This document shows, piece after piece, positions 1 through 64,000 of a DNA stretch of 64,000 nt. The position numbers were made by a program, and so were the translations under genes. The notes under the pieces are model-generated. The model did not search any database, was not told the DNA's origin, and worked only from the letters and a program-made list of their open reading frames with translations. The stretch's first letter is position 1, and every line of letters begins with the position of its first letter. The DNA comes from Candidatus Latescibacterota bacterium (GTDB lineage: Bacteria > Latescibacterota > UBA2968 > UBA8231), in the NCBI GenBank assembly GCA_965200315.1, contig OZ241362.1, positions 256,001 to 320,000 on the forward strand. Direction: 5' to 3'.

Positions 1-509
1 ACCTGAATATCTACAACAAGGTGAAGTACGATTGGTTCAGGCAGCGCGGCGAGCAGGCCGAAGTCAAAGACAATCGCCTCTTTTTTGGCGCGATTAACAA
101 GGTGGATTATCCACTGTCGATTACCGACAACCTGTCTTTCTGGCCGCGCTACAAGAGCGTCTTCCGCAAGATCAACCCGACCTTTAGCACTGACCTCGAC
201 ATCACCGAGTGGTCGCAGTTTTACATGCTGACCTCGAAGTACTTCCTCCTGCCCGGGACCTTTATCGAATACGGTGTCGAGTTCAACCTCTTTCGCAACC
301 TCGAAGAGCGCCCAGAGATTTTGCCACCTGGGTACGCGGATGACTTCACGGGTTCGGTGCTCGCCTTGCAGTTTTCCAACAAGTCGGCGTACCACGGTTA
401 TGCACTAACTATGAACACAGGTTTTCGCTGGGAGCGTCAGGCCTTTGCTGAAGCGACCGAAACGAACACCCTGCTCTTCATTCGGGCTTTCGTAGGTGTC
501 CAAGAATAG
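1..509 (+). CDS. 5'-truncated hypothetical protein, probably the C-terminus of an outer-membrane beta-barrel
   Basis: Frame of ORF 21..509 is open back to the window edge; alternating aromatic/hydrophobic strands, ends ...LLFIRAFVGVQE. Confidence 0.55.
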   Translation, partial: LNIYNKVKYDWFRQRGEQAEVKDNRLFFGAINKVDYPLSITDNLSFWPRYKSVFRKINPTFSTDLDITEWSQFYMLTSKYFLLPGTFIEYGVEFNLFRNLEERPEILPPGYADDFTGSVLALQFSNKSAYHGYALTMNTGFRWERQAFAEATETNTLLFIRAFVGVQE

Positions 510-533
510 GGGATACTATTTCTCTATGGATTC

Positions 534-573
534 AAAGCGCCCGGCGTTCTCTGGCGGAGATGCCGGGCGCTTT
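534..573 (+). terminator. GC-rich hairpin, probable intrinsic terminator or mRNA processing stem
   Basis: AAAGCGCCCGGC (534-545) pairs with GCCGGGCGCTTT (562-573); lies 25 nt after the stop at 509. Confidence 0.6.
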
Positions 574-586
574 ACTGCCTAACAAC

Positions 587-1831
587 ATGGACATGCGTCT
601 TGCCGTGGTGTGGATAGGGATAATTGCCCTCCTCGGAGAGATCGGCTGTGGCTCCTCGGAACGCCACGTCCTCAAAAAGCCCGCCACGCCCCGGCCCCTC
701 GCGTTCTACCAACACGCCTACGAGCAAAATCCCGCAGATTCTGAGGTTCTCTTGGCCTTGGGATGGGTCTACCTGCAAAAGGACCGCACGCGCCGCGCCG
801 TTGACGTGCTGTCCGAACTGGTCGCGATCGCGCCCGACGACGCGGATGCCCACTACTATCTCGGGGTTGCCCTCGCCAAAGAGCACCGCAAGAGCGAGGC
901 CATAGCTACCTTTAAGCACGCACTCGAAAAAGCGCCGGGCTTTGCCGAAGTGTACTGGGCCTTGGCGCTGCTGTACAACGAGCGCGGCGACGGATACGAA
1001 AAGGCGCTTGCAACGGCCGCAGAGGGGCTACAACTGGCCGGGCAGAGCGGCTATGGGCACTTCGTGTTGGGCTTTGTGTTGTGCTCGCGCGGCGACAATG
1101 AAAACGCCAAGACCGCGCTACTGAAGGCCATTGAACTCAACCCCGACTTGGCCCACGCTCACTACTACTTGGCGTTGGTGTACTTGCGCTTGCAGGACGA
1201 TCCGCGGGCCATGGCGGCCATGGAGCAGACCATTGCCACAGACCCGGGCTACACCTCGGCCTATTACAGCTTGGGCACGCTCTATGCGCGCACGGGCCGC
1301 GACGCTGAGGGAGCGCGAATGATCGAGCTTTTCCAGCAGTTGAGTAGCGCGACGATGGACGAGGATCACTACCGCCGCTTGCTCTATCGCCAGGCCGTGC
1401 CGCTGGCGGCCAATAAGCGGGCGGCCACGCATTTCAACTTGGGGTTGGTGCATTTGCGCCGAAAGGAGTTGGCGGCGGCACTCGAGCAGTTCGAGGCGGC
1501 CTTGGCCCTCGATTCCACGTATGCGGAGGCCAGCCACAACATCGGGGTGATCTATTCGCTGCAAGAGCAACACGCGGCTGCTCGGCCCTTTTTGCTGCGT
1601 GCGGTCCGCCACAAGCCCGACTACGCGTTGGCCTTTGAAAACATAGGCAACAACAGCTTGGCCCTCGGCGAGTACGCAGAGGCGGTCGCTGCGTTTCACC
1701 GCGCCTTGTCCCTCGACGGGAGCATGGTCTCAGCCCTCGACGGCTTGGGGACTGCGCTAATCCAGCAGGGCCAAGTGGCAGAAGGCCACGCGGCTCGTGC
1801 CGAGGCCGCAGCCTTGAGGGCGCAACAGTAA
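587..1831 (+). CDS. TPR-repeat lipoprotein
   Basis: Signal peptide with lipobox-like EIGC; many TPR motifs (AHYYLGVAL, AYYSLGTLY, THFNLGLVH). Start moved from 560, which lies inside the hairpin, to ATG 587 (or 593). Confidence 0.8.
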   Translation: MDMRLAVVWIGIIALLGEIGCGSSERHVLKKPATPRPLAFYQHAYEQNPADSEVLLALGWVYLQKDRTRRAVDVLSELVAIAPDDADAHYYLGVALAKEHRKSEAIATFKHALEKAPGFAEVYWALALLYNERGDGYEKALATAAEGLQLAGQSGYGHFVLGFVLCSRGDNENAKTALLKAIELNPDLAHAHYYLALVYLRLQDDPRAMAAMEQTIATDPGYTSAYYSLGTLYARTGRDAEGARMIELFQQLSSATMDEDHYRRLLYRQAVPLAANKRAATHFNLGLVHLRRKELAAALEQFEAALALDSTYAEASHNIGVIYSLQEQHAAARPFLLRAVRHKPDYALAFENIGNNSLALGEYAEAVAAFHRALSLDGSMVSALDGLGTALIQQGQVAEGHAARAEAAALRAQQ

Positions 1832-3532
1832 ATGTGGTTTGTACTAGTTGCTATTTGGGCATTAGCAGGGTGTGGGGGAGACAGAGGCGAAGCGGCGCGG
1901 CCCAGTTTCGTCGATGTAGCCGCCGAAGCGGGAGTCCAATTGCGCACCGTATCTGGGACGCCGCAAAAAGAGCACATCGTCGAATGCAATACGGGCGGGA
2001 CAGCCCTTTTAGACTACGACCTCGACGGAGACGTGGATATTTTTATCGTCAACGGCTCGCGTATCGCCGGATACGCCCCGGGCCGCGAACCCCGCGCCGA
2101 GCTGTACCGCAACGACGGCGCTTGGTGCTTTACCGGCGTTGGCCGAGAAGCTGGCGTCGCGCACGTGGGCTGGGGCATGGGGGGCACGGCGGCTGACTAC
2201 AACGCCGATGGATGGCCCGATCTGTACTTGGCGAACTACGGTCCCAATGCCCTGTACGAAAACGAGGGCGACGGCACGTTCGTCGATGTGGCGGCCGAGC
2301 GGGGCGTGGACTTTAGCGGCTGGAGCTCGTCTGCGGCCTTCGGAGACTATGACCTCGACGGCGACTTGGACTTTTACTTGGCGAATTACATCGACTTTGA
2401 TCCGGCGTTTCGCCCGGTTGATCCGAGCTATTGCACCTGGCGCGGGATAGACGTATTCTGCGGCCCGCGCGGGATGCCGGGCGAGCGAGATCAATTCTAT
2501 CGTAACGACGGCCCAAGTGCGGGTTGGACCTTTGCCGAGGCGAGTGCGGCGTTTGGCATTGCCGACTACGAGTACTATGGTTTTGCCGCGCTGGCCGGCG
2601 ACTGGGATGAGGACGGCGACTTGGACATCTACATTGCCAATGATTCGACGCCGAATGTACTCTACCGCAACGACCAAGGTACATTTGCGGATGTATCGCT
2701 CCTGTCGGCCACTGCGTACAGCGAGGACGGCCGCGAACAGGGCGGCATGGGTTTGGCGAGCGGCGACTACGACCAAGACGGCGATTTCGACTTGTTCGTC
2801 ACTAATTTCTCGCACGATAACAACTCGCTCTACGACAACAATGGCCGGGGATTTTTCACCGACGCCAGTTTTAGTTCGGCCCTAGGCCGCGCGAGCATTA
2901 GCTCTTTGGGGTGGGGGACGGGTTTTTTCGATTACGACAACGATGGCGACGACGACCTGTTTGTCGCCAACGGCCATGTGTACCCGGCTGTTGATCGCCG
3001 CGACTTGGGAACCCGCTACGCCCAGCGCAACCACCTGTTTGAGAATCGCGACGGCGCATTTGTCGAAGTAGGTGTAGCCTCAGGTCCGGGCCTAACGGTG
3101 GAAAAGTCGAGTCGCGGCTCGGCCTTCGGCGATTTGGACAACGACGGCGACTTGGACCTTGTGGTGGTCAATATCGACGACACGCCGACCTTGCTGCGCA
3201 ACGACCGAGGCAATCACCGCAACTATCTGATGGTCAGGCTGCTAGGTGCTGAGGGCAATACAGATGCCATTGGTGCGCGAGTTGTCGTAGCGGTGGGGGG
3301 GGCGGTGCAGATGCGGGAGGTGCGCGCGGGCACGGGCTACCTGTCGCAGGACGACCTGCGGCTACACTTCGGCTTGGGGATGGCGACCGAGGCCGATCAC
3401 CTCGTAGTGCGCTGGCCCGATGGGGTGGAAGAGCGCATAGATGGGGTGGCGGGCAATCGGCTGATCACCATCCGGCGCGGTACGGGCCTCGTCGCCGAGG
3501 GGTTTGGACCTGTGTCGAGGCTGAGGCCGTGA
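1832..3532 (+). CDS. CRTAC1-family lipoprotein (FG-GAP/VCBS repeats plus C-terminal ASPIC/UnbV domain)
   Basis: Lipobox LAGC; repeated DYDxDGDxD motifs; C-terminal GYLSQDDLRLHFGLG...VRWPDG. Confidence 0.88.
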   Translation: MWFVLVAIWALAGCGGDRGEAARPSFVDVAAEAGVQLRTVSGTPQKEHIVECNTGGTALLDYDLDGDVDIFIVNGSRIAGYAPGREPRAELYRNDGAWCFTGVGREAGVAHVGWGMGGTAADYNADGWPDLYLANYGPNALYENEGDGTFVDVAAERGVDFSGWSSSAAFGDYDLDGDLDFYLANYIDFDPAFRPVDPSYCTWRGIDVFCGPRGMPGERDQFYRNDGPSAGWTFAEASAAFGIADYEYYGFAALAGDWDEDGDLDIYIANDSTPNVLYRNDQGTFADVSLLSATAYSEDGREQGGMGLASGDYDQDGDFDLFVTNFSHDNNSLYDNNGRGFFTDASFSSALGRASISSLGWGTGFFDYDNDGDDDLFVANGHVYPAVDRRDLGTRYAQRNHLFENRDGAFVEVGVASGPGLTVEKSSRGSAFGDLDNDGDLDLVVVNIDDTPTLLRNDRGNHRNYLMVRLLGAEGNTDAIGARVVVAVGGAVQMREVRAGTGYLSQDDLRLHFGLGMATEADHLVVRWPDGVEERIDGVAGNRLITIRRGTGLVAEGFGPVSRLRP

Positions 3533-5166
3533 AGGCGCACTACGGAATGGTCCTGCTGCTTTGTTGCAATGCCGCAGCGGAATCGCGCTTTGTCGATATC
3601 ACGCAATCGGCTGGGGTCGATTTCGTCCACCACAGCGGTGCAACCGGGGCGCGCTATTTGCCCGAGGCTTATGGCTCTGGGGCCGCGTTTTTGGATTTCG
3701 ATGGCGATGGCGCACTCGACCTGTACTTGGTCAACGCCGGGCGACTGCCTCAGCTATCAAACGAGCCTGAGGCGACCAACGCGCTTTTTCGCAACGAAGG
3801 TGCGGGCCGCTTCTCAGAACAGACGGCACGAGCGGGCGTCGGCGACCAAGGCTACGGAATGGGGGCGACCGTGGGCGACTACGACAACGACGGCTGGGCC
3901 GACCTCTACGTCACCAATTTTGGGCCCAACGCGCTCTTCAACAATCGCGGCGAGGGTCGCTTTGCCGACGTTACAGCTACCGCCAACGTGGGTTGCCCGG
4001 GATGGGGGACGAGTGCGGCCTTTGCCGACGTGGATCTCGACGGGGATTTGGACCTATTCGTCGGCAACTACCTCGACTATCCGACCGAAAATCCGCTCGT
4101 GTGCCGGATCGGCAATAGCGAGGAGCGGCTCTACTGCGACCCGCGCAAGTTCGACGGTCAGGTCGATCGCCTCTATATCAACGAGGGCCGCGTAGGTAGT
4201 TGGGCTTTTGCCGACCGCACGGAGGCCTTCGGCCTCGCTAGCACTGCTGGCAAGGAGTTGGGGGTCGTCTTTGGCGACTACGATCAAGACGGCGATCCCG
4301 ACCTGTACTTGGCCAACGACCTCGTGCCCAACATGCTCTATCGCAACGACGGCGCGCGCTTTGTCGATCGGGGTCTTGCCAGCGGCACCAGCCTCAACGG
4401 CGAAGGGGTTGCCGAGGCCGGGATGGGCGTTGACATGGCCGATGCAGATGGCGATGGCGACTTGGATTTGTTCGTGACCAACTTCCAGTGGGAGAGCAAT
4501 ACCCTGTACAGCAACTTGGGTGGGGGATTTTTTGCCGACGCGACCGTGGCGTCGGGCATCACCCGCGCCAGCATGGCCTTTCTCGGGTTTGGTACGGGAT
4601 TTTTCGACTGCGACAATGACGGTGATCTCGACCTGTTTGTCGCCAATGGCCACGTGTACGACAACGTAGAAAAGGTCGATCGAGCGGCGGCGTACGCGCA
4701 GCGCAATCAGCTACTCGAAAATATCGGTGAGGGCATCTTTGTTGATCGCAGCGACCGCGGCCCGGGCCTCGCGCTGGTGCAGGTTAGTCGCGGGGCTGCG
4801 TTCGGCGATATCGACGGCGACGGCGACTTGGATATTGTGGTGAACAACTCCAACGAGCGACCCGCTCTATTGCGCAACGACGCAGATGGCGGTGGGTGGT
4901 TGGGGCTTAGGCTGCGGGGCTCGGTGAGCAATCGCGACGCCATTGGGGCGCGGATCGCGCTGACGACCGGTGGCCGTACCCTCGTGCGCGAGGTTCGCCG
5001 CAGCGCGAGCTATCTGTCGTCGAACGACCCCCGCGTGCTCTTTGGCCTTGGGAATGCCGCGGTCGCCGAGCGGGTTGAGATCCGCTGGCCGTCCGGTGTC
5101 ATCCAAGTTGTCGAGGCCCTGCCCGGGCGGCAATACGCGGCCATAGAGGAGGATACTAGTCGGTGA
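3529..5166 (+). CDS. CRTAC1-family protein (FG-GAP repeats plus ASPIC/UnbV)
   Basis: Signal peptide; DxDxDGxxDL repeats; SYLSSNDPRVLFGLG...IRWPSG; 4-bp overlap with the upstream paralog. Confidence 0.88.
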   Translation: MKAHYGMVLLLCCNAAAESRFVDITQSAGVDFVHHSGATGARYLPEAYGSGAAFLDFDGDGALDLYLVNAGRLPQLSNEPEATNALFRNEGAGRFSEQTARAGVGDQGYGMGATVGDYDNDGWADLYVTNFGPNALFNNRGEGRFADVTATANVGCPGWGTSAAFADVDLDGDLDLFVGNYLDYPTENPLVCRIGNSEERLYCDPRKFDGQVDRLYINEGRVGSWAFADRTEAFGLASTAGKELGVVFGDYDQDGDPDLYLANDLVPNMLYRNDGARFVDRGLASGTSLNGEGVAEAGMGVDMADADGDGDLDLFVTNFQWESNTLYSNLGGGFFADATVASGITRASMAFLGFGTGFFDCDNDGDLDLFVANGHVYDNVEKVDRAAAYAQRNQLLENIGEGIFVDRSDRGPGLALVQVSRGAAFGDIDGDGDLDIVVNNSNERPALLRNDADGGGWLGLRLRGSVSNRDAIGARIALTTGGRTLVREVRRSASYLSSNDPRVLFGLGNAAVAERVEIRWPSGVIQVVEALPGRQYAAIEEDTSR

Positions 5167-6551
5167 TTAAATGGGTTTCATTCGCACTGAGCGTCGCACT
5201 GGCAGCCGGCTGTCAGACCGAGCCGGAAGTTCCGCCCGCTCAGCCTGTAGTGCAGCCGCCTCCGGTTGAGGACCCGCTGCTGATCGGACGCGTCCTGTTG
5301 CGGCAGAAGCGCTACGCGGACGCGCTTGAGATATACGGGGAAGCGCGGAAGCGTCATCCCCAGTCGGGCGAGGTGCTGGCCACGCTGGGCCGGATTCACT
5401 TGGCCTTGGGCCAGCCCGAAGAAGCGATCCAATTCTACGAAATGGCCGTGGCCCTCGAATCCGAGCAGCCTGAATGGCTCGTCGCCTTGGGCAATGTGCA
5501 TCTGAAGCTGAGCCGCTACGACGAAGCCCACGCCGCGTTTGCCTCGGCCTTGGCCTTGGACTCGACGTACGCGCCAGCGCGGCGCAACAAAGCGGCGGTG
5601 TACAGCAAGCAGGGGCGATTGGGCGACGCCGCGCACGAATACGAGTGCGCCTTGGCACTGCGGCCCGAGCACCTCCACACCCGCTTCAACCTCGGGCTGG
5701 TGTACGCCAGCTTGGGGCGCTATGCCGACGCCAGCGAGGCCCTGCAACAGGTCTTGGTGGCAGCGCCGAAAAACGCGCGTGCGCTCTACGCGATGGGGGA
5801 GATCAAGCTCCAAGAGGGCGATGGCGAGGGAGCCGTCGAGTACTTTGAGCGCACGCTGGCAGCCGACACCACATACGCGGAAGCGCATCTGCAACTGGGG
5901 AGGATTCAGATGAGCCAAAACGATCTGGCGGCTGCGGCCGAGCACTTCCGCCGGGCCATCCTAATCGAACCCGGGCTGTCCGAGTCCTTCCGTCTGCTGG
6001 GCCAAATCCACCTGCGGCAGGGCCGCGAGACAGCCGGCGAAAAATCCCTCGCCGCCTACGAAAAGGTCAAGCAGGTCGAGGGGGATATCCTGCGCTATCG
6101 CGAGCGACTGCGCAGCGATTCAGACGACGCTGAAGCTCATTATAGTTTGGGTTTTGTGTACAACCGCTTGGGGTTTACCGGCGTGGCTCTGCCGCACTAT
6201 GCCCAAGCCGTGCGAATCAATCCCGCGCATCTGCGGGCGCTGAACAACATGGGCAACATCTACTTGCGCACCGGACATTTCGATCAAGCGGCAGCGGCCT
6301 ATCAGCAGATTGTCGAACAAGACCCCGAGCATGTGGCCGCCTTTGCGGCCCTTGGACAAGTCTATTTGAATCAGCAGCTCACGGATGAAGCCATCGCCAT
6401 GCTCAATCGCGCCCTCGCGCTCGACGAAAACTGGCTCGGTGCCCACCAAGCCTTGGCCGAAGCCTACAAACGGCTGGGTCAGATTGCCAAAAGCGAAGAA
6501 CACAAACGCATGGCCGACGCCTTGCTTAGAAAGCGAAAAGATGACCAATAA
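5163..6551 (+). CDS. TPR-repeat lipoprotein
   Basis: Lipobox AAGC; TPR array along the whole length. Confidence 0.85.
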   Translation: MIKWVSFALSVALAAGCQTEPEVPPAQPVVQPPPVEDPLLIGRVLLRQKRYADALEIYGEARKRHPQSGEVLATLGRIHLALGQPEEAIQFYEMAVALESEQPEWLVALGNVHLKLSRYDEAHAAFASALALDSTYAPARRNKAAVYSKQGRLGDAAHEYECALALRPEHLHTRFNLGLVYASLGRYADASEALQQVLVAAPKNARALYAMGEIKLQEGDGEGAVEYFERTLAADTTYAEAHLQLGRIQMSQNDLAAAAEHFRRAILIEPGLSESFRLLGQIHLRQGRETAGEKSLAAYEKVKQVEGDILRYRERLRSDSDDAEAHYSLGFVYNRLGFTGVALPHYAQAVRINPAHLRALNNMGNIYLRTGHFDQAAAAYQQIVEQDPEHVAAFAALGQVYLNQQLTDEAIAMLNRALALDENWLGAHQALAEAYKRLGQIAKSEEHKRMADALLRKRKDDQ

Positions 6552-8283
6552 CGTGAGAAAATGGGTAGGGCTTGCAGCCTGTGCATTCCTTTTTTGTTGT
6601 GCCCAAGAGCCGGCGGCCCCAGTCTCCGAAGGGGGCGGTTTAGTGGTGACTGGTACGGCCTTGGCCCAAGTAGGCGACGATCGGATTGACGAACGCGAAT
6701 TCCGCCGCTACGAAGCCCGGATCCAACCTCAGCACCGCTCGGGAGCGCAAGGCGTGGAAAAGCACCGCGAGCACCTGATGAGTTTGATCGATATCAAGCT
6801 CATGGTGCGCGAGGCGCGCGTACGCGGACTGGACAAAAATCCCGAATCGATCAAGGCTGTAGAACTCGCCCGGCACAAGGCCATGATCGAAGCCTATATA
6901 CGCGAGCAAGTCGGTCTGCAAATCGAGATTTCCGAAGACGAGTTGCGCACCAATTTTGCTGCGCATCCGGCCCGGTACGCCGTGCGCGGGGCGCACATCC
7001 TGCTCGACAGCCGCGCTCGCGCCGATTCCATCTACGCGGAGATCGCATCCGGCCGAGTTACTTTTGAGGACATGGCACACAAGCACTCGCTGGACGAGGC
7101 GACGGCGGCCGCTGGGGGCTGGTTTGACTCGTACTATGCCTTCGACCGGGTCTCAGACCGAGTGTACGAGCGCGTGTTCTCGTTGGACGTAGGCGAGGTC
7201 AGCCAGCCTTTCCGCACGCCCCAAGGCTGGGAAATTGCCAAGGTAGTAGATAAGAAATTGGTGCCTTTTGAAAAGTACCGCACGGTGATCCAGCGGGCGA
7301 CTTTTCTCGAAAAAATCGAGAACTTGCGCAGCGAGCACATCGACGAGCTCGTCGCCGAGAGCGGCTTGCGCCCGGTGGAGCAGCAGATGCGGCGCTTTGT
7401 CGCGGCTTGGAACGAGCAGCCTGGCGCACCGCAGCTAACGCCCGAGGAGTGGGCCGCCCCGCTCTACGAGTACGATGGCGGCGTCATCACCGTGCAGCAG
7501 GGCAGCAATTTGTTGCACAATTCGCGGCTGGGCCGCGCCCAAATCGACAGCGCCTTGCTCGACGACCTCGTGCGTCGCCGTGGAGCACCTGACCTGCTGT
7601 TGGGCTTGGCGGCCGAGCGCGATGGATACGCCGAGCAGCCCGAAGTGCAGGAGCAGGTGGCAGCCGAACAGGAGCGCCTGCTGCTGCAAGGGCTGTGGGA
7701 AGAGCTGATTGAAGACGCCTTAGAGGTGAGCGAAGAGGAAGTACGCGCTCACTACGATGCGCATCCCGATATGTACTGGACACCAGAGGAAATCATCGTC
7801 CAAGAAATCATGCTCACCGACGAGTCGCTTGCGCAAGAGCTGATGGAGCAGATTCGCGCCGGTGCCGACATGGCCGCGCTGGCAACCAAGCACAGCATCC
7901 GCCGCGACGCAGATGAAAACGGCGGCCTCTACGCGCTGCGCGCATTTGAAAAAATCATTTACAAGGAGCTGATGGACGCGGCCATATCTGCGCCCGAAAG
8001 GGAATTACAAGGTCCGATTGAACTAGTCGATCCCTTGCCGGCTTCTCTGCGCGAGCCTCAGCCTTTGGAACGGGCCTTTTCAATCTTCAAGGTCTTGCAG
8101 CGTCGGCCCAAGCGAGTACAAGAATACGACTTGGCCCAACAGAAGGCCCACTATTTGGCCCGCCTAGAAAAACAACAGCGCGAATTGCGCACCCTCAGCC
8201 TGCAGTTGCGCGACAAATGGCACAATGCTTATGGCATCAACGACGACGCGCTCGAAAAGTACGCGCTGGCCAATCCTTCATAA
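6541..8283 (+). CDS. Parvulin/PpiC-type peptidyl-prolyl isomerase with two rotamase domains (SurA/PrsA-like foldase)
   Basis: GAHILL...FEDMAHKHSLD...GG...GEVSQPFRTPQGWEI, and a second VQEIML...MAALATKHS...NGG; signal/lipoprotein-like N-terminus from ATG 6541. Confidence 0.8.
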   Translation: MTNNVRKWVGLAACAFLFCCAQEPAAPVSEGGGLVVTGTALAQVGDDRIDEREFRRYEARIQPQHRSGAQGVEKHREHLMSLIDIKLMVREARVRGLDKNPESIKAVELARHKAMIEAYIREQVGLQIEISEDELRTNFAAHPARYAVRGAHILLDSRARADSIYAEIASGRVTFEDMAHKHSLDEATAAAGGWFDSYYAFDRVSDRVYERVFSLDVGEVSQPFRTPQGWEIAKVVDKKLVPFEKYRTVIQRATFLEKIENLRSEHIDELVAESGLRPVEQQMRRFVAAWNEQPGAPQLTPEEWAAPLYEYDGGVITVQQGSNLLHNSRLGRAQIDSALLDDLVRRRGAPDLLLGLAAERDGYAEQPEVQEQVAAEQERLLLQGLWEELIEDALEVSEEEVRAHYDAHPDMYWTPEEIIVQEIMLTDESLAQELMEQIRAGADMAALATKHSIRRDADENGGLYALRAFEKIIYKELMDAAISAPERELQGPIELVDPLPASLREPQPLERAFSIFKVLQRRPKRVQEYDLAQQKAHYLARLEKQQRELRTLSLQLRDKWHNAYGINDDALEKYALANPS

Positions 8284-8316
8284 CGAAAGAACACAGCGAC
8301 GCTTCAGTAAATTTTT

Positions 8317-8340
8317 TATACTATATATAGATATAGTATA
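8317..8340. promoter_or_regulatory. AT-rich perfect inverted repeat, candidate operator
   Basis: TATACTATAT-ATAG-ATATAGTATA, 15 nt upstream of ATG 8356. Confidence 0.5.
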
Positions 8341-8355
8341 TCGGGAGTAAGAACC

Positions 8356-10401
8356 ATGAAACATCTAGCAAATTTGTGGCTTTGGTTGTTCGCAGTGGCA
8401 TCGGCTACGAGCGCGGCGGCGGACATTTTTTTGTGGCAGATCGGCGGCAGCGGCCTTCGCTGGGCCGATAGCGACTCGGCCCAAGTAATGATTGACTTTA
8501 CCGGACCGAATAACTCGATCCAGCCAGTACTGGTGAGTTCAGATACGACGGTCTTTCCGCTGCTCGAGAATTGGTCGCCGAAAAAGGCTCCGGACGAGTT
8601 GGGTTTTGTCGATGGCGAGCGTCCCCGCGCTTGGAAGGGTTGCTGTGGCACCTCTTCGACGGTTGACAACGCGCTCAACCTCATCGACGGCAATGGCGCG
8701 ACGTACAATCCGGTGACCAGCAACAGCATTAACAGCGAGTACTACACCATTGATTTGGGAGTGCCGGTGCCGTTATTCCGCTTTGCCATGAGCACGCCGG
8801 ATAAGGGATTTTTCCGCTCGGACGGAACCCCGCTAGAAGAGGACGCCATCCCGGCCTTTGAGGTGTCGATCGCCCCAGACACCAACAACGACGTGCTGAA
8901 CACGTCTAATCCCATCGGAGAAGTCATCGTCGAGGTGCGCGAGAATGTCGTCCCCCAGATATCCACGAAATTTCCCTTGCAATACGTGCGCTATGTGCGC
9001 TACAAGCGCAAGAATTCAATCCTCGACGAAGCGACGAATCAGTCGTCTGGGCATTCGGGCACGGCGCGCAAGGGGACGGTGGCCGAGTTCTTCCTCTGGG
9101 GAGAGGGAATCCCCAAGCGGGCCACGTACAAGACGGTCATTTTCGACTTAGGCACGGTCGTCAACTTCGGGCGGCTGTTCTGGAAGGCTACGTCCATGCG
9201 CCTGGTCAACGGCGTGGCCGAGGAAGCCCCGGACGCCAACGCGCAGATCGAGGTCGAAGCGCGCACCGGGATTGATGCGGATCCTGACCTCTACTACGAG
9301 TTTACGGACATGGGGACGCGCGTCGTCGTCGAGCAACAGCGCTATCAGGGTGTGCTGAAAAACCAGAGCGCGGCCGTTACTAATGCCGACGGGCTGGGCG
9401 GCACTCTGACCCTTTCCACTCGGCCCAAGCCGGGGCTTCGCGCCGGCATTGAGTACGACCAACAAAACTGGACGTTCTGGTCTTTTCCGACGACTGAGTC
9501 CGACCGGCCTCTCAATCTCAACCGGGGATCGCATTTGCAGATCAAGGTAGTGCTGCACAGCGAGCGGTTCGACGAGTTTGTGCGCCTCGATTCCCTGTGG
9601 ATCGAGACCTCGCCGATCTTGGCCAGCCGCGTCGTAGCCGAGGTGGCCGAACTCGGCCAGCCCAATCCGGTGCGCGGCGTGGCCGAGGTGGCCTTGGGCG
9701 AGATGACGGACTTCACCTACGACATCAAGGCGGAATTCGCGGCGGGTGAGGTGGGTTTTGACGCTTTGCGGATTAGCACCGGCAGTGCGCAAACCGAGTT
9801 CAAGGAACTGGAACTGGATGGAATTGCAACCAATCCAGCCGGGATAGAGGCTGCCGCTGACGGCTTTGTCGTGCAGCTACCACAGCGCATAAGCCGCGCC
9901 CACAACCCGAGCGTGCGGGTGACCTTTTCCGCCGAGGTCTTCGACTTTGCGCGCACCTTTGAGGGCGAGGTCTTCAACACCGGCAGCGCGGACCTGCCGC
10001 AGCCAGTCGAGGGTGGGGACGTCAGCGATGCGATCGGCACCAATAGTCTGCGAGTCTTGGCTGCGAGCGCGTCCAATCCGCAATTAGTGCAAGATGTGCA
10101 GTTTTCCAGCGGCGTGATCACCCCTAACGACGACGGGGTCAACGATGAGTTGGTCATTTCCTACTCGCTCTTCGCGCTGCCGCAATCGGTGCCGGTGCAG
10201 CTACAAGTGTTCTCGCTGGACGGTCGTCAGGTGGCGCAAGTCCAGCATGGCGAGCAAGGGTCCGGGCCTCAGCAATTGCACTGGGATGGCCGCGACCAGC
10301 GCGGTGAGACGCTCGTTCCCGGCCTGTACCTTTTGGGCATCGGCATCGAAGCCGAAGATAAGAGTGCCCTACAACTGCGGCCCATTAACATCGCTTATTG
10401 A
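8356..10401 (+). CDS. Exported protein with discoidin-like N-terminal region and C-terminal FlgD-Ig/CHU_C-like domain
   Basis: Signal peptide; LIDGN...YTIDLG; C-terminal ITPNDDGVND...WDGRD...PGLY; ends INIAY. Confidence 0.75.
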   Translation: MKHLANLWLWLFAVASATSAAADIFLWQIGGSGLRWADSDSAQVMIDFTGPNNSIQPVLVSSDTTVFPLLENWSPKKAPDELGFVDGERPRAWKGCCGTSSTVDNALNLIDGNGATYNPVTSNSINSEYYTIDLGVPVPLFRFAMSTPDKGFFRSDGTPLEEDAIPAFEVSIAPDTNNDVLNTSNPIGEVIVEVRENVVPQISTKFPLQYVRYVRYKRKNSILDEATNQSSGHSGTARKGTVAEFFLWGEGIPKRATYKTVIFDLGTVVNFGRLFWKATSMRLVNGVAEEAPDANAQIEVEARTGIDADPDLYYEFTDMGTRVVVEQQRYQGVLKNQSAAVTNADGLGGTLTLSTRPKPGLRAGIEYDQQNWTFWSFPTTESDRPLNLNRGSHLQIKVVLHSERFDEFVRLDSLWIETSPILASRVVAEVAELGQPNPVRGVAEVALGEMTDFTYDIKAEFAAGEVGFDALRISTGSAQTEFKELELDGIATNPAGIEAAADGFVVQLPQRISRAHNPSVRVTFSAEVFDFARTFEGEVFNTGSADLPQPVEGGDVSDAIGTNSLRVLAASASNPQLVQDVQFSSGVITPNDDGVNDELVISYSLFALPQSVPVQLQVFSLDGRQVAQVQHGEQGSGPQQLHWDGRDQRGETLVPGLYLLGIGIEAEDKSALQLRPINIAY

Positions 10402-10412
10402 GGGAAGCACTC

Positions 10413-12863
10413 ATGTACAACTGTGCCATCGCCTTAGCACTACTACTCGCCTGCCACGCCCGCGCTGAGTTTCTCACCTTTGACCGCCAAGAGACTTGGG
10501 AGGCCAGCTGGTCGCTCAAGCCCCAGTTAAACATCTTCACGCCGGAAGGGCACTTGGGGCTGATCAAGTTCCGCAAGGACATCAACGCCGCGCTCGACGC
10601 CCATCTCTTCGTCCACCCGACCAATGAGCGCGGGGATGTGGCCGGTGGCATCTGGTCTGCGCTGAGCAACCCGAACGACGCTGCTCTAATCATCGACGGG
10701 GATGCCGCTACCTTTTGGCAGCCAGCCGGCGACGACCCGCTCGACAAGTGGATCGTGCAAATCGACTTGGGCCGCGCGGTACTGGCCCAAGAGATCCGCA
10801 TCCACTTCCCCGATGAAGAAGGGGCCAAACCCTTCCGTCAGTTCAGCGTTTTCGCCTCTACGGGTGCCCACGTGGCGGCCTTAGAGGACGTATATCGCTT
10901 CGCGCCGGTCTATCGCACGACCAAGCCCAACTTGGATACGTATGTCAGCTTTGGCTTCAAGCCGGCCGTGGAGGATACCACCCGCGCCGTGGAGCAACTA
11001 GGCGACGCTGGCGGCAATGCGGATTTTGCCGCTCCAGAGTTCACCGGCGATGCCAATACCGCCACCACGGGGGGCCGCAACAAGCTAGTGGCGACCGGCC
11101 AAGAGAATTCGCGGGTGGCCGCTAACTCTAGGTGGCAGATGATCCAGTTCATCCGCTTCCTCGTCGATGAGCACCAGCTCGATGGCGCACTCGCCGAAAT
11201 CGAGGTCATTACCGTTGGCGACAATATCAGCCTTGGGGTCGAGGAAAAGGGCGGCACGTACATCAATGGATCGCGGGCGACCGATCCCTTCTTCTGGCTC
11301 GACGGCAACCTCAATACGTACGGCGTTATCGAGGTACATCAGCAGTTTACCGAGTCGCGCGGCACGGCCTTTGAAGGGGGTTTGTGGTGGCAGGTCGATC
11401 TGGGGGCGACCTACTGGGTGGACGACGCGTTCGTCTATTGGCAAAAAGCTGGTGAGCGTCTCGCTGACTTTCGCTTGGGGACCAACAACGCCGGCACAGG
11501 GTACACCTTTTTCTCTTCCGACGGCACCAAGACCCTGACCGGAGAAATTGACTTTGATACGTGGATTTTTGAACCGGAATGGACCAATGCCCGCGAGCAA
11601 TACAAGCGGCACTACCGATATTTGTTCAATCCGCGCAAGGTGCGGCACATCTTCTGGTTGGCCTTGCACGATTTGGGTTGGCGCGCCCATCCCATGGAGC
11701 TACAGATGTTCTCCCCAGGCTACCCGGCCCAAGTCGTGATCCAATCGAACTTTTTGGACCTGAGTGCGCTCGCAGGCGAACCCAAGGTGATCAAGGCCGT
11801 CCACTACGACGCCGACCTGCCGCCCAATACCCAGATCGAACTGCGCTCCCGCTCGGGCAACGAGATGGGCGAGGTGTACACCTTTCACAACAAAATCGGC
11901 GAAGTAGTAACCGAGGAGAAGTGGAAAAGTTCGCCCAAGGTGCTGCGGGGCCGAGTGGATACCTCGGTCGTCGTCGGGGAGGATTGGAGCGAGTGGAGCA
12001 ACGTGTACAAGCTGTCGGGCGAGCCTTTTAAGTCGGACTCGCCGCGCAAGTTCGTGCAGCTAGAGCTGGTTATGAGCACGGAAGATCCCGAGGTGGCTCC
12101 TACGGTGCGCTCGGTCGAGCTGGAATTTGTCGATGCGCTGGTCAACGAGGCGCACGGGTCGATTCTGCCGCGTCAAGCCAAGCCCAACGAGAATACCCGT
12201 TTCACCTATATGCTGTGGCCGTCCGTGACCTCGGGGAACACGGGCTTTGATCGCCTGCGCTTGGTCGTGCCCGACTTGGTGCGGGCCGATGAAGTCGAGG
12301 TAATGATCGCCGCTCAGGTGGTTGCGCCGACGGCTATGAACATTGCCGCGGATTCGCTGTTGATCGACTTGCCGCAGGTGGTTCAAGGCGACTCGGTGCA
12401 GGTCGCTTTCACTACTCGGATAGTGCGGAACGCCGCAGTCGTAGAAGCCGATCTGGGTCTGAGCGACGCGCCCGGCCTGTGGCAGGACGTCGAGCCTGCC
12501 CAGCGCCGGTCCAACATAGTGCTCTTGCCCGAACTAGCCGATAGCGACCGCTTGATTGGCGACTTGCAGCTTTCGAGCCGAGTGCTCACGCCCAATGGCG
12601 ATGGAGTCAACGATGCAGTGGAGTTGAGCTTTGTCGTCTTCAAGGCCCAAGATGCGGTGCCCATAGTCGAGGTGAGCGACTTAGTCGGCCGGCCAGTGGC
12701 CCAATTGACGCCGATCTCAGAGGGGCCGCCCCACCGTTTTGAGTGGAATGGGCAAGACGCAGCCGGCGCGATTGTGCCTCCGGGCATCTATCTCTGGCGC
12801 ATAGACGTAAATGCGGACTCGGGCGATACCATTGAACTGCGCGTCGTCGAGGTGGCCTACTGA
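10413..12863 (+). CDS. Exported protein, paralog with discoidin-like domains and FlgD-Ig/CHU_C-like C-terminus
   Basis: Signal peptide ...ARA; IIDGDAATFWQP...IDLGR; LTPNGDGVND...WNGQD...PGIY; ends VEVAY. Confidence 0.75.
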   Translation: MYNCAIALALLLACHARAEFLTFDRQETWEASWSLKPQLNIFTPEGHLGLIKFRKDINAALDAHLFVHPTNERGDVAGGIWSALSNPNDAALIIDGDAATFWQPAGDDPLDKWIVQIDLGRAVLAQEIRIHFPDEEGAKPFRQFSVFASTGAHVAALEDVYRFAPVYRTTKPNLDTYVSFGFKPAVEDTTRAVEQLGDAGGNADFAAPEFTGDANTATTGGRNKLVATGQENSRVAANSRWQMIQFIRFLVDEHQLDGALAEIEVITVGDNISLGVEEKGGTYINGSRATDPFFWLDGNLNTYGVIEVHQQFTESRGTAFEGGLWWQVDLGATYWVDDAFVYWQKAGERLADFRLGTNNAGTGYTFFSSDGTKTLTGEIDFDTWIFEPEWTNAREQYKRHYRYLFNPRKVRHIFWLALHDLGWRAHPMELQMFSPGYPAQVVIQSNFLDLSALAGEPKVIKAVHYDADLPPNTQIELRSRSGNEMGEVYTFHNKIGEVVTEEKWKSSPKVLRGRVDTSVVVGEDWSEWSNVYKLSGEPFKSDSPRKFVQLELVMSTEDPEVAPTVRSVELEFVDALVNEAHGSILPRQAKPNENTRFTYMLWPSVTSGNTGFDRLRLVVPDLVRADEVEVMIAAQVVAPTAMNIAADSLLIDLPQVVQGDSVQVAFTTRIVRNAAVVEADLGLSDAPGLWQDVEPAQRRSNIVLLPELADSDRLIGDLQLSSRVLTPNGDGVNDAVELSFVVFKAQDAVPIVEVSDLVGRPVAQLTPISEGPPHRFEWNGQDAAGAIVPPGIYLWRIDVNADSGDTIELRVVEVAY

Positions 12864-12893
12864 ACTTGAAGCGACCCGCTGGAGTTTGTTGCC

Positions 12894-13547
12894 ATGTTGA
12901 ACATTGTGAGAATTTCCTCGCTAGTTGTATTCATCGCTCTCACGGCCTGTGCCCAAGGATCGGGCGTGGTGTCCAAACGCCAGTTGAACTTATCCAAGCG
13001 TGGGATATCAACGACTCCTCCCAGCGTTACCGAGGGACAGGTCGGGCCTTTGCTGATACGGGGCCGCAGTGCATATCAGGCCGAAGTTGAAAGGACGATA
13101 GAGAGAGCCCAATCCGTGCCCATGGAAGATTCTGGTCTATTCGCCTTTTTCGGCACTGTTGATAAAAGCTATCTCCGATCGCAGGTGACAGATGTCCATC
13201 TGGAGATCATCCCCCGTATCATCGGGGTATTGCAAAGTCAAGGAGATGCCTTTACGAACAAAAATGTATCGCTTGAGTTTGCGGTTTCTTTTGTGATCAC
13301 AGACCTCCATTTTTGGTATGAAGTACCCAGGGATCATCTCAACCATCGGGTGGGCAATGGCTCTATGCACTTGGAGTTAGAAATAAGGCGCTTGGAAACC
13401 AACGAGGTCGAAGCGACGCATTTTTTGATCGAACAGCTAAAAAAACCCGAGTCCGCTGGCATGTACAGGTTGGATGGCCTACTTGATGAGGTCGCACAGC
13501 AGACGGGCCAAGTTGTCGTAGAATTCATGAGGTCGTTGGAACTGTAA
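12894..13547 (+). CDS. Hypothetical lipoprotein
   Basis: 217-aa ORF with lipobox LTAC filling the gap between paralogs; no family recognised. Confidence 0.6.
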   Translation: MLNIVRISSLVVFIALTACAQGSGVVSKRQLNLSKRGISTTPPSVTEGQVGPLLIRGRSAYQAEVERTIERAQSVPMEDSGLFAFFGTVDKSYLRSQVTDVHLEIIPRIIGVLQSQGDAFTNKNVSLEFAVSFVITDLHFWYEVPRDHLNHRVGNGSMHLELEIRRLETNEVEATHFLIEQLKKPESAGMYRLDGLLDEVAQQTGQVVVEFMRSLEL

Positions 13548-13600
13548 AACCTTCTGGCGATGGGAAGTTTAACTTCAATATCAACGAGGCTTGCAGTAGC

Positions 13601-15949
13601 ATGATCGAGAGACTCGGGATTTGCTGCATGCTCACGGCCTTGTTCATCTGCGGTGCGAGCCGTGCCGAGGAAATCCGCTTCGATACCCCGGCCGAGTGGG
13701 CGACTTGGGAAGTCCCGGAGGACATCGTCCAGTTTGCAGACGACGGCTCGCTGGAACTGAGGAAATTCCGCAAGCAGATCAACGCCACTCTTGATGCTCA
13801 TCTCTTCACCCAGCCTACCCAGACTCGCGGTAAGGTCCAGGGGGGGATCTGGCAGGTCGGCTCCAATCCGACCGCAGCCCGGCGCATCATGGACGGGAAC
13901 GAGGAGACAGTGTGGCGGCCTAGCCAAGCCGACGACTTGGTCGATTGGGTGGTGACCATTGACTTGGGGCGGCCCGTGCTAGCCGAGCGCATTCGCTTGG
14001 TGTTTCCCGACCGCGCAGGGGCGCGTCCTTGGCGACAATTCAGCGTTTTCACGGCCAATGGTGCGCGCATTCAGGCCACGGACGACATTTTCAAGTTCGA
14101 CCAAACCTTTCAGACGACCCAGCCCAACCAAGAGCAGGTCGTCGATATCGAATTGGTCGGTGAGCGCGACGTAACGCGAGTCATCGACGAAAGCCTTGGG
14201 CTGGAACCAGCCGCGCTGAACACCTTCCGCATGGTGCGCTTTGTGCGCGTGCGCGCCGACGAAAAGAGCACTGACGCGGCCTTGGCAGAAGTAGAGGTGA
14301 TCGCCGCCGGCGACAACATAAGTCTCGGGGTTTTGGCGCGCGGGGGCAGCTTTGACAACGGACTTTTGGCGCGTGAGCCGCAGAACATGTTCGACGGCAT
14401 CACCGACACGTACGGCAATATATTCACCGTCAAGACCAAGGGCGGCTGGCGCGAGAGCGGGGTGTGGTGGTCGGTTGATTTAGGGGCGCTGTTCTGGCTC
14501 GACGAGGCATTCATCTACTGGCAGCATCGCGGCGAGGGCCTGTCGAGCTTCCTATTCGAGGGATTGCAGGCTGGTTCCGGCTACCAAATCCTCTTTTCCG
14601 ATGGGCGGCGCACCATTGCCGGAGACATCGACTACACGCCACTGATCTTTGAGCCAAGGCCAGTCGGCGCAGAGTGGAACTTGCGCCACCATCGCTACGC
14701 ATTTGCCCCGCGCAAGATCCGCTACTTGTTCTGGCATTCGCTGACCGATACCGGCTGGTTTTCGCATCCCATGGAGCTGATGCTGTTTTCGCCGGGTTAT
14801 CCCGCGCAAGTGGTGTTGCGCTCGGGCTTTATCGATCTCGGCCAACTCGCTGGCGATGGTCGCGCCAAGGCCATCAAACGCTTGCGCTGGGAGGCGACAA
14901 CGCCGGCTCAGACGCGATTACAGGTGCGCTCGCGGTCGGGCAACACCCTGCAAGAGTTCTACACGTTCTACGACAAAAAGGGCGAGGAAGTTACCGAGAC
15001 GCGCTACGGGAGCCTGCCCAAAGTCATCCGCGGCCCTATTGACACCACGGTCGTCGTGGGGGCCGATTGGGGTGCGTGGAGCAACTTCTACCAGTTTTCC
15101 GGCGATGCGTTTAAGTCGGAGACGCCGCGCCGCTTTATTCAATTGGAACTGATTCTCTCCACCGAGGAGCCGGCTGTCGCGCCAGTGCTGCACGCGCTGG
15201 CGCTAGATTTTGAGGATGCGCTAGTCGCACAGGTAGCTGGGCAGATTACACCGCGCCACGCCGTACCCAACGCGGCGACACAGTTCACGTACACGTTGTG
15301 GACCAACGCGGCCGAAGGCGACACGGGCTTTGACCGGCTGCGCTTGTCCACGCCGAGTGCGGTGGATGCTGCGGCCGTGCGGCTGTGGATTGGTGGTGCG
15401 GCGCACGAGCCGAGAGGGGTGCGGGTGGAAGGGGATTCGCTGCTGTTGGTAGATTTACCGCAGGTGGTGCGGACGGATTCGATCGCCGTGGAGTTTACCG
15501 CGAAGGTGTTGCGCAATGCCACGGTCTTTGCCGCGGACTTGGGGCAAGCAGCGCGTCCCGATCTGTGGCAGTCGGTCGAGGCGGCTGCGCGACAAGCGAA
15601 CTTGGTCTTTTTGCCGGATCTGCCCGGCAGCGCGCGGCTGATCGGCGATTTGCAGATTGTGCCGTCGGTGTTTTCGCCCAACGGCGACGGGATCAACGAC
15701 CGCGTGCAGATTCGCTTTGCGCTGTTCAAGGCGGTGGATGCGTCTCCGCGCGTGGGCATCTTCGACTTGGCGGGTCGGGAAGTGGCGACTCTTGCATCGT
15801 CTGGTGGGGATGTGTTGCAGTCGTTTAGCTGGGATGGGTTGGATGCGTCGGGTGCGCGGGTGGGGCCTGGGGTGTACGTGTGCCGCATTGACGCGGGAGC
15901 CGATGCCGGGCAAGGGAAAGTAATACGCACCCTAGCCGTAGCCTATTGA
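13601..15949 (+). CDS. Exported protein, paralog of 10413..12863
   Basis: Shared blocks KFRKxINAxLDAH, HPMELxxFSPGYPAQVV, RSRSGN; FSPNGDGIND; ends LAVAY. Confidence 0.75.
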   Translation: MIERLGICCMLTALFICGASRAEEIRFDTPAEWATWEVPEDIVQFADDGSLELRKFRKQINATLDAHLFTQPTQTRGKVQGGIWQVGSNPTAARRIMDGNEETVWRPSQADDLVDWVVTIDLGRPVLAERIRLVFPDRAGARPWRQFSVFTANGARIQATDDIFKFDQTFQTTQPNQEQVVDIELVGERDVTRVIDESLGLEPAALNTFRMVRFVRVRADEKSTDAALAEVEVIAAGDNISLGVLARGGSFDNGLLAREPQNMFDGITDTYGNIFTVKTKGGWRESGVWWSVDLGALFWLDEAFIYWQHRGEGLSSFLFEGLQAGSGYQILFSDGRRTIAGDIDYTPLIFEPRPVGAEWNLRHHRYAFAPRKIRYLFWHSLTDTGWFSHPMELMLFSPGYPAQVVLRSGFIDLGQLAGDGRAKAIKRLRWEATTPAQTRLQVRSRSGNTLQEFYTFYDKKGEEVTETRYGSLPKVIRGPIDTTVVVGADWGAWSNFYQFSGDAFKSETPRRFIQLELILSTEEPAVAPVLHALALDFEDALVAQVAGQITPRHAVPNAATQFTYTLWTNAAEGDTGFDRLRLSTPSAVDAAAVRLWIGGAAHEPRGVRVEGDSLLLVDLPQVVRTDSIAVEFTAKVLRNATVFAADLGQAARPDLWQSVEAAARQANLVFLPDLPGSARLIGDLQIVPSVFSPNGDGINDRVQIRFALFKAVDASPRVGIFDLAGREVATLASSGGDVLQSFSWDGLDASGARVGPGVYVCRIDAGADAGQGKVIRTLAVAY

Positions 15950-15957
15950 GGAATGCC

Positions 15958-17832
15958 ATGACTGTAGCTCCAGCCGTATACCGCGATCAAAAGTGGATCA
16001 TCTCGCCCTTTGGCGACCTGTTCTTTTTTATTGGTACGCCACTTTTGTGCTTGGTGACCATGCTGCCATTGCGGGCCGTGTTTGACTCGCAGACCATCGC
16101 CTTCTACGCGCTGGCCCTGTTTGCCACCGGCCACCATTTGCCGGGCTTTATGCGCGCATACGGCGACCCGGAGCTATTCAGTACCTTCAAGGAGAGGTTT
16201 ATCGTCGCGCCCATCGTCGTGCTCTTTGTGACGGCGCTGGCGCAATTCAATACCCTGCACGGGCTTTTCCTGGTGGTGCTAGTATGGGAGATCTGGCACC
16301 TGTTTATGCAGCACTACGGCATTATGCGAATCTACGATGCCAAAAACAAAATTTTCTCCAAGCTCGACGCCCGGCTCGACTGGCTATTGACCTTATGTGC
16401 CTTTGCAACGGTGGTCATCTATAGCCCCGAATACTTCCACCGCATCCTTGACCACAACCAGCGGGTTGGCGTGCCCTTCCTGTCGGCCGAATGGACGTTC
16501 CTGCTCAAAAAGGTGCTGTTCTATGTTGCGATGGCCGTGCTCGCGGCGTACTTGGCCAATATCGCCCGGCGGGCAATTACCGGTCAGAAGATAAGCCTAC
16601 CCAAAATCGCGGTGATGGCGACCACGGTGTTTATCATCTACTATGGCTGGATACATATCAACGACCTCGTCATCGGCTACGCGGCCTTTGCCGTTTTCCA
16701 CGATATCCAGTACTTCGCCATCGTCTGGATCTACAACAACAACCTCGTCAAAAGGCAGGAGCGCACCACCAAGCTCCTGCGCACGTTCTTCACCACGCGC
16801 ACCTTGCCCATTTTAGTCGCGTATGTGCTCGTCTGCTTTGCCTACGGCAGCATCAACATGATGGAGGGCTTCCTCAAGTCCGAGCAGGCGATCAAAATGG
16901 TCGAGATTTTCGTCATCACCTCGACGCTTTTGCACTACTACTTCGACGGGTTCATCTGGAAGATCCGCGACCGCAAAAACCAAGCCAATCTGGGGATCAA
17001 CGCTGAGGACGGGTCGGACCGCATTGGGTTGCGGGCGTTGACTGGCGGCTTGGCCTCGTACTTCCGCGAGACCGGCCGACAGTTGGCCTATTTCGCGGTG
17101 CCGATGGTGACGCTGTCGCTTTTCCAGTTTTACTGGACGGCCGACGAGGCCGAGGCGCGGGAGAAGATGGTCGAATTGTTCCCGGACTTGGCCGGTGCCC
17201 ACAACAACCTCGGCGTCTTTTATGCGCGGCAGGGCGATTGGGAAAGGGCCGCCGGAGAGTATCGGCGGGCGCTAGCGCTGGATGCGGGGGCCTATGAGGC
17301 GCACAAGAACCTCGGCCTGCTCTACGCGCGGCAGGGGGCGCTCGACAAGGCGCATCAGCACTACCAGCAGGCGATTGACCACAAGCCGCGCTACGTCGAG
17401 GCGCTCAACGCGCAGGGCTTGGTCTTTTTGCAGCGGGGCGAGTTTGCCAAGGCCGAGGAACGCTTCCGCGAGGCCCTTGACGAGTTCGACTATGCTCCGG
17501 CGTACAACAACCTCGGCACGGCCTATTTGCAGATGGAAAACGTGCCGGAGGCGATCTCTGCCTACCAAAAGGCCGTCGCGCTCAACCGGGCCGATGCTTC
17601 GCACCACTTCAACTTGGGGCTGGCCTTGCAGAAGGCCGGAGAGAACGAGCGGGCGGTCGCCGCGTTTGCCGCGGCGCTCTCTTTAGAGCCACGCCACGTC
17701 AAAGCCTATTTGAGCATGGCGCTTTCCTACCAGCGGCTGGGCCATATTGCCGCGGCGCGGCAGGCCTTGCAGCAACTCTTGGCGGTGGAGCCGAACCACG
17801 CCACGGCAGCGCGGCTGTTGGCCCAGTTGTGA
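15958..17832 (+). CDS. Multi-pass membrane protein with His motifs, fused to a C-terminal TPR array
   Basis: Multiple TM segments with GHH, WHLFMQHYG, FHDIQY, LHYYFDGFIWK; TPRs after about aa 400. Confidence 0.75.
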   Translation: MTVAPAVYRDQKWIISPFGDLFFFIGTPLLCLVTMLPLRAVFDSQTIAFYALALFATGHHLPGFMRAYGDPELFSTFKERFIVAPIVVLFVTALAQFNTLHGLFLVVLVWEIWHLFMQHYGIMRIYDAKNKIFSKLDARLDWLLTLCAFATVVIYSPEYFHRILDHNQRVGVPFLSAEWTFLLKKVLFYVAMAVLAAYLANIARRAITGQKISLPKIAVMATTVFIIYYGWIHINDLVIGYAAFAVFHDIQYFAIVWIYNNNLVKRQERTTKLLRTFFTTRTLPILVAYVLVCFAYGSINMMEGFLKSEQAIKMVEIFVITSTLLHYYFDGFIWKIRDRKNQANLGINAEDGSDRIGLRALTGGLASYFRETGRQLAYFAVPMVTLSLFQFYWTADEAEAREKMVELFPDLAGAHNNLGVFYARQGDWERAAGEYRRALALDAGAYEAHKNLGLLYARQGALDKAHQHYQQAIDHKPRYVEALNAQGLVFLQRGEFAKAEERFREALDEFDYAPAYNNLGTAYLQMENVPEAISAYQKAVALNRADASHHFNLGLALQKAGENERAVAAFAAALSLEPRHVKAYLSMALSYQRLGHIAAARQALQQLLAVEPNHATAARLLAQL

Positions 17833-17833
17833 G

Positions 17834-20008
17834 CTAGTGGCTATGCGCTGGCTGGCCCTCGTTGGCTAGCGCGAGGGGATTGATGTTCAAACGCTCCAAA
17901 GCCGTGGCGTCCTCGCGCACCCGATACACTTCATTGACCGGCACGTTGGTAAAAGTTTGCACTGTGCCCGACGGCCAGTGCAAAATCAGCGCGTCGAGTA
18001 TCTGAGCCTGCCCCAATCCGATCTCCTGCTGTAAGGTCGAAGCCCCAAAACTCGCGCCCGTGCCGGCGACGATGTGAATCGTCCGCGTCCCCATGCGAGC
18101 TTGAATCCGCGTTCCAATCCCAGCTCGATTCGACTTGGTTCCCTCCAGTTTGAGGGTGATCCAATGGTTGCCGTGCCCAGGGTTTTCGAAGAGCACGTTG
18201 GTGTACACGTCTCCCGAATAGGCACCGCCGACTACCGAGTAGATATCCTGATCGCCGTCGTTATCGATATCGCCGAAGGCGACGCCGTGCCCTTTTTGCA
18301 GGTGCCCGAAACCGCCGGAGGTGGTCACGTCTTCGAAGTGCTGTCCTGCGGCGTTGCGGAACATGCGGTTGGGCATTAGGGAACGGTAATCGGGATCGCC
18401 GGTGCCAGCGTAGAAATCGAGCCAGCCGTCGTTGTCGAGGTCGCCGAAGTTGCAGCCCATCGTATAGAGGACCTTGTCGCTGTGGGTTTGTTGGGCCATG
18501 TCGGCGAAAGTGCCGTCGCCTTGGTTGCGGTAGAGACGAGGCGGCTCTCCCTTGTGAGGTAGGTCCATGTAGTCGGCGGCGACATCGCCAGCGTCGGCCT
18601 TGTAGCCAGAGACGAATAGGTCGAGCCAGCCGTCGTTGTCGTAGTCCCAAAACCACACTGGGAAGCTGAAAGTTGGCTGACTCACGCCAGCGCGGGCGGT
18701 TATGTTGGAGAAACGCCAGCGGCCGTTGGCCGCTGGACCGTCGTTGTAGAAAAGCAGGTTGGGCTGGCCGAGGCGGGAGATGTAGAGGTCGGGCCGGCGG
18801 TCGTTGTCGATGTCGCCCCAAGCCACCCCTTTGACGAAGCCCTCGACGGCCAAGCCGACTTCGGCCGCCACATCAACGAAGGTTCCGTCACCTTGATTGC
18901 GGAACAGCTCGCAGGGATGCTGCTCTTCGGCGGAGGATTCATTGCCTACGAACAGGTCGAGCCAACCGTCGTTGTCGAAGTCGGCCCAGGCAGCCGTCTG
19001 CGTGGGGTGCAATGTGAGCAGCCCAGCCGCCGCGGTTACATCGGCGAAAGTGCCGTCGCCTTGGTTGCGCAATAGCGAATTGGGGTGGAGTCCGTCGGCA
19101 CCAAACCAGCCGCCGCGCAGAACCAGCACATCGGCGAAGCCGTCGTTGTCAAAGTCCGTCTGGACGGCGTTGAGGCCGCCAACTAGGCCGGTCAAACCAG
19201 CGGCGGCCGTGCGCTCGGCAAAGGTTCCGTCGCCTTGATTGCGGAAGTAGCGCAGGGGATCGTCGAGACCCCAAGAAGTGGCGATGATGTCGAGGAAACC
19301 GTCGTTGTCAAAGTCTTCCATAATGCCGCCTCCAGCCAAGCCGAGGACATTCAACCCCAAGTCGGGAGCGCGGTCGGGGAAGTGGCCGATATCGGCGTCA
19401 GCGGCGAATAGCTCGGGGGGAATGAGATGGGCGGCTGGCACTTGATGCGGATATTCGCCTACGGTCATATAGGCGATGTTGAGCAACCAGCGCGAAGTCA
19501 GGTCGTAGGGCGTCTTTTTTAGAATTGCTCGATAGTAAGCGATAGCCGCACGCGATCCATCTTGTGTCTTGTGAACTCCCTCGGCCGCGATGGGCAGCAG
19601 GCAGGAAGCGAGATTGTGCTCGTCAAGGCAGTTTTGCTGCTCGCCGAGCCGCAAATAGGCGAGAGCGATCATCTCTTCAAGGCTCGGTCGGGTGCGAAAG
19701 CGGTGGGCATCGGCTTGCTCGCGCACCTGCTCAAACAGGGCGGCTGCCTCGGCGGATGCGCCGGCGCGCAACAACTCTTTGGCTAGTTCGACCTGTCGGC
19801 TGAGTTGTTGCACGGGATCGTCTGGCGCGGGCTGGCGGCGCAGCCAGTCAACGCGGTGCTGGCTCAAATAGATGTTGTCCTCGGCGTTGGCCTGAGTAGC
19901 GAGGGCGGCGAGTTGCTCGGCCATGCGCTGGGTGCCGGGAGTTTGGTAGGGATCGGCAGCGCAACTGGCTAAAGCAAAAACCAAGAAGGCGATGGCGCAG
20001 GGGTTCAT
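17834..20008 (-). CDS. CRTAC1-family lipoprotein (helical N-terminus, FG-GAP repeats, ASPIC/UnbV)
   Basis: Lipobox LASC; repeated DFDNDGxxD and RNQGDGTF; C-terminal EIGLG...HWPSG. Confidence 0.87.
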   Translation of the reverse strand: MNPCAIAFLVFALASCAADPYQTPGTQRMAEQLAALATQANAEDNIYLSQHRVDWLRRQPAPDDPVQQLSRQVELAKELLRAGASAEAAALFEQVREQADAHRFRTRPSLEEMIALAYLRLGEQQNCLDEHNLASCLLPIAAEGVHKTQDGSRAAIAYYRAILKKTPYDLTSRWLLNIAYMTVGEYPHQVPAAHLIPPELFAADADIGHFPDRAPDLGLNVLGLAGGGIMEDFDNDGFLDIIATSWGLDDPLRYFRNQGDGTFAERTAAAGLTGLVGGLNAVQTDFDNDGFADVLVLRGGWFGADGLHPNSLLRNQGDGTFADVTAAAGLLTLHPTQTAAWADFDNDGWLDLFVGNESSAEEQHPCELFRNQGDGTFVDVAAEVGLAVEGFVKGVAWGDIDNDRRPDLYISRLGQPNLLFYNDGPAANGRWRFSNITARAGVSQPTFSFPVWFWDYDNDGWLDLFVSGYKADAGDVAADYMDLPHKGEPPRLYRNQGDGTFADMAQQTHSDKVLYTMGCNFGDLDNDGWLDFYAGTGDPDYRSLMPNRMFRNAAGQHFEDVTTSGGFGHLQKGHGVAFGDIDNDGDQDIYSVVGGAYSGDVYTNVLFENPGHGNHWITLKLEGTKSNRAGIGTRIQARMGTRTIHIVAGTGASFGASTLQQEIGLGQAQILDALILHWPSGTVQTFTNVPVNEVYRVREDATALERLNINPLALANEGQPAHSH

Positions 20009-20051
20009 AAGGGGCTAGATCAGATAGAGACGGCGATTATTCCGACGGCGA

Positions 20052-23006
20052 TTATTTTAGCAAAGTCAATTGCTTGGTGCTTATGTAGGCTCCGGCCTGT
20101 AACCTGTAGAAATAGGTGCCGCTGGCGACCCGGCGACCGGCGTCGTCGCGCCCGGTCCACTGGGTGCGGTAGCGGCCGGTGCTCAGGTGCCCGGCGAACA
20201 GGGTGCGGATTTTTTGGCCGGCTGCGTTGTACAGGGCTAGCTCGACGCCAGCCGGAGCCGCGAGTTGGAAGGCGATGGTGGTGGCCGCGTTGAAGGGGTT
20301 GGGGTAGTTCTGGTCGAGGGCAAAGGCGGCCGGTGTGGTCTCTTTGGCTGCGCCGGGGTCTAGACTGGCGATCCATGCAGCTATGAGATCAGCGCCGCGC
20401 TCGTCGATGATGGAAGAAGCCAGCGGCGGCATGCGAAAGGTGCCCAGCGTCAACATCCGCAGGTAGAGCGTGGAAAGCTGCGGTTCTCCGGGGGAGAGGA
20501 TGAGGGCCTCTGGCTGGCCTATGTCGCCGAGCGTGGGGAAGGCCCCGACCGTATTGGTTTCGGCCAAGGGCGTGTCGTAGCGCAGGTCGATGATGGTGCG
20601 GCTGACGCTCTCGGGCCGGTGGCACGGCGCACAGTTGACGGCCAAATACGAGCGGGCGCGCTGGTTGAGCGGGATGCTGGGGTTGAAGGGGTTGGGCAGG
20701 TGAGGCAAGGAAGACAGGTCGGTTGGCAATGCTTCGGTGAAAAGGCCCTGTTGGGCGAGGGTGTGCAACTGGACTGCGGCGAGCTCATCGTCGAAGCGAG
20801 TCGAGTCGTTTTGCTTCGCGCTTGTGTGAAGTTGGGCCGTGTGGACGCCGAGGACGTAGCCCGCGCCCTTGGTGTGGCAGACCTCGCAGTCTTGGCGTGC
20901 GGGAAAGTAGTACTCCTGCAAGAGAAATCCCACTGGATCTTGGGGGTCGTCAATCACGTACTCAACGGTCGTGCTATCGGCGAGCAAGGTGGCGTCGGTG
21001 CCGGCTTCGTTCCACAGATAGCTATAACCGTCCCAACCTATGGCATCCACGCGCTTGATGAGAAAGCGCGTTTCGATGATGCGTCGGCTGGCCGGATTGC
21101 CGCGCTCTAAGTCGAGGTAAAAGTTCTTGATCAGGAGGGTCTCGTCGGGAAAGCCCCAAGGCCCATGTCTGGCAAAGGCAATGCGCTCGCTAGGCGGCAG
21201 GCGAATGAATCGCGTTTTTGTGGCTCCATCCGACCAAAACGGCGCATTGATTTCGTACGGCACCACGCCGGCCGCGGGCGTTTGCGTGCCGAGGTCGCTG
21301 AAAACCTGCGCGTCGGCCAAGCGGGCGGGCGGGAACTCCTCAGCGGGCGGCAGGACGATTTCCCACAGCCCGCGCTGGCCGCTCCATTCGATTACATAGA
21401 GGCGCTGGCCGATGATTTCCGCGTCAATGGGGTTAGAAAATCCGCCGACAATGCGGGTGACACGCGCCTCGTAATTGTCGGCGACTTTCGCCAAGTCGAG
21501 ATGCAACAAGTCTTGGCTGGGGTCGTTGAATGGGCCGTTGACGCTGTCGCCGTCGGGATCGCCCCGAGTCCAACTGAGCGTGAAGCCGTCGCCTTGGAAT
21601 GGCTCGGCGAGGGCATGGTCCACGTCGAATACCAGTCCGAGCGGCGAGCGGTGCGCGGTGAAGGTGCCGAAGCGCACACTCTCTTCGCTGGCGTCCTTGA
21701 TGCGGCCGTCGGCTGGGTCGCGGTAGGCGTCGGCGTCTGGTCCGAGATTAATAACCGGGTCGGTAAAGCGGCGTGGTGGCGGTGGGTACGTGGGATCGTT
21801 GTGGTAGTAGCCTTCGCGCACTGCCGTGGAGCGGGGGGAGAGGAGGAAATCGGTGGCCGGGTCGTAGTCGGGAAATTGCTGTGGGGTGTCGTCGAGACCC
21901 ATGCGCCAAGGGAATCCGTAGTGATGGCCTTGGCGCAGCCAATTGAGTTCCTCGGGCATGTCGCGGCCCGGCCCGTTTTCCGTGGCGAAGAGATCGCCGT
22001 TGGGCGCGAAGGCGAAATCGTAGGCATTGCGCAAGCCCTCGGCAAAGAGGAATCCTTGGTCGAGGAGGCCATAGCGGCTGTTGGGTAGTACGAGGTCGCG
22101 GGCGTCGGTCGGGACGCGCAAAATTACGGCGGTGAGCGCGGTTTCGCGCAGCCCGGGGAAGTGCCCATCGCCGTCTTGTATTTCGCCGTGATCGGTGCGC
22201 GAGCCGCTGTTGATAAAGAGCGAGCTATTGTCCGGGCTGACAATTAGCGCGTTGACCTCGTGGTTGTAGATACAGTCGCATCGCTCATAGGGTGCGGTTT
22301 CCGCGAGGGTAAACCAAGTGCGCTCGCCACTGCTTGGATCGACTTCGCCCTTGGTGATGGTAGCGATGTTGTAGATGGACAGGTCAATGCGCTTGAGGAC
22401 GTAAAAGGTGCCGTCGGCGTCGATAAACAGGGCATTGGGGCGGATGAAACCGTGGTCAGCAGCCGTGTACACCGTGCCCGCAGGCAAGAGGGTGATGTCG
22501 CCGTTGGTCTTGAGGACATAGCGGTTGGCGGTCGTGGGGTCGCGGCCAAAGATCGTGGCAGCGAGGATGTCGTCGATGGGAACATTGGCGGGCAGGTTGT
22601 CCGGGTCGAGTTGTTCCCACTGCCGCTCGCCAGTGTCGGCGTCGAGCAGAATGCCGCGGGCGAGTGCAAACTGGCCACTGTCGCGGGCGCCGTGGCGATT
22701 GGATGCCAAGTAAAACGAGCCATCCGGTCCGATGGCAAAGCCCGTGAAGCCGCTGCGGATGCCGTGATCGCGGTGGGAATACGCTAAGACGCGCTTGGCC
22801 GCCGCTAGGTAGATGCGCTCAATCGCGCCGTCTTGCCGCAAGATATAGAGCGCATCGTCGCGCGGATCTTTGGCGATGCGGATAGTGCCTTGGGAGACGC
22901 CGAGGATGCGGCGGATTTCAATGTCGTCGCGGGTAGCTTGCGGAACGGCGTCCGCAATGGAGCAAAGGGCTGCGAGCGCGACGAGCGAGAAGCAACGGAC
23001 CAGCAT
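20052..23006 (-). CDS. PQQ-dependent sugar dehydrogenase-like beta-propeller plus diheme cytochrome c domain plus FlgD/T9SS type A-like C-terminal domain
   Basis: AEGLRNAYDFAF...ENGP...EELN...HYGFP; FWSDGATKTRF; CEVCH and CAPCH; RMPP; FALDQNYPNPFN...WTGRDDAG...SGTYFY. Confidence 0.78.
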   Translation of the reverse strand: MLVRCFSLVALAALCSIADAVPQATRDDIEIRRILGVSQGTIRIAKDPRDDALYILRQDGAIERIYLAAAKRVLAYSHRDHGIRSGFTGFAIGPDGSFYLASNRHGARDSGQFALARGILLDADTGERQWEQLDPDNLPANVPIDDILAATIFGRDPTTANRYVLKTNGDITLLPAGTVYTAADHGFIRPNALFIDADGTFYVLKRIDLSIYNIATITKGEVDPSSGERTWFTLAETAPYERCDCIYNHEVNALIVSPDNSSLFINSGSRTDHGEIQDGDGHFPGLRETALTAVILRVPTDARDLVLPNSRYGLLDQGFLFAEGLRNAYDFAFAPNGDLFATENGPGRDMPEELNWLRQGHHYGFPWRMGLDDTPQQFPDYDPATDFLLSPRSTAVREGYYHNDPTYPPPPRRFTDPVINLGPDADAYRDPADGRIKDASEESVRFGTFTAHRSPLGLVFDVDHALAEPFQGDGFTLSWTRGDPDGDSVNGPFNDPSQDLLHLDLAKVADNYEARVTRIVGGFSNPIDAEIIGQRLYVIEWSGQRGLWEIVLPPAEEFPPARLADAQVFSDLGTQTPAAGVVPYEINAPFWSDGATKTRFIRLPPSERIAFARHGPWGFPDETLLIKNFYLDLERGNPASRRIIETRFLIKRVDAIGWDGYSYLWNEAGTDATLLADSTTVEYVIDDPQDPVGFLLQEYYFPARQDCEVCHTKGAGYVLGVHTAQLHTSAKQNDSTRFDDELAAVQLHTLAQQGLFTEALPTDLSSLPHLPNPFNPSIPLNQRARSYLAVNCAPCHRPESVSRTIIDLRYDTPLAETNTVGAFPTLGDIGQPEALILSPGEPQLSTLYLRMLTLGTFRMPPLASSIIDERGADLIAAWIASLDPGAAKETTPAAFALDQNYPNPFNAATTIAFQLAAPAGVELALYNAAGQKIRTLFAGHLSTGRYRTQWTGRDDAGRRVASGTYFYRLQAGAYISTKQLTLLK

Positions 23007-23024
23007 GGGATGCTTTAGAAATGA

Positions 23025-25010
23025 TCACTTGAGCAATAGGAGCTGGCGGGTCGCGACAAAGTCGCCAGCCAATAGCTGATAAAGATATGCGCCGCTGGCC
23101 ACTGGCTCACCGCGCTCGTTGCGACCGTCCCATTGCCGGCGGTGGTATCCGGCGGGCAGGGTATCGCTGATTAGGGTGCATACGCGCTGGCCGCTAATGC
23201 TGTAAATGGACAATTCGACTAAGGAGGTGAGGGCGAGTTGGAAGGTAATGGTGGTGCTTGCGTTAAAGGGGTTAGGAAAGTTCTGCGCCAGCGCAAACTC
23301 CTCGGGTACAACGCCTGCGGCTTCGGCAACTGTCGGTTCGGTTGCGTCCAGTGGTAAGGTGATTTCCCACAGCCCTCGCCCGCCGCCCCACTCGATGACG
23401 TACATGCGATTGCCGATGATCTCCGCGTCAATGGGGTTGGAAAACCCGCCGACGATGCGGGTGACGTGTGCCTCGTAGGTGTCGCCGACTTTGGCTAAGT
23501 CGAGGTGCAGCAGATCTTCACTGGGGTCGTTAAACGGGCCGGCAACGTCATCGCCGTCGGGATCGCCCTCGGTCCAGCTAAGCACGAATCCGTCGCCTTG
23601 GAATGGTTCGGCGAGCGCATGCTCTGCGTCGAACACCAGCCCCAAGGGGGAACGATGCGCGGTGAAGGTGCCGAAGCGCACGCCCTCTTCGCTGGCATCT
23701 TTGATTTGGCCGTCGGCGGGGTCGCGGTAGGCGTCGGCATCCGGGCCGAGGTTGATCACCGGCTCGGTGAAGTCGCGTGGTGGCGGTGGGTACGTGGGAT
23801 CGTTGTGGTAGTAGCCTTCGCGCACGGCCGTGAAGCGGGCGGGGAGGAGGAAGTCGCTGGCTGGGTCGTAGTCGGGGAATTGCTGTGGGGTGTCTTCGAG
23901 ACCCATGCGCCAGGGGAAGCCGTAGTGATGGCCTTCGCGCAGCCAGTTGAGTTCCTCGGCCATGTCGCGGTCGGGGCCGTTTTCCGTGGCGAAGAGGTCG
24001 CCGTTGGGCGCGAAGGCGAGGTCGTAGGCATTGCGCAGGCCCTCGGCATAGAGGAAGCCTTGGGCGCGGAGCGCGTCGCGGTCGTTGGGTAGCACGAGGT
24101 CGCGGGCGTCGGTCGGGACTCGCAAGACGATAGCCGTGAGCGCGGTTTCGCGCAGATCGGGGAACTGTCTGTTGCCGTCTTGTATTTCGCCGTGATCGGT
24201 GCGCGAGCCGCTGTTGATAAAAAGCGAGCGGTTGTCCGGGCTGACGACTAGCCCGTTGACATCGTGGTTGAAGATGCAGTCGCACCGCTCATAGGGTGCG
24301 GTTTCTGCGAGGGTGAAAAAGGTGCGCTCGCCGCTGCTCGGATCGACTTCGCCCTTGGTGATGGTGGCGATGTTGTAGCTCGATAGGTCGATGCGTTTGA
24401 GGACGTAAAAGGTGCCGTCGGCGTCGATAAACAGGGCACTGGGGCGACTAAAGCCGTGATCCGCGGCCGTGTATACTGTGCCCTTGGGCACGAGGGTAAT
24501 GTCGCCGTTGGTCTTGAGTGCATAGCGGGTATTGGTCGTAGGATCGCGGCCGAGGCTGGTGGCGGCGAGGATGTCGTCGATGGGAATATCACCGGGCAAG
24601 TTGTCCGGGTCGAGTTGTTCCCACTTCCGCTCGCCGGTGTCGGCGTCGAGCAAAATGCCGCTGGCGAGGGCAAAATGGCCGCTGTCGCGGGGGCCGCGGC
24701 GATTGGATGCCAAGTAAAACGAGCCGTCCGGCCCGATAGCAAAGCCTGTGAAGCCGCTGCGGATGCCATGATCGTCTCTGGAATATGCCGGCGTGTGCGT
24801 GGCCGCCGCTAGGTCGATGCGATCAATTGCGCCATTTTGCCGCAAGATGTAGAGCTCGTTGGTACGCGGATCCTTGGCGATGCGCACCGTTCCTCGGGGG
24901 ACGTTGAGGGTGTGGCGGATTTCGATGTCGTCGCGAGTGGCTTGTGGGTCGGCATAGGCTATAGAGCAAAGGGCAGCGAGGACAGCGAATGAGAGGTAAT
25001 GGGCGAACAT
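23025..25010 (-). CDS. PQQ-dependent sugar dehydrogenase-like protein with FlgD/T9SS-like C-terminal domain (paralog without heme domain)
   Basis: Highly similar to the first ~550 aa of 20052..23006; LAQNFPNPFN...WDGRNERG...SGAY. Confidence 0.78.
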   Translation of the reverse strand: MFAHYLSFAVLAALCSIAYADPQATRDDIEIRHTLNVPRGTVRIAKDPRTNELYILRQNGAIDRIDLAAATHTPAYSRDDHGIRSGFTGFAIGPDGSFYLASNRRGPRDSGHFALASGILLDADTGERKWEQLDPDNLPGDIPIDDILAATSLGRDPTTNTRYALKTNGDITLVPKGTVYTAADHGFSRPSALFIDADGTFYVLKRIDLSSYNIATITKGEVDPSSGERTFFTLAETAPYERCDCIFNHDVNGLVVSPDNRSLFINSGSRTDHGEIQDGNRQFPDLRETALTAIVLRVPTDARDLVLPNDRDALRAQGFLYAEGLRNAYDLAFAPNGDLFATENGPDRDMAEELNWLREGHHYGFPWRMGLEDTPQQFPDYDPASDFLLPARFTAVREGYYHNDPTYPPPPRDFTEPVINLGPDADAYRDPADGQIKDASEEGVRFGTFTAHRSPLGLVFDAEHALAEPFQGDGFVLSWTEGDPDGDDVAGPFNDPSEDLLHLDLAKVGDTYEAHVTRIVGGFSNPIDAEIIGNRMYVIEWGGGRGLWEITLPLDATEPTVAEAAGVVPEEFALAQNFPNPFNASTTITFQLALTSLVELSIYSISGQRVCTLISDTLPAGYHRRQWDGRNERGEPVASGAYLYQLLAGDFVATRQLLLLK

Positions 25011-25035
25011 GGGGTCCTTTCAGAGGAAGAGTGGG

Positions 25036-25413
25036 TCAGGGCCGAAAGATTTTTAGATTGAGTTCGTTGATTTCGCGGTAGGGTTTTCTATTGGCTGTAC
25101 AAAGTGTTAAATGATGTTCAATAGCGGTTGCGGCAATCAAGGCATCGGCCAGATACAGTGCTGTCTTAAGGGCGTATTCTTCCATATATACAGACGCTCG
25201 ATGGCCAATGTTTTCAGTGAGAGGTACAGTCTGAAAGGCGTGATCCGTGAGAAAATTCTTGATCTTTTTCAGCTCCTGCCGATTTCTCGCACCCTCGATA
25301 AATTCCATGTACGTAACAATTGATATCTGACGATCAGCGATGCTGTCAACGAGGTTTGCAGCCCCTTCATGGCCTCTGAAAACCCATATCACAACATCGG
25401 TATCAAAAATCAT
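25036..25413 (-). CDS. vapC: PIN-domain toxin (VapC family)
   Basis: MIFDTDVVI...E...LADALIAATA...TAN; overlaps the upstream small gene. Confidence 0.85.
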   Translation of the reverse strand: MIFDTDVVIWVFRGHEGAANLVDSIADRQISIVTYMEFIEGARNRQELKKIKNFLTDHAFQTVPLTENIGHRASVYMEEYALKTALYLADALIAATAIEHHLTLCTANRKPYREINELNLKIFRP

Positions 25414-25648
25414 TCAAGCGGCCTTTTCGCAAACTGCGGACGCAAGCATCGACATCGGTCATATCTTTTCTGTCTCGCCACAGACCAAAAGCCTCATGGT
25501 CTTTTACTGATTTGTTTGTTCGCTGTCGGCTGGGAGACAGGATGGCTTTTTCCTTGCCGCGGTAAAAAATGGTGACCGATTCGTTGCGGTCGAGCGCGAG
25601 CAAAACATCTTTCATACGTCGTCTTAAGTCGAGAATAGATGCTTTCAC
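25403..25648 (-). CDS. Antitoxin (Phd/YefM-like)
   Basis: MKASILDLRRRMKDVL...ESVTIFYRGKEKAIL, typical Phd fold; FGLWRDR tail; upstream of the PIN toxin. Confidence 0.78.
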   Translation of the reverse strand: MKASILDLRRRMKDVLLALDRNESVTIFYRGKEKAILSPSRQRTNKSVKDHEAFGLWRDRKDMTDVDACVRSLRKGRLNDF

Positions 25649-25750
25649 AATGCCTCCTTTCAGCGAGCGTGGATTTCCGCGTTTGAATGCTTACAACCCG
25701 ATAGTCGAGTATCTGTAACTTTTGCCTAACAGGTTATTAGCAGGTTTATA

Positions 25751-27132
<1,382 letters not shown>

Positions 27133-27136
<4 letters not shown>

Positions 27137-28452
27137 TGGCGCGCTCCAAAAGTTAGCTCTTCGCGGGCTTGTTCAATCTGCACGTCCACCAACTCGTTGG
27201 GCACGGGCGGGCCGGCGAAAAGGACCTTGACGTAGTTATCGCTCAAGCCGACCTGCAAGCCGGTGGCTGAGTCTGAACGCCCTTCGGAGAGGACTTGGAG
27301 CGAGCGGCCGACAAAGCGCTGATGAAAGGCGAGTCGCTTGGCTGCGCCGAGGCCGATGAGTGCTTGGGTGCGCTCCTTTTTGATTGCGGTGTCTTGGTGT
27401 TCGGGCAGGTGCTCAGCCGGGGTGCCTGCCCGCTGGGAGTACGGAAAGACGTGGAGGTACGTCAGCGGCAGGTCGGCCAACAAGGCGCGGGTGTGGGCAA
27501 AATGCGCGTCGGTTTCCCCGGGGAAGCCGACCATGACATCGGCACCAATGGCGCAGTCAGGGATGCGGCTGGCGATTCGCTCGATCCGCTCGGCGTAATA
27601 GGCGCGGGTGTAGCGCCGCCCCATGCGCTTGAGAATGTGGTCGTCGCCGCTTTGCAAGGGCACGTGGAAGTGGCGGCAGATCGCTGAGGAAGCCGCGGCT
27701 TGGTCGATTAGTGCGTCGGTGACGTAACCCGGCTCAATGGAATTGAGGCGAATGCGCACCAAGCCATCGATTTGCTCCAGCGCGGCGAGCAACTCGACGA
27801 GAGCTTTGGGCTGGCCTTGGTCGAACCCGTAGCGGCCGGTGTGGACGCCGGTCAGGGCGAGCTCCCGGTAGCCGGCCGCGACCATGCCCCGGGCTTGGGC
27901 GACGACTTCGGCGGCTGGGCGGCTCGCGCTGCGACCGCGCACCGCCGGGATGATGCAGTAGGTGCAGTGTTCGTCGCAGCCGTCTTGGATTTGCAGGCTG
28001 CCGCGGGTGCGGCCTTGGGGCACTGCGCCGTCAATGGCGAGAAATTGCTCCGTGCGCGGCCTCGTTGCTGAGGGCGCGGGGATCTCAGTACCCGCCAGAT
28101 GTGCTTCGAGCAGCTCGACGAGCTGGACCTTCTGGCCGTTGCCCACGACCAAGTCGGCACCGGCCGCTGTGAGATCGGCAGGCCGTCGCTGGGCATAACA
28201 GCCGGTGGCGACGACCTCTGCGCTTGGATTGCGCCGCCGGGCGCGGCGCACGGCTTTGCGCGAGTCCGCATCGCCCGCGCCGGTTACCGTGCAGGTATTG
28301 ACCACGTACACGTCGGCCTCAGAGCCGAAGGGCACGATTGAATAGCCGCGCTCAGCTAGGCGGTGGGCGAGGGCTTCTACTTCGTAGGCATTGAGCTTGC
28401 AACCCACATTCTGTAGGGCCACGCGTGCGTTTGCGGATGTTGGAGTGCCCAT
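27133..28452 (-). CDS. mtaB: tRNA t6A37 methylthiotransferase MtaB
   Basis: GCKLNAYE, NTCTVT, TGCYAQ, IQDGCDEHCTYCIIP, LTGVH, HVFPYSQRAGT. Confidence 0.9.
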
Positions 28453-28530
28453 AAGTCGCGCAAGGAAAACGAGATAAACAATAGAAGCTATAAAAATTAA
28501 AGATCGGCCCTCTCTGGGGCAATGGGCCGC

Positions 28531-30741
28531 TCAGGCGGGTTCGAGCTGGGTGTAGGCGACGGCGATGCGTTTGGTCCTCGTCCCAAAGCGGATGGAGAGC
28601 TTCATCTTTTCGCCGTGTCCTTCGCGGCTGACGATCTGGCCGCGCCCCCATTGGGGGTGGCGCACCCACTGGCCAACGGCGAGGAAGTCGTCTTGGGCAA
28701 CTAACTCGTCGAAACCGGGCGTTTGCTCGGCGTCCCACTCGTAGTGGACCCCTTGGGGTGCCTTTTTGCGGGGCGGCGGGCCGACGCGCTGCCGCGAGCG
28801 GGCAAAGCCGCGGTCCAATTCGTAGGTCTGGGTCGTCAGCTCGGCGGGGATTTCGCTTAAAAACCGCGAGGGCTCGGTTGCGAGTAGTGAGCCGTACGCA
28901 TAGCGGCGCAGGGCATAGGTGAGACTGAGCTGCTCTTGCGCACGGGTCATGCCCACGTAGCAGAGGCGGCGCTCCTCTTCAATGGCTTGGGGATCGCCGA
29001 CGGCCCGCGCCGTGGGAAAGAGGTTTTCTTCGAGCCCGCAGACAAAAACCAAGGGGAACTCTAGGCCCTTGGCGCTGTGCAGGGTCATCAAGGTAACGGC
29101 GTTGCCATTGCTGTCGTTTTCGTCCGCCGAGGTCAGCAGCGACTTTTCTTCGAGATAGGTCGCCAAAGTTGAGTCTGGGTTCTCGTCTGCGTATTCGGTC
29201 ATCTCGGCCAGTAACTGGTCGAGATTCTGCAAGCGTGCCTCGGCTTCCGGGGTGTTTTCAGCCGCGAGCATGGCGCGGTATCCACTCTTTTCGACGACGG
29301 CAAGGCCCAGTTCGGGCAGGGAGCGTGCCTCGGCAGCGGCCATCAGCTCGCCGAGCAGGGCGGCGAAGGCCGTGAAGCTCTTTTGTGCGCGGCCGCTGAG
29401 GTTGGGCACATCGTCGAGGTGCTCAAGAGCCGTGGAAAGGCTCCAGCCTTGGGCTTGGGCAAAAGTCTGCAAGCGGTCGAGGGAGGTATCGCCAATGCCG
29501 CGACGGGGTGTATTGATGATGCGGCGCAGGGCAATGTCGTCGGCCGGGTTGACCAACAGGCGCAAATAGGACAGCACGTCGCGGATTTCGCGGCGGTCGT
29601 AAAAGCGGATGCCCCCGACGATTACATAGGGGAGACCAGCACGCTGTAACTCCTCTTCAAAGGGCCGCGACTGGGCGTTGGTGCGGTAGAGCACCGCGGC
29701 GTCCCTGAGGCCGTAACGTCCCAAGCGGTCGTAGCGGCGGATGGCATCGACGACGTGGCGAGCCTCGCGGCGGTCCGAGTCGCATTCGACGACCGCTATC
29801 GGGTCGCCCTCGGGGCCGTCCGTCCACAGCTCTTTGCCCTTGCGGCCTTGGTTGTGGCTGATGACGGCGTTGGCTGCGGCGAGGATGCGGCCGGTGGAAC
29901 GGTAGTTTTGCTCTAGCCGCACTAGGCGGGCGTCTGGATAGTCGCGCTCAAAGTCGAGGATGTTGCGGATGTCGGCTCCGCGGAATTGGTAAATCGACTG
30001 GTCGTCATCCCCGACCACGCAGATGTTGCGGTGGTGAGCTGCTAATTGGCGGCAGAGCAAGTACTGGGGCCGGTTGGTGTCTTGGTATTCATCGACGAGC
30101 AGGTGCTCAAAGCGCTCTTGGTAGGTTTGCAGAATGTCCGGGCAGCGCTCAAACTGGCGCACGACCTCAAGGAGCAAGTCGTCGAAATCAAGGGCTTGGT
30201 TGCGACGCAGTTCGCGCTCGTAGTCGGCGTAGAGTTCGGCGATTTGTCGCTGGTGCTCGTTTGCTTGGTGCGCGAATTCCAACGGGTCGAGCATGGCGTT
30301 CTTGGCGCGGCTGATCTGGCTGACGACCGCGCGCGGCGCGAGCTCGCGCTCGTCGATTTGGTGGGCATCAAGGACGCGGCGGATGGTGGCGCGGCGGTCG
30401 TCTTCGTCGTAGATGGAGAAGTTGGGATCTAGACCAAACCCCTCGGCTTGGTGGCGCAGGATGCGCGCACAGATCGAGTGGAAGGTGCCGATCCACAGAT
30501 CGGTGGCCGCCGGCCCGACTAACTGCTCGATGCGCTCGCGCATTTCGCCCGCTGCCTTGTTGGTAAAGGTGGCGGCGAGGATGCGCCACGGGGGCACACC
30601 GACTTCTTTGATGAGGAAAGCGATGCGATGGGTGAGTACGCGAGTCTTGCCCGAGCCGGCCCCGGCGAGGATCAACAGCGGGCCGCCCGTGGCCTCGGCG
30701 GCGCGGCGTTGCGCAGGATTGAGGGCGTCTAGTATGGACAT
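28531..30741 (-). CDS. pcrA: ATP-dependent DNA helicase PcrA/UvrD
   Basis: AGAGSGKT, TFTNKAA, VDEYQD, VGDDDQSIY, LEQNYRS, HSAKGLEF, EEERRLCYVGMTRA; C-terminal Tudor-like domain. Confidence 0.93.
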   Translation of the reverse strand: MSILDALNPAQRRAAEATGGPLLILAGAGSGKTRVLTHRIAFLIKEVGVPPWRILAATFTNKAAGEMRERIEQLVGPAATDLWIGTFHSICARILRHQAEGFGLDPNFSIYDEDDRRATIRRVLDAHQIDERELAPRAVVSQISRAKNAMLDPLEFAHQANEHQRQIAELYADYERELRRNQALDFDDLLLEVVRQFERCPDILQTYQERFEHLLVDEYQDTNRPQYLLCRQLAAHHRNICVVGDDDQSIYQFRGADIRNILDFERDYPDARLVRLEQNYRSTGRILAAANAVISHNQGRKGKELWTDGPEGDPIAVVECDSDRREARHVVDAIRRYDRLGRYGLRDAAVLYRTNAQSRPFEEELQRAGLPYVIVGGIRFYDRREIRDVLSYLRLLVNPADDIALRRIINTPRRGIGDTSLDRLQTFAQAQGWSLSTALEHLDDVPNLSGRAQKSFTAFAALLGELMAAAEARSLPELGLAVVEKSGYRAMLAAENTPEAEARLQNLDQLLAEMTEYADENPDSTLATYLEEKSLLTSADENDSNGNAVTLMTLHSAKGLEFPLVFVCGLEENLFPTARAVGDPQAIEEERRLCYVGMTRAQEQLSLTYALRRYAYGSLLATEPSRFLSEIPAELTTQTYELDRGFARSRQRVGPPPRKKAPQGVHYEWDAEQTPGFDELVAQDDFLAVGQWVRHPQWGRGQIVSREGHGEKMKLSIRFGTRTKRIAVAYTQLEPA

Positions 30742-30743
30742 CC

Positions 30744-31775
30744 TCAGTTTATCTGCATGCGCTGGGCTATCTTGATCCGGCGCTTGGCACGCTCGTGTTC
30801 TTTGTTGGTACGGCTGAAAACGTGGGTGCCGTCGCCGCGGGCGACGAAGTAGAGATACTCGGTTTCCACGGGATAGATCACGGCGAGGAGGGCCGTGCGG
30901 CCGGGGTTGCTGATGGGACCGGGGGGTAGGCCGTGGTGGCGATACGTATTAAAGGGCGAATCCACCTCCAAGTCGGCGTAGGTCAGCCGTTTCTTGTTCA
31001 CGCCGAGAGCGTAGTTGACCGTCGCACAGGATTCGAGGCGGCGGTTGAGCTTGAGACGGCGCTGGAAGACACCGGAGATAATGGGCTGCTCTTCAACGGC
31101 TACAGCTTCGCGCTCGACGATCGAGGCCAACGTCACAGCTTGGTGCAGCGACAGGCCGCGCCCCTTGAGCTGCTGGCGCAGGGAATCGGCGAATACGCGG
31201 TGGAACTGGCCGACCATGAGGGAGGCGATGGCTCGTTCATCGGCGTTTAGGTCGAAGAAGTACGTCTCGGGGAAGAGGTAGCCTTCGAGGGAGGCCGCGG
31301 CCACGCCGAGCTGGCGGATGAAGTGCGAATCTTCGGTGACGGCGATAAAGCGGGCCGAGTCCGCCACGCCTGCGGCTTGGAGTTGGCCCGCGATCTGGTG
31401 GCGATTTAGGCCTTCGGGAATCGTCGCCGGCTGGGTTTGGATGGGGGCCTTGAGCAGGGATTGGGCAATAGCGGCTGTAGTGCCGGTGCCGTCGAGCTTA
31501 TAGGTGCCCGCTTTGAGCTGATGACCGAGGCCCTTGAGCCGGACGGTCCAGGCAAAGACGTGTGCGCTATGGATCAAGTTTTCCCGCTCTAGCAACTGGC
31601 CGATCCAGCGGGCACTCGCGCCTTGGGGGATGTGAATAAGGTGCGCCGGGTATTCGTAGGTAGGTTGGTTCAAATACCACAACGCCCCAAGCGGTAACGC
31701 CGCCCCTACCAGCGCGAGTGCCGCGCCGAGTAGGAGCGTGCGGTACCAACGCGCAAACTTGGCTTGAGTTGACAT
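30744..31775 (-). CDS. mltG: Endolytic transglycosylase MltG
   Basis: N-terminal TM; IPEG, LEGYLFPETY, LASIVERE, SPFNTY...GLPPGPISNPG, YLYFV. Confidence 0.92.
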   Translation of the reverse strand: MSTQAKFARWYRTLLLGAALALVGAALPLGALWYLNQPTYEYPAHLIHIPQGASARWIGQLLERENLIHSAHVFAWTVRLKGLGHQLKAGTYKLDGTGTTAAIAQSLLKAPIQTQPATIPEGLNRHQIAGQLQAAGVADSARFIAVTEDSHFIRQLGVAAASLEGYLFPETYFFDLNADERAIASLMVGQFHRVFADSLRQQLKGRGLSLHQAVTLASIVEREAVAVEEQPIISGVFQRRLKLNRRLESCATVNYALGVNKKRLTYADLEVDSPFNTYRHHGLPPGPISNPGRTALLAVIYPVETEYLYFVARGDGTHVFSRTNKEHERAKRRIKIAQRMQIN

Positions 31776-31908
31776 ACTATTTGGTCTTATCTAAAAGAAG
31801 TGATTTGGGTGTGCCGGCTTCGCGCCCATGCCGGAAGACGCGGGCTGCGAACCTACTAGTACAAAAATATGAATCGGGAATTGTTTTACAACCAAGGCTG
31901 ACATCGCA

Positions 31909-31980
31909 AATTTATTAGAAAAGGCCGCGAGTGTCAATCTACATCGCTTTCTTGACGCTAGCAGGAAATCCGGCTAATTT
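31909..31980. promoter_or_regulatory. Divergent sigma-70-like promoters (mltG leftward, ABC rightward)
   Basis: Minus strand TTGACA (31937-31932) N17 TAAATT; plus strand TTGACG (31952) N17 TAATTT. Confidence 0.45.
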
Positions 31981-32039
31981 CCCCATTTTTTTATCTTGCT
32001 ACCTCAACGCGCCCGGCCTTTGGCCGTAGGAGAGTTCCG

Positions 32040-32993
32040 TTGGACCCCCAAGTAATCATCAGCATTTCGCAGCTTTCCCACGTCTATGCGGGTACGCGCC
32101 AGAAAACGGACCGCCGTGCGCTCCACGAGATCGAGCTCGACATCCACTGCGGGGAGACGCTGGCCGTGTTGGGGCCTAACGGCAGTGGTAAATCCACGCT
32201 CCTGCGCGTATTGACCACCGCACTGGTGCCGACCTCGGGTGCGGTGCGAGTTGGCGGTGCGCTCTTGGGGCAAGATTCGTCTGCGGTGCGTCGCCAATTG
32301 GGGGTCGTCTTTCAAAATCCCGCGCTCGATGGGAGAATGACGGTCGGCGAAAACTTGCGGATGGCAGGTTTGCTCTACGGCATGGGCCGCCGCGCCGTGC
32401 GCCAGCGCAGCCAACAGTTGCTGGAGGTCGTCGGCTTGTGGGAACGGCGCAGCGAGCGAGTGGAGAAGCTGTCTGGGGGGATGCGGCGGCGCGTCGAATT
32501 GGTCAAGGCGCTGATGCCAACGCCGTCTATTCTCGTGCTCGACGAGCCGACGGCCGGGTTGGATCCAGTGGCGCGCCAAAATTTCTGGCACCAAGTGGAG
32601 GAACTCAAAGCGGACGAACAACTCACGGTCGTGGTCTCGACCCATCTCTTAGACGAGGCCGAGCGTGCGGACCGAGTCGCCATTTTGCACCAAGGACAGC
32701 TACTCGTCTGTGGCCCCTCAAGGGGCTTGCAGCGCCAATTGGGGCGCGAAATCCTCACGCTGCGCTGCGACGATGCCGCCGCGCTGCAAGCCGCACTGCG
32801 CTGCGACATGGGCTTAGAGGGCCTAATCGTCGATCAGGACTTGCGTGTTCCGCTCAACAGCGACATCAGCCTCGACGAGGTATTCCAGCGCTTCGGCTCC
32901 CAGATCCGCTCGCTGGCTTTGGCGCCTCCCTCGCTCGACGATGTGTTCGTGCGCTACACTGGCCAACACCTCGAGGAAGGAAACGCCGCTTGA
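32040..32993 (+). CDS. ABC transporter ATP-binding protein (DrrA-like)
   Basis: GPNGSGKST, LSGGMRRR, LDEPTAGLDP, STH. Confidence 0.9.
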   Translation: MDPQVIISISQLSHVYAGTRQKTDRRALHEIELDIHCGETLAVLGPNGSGKSTLLRVLTTALVPTSGAVRVGGALLGQDSSAVRRQLGVVFQNPALDGRMTVGENLRMAGLLYGMGRRAVRQRSQQLLEVVGLWERRSERVEKLSGGMRRRVELVKALMPTPSILVLDEPTAGLDPVARQNFWHQVEELKADEQLTVVVSTHLLDEAERADRVAILHQGQLLVCGPSRGLQRQLGREILTLRCDDAAALQAALRCDMGLEGLIVDQDLRVPLNSDISLDEVFQRFGSQIRSLALAPPSLDDVFVRYTGQHLEEGNAA

Positions 32994-33754
32994 ACGGCGC
33001 GTGGGTTCTGGCCCAGCGCGAAGTGCTGCGCTTTTTTCGCCAGCCTTCGCGGCTTTTGGGCAGCTTGATGCAACCGCTGATGCTGTGGTTTTTTATGGGC
33101 TCGGGTTTTGCCGACAGCTTCATCAGCGGGGGCAGCGAGTTGAGCTACAGCGAGTTTTTCTATCCGGGCATCGTGCTGATGCTCCTGCTCTTCGCGGCGA
33201 TTTTTTCTACCATTACCCTCATCGAAGATCGCAGCGCTGGCTTTTTGCAAGGCGTGCTAGTAGCTCCAGTGCCGCGCCTGAGTATAGCGCTGGGCAAGCT
33301 GGTCGGCGGTACGCTCATCGCCCTGTTGCAGGTGCTTGTGTTTTTGTTGCTGGCACCGGTGGCTGGCATTGGCTTGTCAGTGGAGATGCTCTTGGCGCTC
33401 TTGGCCTTCTGTGCGCTGATCGGCATGGGCTTCACGGGTTTGGGCTTCATGGTCGCGTGGCAGTTGGATTCAGTGGCTGGCTACCACGCAGTAATGAGCG
33501 TCGTGCTCATCCCCTTGTGGTTTCTTTCCGGTGCACTCTTTCCCATTGAAGGGGCTGCCCCTTGGCTCGAGTGGGTGATGCAGTGCAATCCTGTGACCTA
33601 TGCGCTAGTCGTTTTGCGCAAGGCGTTCTACGTGGTGCCGACTCAACTGATAGCCGATGGGGCGTTTGTGCGCGCCCTGCTGGTCACCGGCGGCTGGACG
33701 GTGCTTACGACCGCTGGGGCCGCTTGGATGGTGGCTCACAGCCGCGGACGCTGA
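32990..33754 (+). CDS. ABC-2 type permease
   Basis: TTG at 32990 overlaps the ATPase stop; REVLRFFRQPSR, EDR...LVAPV, FLSGALFP, NPVTY. Confidence 0.85.
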   Translation: MNGAWVLAQREVLRFFRQPSRLLGSLMQPLMLWFFMGSGFADSFISGGSELSYSEFFYPGIVLMLLLFAAIFSTITLIEDRSAGFLQGVLVAPVPRLSIALGKLVGGTLIALLQVLVFLLLAPVAGIGLSVEMLLALLAFCALIGMGFTGLGFMVAWQLDSVAGYHAVMSVVLIPLWFLSGALFPIEGAAPWLEWVMQCNPVTYALVVLRKAFYVVPTQLIADGAFVRALLVTGGWTVLTTAGAAWMVAHSRGR

Positions 33755-33756
33755 TT

Positions 33757-34170
33757 TCAGAGTTGGTAGAGCATTAGATAGACCACCACGCCGCTAACCG
33801 AGACAAACATCCACGTCGGCCAGACCCAGCGGGCCAACCTACGGTGGCTGGCAAAATTTTGGTTGTAAGCCCACCAGACGACAAGGGCCACAAAAGGGGC
33901 CATTAGCGCGGCGAGGATCACGTGGGGTATGAGCACGGCGAAGTACAAGAGGCGGGTCCAGTCGTGGTGGGGATAGGGTACTGAACCTACCTGAACGTGG
34001 TAAACCAAATACGAACAGAGGAAGAGCGCGGAGCAGACGAGCGCGGCCAGCATGGACTTTTGGTGGGCTTGGCGTGCGCCGCGACGGATCTGCAGGTAGC
34101 CTCGCACGAGCAAAAGCGCACACAAGGTGTTGAGGCAGGCGTTTAGTGTGGGGAGATCTGAGCTAGACAC
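33757..34170 (-). CDS. DUF420 membrane protein
   Basis: LPTLNACLN, HQKSM, FLCSYLVYH, HVILA, HRRLARW...VSVSGVVVYLML. Confidence 0.85.
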   Translation of the reverse strand: MSSSDLPTLNACLNTLCALLLVRGYLQIRRGARQAHQKSMLAALVCSALFLCSYLVYHVQVGSVPYPHHDWTRLLYFAVLIPHVILAALMAPFVALVVWWAYNQNFASHRRLARWVWPTWMFVSVSGVVVYLMLYQL

Positions 34171-34238
34171 GGGCTGAACGGGAAAGGAAACAATGCAAAC
34201 GCGAGCTGGCGACTAGTGCGCAAGCCCGCGTTGTGTCG

Positions 34239-34314
34239 TGGAGCCGCCACCCGGACTCGAACCGGGGACCTACTCATTACGAGTGAGTTGCTCTACCAGC
34301 TGAGCTATGGCGGC
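34239..34314 (-). tRNA. tRNA-Thr (CGT)
   Basis: Reverse complement GCCGCCATAGCTCAGCTGGTAGAGCAACTCACTCGTAATGAGTAGGTCCCCGGTTCGAGTCCGGGTGGCGGCTCCA: 76-nt cloverleaf, anticodon CGT, encoded CCA. Confidence 0.97.
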
Positions 34315-34330
34315 TATGCTGCCGCCGTAC

Positions 34331-34359
34331 AAACTAGGCAGGGCCAGCTACCGTGTCAA
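34331..34359 (-). promoter_or_regulatory. Sigma-70-like promoter for tRNA-Thr
   Basis: TTGACA (34359-34354) N17 TAGTTT (34336-34331). Confidence 0.55.
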
Positions 34360-34383
34360 GAACCGCCCGAGCTGCACGGCGCA

Positions 34384-35598
34384 TTAAAAGAAATTGAACA
34401 GTTTACTGAGCGCGTGGGTAAAGCCGTTGCTGGGCCGATCGGCGTCGTACGACTCGACGGGTGCGGTGTGTTCGTTGGCGACAAAGCGCAACAGACCGAT
34501 CGCGGTAGCATAGCTGGGGTCGCTGACCTCGGTGGGGGCGATCGCGTTTTGGGGGACGCCAATGCGGATGTGGTGGCCGAGCACCGCCTCGGCGAGTGGC
34601 GCGACTTGGTCGAGCAAGGCCCCGCCGCCAGTGAGGACGATGCCAGCGGCTAAGCGGTCGTTGTAGGAACTGTCGACGAGGGCTTGGCGCACGTATTCAA
34701 AAATCTCGCGCTGTCGGGCTTCAATGACTGCGCTGACCTGCTGCTTAGTTAAGGTACAGGTGCGGCCGGCAGTCGTGTGGTACGTGACGGTCTCGTCTCC
34801 GTCTTCCCCTAGACAGCTAACGCTGCCAAAGCGGCATTTGAGCTTCTCGGCTTCGCGGATGGGAATGCTCAAGACAACCGAGAGATCGCGCGTTATATCG
34901 TCGCCCCCCAGTGGAATTTCCTTTAGGTGCCGCATCGGACCTAGGAACGCGGCGAGATCGCAGGTGCCGGCGCCGAGATCGAGCAGGGCCACACCCATGT
35001 CGCGCTCGTCTTGGGACAAGGTGGCATGGGCCACTCCCACGCTTTCGAGGACGACGCCGACGATCTCAACGCCGGCTTTGGCAGCCGCGTGGCGAAAGGC
35101 CGTGCATAGATGCTCGGCCACGGAAACGGTCAACACCTCGATTGATAGGCGATTGCCGTGCAGCCAGAGCGGGTTTTGTACCGGCTCACCATCGACGGCA
35201 TAGCTCTGGACGAAGCGGTGCATCACCATCTGGTCCTCGGAGACTTGTTCCTGCGCCACGGCGAGTAGAGCTCGGTCCCGATCCTCTTCGGAGATGGGGT
35301 TGGAGGAGCCGGAGATGCCCACCGTGCTGTAATTCGTCTGGGTGTTGATGCCTTCGCCGGCCATGCCGAGATAGGCCCCGGCGATTTTGAGGCCGGTCGA
35401 GCGCTCGGCTTCAGTGAGGGCCGCGTGGATAGACTCTGCTACTTGAGGCATGTCGATGACGGCGCTGCGGCGCAGACCCGTGCAGGGGCTTTGCCCCAAG
35501 CCCAAAATTTTGACTTGGGAATTGTTTTGCACCTCGCCGACTAGGCATAGAACTTTTGAGGCACCAACATCGAGAACGACGACGGGGGATCCAGCCAT
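34384..35598 (-). CDS. ftsA: Cell division protein FtsA
   Basis: LDVGASKV, DLGAGTCD, GGDDITRD...AEKLK, LTGGGALL, YATAIGL; C-terminal amphipathic LSKLFNFF. Confidence 0.88.
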   Translation of the reverse strand: MAGSPVVVLDVGASKVLCLVGEVQNNSQVKILGLGQSPCTGLRRSAVIDMPQVAESIHAALTEAERSTGLKIAGAYLGMAGEGINTQTNYSTVGISGSSNPISEEDRDRALLAVAQEQVSEDQMVMHRFVQSYAVDGEPVQNPLWLHGNRLSIEVLTVSVAEHLCTAFRHAAAKAGVEIVGVVLESVGVAHATLSQDERDMGVALLDLGAGTCDLAAFLGPMRHLKEIPLGGDDITRDLSVVLSIPIREAEKLKCRFGSVSCLGEDGDETVTYHTTAGRTCTLTKQQVSAVIEARQREIFEYVRQALVDSSYNDRLAAGIVLTGGGALLDQVAPLAEAVLGHHIRIGVPQNAIAPTEVSDPSYATAIGLLRFVANEHTAPVESYDADRPSNGFTHALSKLFNFF

Positions 35599-35812
35599 GG
35601 TTGGCGTCCCTTCTTTCTAAGCGCAGCCGCAAAATGCAGCGCAACGCAATAGGATTAAAGCGAGGACGTATTGGGAGGGGAGGAAAGCCACCGCTTAGCG
35701 GCAACGATGAGACAGATTGGGGCACTCGGCCCCTAATTACCAGTGCTTACAGCGCCAGACAAAGGGGGGAGTCGGCCTGCCGTAAACACTTTAGTATAGT
35801 TAAGGATATGGA

Positions 35813-35893
35813 AGAATAGGAAAGCCGCCGGAGAAAGTCAAGCCCGACGGGGGCTAGGCCGGCCTTGACTGGACTAAGGCTTGCGCCTAAGAT
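35813..35893. promoter_or_regulatory. Divergent sigma-70-like promoters (ftsA leftward, ssb rightward)
   Basis: Minus strand TTGACT (35841-35836) N17 TATTCT; plus strand TTGACT (35865) N17 TAAGAT. Confidence 0.5.
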
Positions 35894-35960
35894 AAGCAAA
35901 ATTGCTAACATTTATGAGTGCGCTCGCACTTGCGGCGCACTCGCAGAAAGGAGCGAATAT

Positions 35961-36419
35961 ATGGCTCGTGGGGTAAACAAAGTAATTTTGATCGGCAATT
36001 TGGGCAGCGATCCCGAAGTGCGCTACACGCCGGACGGAGTGCCCGTAGCCAATTTTAACTTGGCCACCTCTGAAAGCTGGAATGACCGCAATACGGGCGA
36101 GCGCCAGGAGCGCACCGAATGGCATCGGCTCGTGCTCTGGCGCAAGCTGGCCGAGATCGCCGGGCAGTACCTCAAAAAGGGCGCTAAGATCTATGTCGAG
36201 GGCAAGCTACAGACGCGATCTTGGGACGACCAGAGCGGCCAGAAGCGCTATACGACTGAGGTCGTGGTCAACGACATGCAGATGCTCGATTCCCGCGGCG
36301 AGGCAGGCGGTAGAGATGCTGGCTACTCCGACCGGCCAGCTAGCGGGCAAAACGTCGGTCCGGCCGCCCAGCCCGCCGCGCCCCCACCGCCGGGTGGCGA
36401 CGACGATCTGCCGTTCTAA
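35961..36419 (+). CDS. ssb: Single-stranded DNA-binding protein
   Basis: [21 protein letters not shown]...TEWHR...DDDLPF; AGGAG RBS before ATG 35961. Confidence 0.96.
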
Positions 36420-36421
36420 GT

Positions 36422-37268
36422 TTGGCAGGCAGCTTCTTCCACTTGTGGTTGGCCGAGCGGGTCTTTCCCCTAGTTTTTGGCGATTGCGCGGACCAAGGAA
36501 AGATGCAGGCGGCCTTTGCCGCCGGTTCCGTAGGCCCGGACCTTGGTTTTTTCCCCGGCGGTCCGGCGGCCCTATCGCACCGTGCGCATCTGGAGTGCTG
36601 CGGCGACTTTTTGCGCGCCCTGACCCAAGAGGCCGCCAGCACTAGCGAGCGGGCGTTTGCAGCGGGTTGGGGCCTGCACGTCTATACAGATATGGCCGTA
36701 CATCCTTGGGTCGAGGCCCGCGTGGCCGCCTTGCTCCGCGAGGGGACCCGGCCAGCCGTGCCTGATTTGTGGCATATGCGCTTGGAATGGGGGATTGATT
36801 GCCGCTTGCTGGCTAGCGAGGGAATGGACGGGTTGTGGAGTGCTCGCTTGCACTTTCCCCGCCGTGCGGATGGCCGCAGCTTGCTAGGGGCAGTGGGGCA
36901 GGCTTTCTACGGTCGAGATGCCGATGAGCACTTGCTGGAACGAGGGGAGAAGGCCACCGCCCGGTGGCTACAGCGAATTCCCAAAATTCTCTGGTGGGGA
37001 GGACACATCCGCGCGGCCGGACGCCGCCCCAATCCCCTGTATTCATTGGCGTTTGCCCACTTGGGACGCAAGATCTTAGGAGATTGGCTCCAGCACTGGG
37101 CGCGCTTTAAGGATGGCGCGGCCTTAGCCCGTCCGCTGCGGCCTTCAGACCAAGGCTACGAGCAGGTCGTCAAGTTGGGCGAGTCGGCTGTGGAACAGTT
37201 TTGTCGCGGGTCTGACGAGGGCTTCGCCCAGTTGGGCAATCCCGATTTATACACGGGCGAAGTACGCG

Positions 37269-37276
<8 letters not shown>
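36422..37276 (+). CDS. Zinc-dependent phospholipase C / S1-P1-like family protein
   Basis: N-terminal H, GSVGPD, SHRAH, GWGLHVYTD..VH, HMRLEWGID; C-terminal NPDLYTG. Confidence 0.65.
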
Positions 37277-41522
<4,246 letters not shown>

Positions 41523-41531
41523 GGCCGCCTT

Positions 41532-42644
41532 ATGGAGCTTATGGAGCTGCAAAAGGCCGGTTTGCTCTTGAGCGGCGCGATCTACGTGGGCAGCATCCTC
41601 TGGCTGTGGCGCGGCTTGAGCGGGCGGCGGTCCGGCCCGACCCTAGTCAGCAATCAGCCCTCGGTTAGTGCCATCGTCGCTGCGCGCGACGAAGAGGCGA
41701 CCTTGCCGCACTGCTTGGACGCGCTCGCTCGCCAAGACTATCAGGGTGCGTTTGAAGTGATCGTCATAGATGACCGCTCGGGCGACCGAACTTGGGACAT
41801 CATTGCCGCAAAGGCGGCGACTTGGCCGACGCTCAAGGGTGTGCAGGCCAAGTTGGATGGGCGGTTTAAGTGTCCGAAGAAAAGTGCGCTAGCCGAAGGG
41901 ATTGCAGCGAGCAGTGGGGAGATCTTGCTCTTTACCGATGCCGATTGCCGCCCGCCTACGGATTGGGTTCGCTTGATGGTGGCGCACTTTGCGCCGGAGG
42001 TTGGCTTAGTCGCCGGGTACGCGCGGCCCGATCCGGTTTCCGGCGTACTGGCCAAGGTTTTGGCCGTGGATAATATCGGAGTTGGAGCGCTGGGGGCGGG
42101 CAGCTTTGGCATGGGGTATCCGCTGTCTTGTACAGGTCGCAATTTGGGCTACCGTCGCCAAGTGTACGACGAGCTAGGCGGCTTCGAGCAAATTGGACAT
42201 CTGATCGGGGGCGACGATGTGTACTTCATGCGTTTGTTGAGTGCCCAGGGCAGGTGGGCTATAGCGTTTAACCGCCAAGCTGTCGTCCTCTCGCAGCCAC
42301 CACCAGCTAAGCTCGCGGATGCGATCCAGCAGAAGCTGCGGCATGCGGCCAAAGGCGGCCACTACAAAGGCCGCGCATTCTATTTGGCTGTCGGCGTCTA
42401 TTTGTTCCACGGCTTTCTCGCTTGGGGGCTGGTGCAGATGCTCTGGACTCAAAGCTGGGATGGCTGGGTCGCGGGTGTGTGGTTTATGCGCTGGGCCGTT
42501 GACTTTTTGCTGCTCAAGCAAATGGCCGCGCCCGAGGAGCGTGCGCTCCTGCGCTATTTGCCCCTAGTGGAAGTTTTATATATTCCCTATGTGCTAATTT
42601 TTACGGTCGTCGGCCGTTGGGGATGGTTCCGCTGGAAAACCTGA
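41532..42644 (+). CDS. Glycosyltransferase family 2, membrane-anchored
   Basis: IVAARDEE, IDDRSGD, FTDADC, GGDDVY, QKLR; N- and C-terminal TMs. Confidence 0.88.
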   Translation: MELMELQKAGLLLSGAIYVGSILWLWRGLSGRRSGPTLVSNQPSVSAIVAARDEEATLPHCLDALARQDYQGAFEVIVIDDRSGDRTWDIIAAKAATWPTLKGVQAKLDGRFKCPKKSALAEGIAASSGEILLFTDADCRPPTDWVRLMVAHFAPEVGLVAGYARPDPVSGVLAKVLAVDNIGVGALGAGSFGMGYPLSCTGRNLGYRRQVYDELGGFEQIGHLIGGDDVYFMRLLSAQGRWAIAFNRQAVVLSQPPPAKLADAIQQKLRHAAKGGHYKGRAFYLAVGVYLFHGFLAWGLVQMLWTQSWDGWVAGVWFMRWAVDFLLLKQMAAPEERALLRYLPLVEVLYIPYVLIFTVVGRWGWFRWKT

Positions 42645-42657
42645 TAAAGGAGCTGAT

Positions 42658-43725
42658 TTGGCCTATCTAATCACGCCCAAAGCACTGCCGCGCTACGCCC
42701 GGCGCTACGCCCGCGTATTTTCTTGGAAGCGGCTGGTCAATTTTTTCGCCGTCTTGGCCTCTATGGGGCTGTCGTGGATAACCCGCCGGCCCATTGTGTG
42801 GGGGCGTCCTTTCATGCTCATGGTCGAGCCGACCAACTTCTGCAACCTCAAATGCCCCTTGTGTCCGTCGGGCAACGGCGAAATGCGTCGCCCCCGGGGC
42901 ACGATGGGCTTGGGGGATTTCAAGAAGCTGGTTGATGAACTCGGGGACAAAGCCTTTATGATGATGCTGTGGAACCAAGGCGAGCCGTATATCAACAAGT
43001 GCTTCAACCAGATGGTGCGCTACGCCAGCGACCGCGGCATCTTTACCTTCACCAGCACCAACGGCCACTTCGTTCGCAACCCAGAGCAGGCACAGGCCAT
43101 CGTCGAGTCCGGGCTGGATGAGATGATCGTCTCGTTGGACGGGGTCGACCAAGAAACGTACGAACGATATCGGGTCGGCGGCCAGATCGAGCGCGTTTTC
43201 TCTGGAGTCCGCCTGCTGGTCGCAGCCAAAGAGGCGTTAGGGGCGCAGACGCCGCTGATCAACTTGCAATTCATCGTTATGAAGCACAACGAGCGCGATC
43301 TGGCCACGGCCGAAGCACTGGCCAAGGACCTAGGCGTTGACAAGTTCTTGGTCAAAACCGCCCAAGTTTACACATCGGCGGACGCCGAGGAGTTCTTGCC
43401 CGAGACCGAACAGTACAGCCGCTACGAGCACACCGAGGACGAACTGGTGGTCAAGGGGCAGCCCACGCGGGGTTGCAAGGTGCTGTGGTACAGCTCGATG
43501 GTCAATTGGGATGGAGCGGTCGCGCCCTGCTGTTTCGACAAGGACGTCGACTTTGGCATGGGGCAGGCCTTCAGCGGTCGTTCTTTTGACGATATCTGGC
43601 GCAGCCGGGCCTATATGGACTTTCGCCGTCAGGTCCTCGCCGACCGCAATACCTTCGACATGTGTCGCAACTGTTCCGAAGGCTATCGTGGCATGTTCTC
43701 GCTGATCAAGGAAATCAAGGGCTAA
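42658..43725 (+). CDS. Radical SAM protein with SPASM/twitch domain
   Basis: EPTNFCNLKCPLC, QGEP, STNG, SLDG; C...PCC...CRNC. Confidence 0.88.
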   Translation: MAYLITPKALPRYARRYARVFSWKRLVNFFAVLASMGLSWITRRPIVWGRPFMLMVEPTNFCNLKCPLCPSGNGEMRRPRGTMGLGDFKKLVDELGDKAFMMMLWNQGEPYINKCFNQMVRYASDRGIFTFTSTNGHFVRNPEQAQAIVESGLDEMIVSLDGVDQETYERYRVGGQIERVFSGVRLLVAAKEALGAQTPLINLQFIVMKHNERDLATAEALAKDLGVDKFLVKTAQVYTSADAEEFLPETEQYSRYEHTEDELVVKGQPTRGCKVLWYSSMVNWDGAVAPCCFDKDVDFGMGQAFSGRSFDDIWRSRAYMDFRRQVLADRNTFDMCRNCSEGYRGMFSLIKEIKG

Positions 43726-44921
43726 TGCCCGCACTGTACGTGCCCGAACACCTCTTGGCGTTCTGTGCGCTGGCCTACTTGCTCGGGGCTTGTTGGTTCG
43801 TCACCGGAATGCGCCGCCCGTACGGCCATGCCAATGCCGAGCGCGTCCAGTTCGTCTCGGTCGTCGTCGCCGCCCGCAACGAAGCCGCTTACATCGCATC
43901 CTGCCTGCACGCCCTGCTGGCGCAGGATTATCCCCAAGATAGCTACGAAATCATCATTGTTGACGACGGCTCTACCGATGGCACTGGCCACATTGTGCGC
44001 GAGTTCAGCGGGGAGACTGGGTCCGTTCGCTTGCTGCGCACCGAAGGGTCGGGTTCTAAGAAGGCCGCGCTCAGATTGGGAATATCCGAAGCGCGGGGAG
44101 AGGTGATCCTCACCACAGATGCCGACTGCCAGGTCGCTCCAGGATGGATCCGCGGTATGTTGTCGCACTTTGCCGATGGGGTGGGCATGGTCATCGGCTT
44201 TTCGCAAATCGGTTCGCCATCCGAGATCAAGGGTTGGCGTCAGGGATACGAAGCTGTTGACTTCACTTGCTTGATGGCTTGCATAAGGGGCAGCGCCGGT
44301 TGGGACCATCCCATGGCGGCTTCCGGGCAGAATTTGGCCTTTTTGCGAGAGGCGTTTTTCGCTGTTGGCGGCTATGAAAAGATCATGCACCGGGCTTCTG
44401 GAGACGATGTGCTGCTCATGCAGGCCATGCGCCGCTCGGGTCGGTGGTCCATTGTCTTTGCCGATCAGCCAGCGACCTTTGTGCGGCATCCAGTGGCCAC
44501 ATCTTGGGGCGGGTTATTTGGCCAGCGCAGCCGCTGGGCCTCCAATGCTCCGGTCCTCGCCCGCCTAGATCCGCTCTTTTTCGGCTATATGCTACTCACT
44601 TACGTTTTGAGTTGGGCGATGCTCATGGCTCCTTTGCTGTGCTTGGCCAATTTGCTGGATCCCCTGTGGGCCTTGGGTGCGGTGGGGGCAAAAGTGGGGG
44701 GTGAGTGGGGCGTATTTAACGGCGGAATATCGCTATCGGGTCGGCGCGAGTTGCGCCGCTATTTTCCTCTTTGGGCCTTGTTGCAACCCCTGCACGTAGT
44801 TTTGGTCGGCGCCGTTGGTTGCTTGGGGATTTTCCGCTGGAAGGGTCGCGTCCACCTGTGGGGTCGGCGCGTGCGCGGTGCCAGTACCGGCGTTGAGTTA
44901 TCCAAGTCGTCCCGACGCTGA
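43725..44921 (+). CDS. Glycosyltransferase family 2
   Basis: ATG overlaps the upstream TAA; VVAARNE, VDDGSTD, TTDADC, SGDDV, QRSRW. Confidence 0.88.
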   Translation: MPALYVPEHLLAFCALAYLLGACWFVTGMRRPYGHANAERVQFVSVVVAARNEAAYIASCLHALLAQDYPQDSYEIIIVDDGSTDGTGHIVREFSGETGSVRLLRTEGSGSKKAALRLGISEARGEVILTTDADCQVAPGWIRGMLSHFADGVGMVIGFSQIGSPSEIKGWRQGYEAVDFTCLMACIRGSAGWDHPMAASGQNLAFLREAFFAVGGYEKIMHRASGDDVLLMQAMRRSGRWSIVFADQPATFVRHPVATSWGGLFGQRSRWASNAPVLARLDPLFFGYMLLTYVLSWAMLMAPLLCLANLLDPLWALGAVGAKVGGEWGVFNGGISLSGRRELRRYFPLWALLQPLHVVLVGAVGCLGIFRWKGRVHLWGRRVRGASTGVELSKSSRR

Positions 44922-44937
44922 AGAAGGGGAAGCCGAG

Positions 44938-45582
44938 GTGGGGAAGCGCGAAGTCGAGCGGGCACAGATCGTCTGTAAAGAACTCAAAAAAACCATTCCC
45001 GAACCGAGAGTGGAACTCAACTACAGCAATGCCTTGGAACTGATGGTGGCCACTGTGCTCGCGGCGCAGAGCACGGATGTCAAGGTCAATGAGGTCACCG
45101 CAGGGCTATTCAAAAAATACCAGTGTGCTGCCGACTACGTGGCGGCTGAGGAATTAGAGGAAGATATTCGCTCGACCGGTTTCTATCGGTAAAAGGCCAA
45201 AAACATCCGCGCGGCTATGGCGATGCTCATTGACGAGTACGCTGGCCAAGTCCCTCGGCAGATGGACGCCCTGCTCCGCCTGCCTGGCATTGGGCGCAAG
45301 AGTGCCAATGTCATCCTCGGTAACATATATGGCGTACCCGGCATCGTGGTAGATACGCATGTAGGTCGGGTGAGTCGGCGCTTGGGGCTAACCGCAGAAA
45401 CAGATCCAGTCAAGGTCGAAATGGTCTTGGCGCAGCTACTGCCGGTTGAGGAATGGACGGCTTTTGGGCAGCGCGTGGTCTTGCACGGTCGCTACGTGTG
45501 CAAGGCGCGCAAGCCCCTGTGCGACGAGTGTGTACTCATGCCGCATTGCGATTATTTTGCCAGCCAGATCGCGGGGACTTAG
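44938..45582 (+). pseudogene. nth: Endonuclease III interrupted by an in-frame TAA at 45190-45192
   Basis: ELMVATVLAAQSTD...IRSTGFYR*KAKNI...LPGIGRKSANV...VDTHV.RVSRRLG...CKARKPLCDECVLMPHC; both halves are in the same frame. Confidence 0.88.
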
Positions 45583-46859
45583 CTGCGCGGTTGCGGCAGG
45601 CGCTTGAGTACGGCGGTTATTTCGGCTGGCGTCTGCGAGGCGAGCATGTCGCGGTGGGTGTCGTCGGTGTGCATCAAGGTCGCGATCTGGGCGAGGATCG
45701 GGATGTAGCTGCGGTAGTTTTGTTCCGGGGTCAGCAGTAAAAAGATAAAATGAACCGGCTCGGGGATCGGGCCTTCAAAATCGATGCCCTGTCGGCAAAT
45801 CCCCAAACAGCCGATGATCCCGTCGAGATCGGGGATGGGCGCATGGGGGATGGCCGTGCGATGCCCTAGCGAGGTCGAGCCTTTGCGCTCGCGGTCAAGC
45901 GCAGCCTCAAGTACGGTCTGGCGTTCGCTCGCGGGGATTTGCTTTTCTTCTATTAACGCATCAACCATCTGGGCGATGGCGTCCCACTTGTCTTTGGGGG
46001 TGAGGTTCAAGCGAATGGTATGCTCCCAGAAGATGCGACTTAGCTGCAAGTCATTGGCAGCGGCCGAGCGGACCATTAGTACCGAACAGGGGACCTGATA
46101 GGCGATCTCGTCCGGGATGGAGCCCGCGAGGTGTTCCTCTTGGCGCCAGTCGTTTGAGGCACCGAGGACGATCAAATCGTGGTCTTGTGCCTTGGCGACG
46201 ATGGCTGGAACCACATCGACGGCCGGGATTACAGTCAACGGCACGTCGATATTCAGCAGTTCTAGCTGCAAGCGCGTGTCGGCGGCTAGCTGCGCACAGT
46301 AGCGTTGGAGGATGGGGTCGGCGGGGCCGCGGGAGTCGCGGACGATGCGGAGAATTTCCAGTTCGGCTCCCCAGTTCTGGGCCAGATCGTAGGCGATTTG
46401 TACGCCGACCAATGCGTGATTGCCGCCGCCGAAAGGCACGAGAATCCGGCGCACCGGTCCGCTCTTCTTTGCCTTAAAGATCAGGGTGTCGACGTCGATG
46501 GCCTTGGTCAGAGCGCGGTTAGGCGCAGATAGGATTGCGTCGCGCTCGACATCGCCTTTCCAAGCCATGAGCATCATGTTGCAGCTCCAACGGCGGACAG
46601 CGTGCTGAATTCCGCTCGTCACGTCCTCGTCTTTTTCCAAATGCGCGATAGTGCCGATGTCGTGGGTCATGGCCCGGTCGGCCAAAACTTGGAGCGCTTG
46701 TTCTATATCGGGCAACGGTTCAGCGTCGGGCGTCAAGATGTGGGTCAGGTGCAACTCACCCCAAGGCGAAGGGGCAAGGGTCGCAGCCAAGTCGACGAGG
46801 TTGTGCTCTTGGTGCGGATTTTCGAGAGGGACTAGAAGGCGGAGTTGAGCAGGCGACAT
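45579..46859 (-). CDS. Tandem universal-stress (Usp) domains fused to a PTS EIIA(Ntr/Fru)-like domain
   Basis: RILVPFGGG, LIVLGAS...GSIPDEIA...SVLMVR; C-terminal DRERKGSTSLG..TAIPHA...FIFLLL. Confidence 0.75.
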   Translation of the reverse strand: MSPAQLRLLVPLENPHQEHNLVDLAATLAPSPWGELHLTHILTPDAEPLPDIEQALQVLADRAMTHDIGTIAHLEKDEDVTSGIQHAVRRWSCNMMLMAWKGDVERDAILSAPNRALTKAIDVDTLIFKAKKSGPVRRILVPFGGGNHALVGVQIAYDLAQNWGAELEILRIVRDSRGPADPILQRYCAQLAADTRLQLELLNIDVPLTVIPAVDVVPAIVAKAQDHDLIVLGASNDWRQEEHLAGSIPDEIAYQVPCSVLMVRSAAANDLQLSRIFWEHTIRLNLTPKDKWDAIAQMVDALIEEKQIPASERQTVLEAALDRERKGSTSLGHRTAIPHAPIPDLDGIIGCLGICRQGIDFEGPIPEPVHFIFLLLTPEQNYRSYIPILAQIATLMHTDDTHRDMLASQTPAEITAVLKRLPQPRS

Positions 46860-47025
46860 CTTCGTTGTTGAGCATCAAGCCAAGGACCAGCCGAGGCAGT
46901 TGTTAAGAAGTACTTATTAAATATAAAACAGACCGTCATCTTTTCCAGCCTTCTTCTTCGCACGGTGGGGTTGCCAGCGGCGGTGCGGTGCGGTTTGTTG
47001 TTGGCAATTCAACCGGGAGGTTTGC

Positions 47026-48003
47026 GTGCGGATATTGATTACCGGCATTACTGGTCGCATAGGTGCCAATTTGGCCAAACAACTCGTCGGGCGCGGCTAC
47101 CAACTCCGAGGGTTGGTCTGGCCCCGCGATCCGCGAGTGGAAAATCTCAAGAAGATGCAGGTCGAACTCGTCGAGGGGAGTTTGACTGATCCGGCCGCAG
47201 TTGAGCAGGCGGTCGAGGGGATCGAAGCCGTCTATCACTTGGGGGCGGCCTTTCAGGGCGGTGGCCCCTTTACCCACGAGGAGTTCTTTGAAATCAACGT
47301 GCGTGGCACTTTCAACATGCTGGAAGCCGTGCGCCGGGTGAAGTGGATAGGCCAATTCCTGTTCGCCAGTTCGGATGCGCTGTACGACAAATACGTCCCC
47401 GGTGGTATGAGCGCACCTATTGACGAACAGACGCCGCGCGTGCCCAAGGGAGAGTATGCCTTGACGAAGGCGTTGGGCGAGGAATTGTGCAACGGCTATT
47501 GGCAGGGGTACCAAGTGCCGACGACTATCTTGCGTTTCGCCATGGTACAGGCAGTCGATGAAATTTTGGAGTTCCCGCAGTTCTACCTGAGCAAGATGAA
47601 GGAGGTACACCCAGAACTGGCCGCCCTGTGGCAGGGCGAGGAGTGCGCGGTGCTGCTAAAAGATCAGCGCGATCGCCCCTTTAAAAAGCACATCGCCGAT
47701 GTGCGCGACATCGTGCATGGCTGCCTCTGCGCCTTGGGTAAAGAGAGGGCGTTAGGCGAGACCTTCCAGCTAGCTGGGCCGCGCCCTTTTACCTGGGACG
47801 AGGTTAGTTACCGGCTCGCCGCATTGCGCGACATGCCCCATGTCGAAACTGCGGTGAGGGCCACGCCCACCTTTTACGAATTCAACCTGCGCAAGGCCGA
47901 GGAATATCTAGGATTTAGCCCTAGTTACGACATCGTGCGGATGATGGTTGATGCACTTAACTATCAGCGCGGCGAGGACATTGGGGTGTTGCCGCACGGC
48001 TGA
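47026..48003 (+). CDS. NAD-dependent epimerase/dehydratase (extended SDR)
   Basis: ITGITGRIG, HLGA, NVRGT, FASS, YALTK. Confidence 0.85.
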   Translation: MRILITGITGRIGANLAKQLVGRGYQLRGLVWPRDPRVENLKKMQVELVEGSLTDPAAVEQAVEGIEAVYHLGAAFQGGGPFTHEEFFEINVRGTFNMLEAVRRVKWIGQFLFASSDALYDKYVPGGMSAPIDEQTPRVPKGEYALTKALGEELCNGYWQGYQVPTTILRFAMVQAVDEILEFPQFYLSKMKEVHPELAALWQGEECAVLLKDQRDRPFKKHIADVRDIVHGCLCALGKERALGETFQLAGPRPFTWDEVSYRLAALRDMPHVETAVRATPTFYEFNLRKAEEYLGFSPSYDIVRMMVDALNYQRGEDIGVLPHG

Positions 48004-48006
48004 GGC

Positions 48007-48375
48007 TCAGGTCTCGTGCGGTACTAATTCTGCGGCGATAGCGGTGAGGACGTCCTCGGTGCGAAAGGGCTTGTAAAAAATGGGGCACCCCTTGAGGGCT
48101 TGCAGCACCTCTTGCAGGTCGTCGGAGGAGTGCCTTTGGCGCGACAAGAAGGCGATGACCTTGGTGTTATCGAGCGAGCGACTCGCCGATACAAAAGGAG
48201 CGGGGTCGTCGACTTCGACGCCGAGGAGGACTAAGTCCGGGGCGTTGAGTCGGTGATGGTCGAGTCCGTCGGCCAGTTGGTTGGCGACTTCGACCTGATA
48301 GCCGGCCCGTTTGAGCAGTCCGGCGAGGGTGGCACCAAATATGGGATTGCGGTCGATAATCAGAATTTTGTACAA
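48007..48375 (-). CDS. Single-domain receiver protein, atypical
   Basis: KILIID...PDLVLLG...KVIAFLS...KPF; Gly at the phospho-Asp position. Confidence 0.7.
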   Translation of the reverse strand: MYKILIIDRNPIFGATLAGLLKRAGYQVEVANQLADGLDHHRLNAPDLVLLGVEVDDPAPFVSASRSLDNTKVIAFLSRQRHSSDDLQEVLQALKGCPIFYKPFRTEDVLTAIAAELVPHET

Positions 48376-48465
48376 TGCAGTGGCTCTGGTGGTTGAGACC
48401 GGACGAAGGCTTGCGGCCTCAAAAAATTAAGGGGTGTGCTATACCTGCGCAAGTTAGCGAATTGC

Positions 48466-48494
48466 TTGACAACCCCACCGACGTCGGCTATACT
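48466..48494 (+). promoter_or_regulatory. Sigma-70 promoter
   Basis: TTGACA N17 TATACT, 25 nt before ATG 48520. Confidence 0.7.
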
Positions 48495-48519
48495 GGCCGA
48501 CCTAAAAAGACGGAGATTT

Positions 48520-49875
48520 ATGCGGAGCAAAGAGGAATTAAAGGCCGCTGTGTGCGCGGCCATTGAGCGGCAGAGCGAGCAGATTATCGGGCTGGGAGAA
48601 GCCATCATGGACCAACCCGAATTGGGTTTTAAGGAAGAGCAGACGGCTCGCCGCGTCGGCGAAAGTTTTGCCGCGCTCGGATTGCAATACGAGAGAGAAC
48701 TAGCGTTGACCGGTGTGAAGGCCCGGCTCAAAGGGCAGCAAGCAGGGCCGACTGTGGCGCTGATGGGTGAGCTCGATGCGCTCATTGTGCCCGATCACCC
48801 GCGCGCCGACCCGGCAACTGGGGCGGCACACGCCTGTGGCCACAACGCCCAGATCGCCGGGATGGTAGGGGCCGCTTACGGGCTTGTCGAGGCCGGCGTC
48901 AGGGAGGAACTAGCTGGGGAAATCGCGTTTTTCGCCGTGCCTGCAGAAGAATACGTCGAAATAGACTACCGCTTAGGACTCGTCGAAGAAGGCAAGATCG
49001 CATTTCTCGGAGGCAAGCCCGAACTGGTCGAATTGGGGCACTTTGACGACGTGGATATGGCCGTGATGATCCACACCAGCAGTTCAGCCCAAAGCGAAGG
49101 GGCGGTGGGGATTGCCCGTTCGTCCAATGGCTTCTTGGCCAAAAACGTGCGTTTCATTGGCCGGGCCGCCCACGCCGGGGGTGCGCCGGAGAAAGGCATC
49201 AACGCGCTCAGTGCAGCGACGCTCGCGCTCAGCGCGATTGACGCCCAGCGAGAAACCTTCCGCGATCAGGACTGCGTGCGGGTGCATCCGATCATCACCA
49301 AGGGGGGCGATCTGGTCAATATCATTCCGGCTGAGGTACGGCTGGAAACTTATGTTCGCGCCCGCACCACCGAGGCGATGCTCGATGCGTCTCACAAGGT
49401 CGATCGGGCACTGCGGGGCGCGGCGGTTGCCCTTGGCTGTTCGGTTGAGATAGAAACTGTGCCCGGCTACCTGCCGCTGCGCAATGATCCCGATTTAGGG
49501 GAGCTTTTCAAGGACAACGCGGCGCGGATTTTTGGCTCTGATCAGTACCGGGATTATCCACACGGCGGCGGATCAACCGACGCTGGCGACCTCAGTCAGA
49601 TCATGCCCGTGCTGCACCCGGCTATGACCGGAGCCAGCGGTGCAGTTCACGGGCCCGATTGGGGGATTGCCGATCCAGCCGCTGGGTATCTGGCCCCGGC
49701 TAAGGTCTTGGCTATGATGGCCATCGACTTGCTGTACGGCGATGCGTCCACAGCTCGGGACATCCTGCAAAATCACGCGCCCAACATGGGCAAGGGCGAA
49801 TATCTCCAACAGCAAAAGGCACTCTTTCACCGCGAGTTGTTCGCCGGTGATCAAACAGGGGAGAATACCACGTGA
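48520..49875 (+). CDS. M20-family amidohydrolase
   Basis: PELGFKE, GELDAL, HACGHNAQ, PAEE, AHAG.APEKGINA, GSTD. Confidence 0.87.
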   Translation: MRSKEELKAAVCAAIERQSEQIIGLGEAIMDQPELGFKEEQTARRVGESFAALGLQYERELALTGVKARLKGQQAGPTVALMGELDALIVPDHPRADPATGAAHACGHNAQIAGMVGAAYGLVEAGVREELAGEIAFFAVPAEEYVEIDYRLGLVEEGKIAFLGGKPELVELGHFDDVDMAVMIHTSSSAQSEGAVGIARSSNGFLAKNVRFIGRAAHAGGAPEKGINALSAATLALSAIDAQRETFRDQDCVRVHPIITKGGDLVNIIPAEVRLETYVRARTTEAMLDASHKVDRALRGAAVALGCSVEIETVPGYLPLRNDPDLGELFKDNAARIFGSDQYRDYPHGGGSTDAGDLSQIMPVLHPAMTGASGAVHGPDWGIADPAAGYLAPAKVLAMMAIDLLYGDASTARDILQNHAPNMGKGEYLQQQKALFHRELFAGDQTGENTT

Positions 49876-50636
49876 AGCTCGGCATGGTGACTTACAATTT
49901 AGGCCGCGAGTGGGATTTAGAGACGCTGATTACCCATTGCGAAGAGACTGGTTTTGCCGGAGTTGAACTGCGGACGACGCATGCCCATGGGGTCGAAGTG
50001 GTGCTCAGTGCAGCCGAGCGGGCCGAGGTCAAGAGGCGCTTTGCCGACTCGGCGGTCGAACTGGTAGGATTGGGCAGTGCCTTTGAATACGACGCCGTTG
50101 ATCCGGAGGTCCTGCGAAGTCACATCGACGGGACCAAAGAATACGTGCGCTTGGCCCACGATCTCGGGGTCGGCGGAGTCAAGGTGCGCCCCAACAACGT
50201 CCACGTAGATGAGGAGATCCCCATTGAGCAGACCTTGGAGCAGATCGGCGTCAGCTTGCGCGAGTGCGGCGAATTTGCTCGCGGCCTAGGGGTGCAGATC
50301 CGCTTGGAGGTCCACGGTCGGACGACCTCGGATCCAGCCAACATCCGCAAGATCATCGACTACGCCGACCACGACAATGTCTTCGTCTGCTGGAACTCCA
50401 ATGCGACGGACCTAGTCGATGGATCCATTGACGGCAGTTTCACCTCCTTGCAGGAGGCCATTGCCTTGGTCCACATTACCGAGTTGTGGAGCGATTATCC
50501 GTGGGAGCGGCTCTTTACCCTGCTGCGACAGAGCGGCTACGCAGGTTATTGTCTCGCTGAAATCCCCGAAAGCCCAGAGCCCTTGCGCCTGATGCGCTAT
50601 TATCGAGCCTTATGGCAGGCACTCGCCAAAGGCTAG
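49872..50636 (+). CDS. Sugar phosphate isomerase/epimerase (xylose-isomerase-like TIM barrel)
   Basis: GVELRT.HAHGVE, IRLEVHG, LVHI, Y.G..LAE. Confidence 0.75.
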   Translation: MKLGMVTYNLGREWDLETLITHCEETGFAGVELRTTHAHGVEVVLSAAERAEVKRRFADSAVELVGLGSAFEYDAVDPEVLRSHIDGTKEYVRLAHDLGVGGVKVRPNNVHVDEEIPIEQTLEQIGVSLRECGEFARGLGVQIRLEVHGRTTSDPANIRKIIDYADHDNVFVCWNSNATDLVDGSIDGSFTSLQEAIALVHITELWSDYPWERLFTLLRQSGYAGYCLAEIPESPEPLRLMRYYRALWQALAKG

Positions 50637-50642
50637 CGATGG

Positions 50643-51497
50643 GTGATGCCTGAGATCGCTTATGTCAACGGCCGCTTCTGTCCACTGGCCGAAGCTGTGG
50701 TGTCGGTTGAGGACCGGGGCTATCAGTTCGCCGATGGGGTCTATGAGGTTGTTGGCACCTACGGTGGGTGCCCCTATGCCTTAGAGCCGCATTTGGCACG
50801 CCTTCAGGGCAACCTAGAAGCCTTGCACTTGCCATTGGATATTCGCGAGTATGGCCTTAAGGCCAAGCTGATGGAAGGCATTGAGCTGAGCGGTTTTGGC
50901 GAGATCTTGGTCTATATCCAAGTTACGCGTGGGGTAGCCTCTAGGCAGCACGAATTCCCTGCGGTCCCGGTTGCGCCCACTGTCGTAATGACATTTAAGG
51001 AATTGCGGCGTTTGCCACGGGATCTCTACAACCGTGGCGTCGAAATCATTAGCATCGAAGACTTGCGCTGGAAGCGCTGCGACATTAAGAGCATCGCCTT
51101 ACTGCCCAACATCTTGGCCAAGCAGGCGGCCGCGCGAGCGGGGGCCTTTGAGGCCCTGCTAGTCGACGCGGAAGGCCGAGTCACCGAAGGGGCGTCGACC
51201 AGTGCCTTCTGCGTACAGGCAGGGCGATTGTGTATCGCGCCTATTGGTCCCCACATCCTGTCGAGTATCACCAGAGGGATTCTTCTCGATTTGGCCCGCA
51301 AGCTCGGCATACCCATCGACGAAGAGTTTGCTACGCTGGATCAATTTAAGAAAGCCGACGAGGTCTTTCTCGCAGGTACTACTACCGAGGCGATGCCGGT
51401 GGTACAGATCGATGATGCCGTTATCGGCGATGGTATGCCGGGGCTGATTACGCAGCAGATCCGCGCCGCGTTTCTGGAGTCCCTGGATTTGACTTGA
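50643..51497 (+). CDS. Class IV PLP aminotransferase, D-amino-acid transaminase-like
   Basis: EDRGYQFADGVYEV, QVTRGVASRQH, RW.RCDIKS..LL, TEG, ITR, ADEVF. Confidence 0.85.
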   Translation: MMPEIAYVNGRFCPLAEAVVSVEDRGYQFADGVYEVVGTYGGCPYALEPHLARLQGNLEALHLPLDIREYGLKAKLMEGIELSGFGEILVYIQVTRGVASRQHEFPAVPVAPTVVMTFKELRRLPRDLYNRGVEIISIEDLRWKRCDIKSIALLPNILAKQAAARAGAFEALLVDAEGRVTEGASTSAFCVQAGRLCIAPIGPHILSSITRGILLDLARKLGIPIDEEFATLDQFKKADEVFLAGTTTEAMPVVQIDDAVIGDGMPGLITQQIRAAFLESLDLT

Positions 51498-51518
51498 GCC
51501 AAAGAACAGTAACGACAT

Positions 51519-51558
51519 ACAAAAAGGGGAACGCTTCGGCTGGCGTCCCCCTTTTTGT
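51519..51558. terminator. Bidirectional intrinsic terminator
   Basis: ACAAAAAGGGGAACGC...GCGTCCCCCTTTTTGT between convergent genes. Confidence 0.8.
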
Positions 51559-51575
51559 GTTGTTGTAAGAGGTTT

Positions 51576-52985
51576 TTAATGAATGACGATCATCTTGGTT
51601 TCGGTCATTTCCTCGACTGCGTACCGGGGTCCCTCCTTCCCCATGCCGCTTTCCTTGAGGCCGCCGTAGGGCATCAGATCGGCGCGCCACTGAGTGCCCC
51701 AGTTGATGTGGATGTTGCCCGATTCCACCTGCTGGGCAAACTGGAGGGCCCAGTTGAGGTTCTCGGTGAAAATTGCGGCGCTGAGACCATAGTTGGTGTC
51801 GTTGGCCATGGCGATGGCTTGGTCGATATCGTCGATCCGGCTGATGCCGAGCGCCGGACCGAAAATCTCGTCGCAGGAGACCTTCATCTCCGGTGCCACG
51901 TCGGCTAGGATGGTCGGGGCGTGCATCGTGCCCTCGCGGGTGCCGCCCGTGACGACGCTGGCTCCAGCCCCAACGGCTTCTTGGACCCAAGCCTCGACGC
52001 GCTCGGCGTCTTGGACGCGGATCATCGGCCCCATCTTGACATTGTCGTCGAGGGGATTGCCAGTCGTCAGGGATTCGACCGCGGGTTTCAGGGCGTCGAT
52101 AAAATCCCCGTACACTTCGGTGCTGGCGAATACTCGCTGAGTCGAGATGCAGACTTGGCCAGCGTTGGCAAAGCCGGTATTGGCGGTAGCGGCGGCGACC
52201 TTTTCGAGATCGGCGTCCGGCATGACAATCAGCGGAGAGTTGGACCCTAGCTCCATCGTCACTTTCTTCAGGCCAGCGACCTGACAGATGTGTTCGCCGA
52301 CATCGCGGCTGCCCGTGAAGCTGATTTTGCGGACCTTAGGATTGGAACTGATCGCGTCGCCAATGACGCTGCCCGAACCCGTGACGCATTGAATGGCTTC
52401 CGCCGGCAGGCCCGCGTCGACAAAGATCTCGGTCAGTTTGAGGGCCGAAAGCGGGGTGTCGCTGGCGGGCTTGACGATGATCGAATTCCCAGCGGCCAGC
52501 GCCGGGCCCACTTTGTGGCAGACGAGGTTGAGCGGGAAGTTAAAGGGCGTAATAGCGGCTACCACGCCACAGGGGACCCGCAATGTAAAGCCAAATTTGC
52601 CCGCTCCATTAGAGGCTCCGCTCAGGTCGAGTGTTTCGCCAGTCAGGCGCTTGGCTTCCTCGGCAGACAGGACGATGGTCTCTTGGGCACGAGATGCTTC
52701 GCCCATGCCCTCGGCGAGGGTTTTGCCCTCTTCGAGGGTAATTGTGCGCCCCAAGTCGTCGAGCCGCTCTAGCATTAGATCGGCTGCGCGATGGATTATC
52801 TCGTAGCGCTCATAGGCGCTCATTGCGGCCATGACCTTGGCACCGCGCTCGGCCGAGTCAATGGCGCGGTCAATGTCTGCGGCGTCGCCCCTTGGGACGG
52901 TGTCGACGACCGAGCCATCATAGGGGTTGACGACGTCCATGGTTTCGGCTGTGTCAACCCACTCTCCGGCGATGTACATCTTCAT
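51576..52985 (-). CDS. NAD(P)-dependent aldehyde dehydrogenase
   Basis: ITPFNFP, KPASDTP, FTGS, MELGSN, GQVCIS, EIFGP, PYGGLKESG. Confidence 0.93.
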   Translation of the reverse strand: MKMYIAGEWVDTAETMDVVNPYDGSVVDTVPRGDAADIDRAIDSAERGAKVMAAMSAYERYEIIHRAADLMLERLDDLGRTITLEEGKTLAEGMGEASRAQETIVLSAEEAKRLTGETLDLSGASNGAGKFGFTLRVPCGVVAAITPFNFPLNLVCHKVGPALAAGNSIIVKPASDTPLSALKLTEIFVDAGLPAEAIQCVTGSGSVIGDAISSNPKVRKISFTGSRDVGEHICQVAGLKKVTMELGSNSPLIVMPDADLEKVAAATANTGFANAGQVCISTQRVFASTEVYGDFIDALKPAVESLTTGNPLDDNVKMGPMIRVQDAERVEAWVQEAVGAGASVVTGGTREGTMHAPTILADVAPEMKVSCDEIFGPALGISRIDDIDQAIAMANDTNYGLSAAIFTENLNWALQFAQQVESGNIHINWGTQWRADLMPYGGLKESGMGKEGPRYAVEEMTETKMIVIH

Positions 52986-53065
52986 GGTTAGATTCCTTAT
53001 TTGAGGTGAGTGGTAAGTAGCCAACAAATTAAGCGCACGCTTCTGCCTGTCAAGCGAGCTTAGGG

Positions 53066-54508
53066 TTAAATGCCCACGCGGTTTTCATAGGCCAAGGGGC
53101 GTCCCTCAGCATCGAGTAAGGGCTGTGGCGGAGCCTTCTTTTGAGTTAGCAAGCTGACGATTACTAAGGCAAGAGCGGAAAAGGGCACGGCCAAAAGGTC
53201 GGCTGGCAAATCCGCGGGGAGCATTCTCAGTACCTGCCAAGCACACAGGCCGCCCCCTATGGAGGCTAAGGCCCCAGGACCGTTGGTTTTGGGCCACCAT
53301 AAGCCAGCGGTTAGCGGGACGAATAGCGAGGCGAGGAGCACGGACCAAGAGTCGACCATCAAGTCGTAAACCGAAGCGGTCCGCAGGGCCAACAGTAGCG
53401 ATAGTGCGCCCAAAAGGAGGACGGACAAGCGCGTCGCGCGGAGCGACGTCTGCTCTTCGGCGTCGGGTTTGAAGTAGCGCAGGAGATCCCAGCCAATGAC
53501 GCTCGCTGGAGCGAGAAGGGCACTATCGGCGCTGGACAGGAGGGCCGAGACGAGGGCACCCATAAAGAGGACCAAAGCCAGATCCGGGAGGTACTTTAGG
53601 GCGAGGGACATCATAACTAGGTCGGGATCGGCCAAATCCGGCAGGATGACAGCACCCGCCATGCCGAGAAAAACGGGCAACAGCCCAACCGTTATATAAA
53701 GCAGCCCAGCGAGATAAGCACTGCGGTATGCCACCTTTTCGTCGCGGCTTGAAAGACTGCGCTGGATTAGGTCTTGGCCCGCTAGGTTGCCGAGGCCGAT
53801 AACCAGCCAGTCGCGTGCGTAGGCCAGCCAACTGGCTGCGTCGCCCCGAGGATAGAAATCGAAGCGGGAGGCCGGAATTTGGGCAACGAGGGCCTTCCAG
53901 CCGCCCATGTCGCCGATGAGGACCGGCGTCAAAATAAATAGCCCGAGCACAAGGATGGTCACTTGGACGAAGTCGGTTAGAGTGACGGCCCACATGCCGC
54001 CGGCCCAAGTATAGATTAGCACGATGGCTGCGGCTGCGCAGATGCCGATGGTGGGATCTATGCCGGTCAGGATCTGCAGGATTCGTCCAAAGGCCAACAA
54101 GAGCGAGCCGGTCCAGCCGACATAGGCAGGAATGGTACAGAGGCTGGCCAGCAGGCCCGCCCGCGGGCCGAAGCGGCTGTTGAAAAAGGATGCGATCGTC
54201 ATCAAGCCCATGCGCCGCATCAGCCGGATGTAAAAGAGGCCAGCGATGAACAGGCATAAAGCCGCGCCAAAAGGGTCGGCAATGACCGCGAGGATGCCGC
54301 CCTTGTATGCAGCACTTGCAGCACCGATGCAGATTCCACCACCAAACCACGTCGCTGCGAGGGTTGCAGTGCAGAGCAACAGGGGCAGGCGCTGGCCGGC
54401 AACGATGAAGTCAGTTGAGTTGCGGACGCGGCGACTAGCATATAGGCCAACGCCGAGCATCACCGCGAGATAGACACCCAAGCCGATCAAGACCAATGGA
54501 TTGGCCAT
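53066..54508 (-). CDS. Sodium:solute symporter (high-affinity choline transporter-like branch)
   Basis: DFIVAG, ATWFGGG, GGMWAVTLTDFVQ, QDLIQR, SSADS. Confidence 0.82.
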   Translation of the reverse strand: MANPLVLIGLGVYLAVMLGVGLYASRRVRNSTDFIVAGQRLPLLLCTATLAATWFGGGICIGAASAAYKGGILAVIADPFGAALCLFIAGLFYIRLMRRMGLMTIASFFNSRFGPRAGLLASLCTIPAYVGWTGSLLLAFGRILQILTGIDPTIGICAAAAIVLIYTWAGGMWAVTLTDFVQVTILVLGLFILTPVLIGDMGGWKALVAQIPASRFDFYPRGDAASWLAYARDWLVIGLGNLAGQDLIQRSLSSRDEKVAYRSAYLAGLLYITVGLLPVFLGMAGAVILPDLADPDLVMMSLALKYLPDLALVLFMGALVSALLSSADSALLAPASVIGWDLLRYFKPDAEEQTSLRATRLSVLLLGALSLLLALRTASVYDLMVDSWSVLLASLFVPLTAGLWWPKTNGPGALASIGGGLCAWQVLRMLPADLPADLLAVPFSALALVIVSLLTQKKAPPQPLLDAEGRPLAYENRVGI

Positions 54509-54668
54509 GGCGAGATCCTTTGCGAAGATTTGTTATAATAACTAAAAGAGTGAAAATGGCCAATGACGCCAGCCAAGTGGCGAATCTGGCCATTGAAATG
54601 TAATGATTTACTCTATATTTTTTTCATAACACATTGGGCTGTAACAAATTATGGGTATTATAAAATTT

Positions 54669-54684
54669 TGGCACGACCCTTGCA
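54669..54684 (+). promoter_or_regulatory. Sigma-54 (-24/-12) promoter of the pspA operon
   Basis: TGGCACGACCCTTGCA matches TGGCACG-N4-TTGCW; AT-rich upstream region; 51 nt before the pspA ATG. Confidence 0.85.
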
Positions 54685-54735
54685 AGGTTAGGAACAGTGA
54701 ATGATTAAAATCCACTCAATCAAGGAAGGTGTACG

Positions 54736-55410
54736 ATGGCTAAGGGAGCCTTAGGAAGGATAAGCGATATCCTCAAATCCAATATCAACGAGATGCTCGA
54801 CCGGGCCGAAGAGCCAGACAAGATGATCCGCCAGATGGTGCGAGACATGGAAGAGGCGGTTAGCAAGGCCACGGCCTCGGTAGGGACTGCTGTGGCCAAC
54901 CACAAACGGCTCGAGCGCCAGTTCAACGACAAGCAAAGCCAAGTCGCCGAATGGCAGCGCAAGGCCGAACGGGCGGTGGAAGCGGGTGAAGATGAACTGG
55001 CGCGACGTGCGTTGGAGCGCAAGGCGGTGTTTGCCAAAGCGGCAGAGGATCTGGCTCCAGCCTTAGAGGAGAGTCGGCAGACGGCCGAGCAATTGCGCGA
55101 GCAGCTACGCGAGCTAAAGACTAAGCTCGAAGAAGCGCGGACCCGGCAGGGCACGTTGGTCGCCCGCCACCAAGCCGCCCAAGCCCGTAAGCGTCTGGCT
55201 CAGAGCATTTCCGGGTTGGGTGAGGATGCCTTTTCCAGCTTTGAACGCTTTGAACAGAAAGTCGCAGAGAGCGAGGCAGAGGCGGCCGCGCACGTGGAAG
55301 TTTCAGGCGAGATGGAAAGCATTGATAAAGAGATCCGCCAAATCGAAGTCGATCACAGCGTTGACGATGAATTGAAGGCCCTAAAGGACAAGATGAATAA
55401 AGACAAGTAA
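54736..55410 (+). CDS. pspA: Phage shock protein A (PspA/IM30 family)
   Basis: LGRISDILKSNINEMLDRAEEP.KMIRQMVRDME, W..KAE.A...GEDELARRAL.RK, FERFEQKV, VDDELKALK. Confidence 0.93.
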   Translation: MAKGALGRISDILKSNINEMLDRAEEPDKMIRQMVRDMEEAVSKATASVGTAVANHKRLERQFNDKQSQVAEWQRKAERAVEAGEDELARRALERKAVFAKAAEDLAPALEESRQTAEQLREQLRELKTKLEEARTRQGTLVARHQAAQARKRLAQSISGLGEDAFSSFERFEQKVAESEAEAAAHVEVSGEMESIDKEIRQIEVDHSVDDELKALKDKMNKDK

Positions 55411-55458
55411 TCCTTTGTTCCGCAGCATGTTGTGCAATCTGCTGAATTCGAGGAACTA

Positions 55459-55983
55459 ATGGCTGTGACGATGAGACCGCCCGATGCGGCAAAAAGCGAG
55501 GTACGAAGTGCTATGGAAGGGGGATTCAAGCGCCTAGGTGCTCTTTTTCTCAAGGTAATGGCCGTGCCGATGGTGCCGATAGGGCTAGGGTTTATGCTCT
55601 ACGGCCTTTTTCAAATTCTCCATGCCGATGGTCCAGATTCACATTTCGAGTTTTTCGCCATTGGCGTCACCCAGGCCATTTTCGGTAGCTTGCTCTGGAT
55701 ACTGGCCAAAAAGCTCGATGCGGCCGCGCATTTGGTGCGCTACCGACGGCAGCAGAACCGCGTGGTGCGGCTGGCCCAGAAGAGAAATGGCCGCCTGACG
55801 GTGACCGAAACGGCGGCCGATACCGGGCTGACGGTCGAGGAAGCCTCTGAGATTCTCAAGTGCTTGGCCGACGGGGGGTTCGTCGAGGTCGAAATAACCG
55901 ATTCGGGCCTGATCGTCTATCGCTTTCCAGAAGTGCTTTTCGCGCATGAGAAACACTGGAGCCGGGGCGTGGAAAGTGCCTGA
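55459..55983 (+). CDS. Two-TM membrane protein with C-terminal winged-helix-like domain
   Basis: Two hydrophobic helices, then LAQKRNGRLTVTETAADTGLTVEEASEILKCLADGG...ITDSGLIVYRF. Confidence 0.7.
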   Translation: MAVTMRPPDAAKSEVRSAMEGGFKRLGALFLKVMAVPMVPIGLGFMLYGLFQILHADGPDSHFEFFAIGVTQAIFGSLLWILAKKLDAAAHLVRYRRQQNRVVRLAQKRNGRLTVTETAADTGLTVEEASEILKCLADGGFVEVEITDSGLIVYRFPEVLFAHEKHWSRGVESA

Positions 55984-56018
55984 GACAAACAGGCTATAGA
56001 TCGGACAGGAGGGAGCAA

Positions 56019-56258
56019 ATGAGTGGGTTTTTACAGGTCGCCATTGGCGTATGTCTCATCATCCTGTGCATTGGATTGGTCAATTGGGGAAACAAGTATT
56101 ATTCGAGCCGCAAGGGACGAGACAAAAAAGCGAAACAAGAAGAGGATCTGATCATCCAACGTCTAGAACGAGTTGAGCGGCGGCTGACCGAGGTGCAGGA
56201 CGTGATGATCACTCTCAGCGAAAAAATCGACCGGCTGGAGGTGAGAGAAAGGGGCTAA
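56019..56258 (+). CDS. Small single-TM coiled-coil protein (PspB-like architecture)
   Basis: GGAGG RBS; one N-terminal TM, basic linker, RLERVERRLTEVQDVMITLSEKID. Confidence 0.7.
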   Translation: MSGFLQVAIGVCLIILCIGLVNWGNKYYSSRKGRDKKAKQEEDLIIQRLERVERRLTEVQDVMITLSEKIDRLEVRERG

Positions 56259-56541
56259 ATCATGAACAAGAATAAGGGGGTCGTCTTCGGGGTCTTCGTC
56301 GGTATCGCGTCGTGTGTGCTTTTCTTTTTTGCGGTGGAAAGCCACCTAGGTGCCGTACTTTTGTTGGTTGCCGTGGCGATTTTTGTCGGGACCAAAGGTG
56401 CTGACTACCTCAAGCTCAAAGCGACGGTATCCGAGGACAAGGGCATTGAGCCGGACGAACTGCGAGAGCGGTTGACCGCAGTTGAGCGGCGGCTGACTGA
56501 GGTGCAGGACGTCATGATCGCTCTCAGCGAAAAAATTGACC
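56171..56541 (+). repeat. 62-bp direct repeat (56171-56232 and 56480-56541)
   Basis: 58 of 62 nt identical by manual alignment. Confidence 0.9.
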
Positions 56542-56594
56542 ACATGGACGGAACAGGATCTAAGTCTTGGGAGCGCCAAGAACTGCGAGAGTAA
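56262..56594 (+). CDS. Small two-TM coiled-coil protein sharing its C-terminal module with the previous gene
   Basis: Two TMs, then RLTAVERRLTEVQDVMIALSEKID. Confidence 0.7.
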   Translation: MNKNKGVVFGVFVGIASCVLFFFAVESHLGAVLLLVAVAIFVGTKGADYLKLKATVSEDKGIEPDELRERLTAVERRLTEVQDVMIALSEKIDHMDGTGSKSWERQELRE

Positions 56595-56603
56595 GGCTAG
56601 GCC

Positions 56604-57959
56604 GTGAATTGGTTCGACCGCGCTGTAGAGGCTTGTGAAGGTGCGCGTTGGGCCGAGGCTCTGGAGTGGTGCGAACGCGGCCTAGCGCAGGTGCCCGACG
56701 ACTTGGAACTCCAGCACCGCAAAGGGCTTTGTCTCTTGGGATTGGGAGACGAGCAAGCGGCCATCGCCGCGCTGGAAGCGGCCGCGGCGCGTGGGCATCT
56801 AGAAAGTCACTACCAACTCGGCTTGCTTGCGATGCGCCAAGGGCGGCGGAACGCCCGGTTCCACGAGCGGTCGCTGGCGCACTTTGAGGCCATCGTGTGC
56901 GCGACTGAGGAAGGGCGCGAATATCCAGATCTAGATCGCGTCTTTTTCGCTCTTGGTAGCCAGTATAACGAAGATCCACAGCGCCGTGAGGAAGCCATCC
57001 GCGCGTTCCGCCAAGGATTGGCTATCAACCCGCTTTCCGCGGTTGGCCACAACAGTTTGGGCCAGCTCTTGCTGCAAGGCGGCCAGGTGTTGGGGGCGAT
57101 GGGGGAATTCAAAGTTGCCATCCAGCTCGACCCCAAGCTCAGTCAGCCCTATGCGAATTTGGCCCGTTTGTTTTTTCGCCACGTAAAACCCCCTGAATTA
57201 GAACAAGAATACCAGCACATCTGCGAGGAGTTCGCGCAAAGTGCTCCGCAGGTCCTCGCACGTTTGTCGCTGGAAATGGTCAAATTGGGGAAGGAACAGG
57301 TATACGAGGGATTTTACACGAAGGGGCATCGCATCAAAAACCTGATGGGGATCATCGGCAGCCGCTTGCGAGGGCTAGGACGCAAGGCCGAAGGGGTGCA
57401 ACGGGGGGAATTGAATCGCTTAGGGGGCGAATACGAGGCCCTGTACGACGAATGGGTGGGGTTTTTGGAAGCGATGAAAACAGATAAAATCCATCCAGCA
57501 GGGATCGATTTAGGACACTTGGTGCGTCGGGTAGCCGCTGGATTTGACCGCCAAACTTGGAAATCCGCGATCCAGACGCGGGTACAAGCGGGTGTGCCGC
57601 GCGTGGAGGCCGACGAGCGGATGTTGCGCGAGGCCATTACCAACCTCTGCCTCAACGCTTTGGAAATTCTCGAAGAAAAACGCGGCGGTCAAGTGGTGCT
57701 GGGTGCTGGCTACGACGAGGAGCAGTCGCTGGTCTTTATTGAGGTTGAGGACGATGGGCCAGGCATTGAGGAAGAGCATTTGGAATTGATATTTGAACCT
57801 GGATTTACCACTAGGGAGCGGGGCAATGGCTATGGCTTGAGCATTGCGCGCCGCATTGCTCAAGCCCATCAAGGCGTGTTGCGCGTAAAGAGTAGAAGGG
57901 GACATGGAACCGTTTTTCGGCTCGATCTGCCGCTCAATTTCGCAGGCGGCGAGACCTAG
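56604..57959 (+). CDS. Soluble histidine kinase with N-terminal TPR sensor
   Basis: TPRs; H-box GHRIKNLMG; N-box NLCLNA; DDGPGI; IFEPGFTT; GNGYGL; no TM or signal peptide seen. Confidence 0.85.
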   Translation: MNWFDRAVEACEGARWAEALEWCERGLAQVPDDLELQHRKGLCLLGLGDEQAAIAALEAAAARGHLESHYQLGLLAMRQGRRNARFHERSLAHFEAIVCATEEGREYPDLDRVFFALGSQYNEDPQRREEAIRAFRQGLAINPLSAVGHNSLGQLLLQGGQVLGAMGEFKVAIQLDPKLSQPYANLARLFFRHVKPPELEQEYQHICEEFAQSAPQVLARLSLEMVKLGKEQVYEGFYTKGHRIKNLMGIIGSRLRGLGRKAEGVQRGELNRLGGEYEALYDEWVGFLEAMKTDKIHPAGIDLGHLVRRVAAGFDRQTWKSAIQTRVQAGVPRVEADERMLREAITNLCLNALEILEEKRGGQVVLGAGYDEEQSLVFIEVEDDGPGIEEEHLELIFEPGFTTRERGNGYGLSIARRIAQAHQGVLRVKSRRGHGTVFRLDLPLNFAGGET

Positions 57960-57986
57960 CCTTTCAGCGGTTGAACGAGGATAGAT

Positions 57987-59411
57987 ATGGCAAGCCCAAA
58001 ACAGAAAGCCGTCTTAATCGCCGATGACCAGCAGGAATTGCGCGAGATGTTGTCAGAGAAACTGCGCAGCTTGGGCAAGGAGGTCATCTCGTTTTCCAAT
58101 GGTCAGCGGTTGCTCGGACATCTGACCGCTCGACCGAGGGAAGTCGAACTTGTGGTACTGGATTTAGACTTTGGCGTTGGCCAGCCCAATGGCCTCGAAG
58201 TGCTAAGAGAGATCAAAAAGCACTGGGCCGAGTTGCCGGTTATCATTCTCACGGGCAAGGGAAGCGTTGATTTGGCCGTCGAAGCGGTGCAGGCTGGGGC
58301 GGCGGATTTTATCGAGAAGGACTTATACGTCGAAGACAAGCTCGAAGTAGAAATGGAAAAGGTCGAGCGGATGTTGGCGGTCTTGCGTGAAAACTCCCGA
58401 CTCAAGGCGGAGAATGAGGCCCTAGACCGCGACAACACCTTTTATCGGACCCAGCTAGGCCAGCGCTATAAGATCGTCAGCCGCAGTCCCTTGATTCAAA
58501 ACCTGCTAAAGCAAGTTGAACAGATTGCCTCCATACCGCGACCCGTGCTGATCTGCGGCGAGCGCGGCACTGGCAAAGAGCTGATCGCCGCGGCCTTGCA
58601 CTACGGGAGCAATCGCCGCGATCGGGCCTTTGTTAAGATGAACTGCGCGGTGCTGTCGGATACCCTACTTGAAAGCGAGCTGTTTGGCCACGAGAAAGGG
58701 GCCTTTACGGGCGCGACCGAGAAGCGCCACGGCCGCTTTGAAGCCGCCGATGGCGGCACACTCTTTCTCGACGAGATCAGCAATACTTCACTGGACTTTC
58801 AAAAAAACGTATTGCGCGTCATAGAATACCAAGAATTTGAACGCGCGGGCGGGACGCAGACTATCCACGTTGACGTACGCGTTGTGGCGGCGACCAACGC
58901 AGATCTGGAGCGGGAAATAGCTAGCGGGCAATTCCGTGCCGACCTCTACGACCGCCTGCGGTTTAGCGTACTCCAGCTACCGCCCTTGCGGGAGCGGCCC
59001 GAGGACATCCGGCCCTTGGTTACTTACTTTACTCAGCAGCTATGCGACGAAGTGCCGGCGATTGAACGACGCCTGTTCTCCGAAGGCGTTTTGGTCATGC
59101 TAGAGACCTATGCTTGGCCGGGCAATGTGCGCGAACTCAAATTCGCCGTTGAGCGCGCCCTCTGCGTCGCCCAAGGGGACGAAGTGGGCGTGGAGGACTT
59201 GCCCCCGGAAGTGCGCGGCAGTGGTGGCGTTGCCATTCCTGAGGAGGGCAGTTTCGACGAACAAATCGAGCGCGTTGAGCGAGGCTTGCTCGCTGGCGCC
59301 CTCTCCCGCGTGGGAGGACGGCAGAAAGACGCGGCTCGGCAACTGGGTTTGACCTACGACCGCTTTCGACACCTACTCCGCAAATACCAAATCACCATCT
59401 GTGCCCTCTGA
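57987..59411 (+). CDS. Sigma-54 enhancer-binding protein: receiver domain plus PspF-like AAA+ and HTH
   Basis: REC (ADD, LVVLDL, LTG, FIEK); GERGTGKE, GAFTGA, RVIEY, RADLYDRL, WPGNVRELK; QKDAARQLGLTYDRFRHLLRKYQI. Confidence 0.9.
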   Translation: MASPKQKAVLIADDQQELREMLSEKLRSLGKEVISFSNGQRLLGHLTARPREVELVVLDLDFGVGQPNGLEVLREIKKHWAELPVIILTGKGSVDLAVEAVQAGAADFIEKDLYVEDKLEVEMEKVERMLAVLRENSRLKAENEALDRDNTFYRTQLGQRYKIVSRSPLIQNLLKQVEQIASIPRPVLICGERGTGKELIAAALHYGSNRRDRAFVKMNCAVLSDTLLESELFGHEKGAFTGATEKRHGRFEAADGGTLFLDEISNTSLDFQKNVLRVIEYQEFERAGGTQTIHVDVRVVAATNADLEREIASGQFRADLYDRLRFSVLQLPPLRERPEDIRPLVTYFTQQLCDEVPAIERRLFSEGVLVMLETYAWPGNVRELKFAVERALCVAQGDEVGVEDLPPEVRGSGGVAIPEEGSFDEQIERVERGLLAGALSRVGGRQKDAARQLGLTYDRFRHLLRKYQITICAL

Positions 59412-59422
59412 GCCGAGTCTTG

Positions 59423-59450
59423 TTGACAGTGGGAACGCGCCGGGTATATT
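59423..59450 (+). promoter_or_regulatory. Sigma-70-like promoter
   Basis: TTGACA N16 TATATT upstream of ATG 59483. Confidence 0.5.
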
Positions 59451-59482
59451 AACCGCAAGGCTCCCACACGGGCGAGAGGCGC

Positions 59483-59806
59483 ATGGAAAAAGTTTACAAA
59501 GTTGAGACCACACTTTCCCACAGCTTGGCCGAACTCTATGCCGGCCTCGAAGAGGAGTTCGCCAACAAAAGCAGTATCCCCCTCTCGGACATGAACCGCA
59601 CGTTGTTGCAAACGGGCTTGATCCACCACTTGACGATGATGAGCGAGCTGGGGCTGATTGAGCCTGAGAAAGCTGCGAGGCTGTACGCGTTGATTGACCA
59701 AGTAGCAAAGGATACCATACTCTGGGACATCTTGCAGATGGTGCGGACATACTGGCGGGATTGCGGGTCTGGTGGGCCGGGCAGCTCCGGCGGCCTCAAA
59801 GTCTGA
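59483..59806 (+). CDS. Hypothetical protein, possible ribbon-helix-helix N-terminus
   Basis: GAGG RBS and its own candidate promoter; KVETTL-helix-helix pattern. Confidence 0.55.
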   Translation: MEKVYKVETTLSHSLAELYAGLEEEFANKSSIPLSDMNRTLLQTGLIHHLTMMSELGLIEPEKAARLYALIDQVAKDTILWDILQMVRTYWRDCGSGGPGSSGGLKV

Positions 59807-59856
59807 TGTGGAGTTTATAACTCGTTGTATGAATTGCAGTTCAGGGGGACGTATGG

Positions 59857-59885
59857 TTGACAATCCCCGTGGCCACAAGTATTAT
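59857..59885 (+). promoter_or_regulatory. Sigma-70 promoter
   Basis: TTGACA N17 TATTAT upstream of the iscU-like gene. Confidence 0.65.
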
Positions 59886-59931
59886 ACAACCTGTTTCTTG
59901 AACCTCTTTACTAAGCTGTTGAAGCGAGCAG

Positions 59932-60309
59932 ATGACCTCCTTTAGCGCAGCAGTTTTCGACCACTATCGGCACCCTCGCAACGCTGGGCAAATCGGCGAC
60001 GCCAATGCATCTGGGCAAGCTGAAAATCAGGCCTGCGGCGATGCGATGCAGCTTTTTGCCCGCGTCGAAGCCGGCCGCATCGTCCGCGCTAGCTGCAAGA
60101 CCTTTGGCTGCGCCCCTTCGGTCGCGGCTGGATCGGTGCTCACCGAGTTGCTGGCAGACTTACTGCTAGTGGATGCAGCCCAGCTACAGCCGGCAGCTAT
60201 TGAGGAAGCACTAGGGGGACTGCCGCCAATGAAGCGCCACGCCGCCCAACTAGCTGCTGACGCGGCTCGGGATCTAGTGAAAAATTACCAAGCCAATACG
60301 GCCTCCTAA
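59932..60309 (+). CDS. IscU/NifU-N-type Fe-S scaffold-like protein
   Basis: DHYRHPRNAG, CGD, KTFGC, LGGLPPMKRHAA. Confidence 0.8.
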   Translation: MTSFSAAVFDHYRHPRNAGQIGDANASGQAENQACGDAMQLFARVEAGRIVRASCKTFGCAPSVAAGSVLTELLADLLLVDAAQLQPAAIEEALGGLPPMKRHAAQLAADAARDLVKNYQANTAS

Positions 60310-60344
60310 CGCATTTTTAAACCTCAAGCCGAAAGGATTGCACC

Positions 60345-60965
60345 ATGGCTCACTCTCTTCCCGATCTCCCCTACGCCTATGACGCACTCGAACCGATCAT
60401 AGATGCCCGCACCATGGAGATTCACCACACCAAGCATCACAATACCTATGTGACCAGTCTCAACACCGCGCTCGAAGGGCACGACGACTTGGCCACTAAA
60501 AGCGCCGAAGACCTCATCAGTGGCCTCGACGCCGTCCCCGAGGACATCAGCACGGCGGTACGCAACCACGGCGGCGGTCATGCCAACCACAGCCTATTTT
60601 GGCAGATCATGGCTCCAGCAGGGGGGCGCGGCGAGCCTTCGGCTGAGCTCATCGCCGCAGCCGCAGCCGCATTTGGCAGCCAAGACGCAGCCCGCGAAGC
60701 CTTCGTGGACGCCGCAACTAAACGGTTCGGCAGCGGCTGGGCTTGGGTAGTAGTCAAGGACGGCAAGCTCGACATCCTCAGCACTGCCAATCAGGATAAT
60801 CCCCTGATGACTGGCGACGGAGTGCCCATCCTCGGCATCGATGTCTGGGAACACGCCTATTATCTCAACTATCAAAACCGTCGGCCCGACTACATCGCCG
60901 CTTGGCTTGAGACGATCAACTGGAACGAAGTCAATCGCCGCTTTGCCGAGGCGATGGGGAGTTAG
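60345..60965 (+). CDS. sodA: Superoxide dismutase (Mn/Fe, Mn-type signature)
   Basis: [35 protein letters not shown]. Confidence 0.92.
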
Positions 60966-60968
60966 CAG

Positions 60969-61436
60969 ATGGCGATCCAAGTAGGAGATACAGCGCCCGC
61001 GTTCACTCTCAAGAATGCGGATATGGAGGACGTAAGTCTCGTCGATTTCGCCGGTAAGAACGTCGTCTTGCTCTTCGTACCGCTGGCTTTCACCGGCGTT
61101 TGTACTCAGGAGTTGTGCGAGATTTCCGCCGGAATCAACGCGTACAATGATCTCGATGCCCAGGTTCTGGGAATCAGCGTCGATAGTCCGTTTAGCCTCA
61201 GCGCTTGGGCCGAAAAGGAAAGTATTGAGGTCCCGTTGCTCAGCGATTTCAACAAGGAAGTCTCCGCTGGATACGGTGCCCAACACGAAGACCTGTTGGG
61301 CTTCAAAGGAGTCGCCAAGCGCTCGGCTTTTGTCGTCGATGGGCAAGGCATCGTCCGCTACGCTTGGGTATCCGACAACCCCAAGGTTCTGCCGGATTTT
61401 GCGGCCATTAGGGCTTGTTTGCAATCGCTCAACTGA
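60969..61436 (+). CDS. Peroxiredoxin (AhpC/TSA family)
   Basis: PLAFTGVCTQELC, ISVDSPF, LLSDFN, KRSAFVVD. Confidence 0.9.
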   Translation: MAIQVGDTAPAFTLKNADMEDVSLVDFAGKNVVLLFVPLAFTGVCTQELCEISAGINAYNDLDAQVLGISVDSPFSLSAWAEKESIEVPLLSDFNKEVSAGYGAQHEDLLGFKGVAKRSAFVVDGQGIVRYAWVSDNPKVLPDFAAIRACLQSLN

Positions 61437-61457
61437 AGCACTTCGTTTTCTCAGCAG

Positions 61458-61494
61458 AGTGGGGCAAGGCACAGACGGCTTTGCCCCACTGTTT
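61458..61494 (+). terminator. Intrinsic terminator-like hairpin
   Basis: AGTGGGGCAAGGC...GCTTTGCCCCACT followed by GTTT. Confidence 0.65.
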
Positions 61495-61520
61495 ATAGAG
61501 CCCGCAAAGGAAGGTGCGCA

Positions 61521-62147
61521 ATGGAAGATGTGACGGCAGGGTCGCTTGGTGAGCGAGATACTCCGAGTTGGCTCCAAGGCCAGAACAAGGCCAAGGCCGC
61601 CGAGATAGCCGGCCACTTCGCCCAGATAATGCAGGTTTTGGAGCTCGACTTGAGCGACCCACACTTGCGGGGAACTCCGGACCGCGTCGGGCGGATGTAC
61701 ATGGAGATCTTTCGGGAACTGGACGACCAAGGCGAACCGGAAATTACCTGCTTTCCCAATAGCCATGGCTATGACAACATGGTGATCGTCAAGGACATCG
61801 AGTTCTTTTCGGTCTGTTCCCACCACATAATCCCGTTTTTCGGCAAGGCGCATATAGCCTACATACCTGGGGACGCGATCGTCGGCTTGAGCAAAATCGT
61901 GCGCATCGTCGAATTTTACGCCCGCCGCCCCCAGCTCCAAGAGCGGCTCACCCAGCAAATTGTGGACTTCCTCGAAGCCAAGCTGTCGCCGAAAGGATCT
62001 ATCGTCGTAATGGAGGCTCGGCATTTGTGCATGGAGATGAGGGGGGTGGAAAGGCCCGGGGCCGTGACGACTACTTCAGCGCTTCGGGGCCGTTTTACCG
62101 AGCCGATAGTGCGCGAGGAATTTTTCAACTTAATCAAGAAAGATTGA
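61521..62147 (+). CDS. folE: GTP cyclohydrolase I
   Basis: TPDRV.RMY, SVCSHHIIPF.G, GLSKI.R, RRPQLQERLT, HLCMEMRG. Confidence 0.94.
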   Translation: MEDVTAGSLGERDTPSWLQGQNKAKAAEIAGHFAQIMQVLELDLSDPHLRGTPDRVGRMYMEIFRELDDQGEPEITCFPNSHGYDNMVIVKDIEFFSVCSHHIIPFFGKAHIAYIPGDAIVGLSKIVRIVEFYARRPQLQERLTQQIVDFLEAKLSPKGSIVVMEARHLCMEMRGVERPGAVTTTSALRGRFTEPIVREEFFNLIKKD

Positions 62148-62165
62148 AGCAGCACGGGACGACCC

Positions 62166-63527
62166 ATGTCTGACGTTCAAGAGCAGGTGCTGACGCCGCC
62201 TACTAGCGTGGTATTGGATATCTCTCACCGGGACTTGCGCGACGACGAGTACTGGCGCGCCATTCCCGCCTATGCCGATTTGTGCGCCGATGAGTTCCAC
62301 GAGCACCGCTTTCAGAGCCGCAATAGCGTGACGAGCTTAAAGAAACTGCGGGAAGTACTCGGCGGCCTCGTTTCAGAAGCGTTTTATCGCGATGTCGAGC
62401 AGGGGCTTTTGCGCTCGCCGATGAGTCTGCGGATTTCTCCCTACCTACTCAGCTTGATCGATTGGTCGGCGCCAGCCGATGATCCGCTGCGCATTCAGTT
62501 TTTGCCCATGGAGTCGCGGATGCGACCCGACCACCCGGAACTTGCCCTAGATTCGCTGCACGAGCAAGTCGATTCTCCCGTGCCGGGCCTGACACATCGC
62601 TATGCCGACCGGGCGCTGTTTCTGACGCTGGACACCTGTCCGGTTTACTGCCGTTTCTGCACTCGTTCCTATGCGGTAGGCTTGGATACCGAGGATGTGG
62701 AAAAAGTGCATTTTGGGGCCGTTGCCCAGCGGTGGGAGCATGTTTTTGCCTATATCTCTTCGCGACCCGAGTTAGAAGACATCGTCATCAGTGGCGGCGA
62801 TGTGGCCAGCCTCAAGGCCGAACACATCGAATACATCGGCACTCGCTTACTCAATATCGAACACGTGCGGCGGATGCGCTACGCGACAAAAGCGCCGGCG
62901 ATTATGCCGCAGAAACTCGTCACAGACCGCGAGTGGGTTGATGCCCTTACGCGGGTTGTCGAAGCAGGGCGCAAAGTCCACAAGGAAGTTGCGCTGCACA
63001 CGCATTTCAACCACCCGCACGAAATCACGGCCATCAGCGGCCGCGCACTCGACGAATTGATGGAGCGCGGCATCTGCGTACGCAACCAGACCGTCTTGCA
63101 AAGGGGCGTCAATGACGACGTCGGCACCATGCAGCATCTCGTGCGGCAGCTCAGCTACCTCAACGTGCATCCGTATTACACCTTTGTCCACGATATGGTG
63201 CGCGGAGTCGAAGAGCTACGCACGACTTTAGCGACGGCGATTTCCCTAGAGAAGGCGGTTCGCGGGCGGACTGCGGGCTTCAATACGCCGGCCTTTGTGC
63301 TCGATACTATGGGGGGCGGGGGAAAGCGCGATGTCCACTCCTACGAACACTATGATCGCCAGACGGGCATCGCCGTATTTTCTAGTCCAGCCGTGCGGCC
63401 CGGCGAGTTATTCTTTTACTACGACCCCTTATATGCACTCGACCCGCTGATCGTCCAGCGTTGGAGCGATCCGGCCGAGCGTGCGGCTATGCGGCAAGCG
63501 GCGTTAGAAGCCGCCTGCCAGACGTAG
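62166..63527 (+). CDS. KamA-family radical SAM aminomutase
   Basis: DSLHE...PGLTHRY.DR, CPVYCRFCTR, SGGD, HFNHP, NQTVL..GVND, GGGGK. Confidence 0.85.
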   Translation: MSDVQEQVLTPPTSVVLDISHRDLRDDEYWRAIPAYADLCADEFHEHRFQSRNSVTSLKKLREVLGGLVSEAFYRDVEQGLLRSPMSLRISPYLLSLIDWSAPADDPLRIQFLPMESRMRPDHPELALDSLHEQVDSPVPGLTHRYADRALFLTLDTCPVYCRFCTRSYAVGLDTEDVEKVHFGAVAQRWEHVFAYISSRPELEDIVISGGDVASLKAEHIEYIGTRLLNIEHVRRMRYATKAPAIMPQKLVTDREWVDALTRVVEAGRKVHKEVALHTHFNHPHEITAISGRALDELMERGICVRNQTVLQRGVNDDVGTMQHLVRQLSYLNVHPYYTFVHDMVRGVEELRTTLATAISLEKAVRGRTAGFNTPAFVLDTMGGGGKRDVHSYEHYDRQTGIAVFSSPAVRPGELFFYYDPLYALDPLIVQRWSDPAERAAMRQAALEAACQT

Positions 63528-63625
63528 CGAACGGGTAGGCACAAGGACTGGCATTTGCCCTTGTGGACTCGTATGTCTCATCTATTAGCAACATTAAACC
63601 TTTAAGACCATCAGGGCGTACAACA

Positions 63626-64000
63626 ATGGAATATCCAGATATGATCCAAGCATTAGTGGGCTTGGGCCTGATCGCTTTGGGCGGTGGTCTGGGTTTTCTG
63701 CTGAGTTATCAATTAAAAAGGGGCATCCTCCCCCAAGTCGAGAAAGAGGCAGAAGACCGAGTGCGGCAGCAGCTAGCCGAAGAGGAGCGCACAGTGCGGC
63801 TGAGCTTGCTCGAAGAGCGGGATGACTGGTATAAAACCAAAGCCCGCCAAGAGGCCGAATTAGAAGATCAATTGGCCGATCTGAACCGCCGCGATAAGAG
63901 CTTGGCACAGCTCGTACGCGCCCTCAATAGCCAGAAAGAAGAGCAGAACCGGGCGTGGAATCGCCTCAAAAATCAGGAGCAGCGGATTGGCCAGCGCGCA
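63626..64000 (+). CDS. 3'-truncated membrane-anchored coiled-coil protein, possibly the RNase Y N-terminus
   Basis: Not in the ORF track (no stop in window): MEYPDMIQALVGLGLIALGGGLGFLLSYQLKRG...EKEAE...LLEERDDWYKTK...; one TM plus long heptad region. Confidence 0.55.
   Translation, partial: MEYPDMIQALVGLGLIALGGGLGFLLSYQLKRGILPQVEKEAEDRVRQQLAEEERTVRLSLLEERDDWYKTKARQEAELEDQLADLNRRDKSLAQLVRALNSQKEEQNRAWNRLKNQEQRIGQRA

Follow-up and report, generated by a model that had tools for sequence, protein, structure and literature searches.

A Putative Sigma-54-Dependent Psp Operon with a Dedicated Two-Component Pair in Latescibacterota

The Psp/IM30 system is a universal membrane-repair system, and its regulation is understood in a few models only. 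A locus in a 64,000-nucleotide stretch of DNA from a Latescibacterota bacterium (the window) raises the question of how a pspA operon is switched when it also encodes a histidine kinase and a receiver-bearing sigma-54 activator. We consider it probable that this locus is a self-contained sigma-54-dependent Psp (membrane-stress) operon that is switched by a dedicated two-component pair. According to record titles and run labels, the Latescibacterota considered here are uncultured and sponge-associated.

Organization and Conservation of the Locus

The initial annotation described a co-oriented six-gene locus with short gaps, and an open reading frame check of the window places all six genes on the + strand at 54736–59411, in the order pspA, g2, g3, g4, kinase, activator. 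The intergenic gaps are, in that order, 21, 35, 3, 9, and 27 nt, and no terminator-like site was seen between the genes on the + strand. Pfam domains agree with the earlier assignment of pspA, a TPR kinase, and a REC-AAA+-HTH activator, and g2, g3, and g4 match no Pfam family. The GC content is 0.48 at 54500–54999 versus about 0.58–0.60 in the flanking intervals. Metatranscriptome contigs from two libraries of one study extend over 54821–58621 (pspA to activator) and 54790–57326 (pspA to kinase). These contigs bridge genes of the operon and hint at its expression; a single transcript is not provable from them and DNA carry-over is possible. The promoter gap is covered by no RNA-library contig and is spanned by a DNA run.

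The first gene, pspA (54736–55410, + strand), encodes a 224-aa member of the PspA/IM30 family that matches PF04012 (PspA_IM30) over its full length (161.1 bits, cut-off 33.9; profile positions 3–217 of 220). The protein is 33% identical to Escherichia coli PspA over 221 aa, and its TIGR02977 score of 159.6 bits is under the equivalog cut-off of 243. The reported lack of pspC holds genome-wide, with 0 matches to PF04024 in the source genome, which is 94.7% complete. PspB (PF06667) likewise has 0 matches in this genome, and across 121 genomes of the phylum no match exceeds the cut-off. The initial annotation had also raised the possibility that a canonical pspF or pspBC lies elsewhere; none, PspF included, was found in the source genome.

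Several lines of evidence indicate that the region from pspA to the activator is a real conserved unit and not a chance neighborhood. In a synteny survey probed with g2, 73 of 80 loci have pspA immediately ahead of the probe, 70 of the 80 have the TPR kinase after it, and 62 have the activator, so the proposed linkage of the kinase–regulator pair to pspA extends to relatives; the misses reflect short contigs or flank limits, plus six loci in which the match is to the g2 tail only. The linkage persists down to 54–57% activator identity, the module always begins with pspA, and the promoter, enhancer, and gene order are kept across three Latescibacterota families. To these three families g2 is confined (87 of the 151 genomes of the phylum), and five same-family genomes without g2 are also missing the TPR-kinase orthologue. 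In other families of the phylum, genes for an ECF sigma factor, a 230-aa protein, and a flotillin-like Band-7 protein are found between the small proteins and the kinase. Thus, the genes for the membrane proteins and the kinase need not be closely adjacent.

The Promoter and a Tandem Upstream Palindrome

The sigma-54 promoter that had been claimed ahead of pspA is recovered by sequence reading and pattern search as a perfect −24/−12 match, TGGCACGACCCTTGCA (−24 TGGCAC, −12 TTGCA), at 54669–54684 on the + strand, with the pspA start 67 nt downstream, and it is kept in relatives. Among the upstream regions of the window and 72 relatives, 56 of 73 contain the strict pattern, and GGYACG-N4-TTGC is visible by alignment in 16 of the 17 regions that are negative by strict regular expression. 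Across the alignment the GG and TGC are constant and the spacer is variable.

Upstream of this element, sequence reading identifies two palindromes of the form TGGC-N7-GCCA, putative enhancer (UAS) sites 1 (54557–54571) and 2 (54578–54592), whose centers are separated by 21 bp. The exact tandem occurs once in the 5,359,245 bases of the genome, at the pspA promoter; single TGGC-N7-GCCA sites number 331, and by our own estimate a chance tandem would be expected about 0.1 times. Of the 73 loci of relatives, 43 carry a relaxed form of the tandem ahead of pspA. Its position relative to the pspA start is always about −176 to −213, and it was found nowhere else in these 16-kb loci. Furthermore, the UAS core columns are conserved across 20 aligned upstream regions, and more diverged tandem forms are visible in the alignment of relatives' upstream regions. 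The E. coli psp promoter also has two upstream activator sites, as given in the available text of PMC3709507.

Between enhancer and promoter lies an A+T-rich spacer (54593–54668) in which 'ataa' is the sole conserved short element in the alignment of 20 upstream regions; given its low GC content, this spacer is a possible bend or IHF-type site. An operon that depends wholly on its own products would require a basal promoter; consensus-like sigma-70 sites were the only candidates seen, none of them identified with confidence.

The Activator Groups with PspF and Carries a Receiver Domain

The last gene (57987–59411, + strand) encodes a REC-AAA+-HTH sigma-54 activator with the Pfam domains Response_reg, Sigma54_activat, AAA_lid_14, and HTH_8 and with no transmembrane (TM) segment by hydropathy. 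Its central domain matches PF00158 (Sigma54_activat) at 216.5 bits and contains the GAFTGA loop. Unlike PspF, it has an N-terminal regulatory domain, a Response_reg match at residues 9–114 (71 bits). Residues D13, D14, D61, T89, and K111 are invariant, and judged by these residues the receiver domain is intact and predicted to be phospho-competent.

The activator and E. coli PspF share 48% identity across 313 aa. With TIGR02974 it scores 358.7 bits, compared with 540.9 for E. coli PspF and 221–307 for 17 other non-PspF activators. We rejected its assignment as PspF proper since the score is below the curated cut-off of 443.55, and 'PspF' is therefore not its proper name. In trees of the AAA+ domain the activator falls within a PspF clade of 34 rows, which has an SH-aLRT of 99 in a 147-row tree and a UFBoot/SH-aLRT of 100/99 in a 60-row tree. 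All non-PspF activators of E. coli (12 in the larger tree, 10 in the smaller) are outside this clade, as are the six other activators of the genome that were placed in the tree, and NtrC, AtoC, ZraR, NorR, and FhlA are excluded from it. The phylogeny proposed with the initial annotation thus groups the activator with PspF rather than with NtrC or AtoC. Additionally, the recognition helix of the Fis-type HTH is of PspF type: the motif is L[ST]Y[DH]QFR, and the activator has LTYDRFR. This motif or a near form is found in the canonical PspF rows and in most of the long clade members, that is, those with a REC-sized N-terminus, and is absent from the 12 other aligned activators. By these comparisons the protein has a PspF-like AAA+ domain and DNA-binding helix together with a receiver domain.

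Does this activator drive the operon in which it is encoded? It could instead be that the kinase and activator control other genes, that their place beside pspA is historical, and that a different activator drives the promoter. The genome, which has a single copy of rpoN, does contain at least seven further sigma-54 activator loci and 18 strict sigma-54 promoter-like sites. We nevertheless regard this alternative as very improbable given the linkage across three families down to the activator identities cited above, the uniqueness of the enhancer in the genome and its absence from the rest of the 16-kb loci, and the PspF-type DNA-binding helix. Adjacency, co-conservation, and this helix point to the encoded activator, and not another activator of the genome, as the probable binder of the enhancer.

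In PspF, the YLW patch (Y51, L52, and W56) is the PspA-binding site through which PspA inhibits, according to the available text of PMC3791423. In the activator Y51 is kept as Y206, and L52 and W56 are replaced by G207 and R211. All 10 canonical short PspF proteins have the tryptophan at W56, versus 0 of 5 Latescibacterota activators. These 5 and all 15 other long clade members examined have lost two of the three patch residues. Thus, any PspA feedback would need a different target than this patch. One such target could be another surface of the AAA+ domain, such that PspA still inhibits the activator in the classical manner and the receiver is a second input only. The position of the AAA+ domain within the PspF superclade and the retained tyrosine fit this idea, and a second PspA-binding site on PspF has been proposed in the accessible part of PMC6003685, but the consistent loss of two patch residues in every long protein examined leads us to consider it improbable. 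Given the receiver domain and the lost docking patch, we favor the view that phosphorylation replaces, or at least supplements, PspA–PspF anti-activation; phosphorylation, and not the classical contact between PspA and PspF, appears to switch the response to membrane stress.

The Kinase and the Membrane Proteins

The presumed partner of the activator is encoded at 56604–57959 (+ strand) and has TPR repeats at about residues 1–190, a helical linker, an H-box with His242, and a CA domain at 337–444 (HATPase_c match, 82 bits). The claim that this kinase is soluble agrees with Kyte-Doolittle hydropathy, by which there is no TM segment (maximum 19-residue mean, 1.16). His242 lies inside YTxGHxIKNLMG and is invariant in eight orthologues together with the N, G1, F, and G2 boxes. 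No Pfam HisKA model matches the protein, whose dimerization/His domain is divergent, so kinase activity is assumed from the conserved motifs. The family is small (166 proteins at E ≤ 1e−5), and the catalytic domain of the kinase is most similar to those of AtoS (111.5 bits), ZraS (94.5 bits), and the ZraS structure 9jfj. AtoS and ZraS pair with sigma-54 activators.

A kinase without a membrane segment must receive any membrane signal via protein contact, and the products of g2, g3, and g4 are candidates for that contact. The initial annotation called the g2 product (55432–55983, + strand) a TM-wHTH protein. The TM part stands, with two segments at about 35–63 and 73–92; the wHTH label is weak, as all winged-helix profile hits of the conserved C-terminal domain are sub-threshold (best E 0.025 for the window protein and 0.00053 among eight orthologues), and hits to PDB profiles are weak (E about 0.5). 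The families in these sub-threshold hits (SelB-wing, IclR, ArsR, TrmB, Crp, and MarR) are all winged-helix. The g2 start is uncertain, as close relatives are called at 170–174 aa, which corresponds to a start at about 55459. There are 254 relatives at E ≤ 0.001 among 5.8 billion proteins; the named ones are all 'hypothetical' and none has a Pfam domain, and on these searches g2 is best classed as a new protein family.

The two small membrane coiled-coil proteins that had been claimed are present and paralogous. The g3 product (56019–56258, + strand; 79 aa) has a single TM segment at residues 1–26 and a basic stretch, and its cytoplasmic heptad helix, RLxxVERRLTEVQDVMI, is conserved. The g4 product (56262–56594, + strand; 110 aa) has the same C-terminal helix and an additional hydrophobic segment, its hydrophobic stretch at 4–50 being read as two TM helices. 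We tried and rejected PspB as an assignment for g3: the TIGR02976 score is 17.4 bits versus a cut-off of 51.7, 3 of 15 family members match PspB at E ≤ 1, and hhalign against E. coli PspB gives a probability of 1.6%.

What, then, does the kinase sense? One possible, tentative answer is that PspA itself is the ligand of the TPR domain: PspA in its free state would keep the kinase inactive or in phosphatase mode, damage to the membrane would draw PspA there and release the kinase, and the g2–g4 products would be membrane anchors or effectors for PspA, like LiaI or PspM. In E. coli, PspA acts as effector and as negative regulator according to the available portions of PMC9239133 and PMC3791423, and a PspA feedback in Latescibacterota needs a target other than the lost patch. 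Outside the catalytic parts, no region of the kinase is better conserved in the orthologue alignment than the TPR core, and pspA always leads the module. However, the highly conserved g3/g4 cytoplasmic helix would serve equally well as the ligand of the TPRs. Peptide binding is common among TPR domains, and a soluble kinase could instead sense a cytoplasmic cue, such as unexported or misfolded proteins on its TPRs, with the membrane proteins as co-expressed effectors and no relay. The genes inserted between the small proteins and the kinase in other families are compatible with such an arrangement. We find it rather doubtful, as g2 and the small proteins come and go together with the kinase and the activator, and the invariant g3/g4 helix suggests a specific partner.

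A Model for Regulation

We propose that the TPR kinase would autophosphorylate at His242 and pass the phosphate to Asp61 of the activator. The phosphorylated activator would then assemble on the TGGC-N7-GCCA pair, which lies about 95 bp ahead of the promoter, and its GAFTGA loop would open the sigma-54 promoter, such that PspA, the three membrane proteins, the kinase, and the activator would be co-produced and positive autoregulation would result. We infer phosphotransfer, enhancer binding, and this positive feedback from operon structure and family knowledge. On the input side, the likeliest signal route would connect the conserved TPR surface of the kinase with the g3/g4 cytoplasmic helices, the g2 winged-helix tail, or PspA; a relay of stress from the membrane proteins to the kinase is suggested by their co-conservation.

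In other phyla, too, several branches of the PspF clade consist of PspF-like activators with a receiver (e.g., Kofleriaceae-labelled records), so canonical PspF may be one derived offshoot. A broader and speculative scenario, to which we give limited credence, is that the Psp partner switch has moved from activator to kinase: the TPR kinase would read PspA and/or PspB-like adaptors (g3/g4, with g2) and phosphorylate a PspF-type activator, and the canonical receiver-less W56 PspF might derive from an older two-component-controlled regulator.

Comparison with Known Systems

The enterobacterial PspF-pspABC(DE) system likewise has PspA as effector expressed from a sigma-54 promoter, with small membrane proteins encoded after pspA, and its activator shares the AAA+ domain and HTH of a common clade. 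In contrast, the Latescibacterota activator carries a REC domain, is devoid of the YLW/W56 patch, and is encoded at the end of the operon, co-oriented rather than divergent. The operon includes a kinase; PspC is absent, as is any PspB above threshold. ZraPSR responds to envelope stress, and in ZraPSR and AtoSC a kinase is also paired with a REC-AAA+-HTH activator. However, ZraS and AtoS are membrane kinases, whereas the Latescibacterota kinase is soluble, the regulated effector is PspA, and the activator falls outside the AtoC, ZraR, and NtrC groups of the tree.

The regulators of LiaFSR-LiaIH are autoregulated within their own locus. LiaS is a membrane kinase and LiaR a REC-HTH regulator of sigma-70 type, whereas the Latescibacterota operon has a soluble TPR kinase and a sigma-54 AAA+ activator. 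In the accessible text of PMC11237479, this Bacillus subtilis system places a PspA homologue under two-component control and has small membrane proteins in the locus, as here. Profile searches with the six operon proteins gave no LiaF or Toastrack family match. In mycobacterial ClgR-PspA-PspM-PspN, according to the same text (PMC11237479), a lineage-restricted membrane protein of unassigned fold follows pspA and the locus carries its own regulator, also as here, but that regulator has a Cro-like HTH and there is no sigma-54, kinase, or receiver. The initial annotation did not recognize the architecture as a described one, and in their available parts the Psp surveys and the literature searched contain no pspA–TPR kinase–REC activator layout.

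Taken together, this would be a third wiring of Psp with strong comparative support, in which a PspF-type sigma-54 activator, as in enterobacteria, is placed under phosphorylation control, as in Lia, by a kinase without a membrane anchor. The loss or gain of the W56 patch offers a natural experiment that sets AAA+ activators regulated in trans against those regulated by a receiver. Furthermore, g2, g3/g4, and the TPR kinase are three unannotated families that are candidates for membrane-stress sensing, and the promoter, enhancer, kinase, and activator form a compact portable set that could be reconstituted in E. coli. For the Latescibacterota, the operon would provide a first functional handle on stress signaling.

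A Conserved psp Operon Encoding a Kinase and an Activator

The initial annotation described a co-oriented six-gene psp locus behind a sigma-54 promoter, and this description is borne out by the open reading frames (ORFs), the gaps between them, and a perfect -24/-12 element. All six ORFs are on the + strand, separated from 5' to 3' by 21, 35, 3, 9, and 27 nt, and no terminator-like sites were found between the genes on that strand. The first gene, pspA (54736-55410), matches PspA_IM30 at 161 bits, and its product is 33% identical to Escherichia coli PspA. It is followed by three genes for membrane proteins of no known family, here called g2, g3, and g4. The g2 product (55432-55983), previously read as a transmembrane (TM) winged-helix protein, does have two TM segments by hydropathy and a strongly conserved stretch of 80 C-terminal residues; no Pfam or NCBIfam family matched it, and the winged-helix part corresponds to sub-threshold matches of the tail only, every one of them to winged-helix families. 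Relatives are called at 170-174 aa, so the true start of g2 may lie near 55459. The paralogous proteins g3 (56019-56258) and g4 (56262-56594) each combine an N-terminal TM segment, a basic stretch, and a heptad-patterned helix, with an extra hydrophobic segment in g4, and the helix RLxxVERRLTEVQDVMI is invariant in both.

The last two genes encode the kinase (56604-57959) and the activator (57987-59411). The kinase is devoid of TM segments and consists of TPR repeats, a helical linker, and a HATPase_c domain. No HisKA model matched it; eight orthologues agree fully at His242, which lies within YTxGHxIKNLMG, and in the N, G1, F, and G2 boxes. The activator carries Response_reg, Sigma54_activat, AAA_lid_14, and HTH_8 domains and the GAFTGA motif, and its residues D13, D14, D61, T89, and K111 are invariant. 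The stretch from its receiver (REC) to its AAA+ domain is 12-16 residues longer than in AtoC and NtrC, and one might guess, by analogy, that the extra residues form a coiled-coil that holds a repressive dimer of the DctD/NtrC1 kind. Public annotations call proteins of this module "sigma-54-dependent regulator," "ATP-binding protein," "histidine kinase," or "hypothetical." After the activator stop there is a good, near-consensus sigma-70-like promoter (59423-59450) ahead of the next ORF (59483-59806), whose 107-aa product matches no family. This ORF is also found downstream of the activator in relatives from family f1 (59-97% identity) and is probably a unit separate from the operon.

The genome that contains the operon is a single contig of 5.36 Mb, 94.7% complete by marker count, and many records of its closest relatives come from sponge metagenomes. 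Orthologues of the kinase share 90-94% identity with it in most genomes of the genus; the value drops to 68-71% in four more of that genus and to 44-47% in two other families of the class. The eight loci cut from genomes with such orthologues all have the gene order pspA, g2, small proteins, kinase, activator. A scan with the g2 alignment, using one genome per species, returned 80 loci and establishes that the kinase-activator pair is linked to pspA in relatives: pspA is directly upstream of g2 in 73 of the 80, the kinase is present downstream in 70, and the activator in 62. The missing genes trace to three situations: locus L045 begins at g2, loci L059, L065, L071, and L078 end early, and eight loci end before or inside the activator. 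Six others, labelled Longimicrobiales or Gemmatimonadota, match the g2 tail only, and the DNA available for them shows neither pspA nor the kinase nor the activator. Within the phylum, g2 is present in 87 of the 151 sampled genomes, distributed as 39/63 in f1, 29/30 in family f2, 18/19 in family f4, and 0/38 in the eleven other families. Five f1 genomes without g2 have no TPR-kinase orthologue either and carry zero to two PspA genes.

In f2 and f4, an insert of three genes, encoding an ECF sigma factor, a 230-aa protein without a family, and a 534-aa Band-7/flotillin protein, separates the small-protein genes from the kinase gene, and a membrane SpoIIE-type phosphatase gene follows the activator. 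An example of the insert-bearing module is found at L025:3393-6284 and 9447-11027, with similar arrangements in L024 and L026-L028.

Relationship of the Activator to PspF

Several lines of evidence place the activator with PspF. An alignment with E. coli PspF gives 48% identity over 313 residues, and when the AAA+ domain of the activator is compared with E. coli proteins PspF is the best of 13 hits, but only by 253 versus 244 bits. The curated PspF model gives the activator 358.7 bits, against a cut-off of 443.55 and 540.9 for E. coli PspF; the scores of 17 other activators from E. coli and this genome (221-307) are all lower than that of the activator. The best 120 matches of a protein search with the activator were orthologues only and supplied no outgroups. 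We computed a phylogeny of 147 AAA+ domains from the best single-domain hits among 1.84 billion representatives, together with 13 E. coli activators, the six other activators of the genome, and five Latescibacterota orthologues. The activator falls inside a 34-row clade with PspF (SH-aLRT 99), supported at 100/99 in a careful 60-row tree, and all other named activators fall outside it. The clade comprises canonical receiver-less PspF (10 rows including E. coli, 100/100), the Latescibacterota activators (five rows, 100/94), about 15 proteins with an N-terminal extension of 140-185 residues, and four other short rows; the trees give no resolution of the branch order among them. Furthermore, the recognition helix L[ST]Y[DH]QFR is common to members of the clade and is not found in 12 other activators aligned. 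Thus, on the strength of the clade, the helix, and the model score, the activator uses the engine and the DNA-reading head of PspF and is not a PspF in the curated sense.

Residues Y51, L52, and W56 of E. coli PspF form the YLW patch, which passages of PMC3791423 and PMC6003685 describe as the docking site of PspA. The patch tryptophan is present in 10/10 canonical PspF proteins, 0/5 Latescibacterota activators, 0/15 long members, and 0/4 other short members of the clade. In our activator, W56 is replaced by R211 and L52 by G207, and Y51 is retained as Y206.

Response_reg matches at E<=1e-5 occur in 10 of 14 long clade members examined. Those long members that have a name at source are called "NtrC family response regulator" or sometimes "PspF," with one cluster labelled Kofleriaceae. 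Receiver-bearing activators of other lineages inside the clade (P0131, P0135, P0136, P0141-P0145, P0151, P0155, P0161, P0167, P0169, and P0172) share the recognition helix and are without W56. A metagenome scan with an alignment of such proteins from other phyla returned 80 loci encoding generic NtrC-type regulators (35-46% identity); PspA is nearby in one of them, L174, which has a canonical short PspF, pspA, and a PspC-like gene.

No canonical components were found elsewhere in the genome. As initially annotated, pspC is missing, with no PspC matches genome-wide; PspB likewise has none here, and in none of the 121 genomes examined across the phylum does a match exceed the cut-off. No canonical PspF scores over the cut-off in the genome, where the best match to the PspF model is the activator of the operon itself. 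We reject a hidden canonical PspF, since the sole short activator, L007, lies outside the PspF clade. L007 (G000:C1:4529413-4530102) is a 368-aa sigma-54 activator with an N-terminal stretch of only about 50 residues ahead of its AAA+ domain and a NifA-like best model, and it is far from all three pspA genes of the genome.

PspB is similar in size and predicted topology to g3 and g4. The match of g3 to the PspB model is weak (17.4 bits) and probably driven by the TM segment, and an hhalign comparison of g3 with E. coli PspB was null; on these grounds we reject homology of g3 and g4 to PspB as not shown.

Two further PspA paralogues are encoded at L002 (G000:C1:378594-379280), after a DnaJ-domain gene and a CesT_Tir_1/YbjN-like gene and before an amine-oxidase-like gene, and at L003 (G000:C1:1130041-1130667), among small ORFs of no assigned function and adjoining a fatty-acid desaturase gene. 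No kinase or activator was found among the neighbouring ORFs scanned at either locus.

Two comparative surveys of Psp systems describe, in passages of PMC11237479 and PMC9239133, PspF variants with ACT or PAS domains, Lia-type two-component operons, and many partners. Neither a receiver-bearing PspF nor a TPR kinase is described in those passages, and the words Latescibacter* and Gemmatimonad* are absent from the text of PMC11237479. For D. vulgaris, passages of a sigma-54 regulome study assign a receiver-less PspF-like regulator to the psp operon. In full-text literature searches we found no description of a PspF with a receiver domain and two-component control, none of a system that combines PspA, sigma-54, a response regulator, and a histidine kinase, and no papers on Latescibacter* with phage shock.

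Promoter and Enhancer

The sigma-54 promoter TGGCACGACCCTTGCA (54669-54684) is situated 67 nt before pspA, and the genome has one copy of rpoN. Upstream of it lies a tandem enhancer (54557-54592) of two TGGC-N7-GCCA palindromes with centres 21 bp apart. The genome contains a single copy of the exact tandem, upstream of pspA, with a chance expectation of about 0.1 estimated from the 331 single sites. Both elements recur in relatives. A strict sigma-54 promoter pattern is present in 56 of 73 pspA upstream regions (this one and 72 relatives); 16 of the 17 pattern-negative regions (all except L062) were aligned and have GGYACG-N4-TTGC and a diverged double site, GGT-N8-GCC / GGT-N8-ACC, each at matching positions. 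A relaxed tandem pattern matches 43 of 73 loci of relatives, and every hit within these 16-kb loci lies 176-213 nt before pspA. Promoter and enhancer spacers vary while the contact bases are kept, a signature of selection on the sites.

This arrangement of two sites, an A+T-rich spacer, and a sigma-54 promoter resembles that of E. coli pspA, for which passages of PMC3709507 describe two UAS and a requirement for IHF. The E. coli pspF-pspA intergenic region (L032:2917-2950) contains ATTCGCCA and ATTCGCTA, a repeat 20 bp apart, upstream of the pspA promoter, and TGGCGAAT, the reverse complement of ATTCGCCA, exactly matches the second enhancer site here in its left half.

The genome as a whole has 18 strict sigma-54 promoter-like sites, four of which share the near-identical 16-mer TGGCATGGAT[C/G/A]TTGCA (G000:C1 1623883, 1640618, 1945286, and 2093993). 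The shared sequence suggests a repeated gene family or element under putative sigma-54 control.

Expression and Proposed Mechanism

Half or more of the words sampled from the stretch are present in each of seven sequencing runs, two of which are metatranscriptome libraries of one study. Contigs of these two libraries span 54821-58621, from pspA to mid-activator, and 54790-57326, from pspA to the kinase. These contigs agree with cotranscription in situ, and prove neither a single transcript nor the absence of DNA carry-over. One DNA run covers the whole stretch; no RNA-library contig covers 54517-54789, a gap that we do not take as a sign of a transcript start.

The initial annotation proposed that the psp system had been rewired to two-component control. 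The phylogeny, promoter, and enhancer support the output side of this proposal. For the input side, from signal to kinase, three partners of the kinase TPR domain can be considered. In a relay, it would contact the g3 and g4 helices or the g2 tail; in a displaced partner switch, it would contact PspA; in the third reading, it would bind a cytoplasmic ligand. Taken singly, each of the three is possible but rather unlikely, with about equal weight. We consider it likely that the output side operates through two-component control: the kinase would phosphorylate D61 of the activator, which would then bind the tandem enhancer and open the sigma-54 promoter, and the operon would be induced, its own regulators included.
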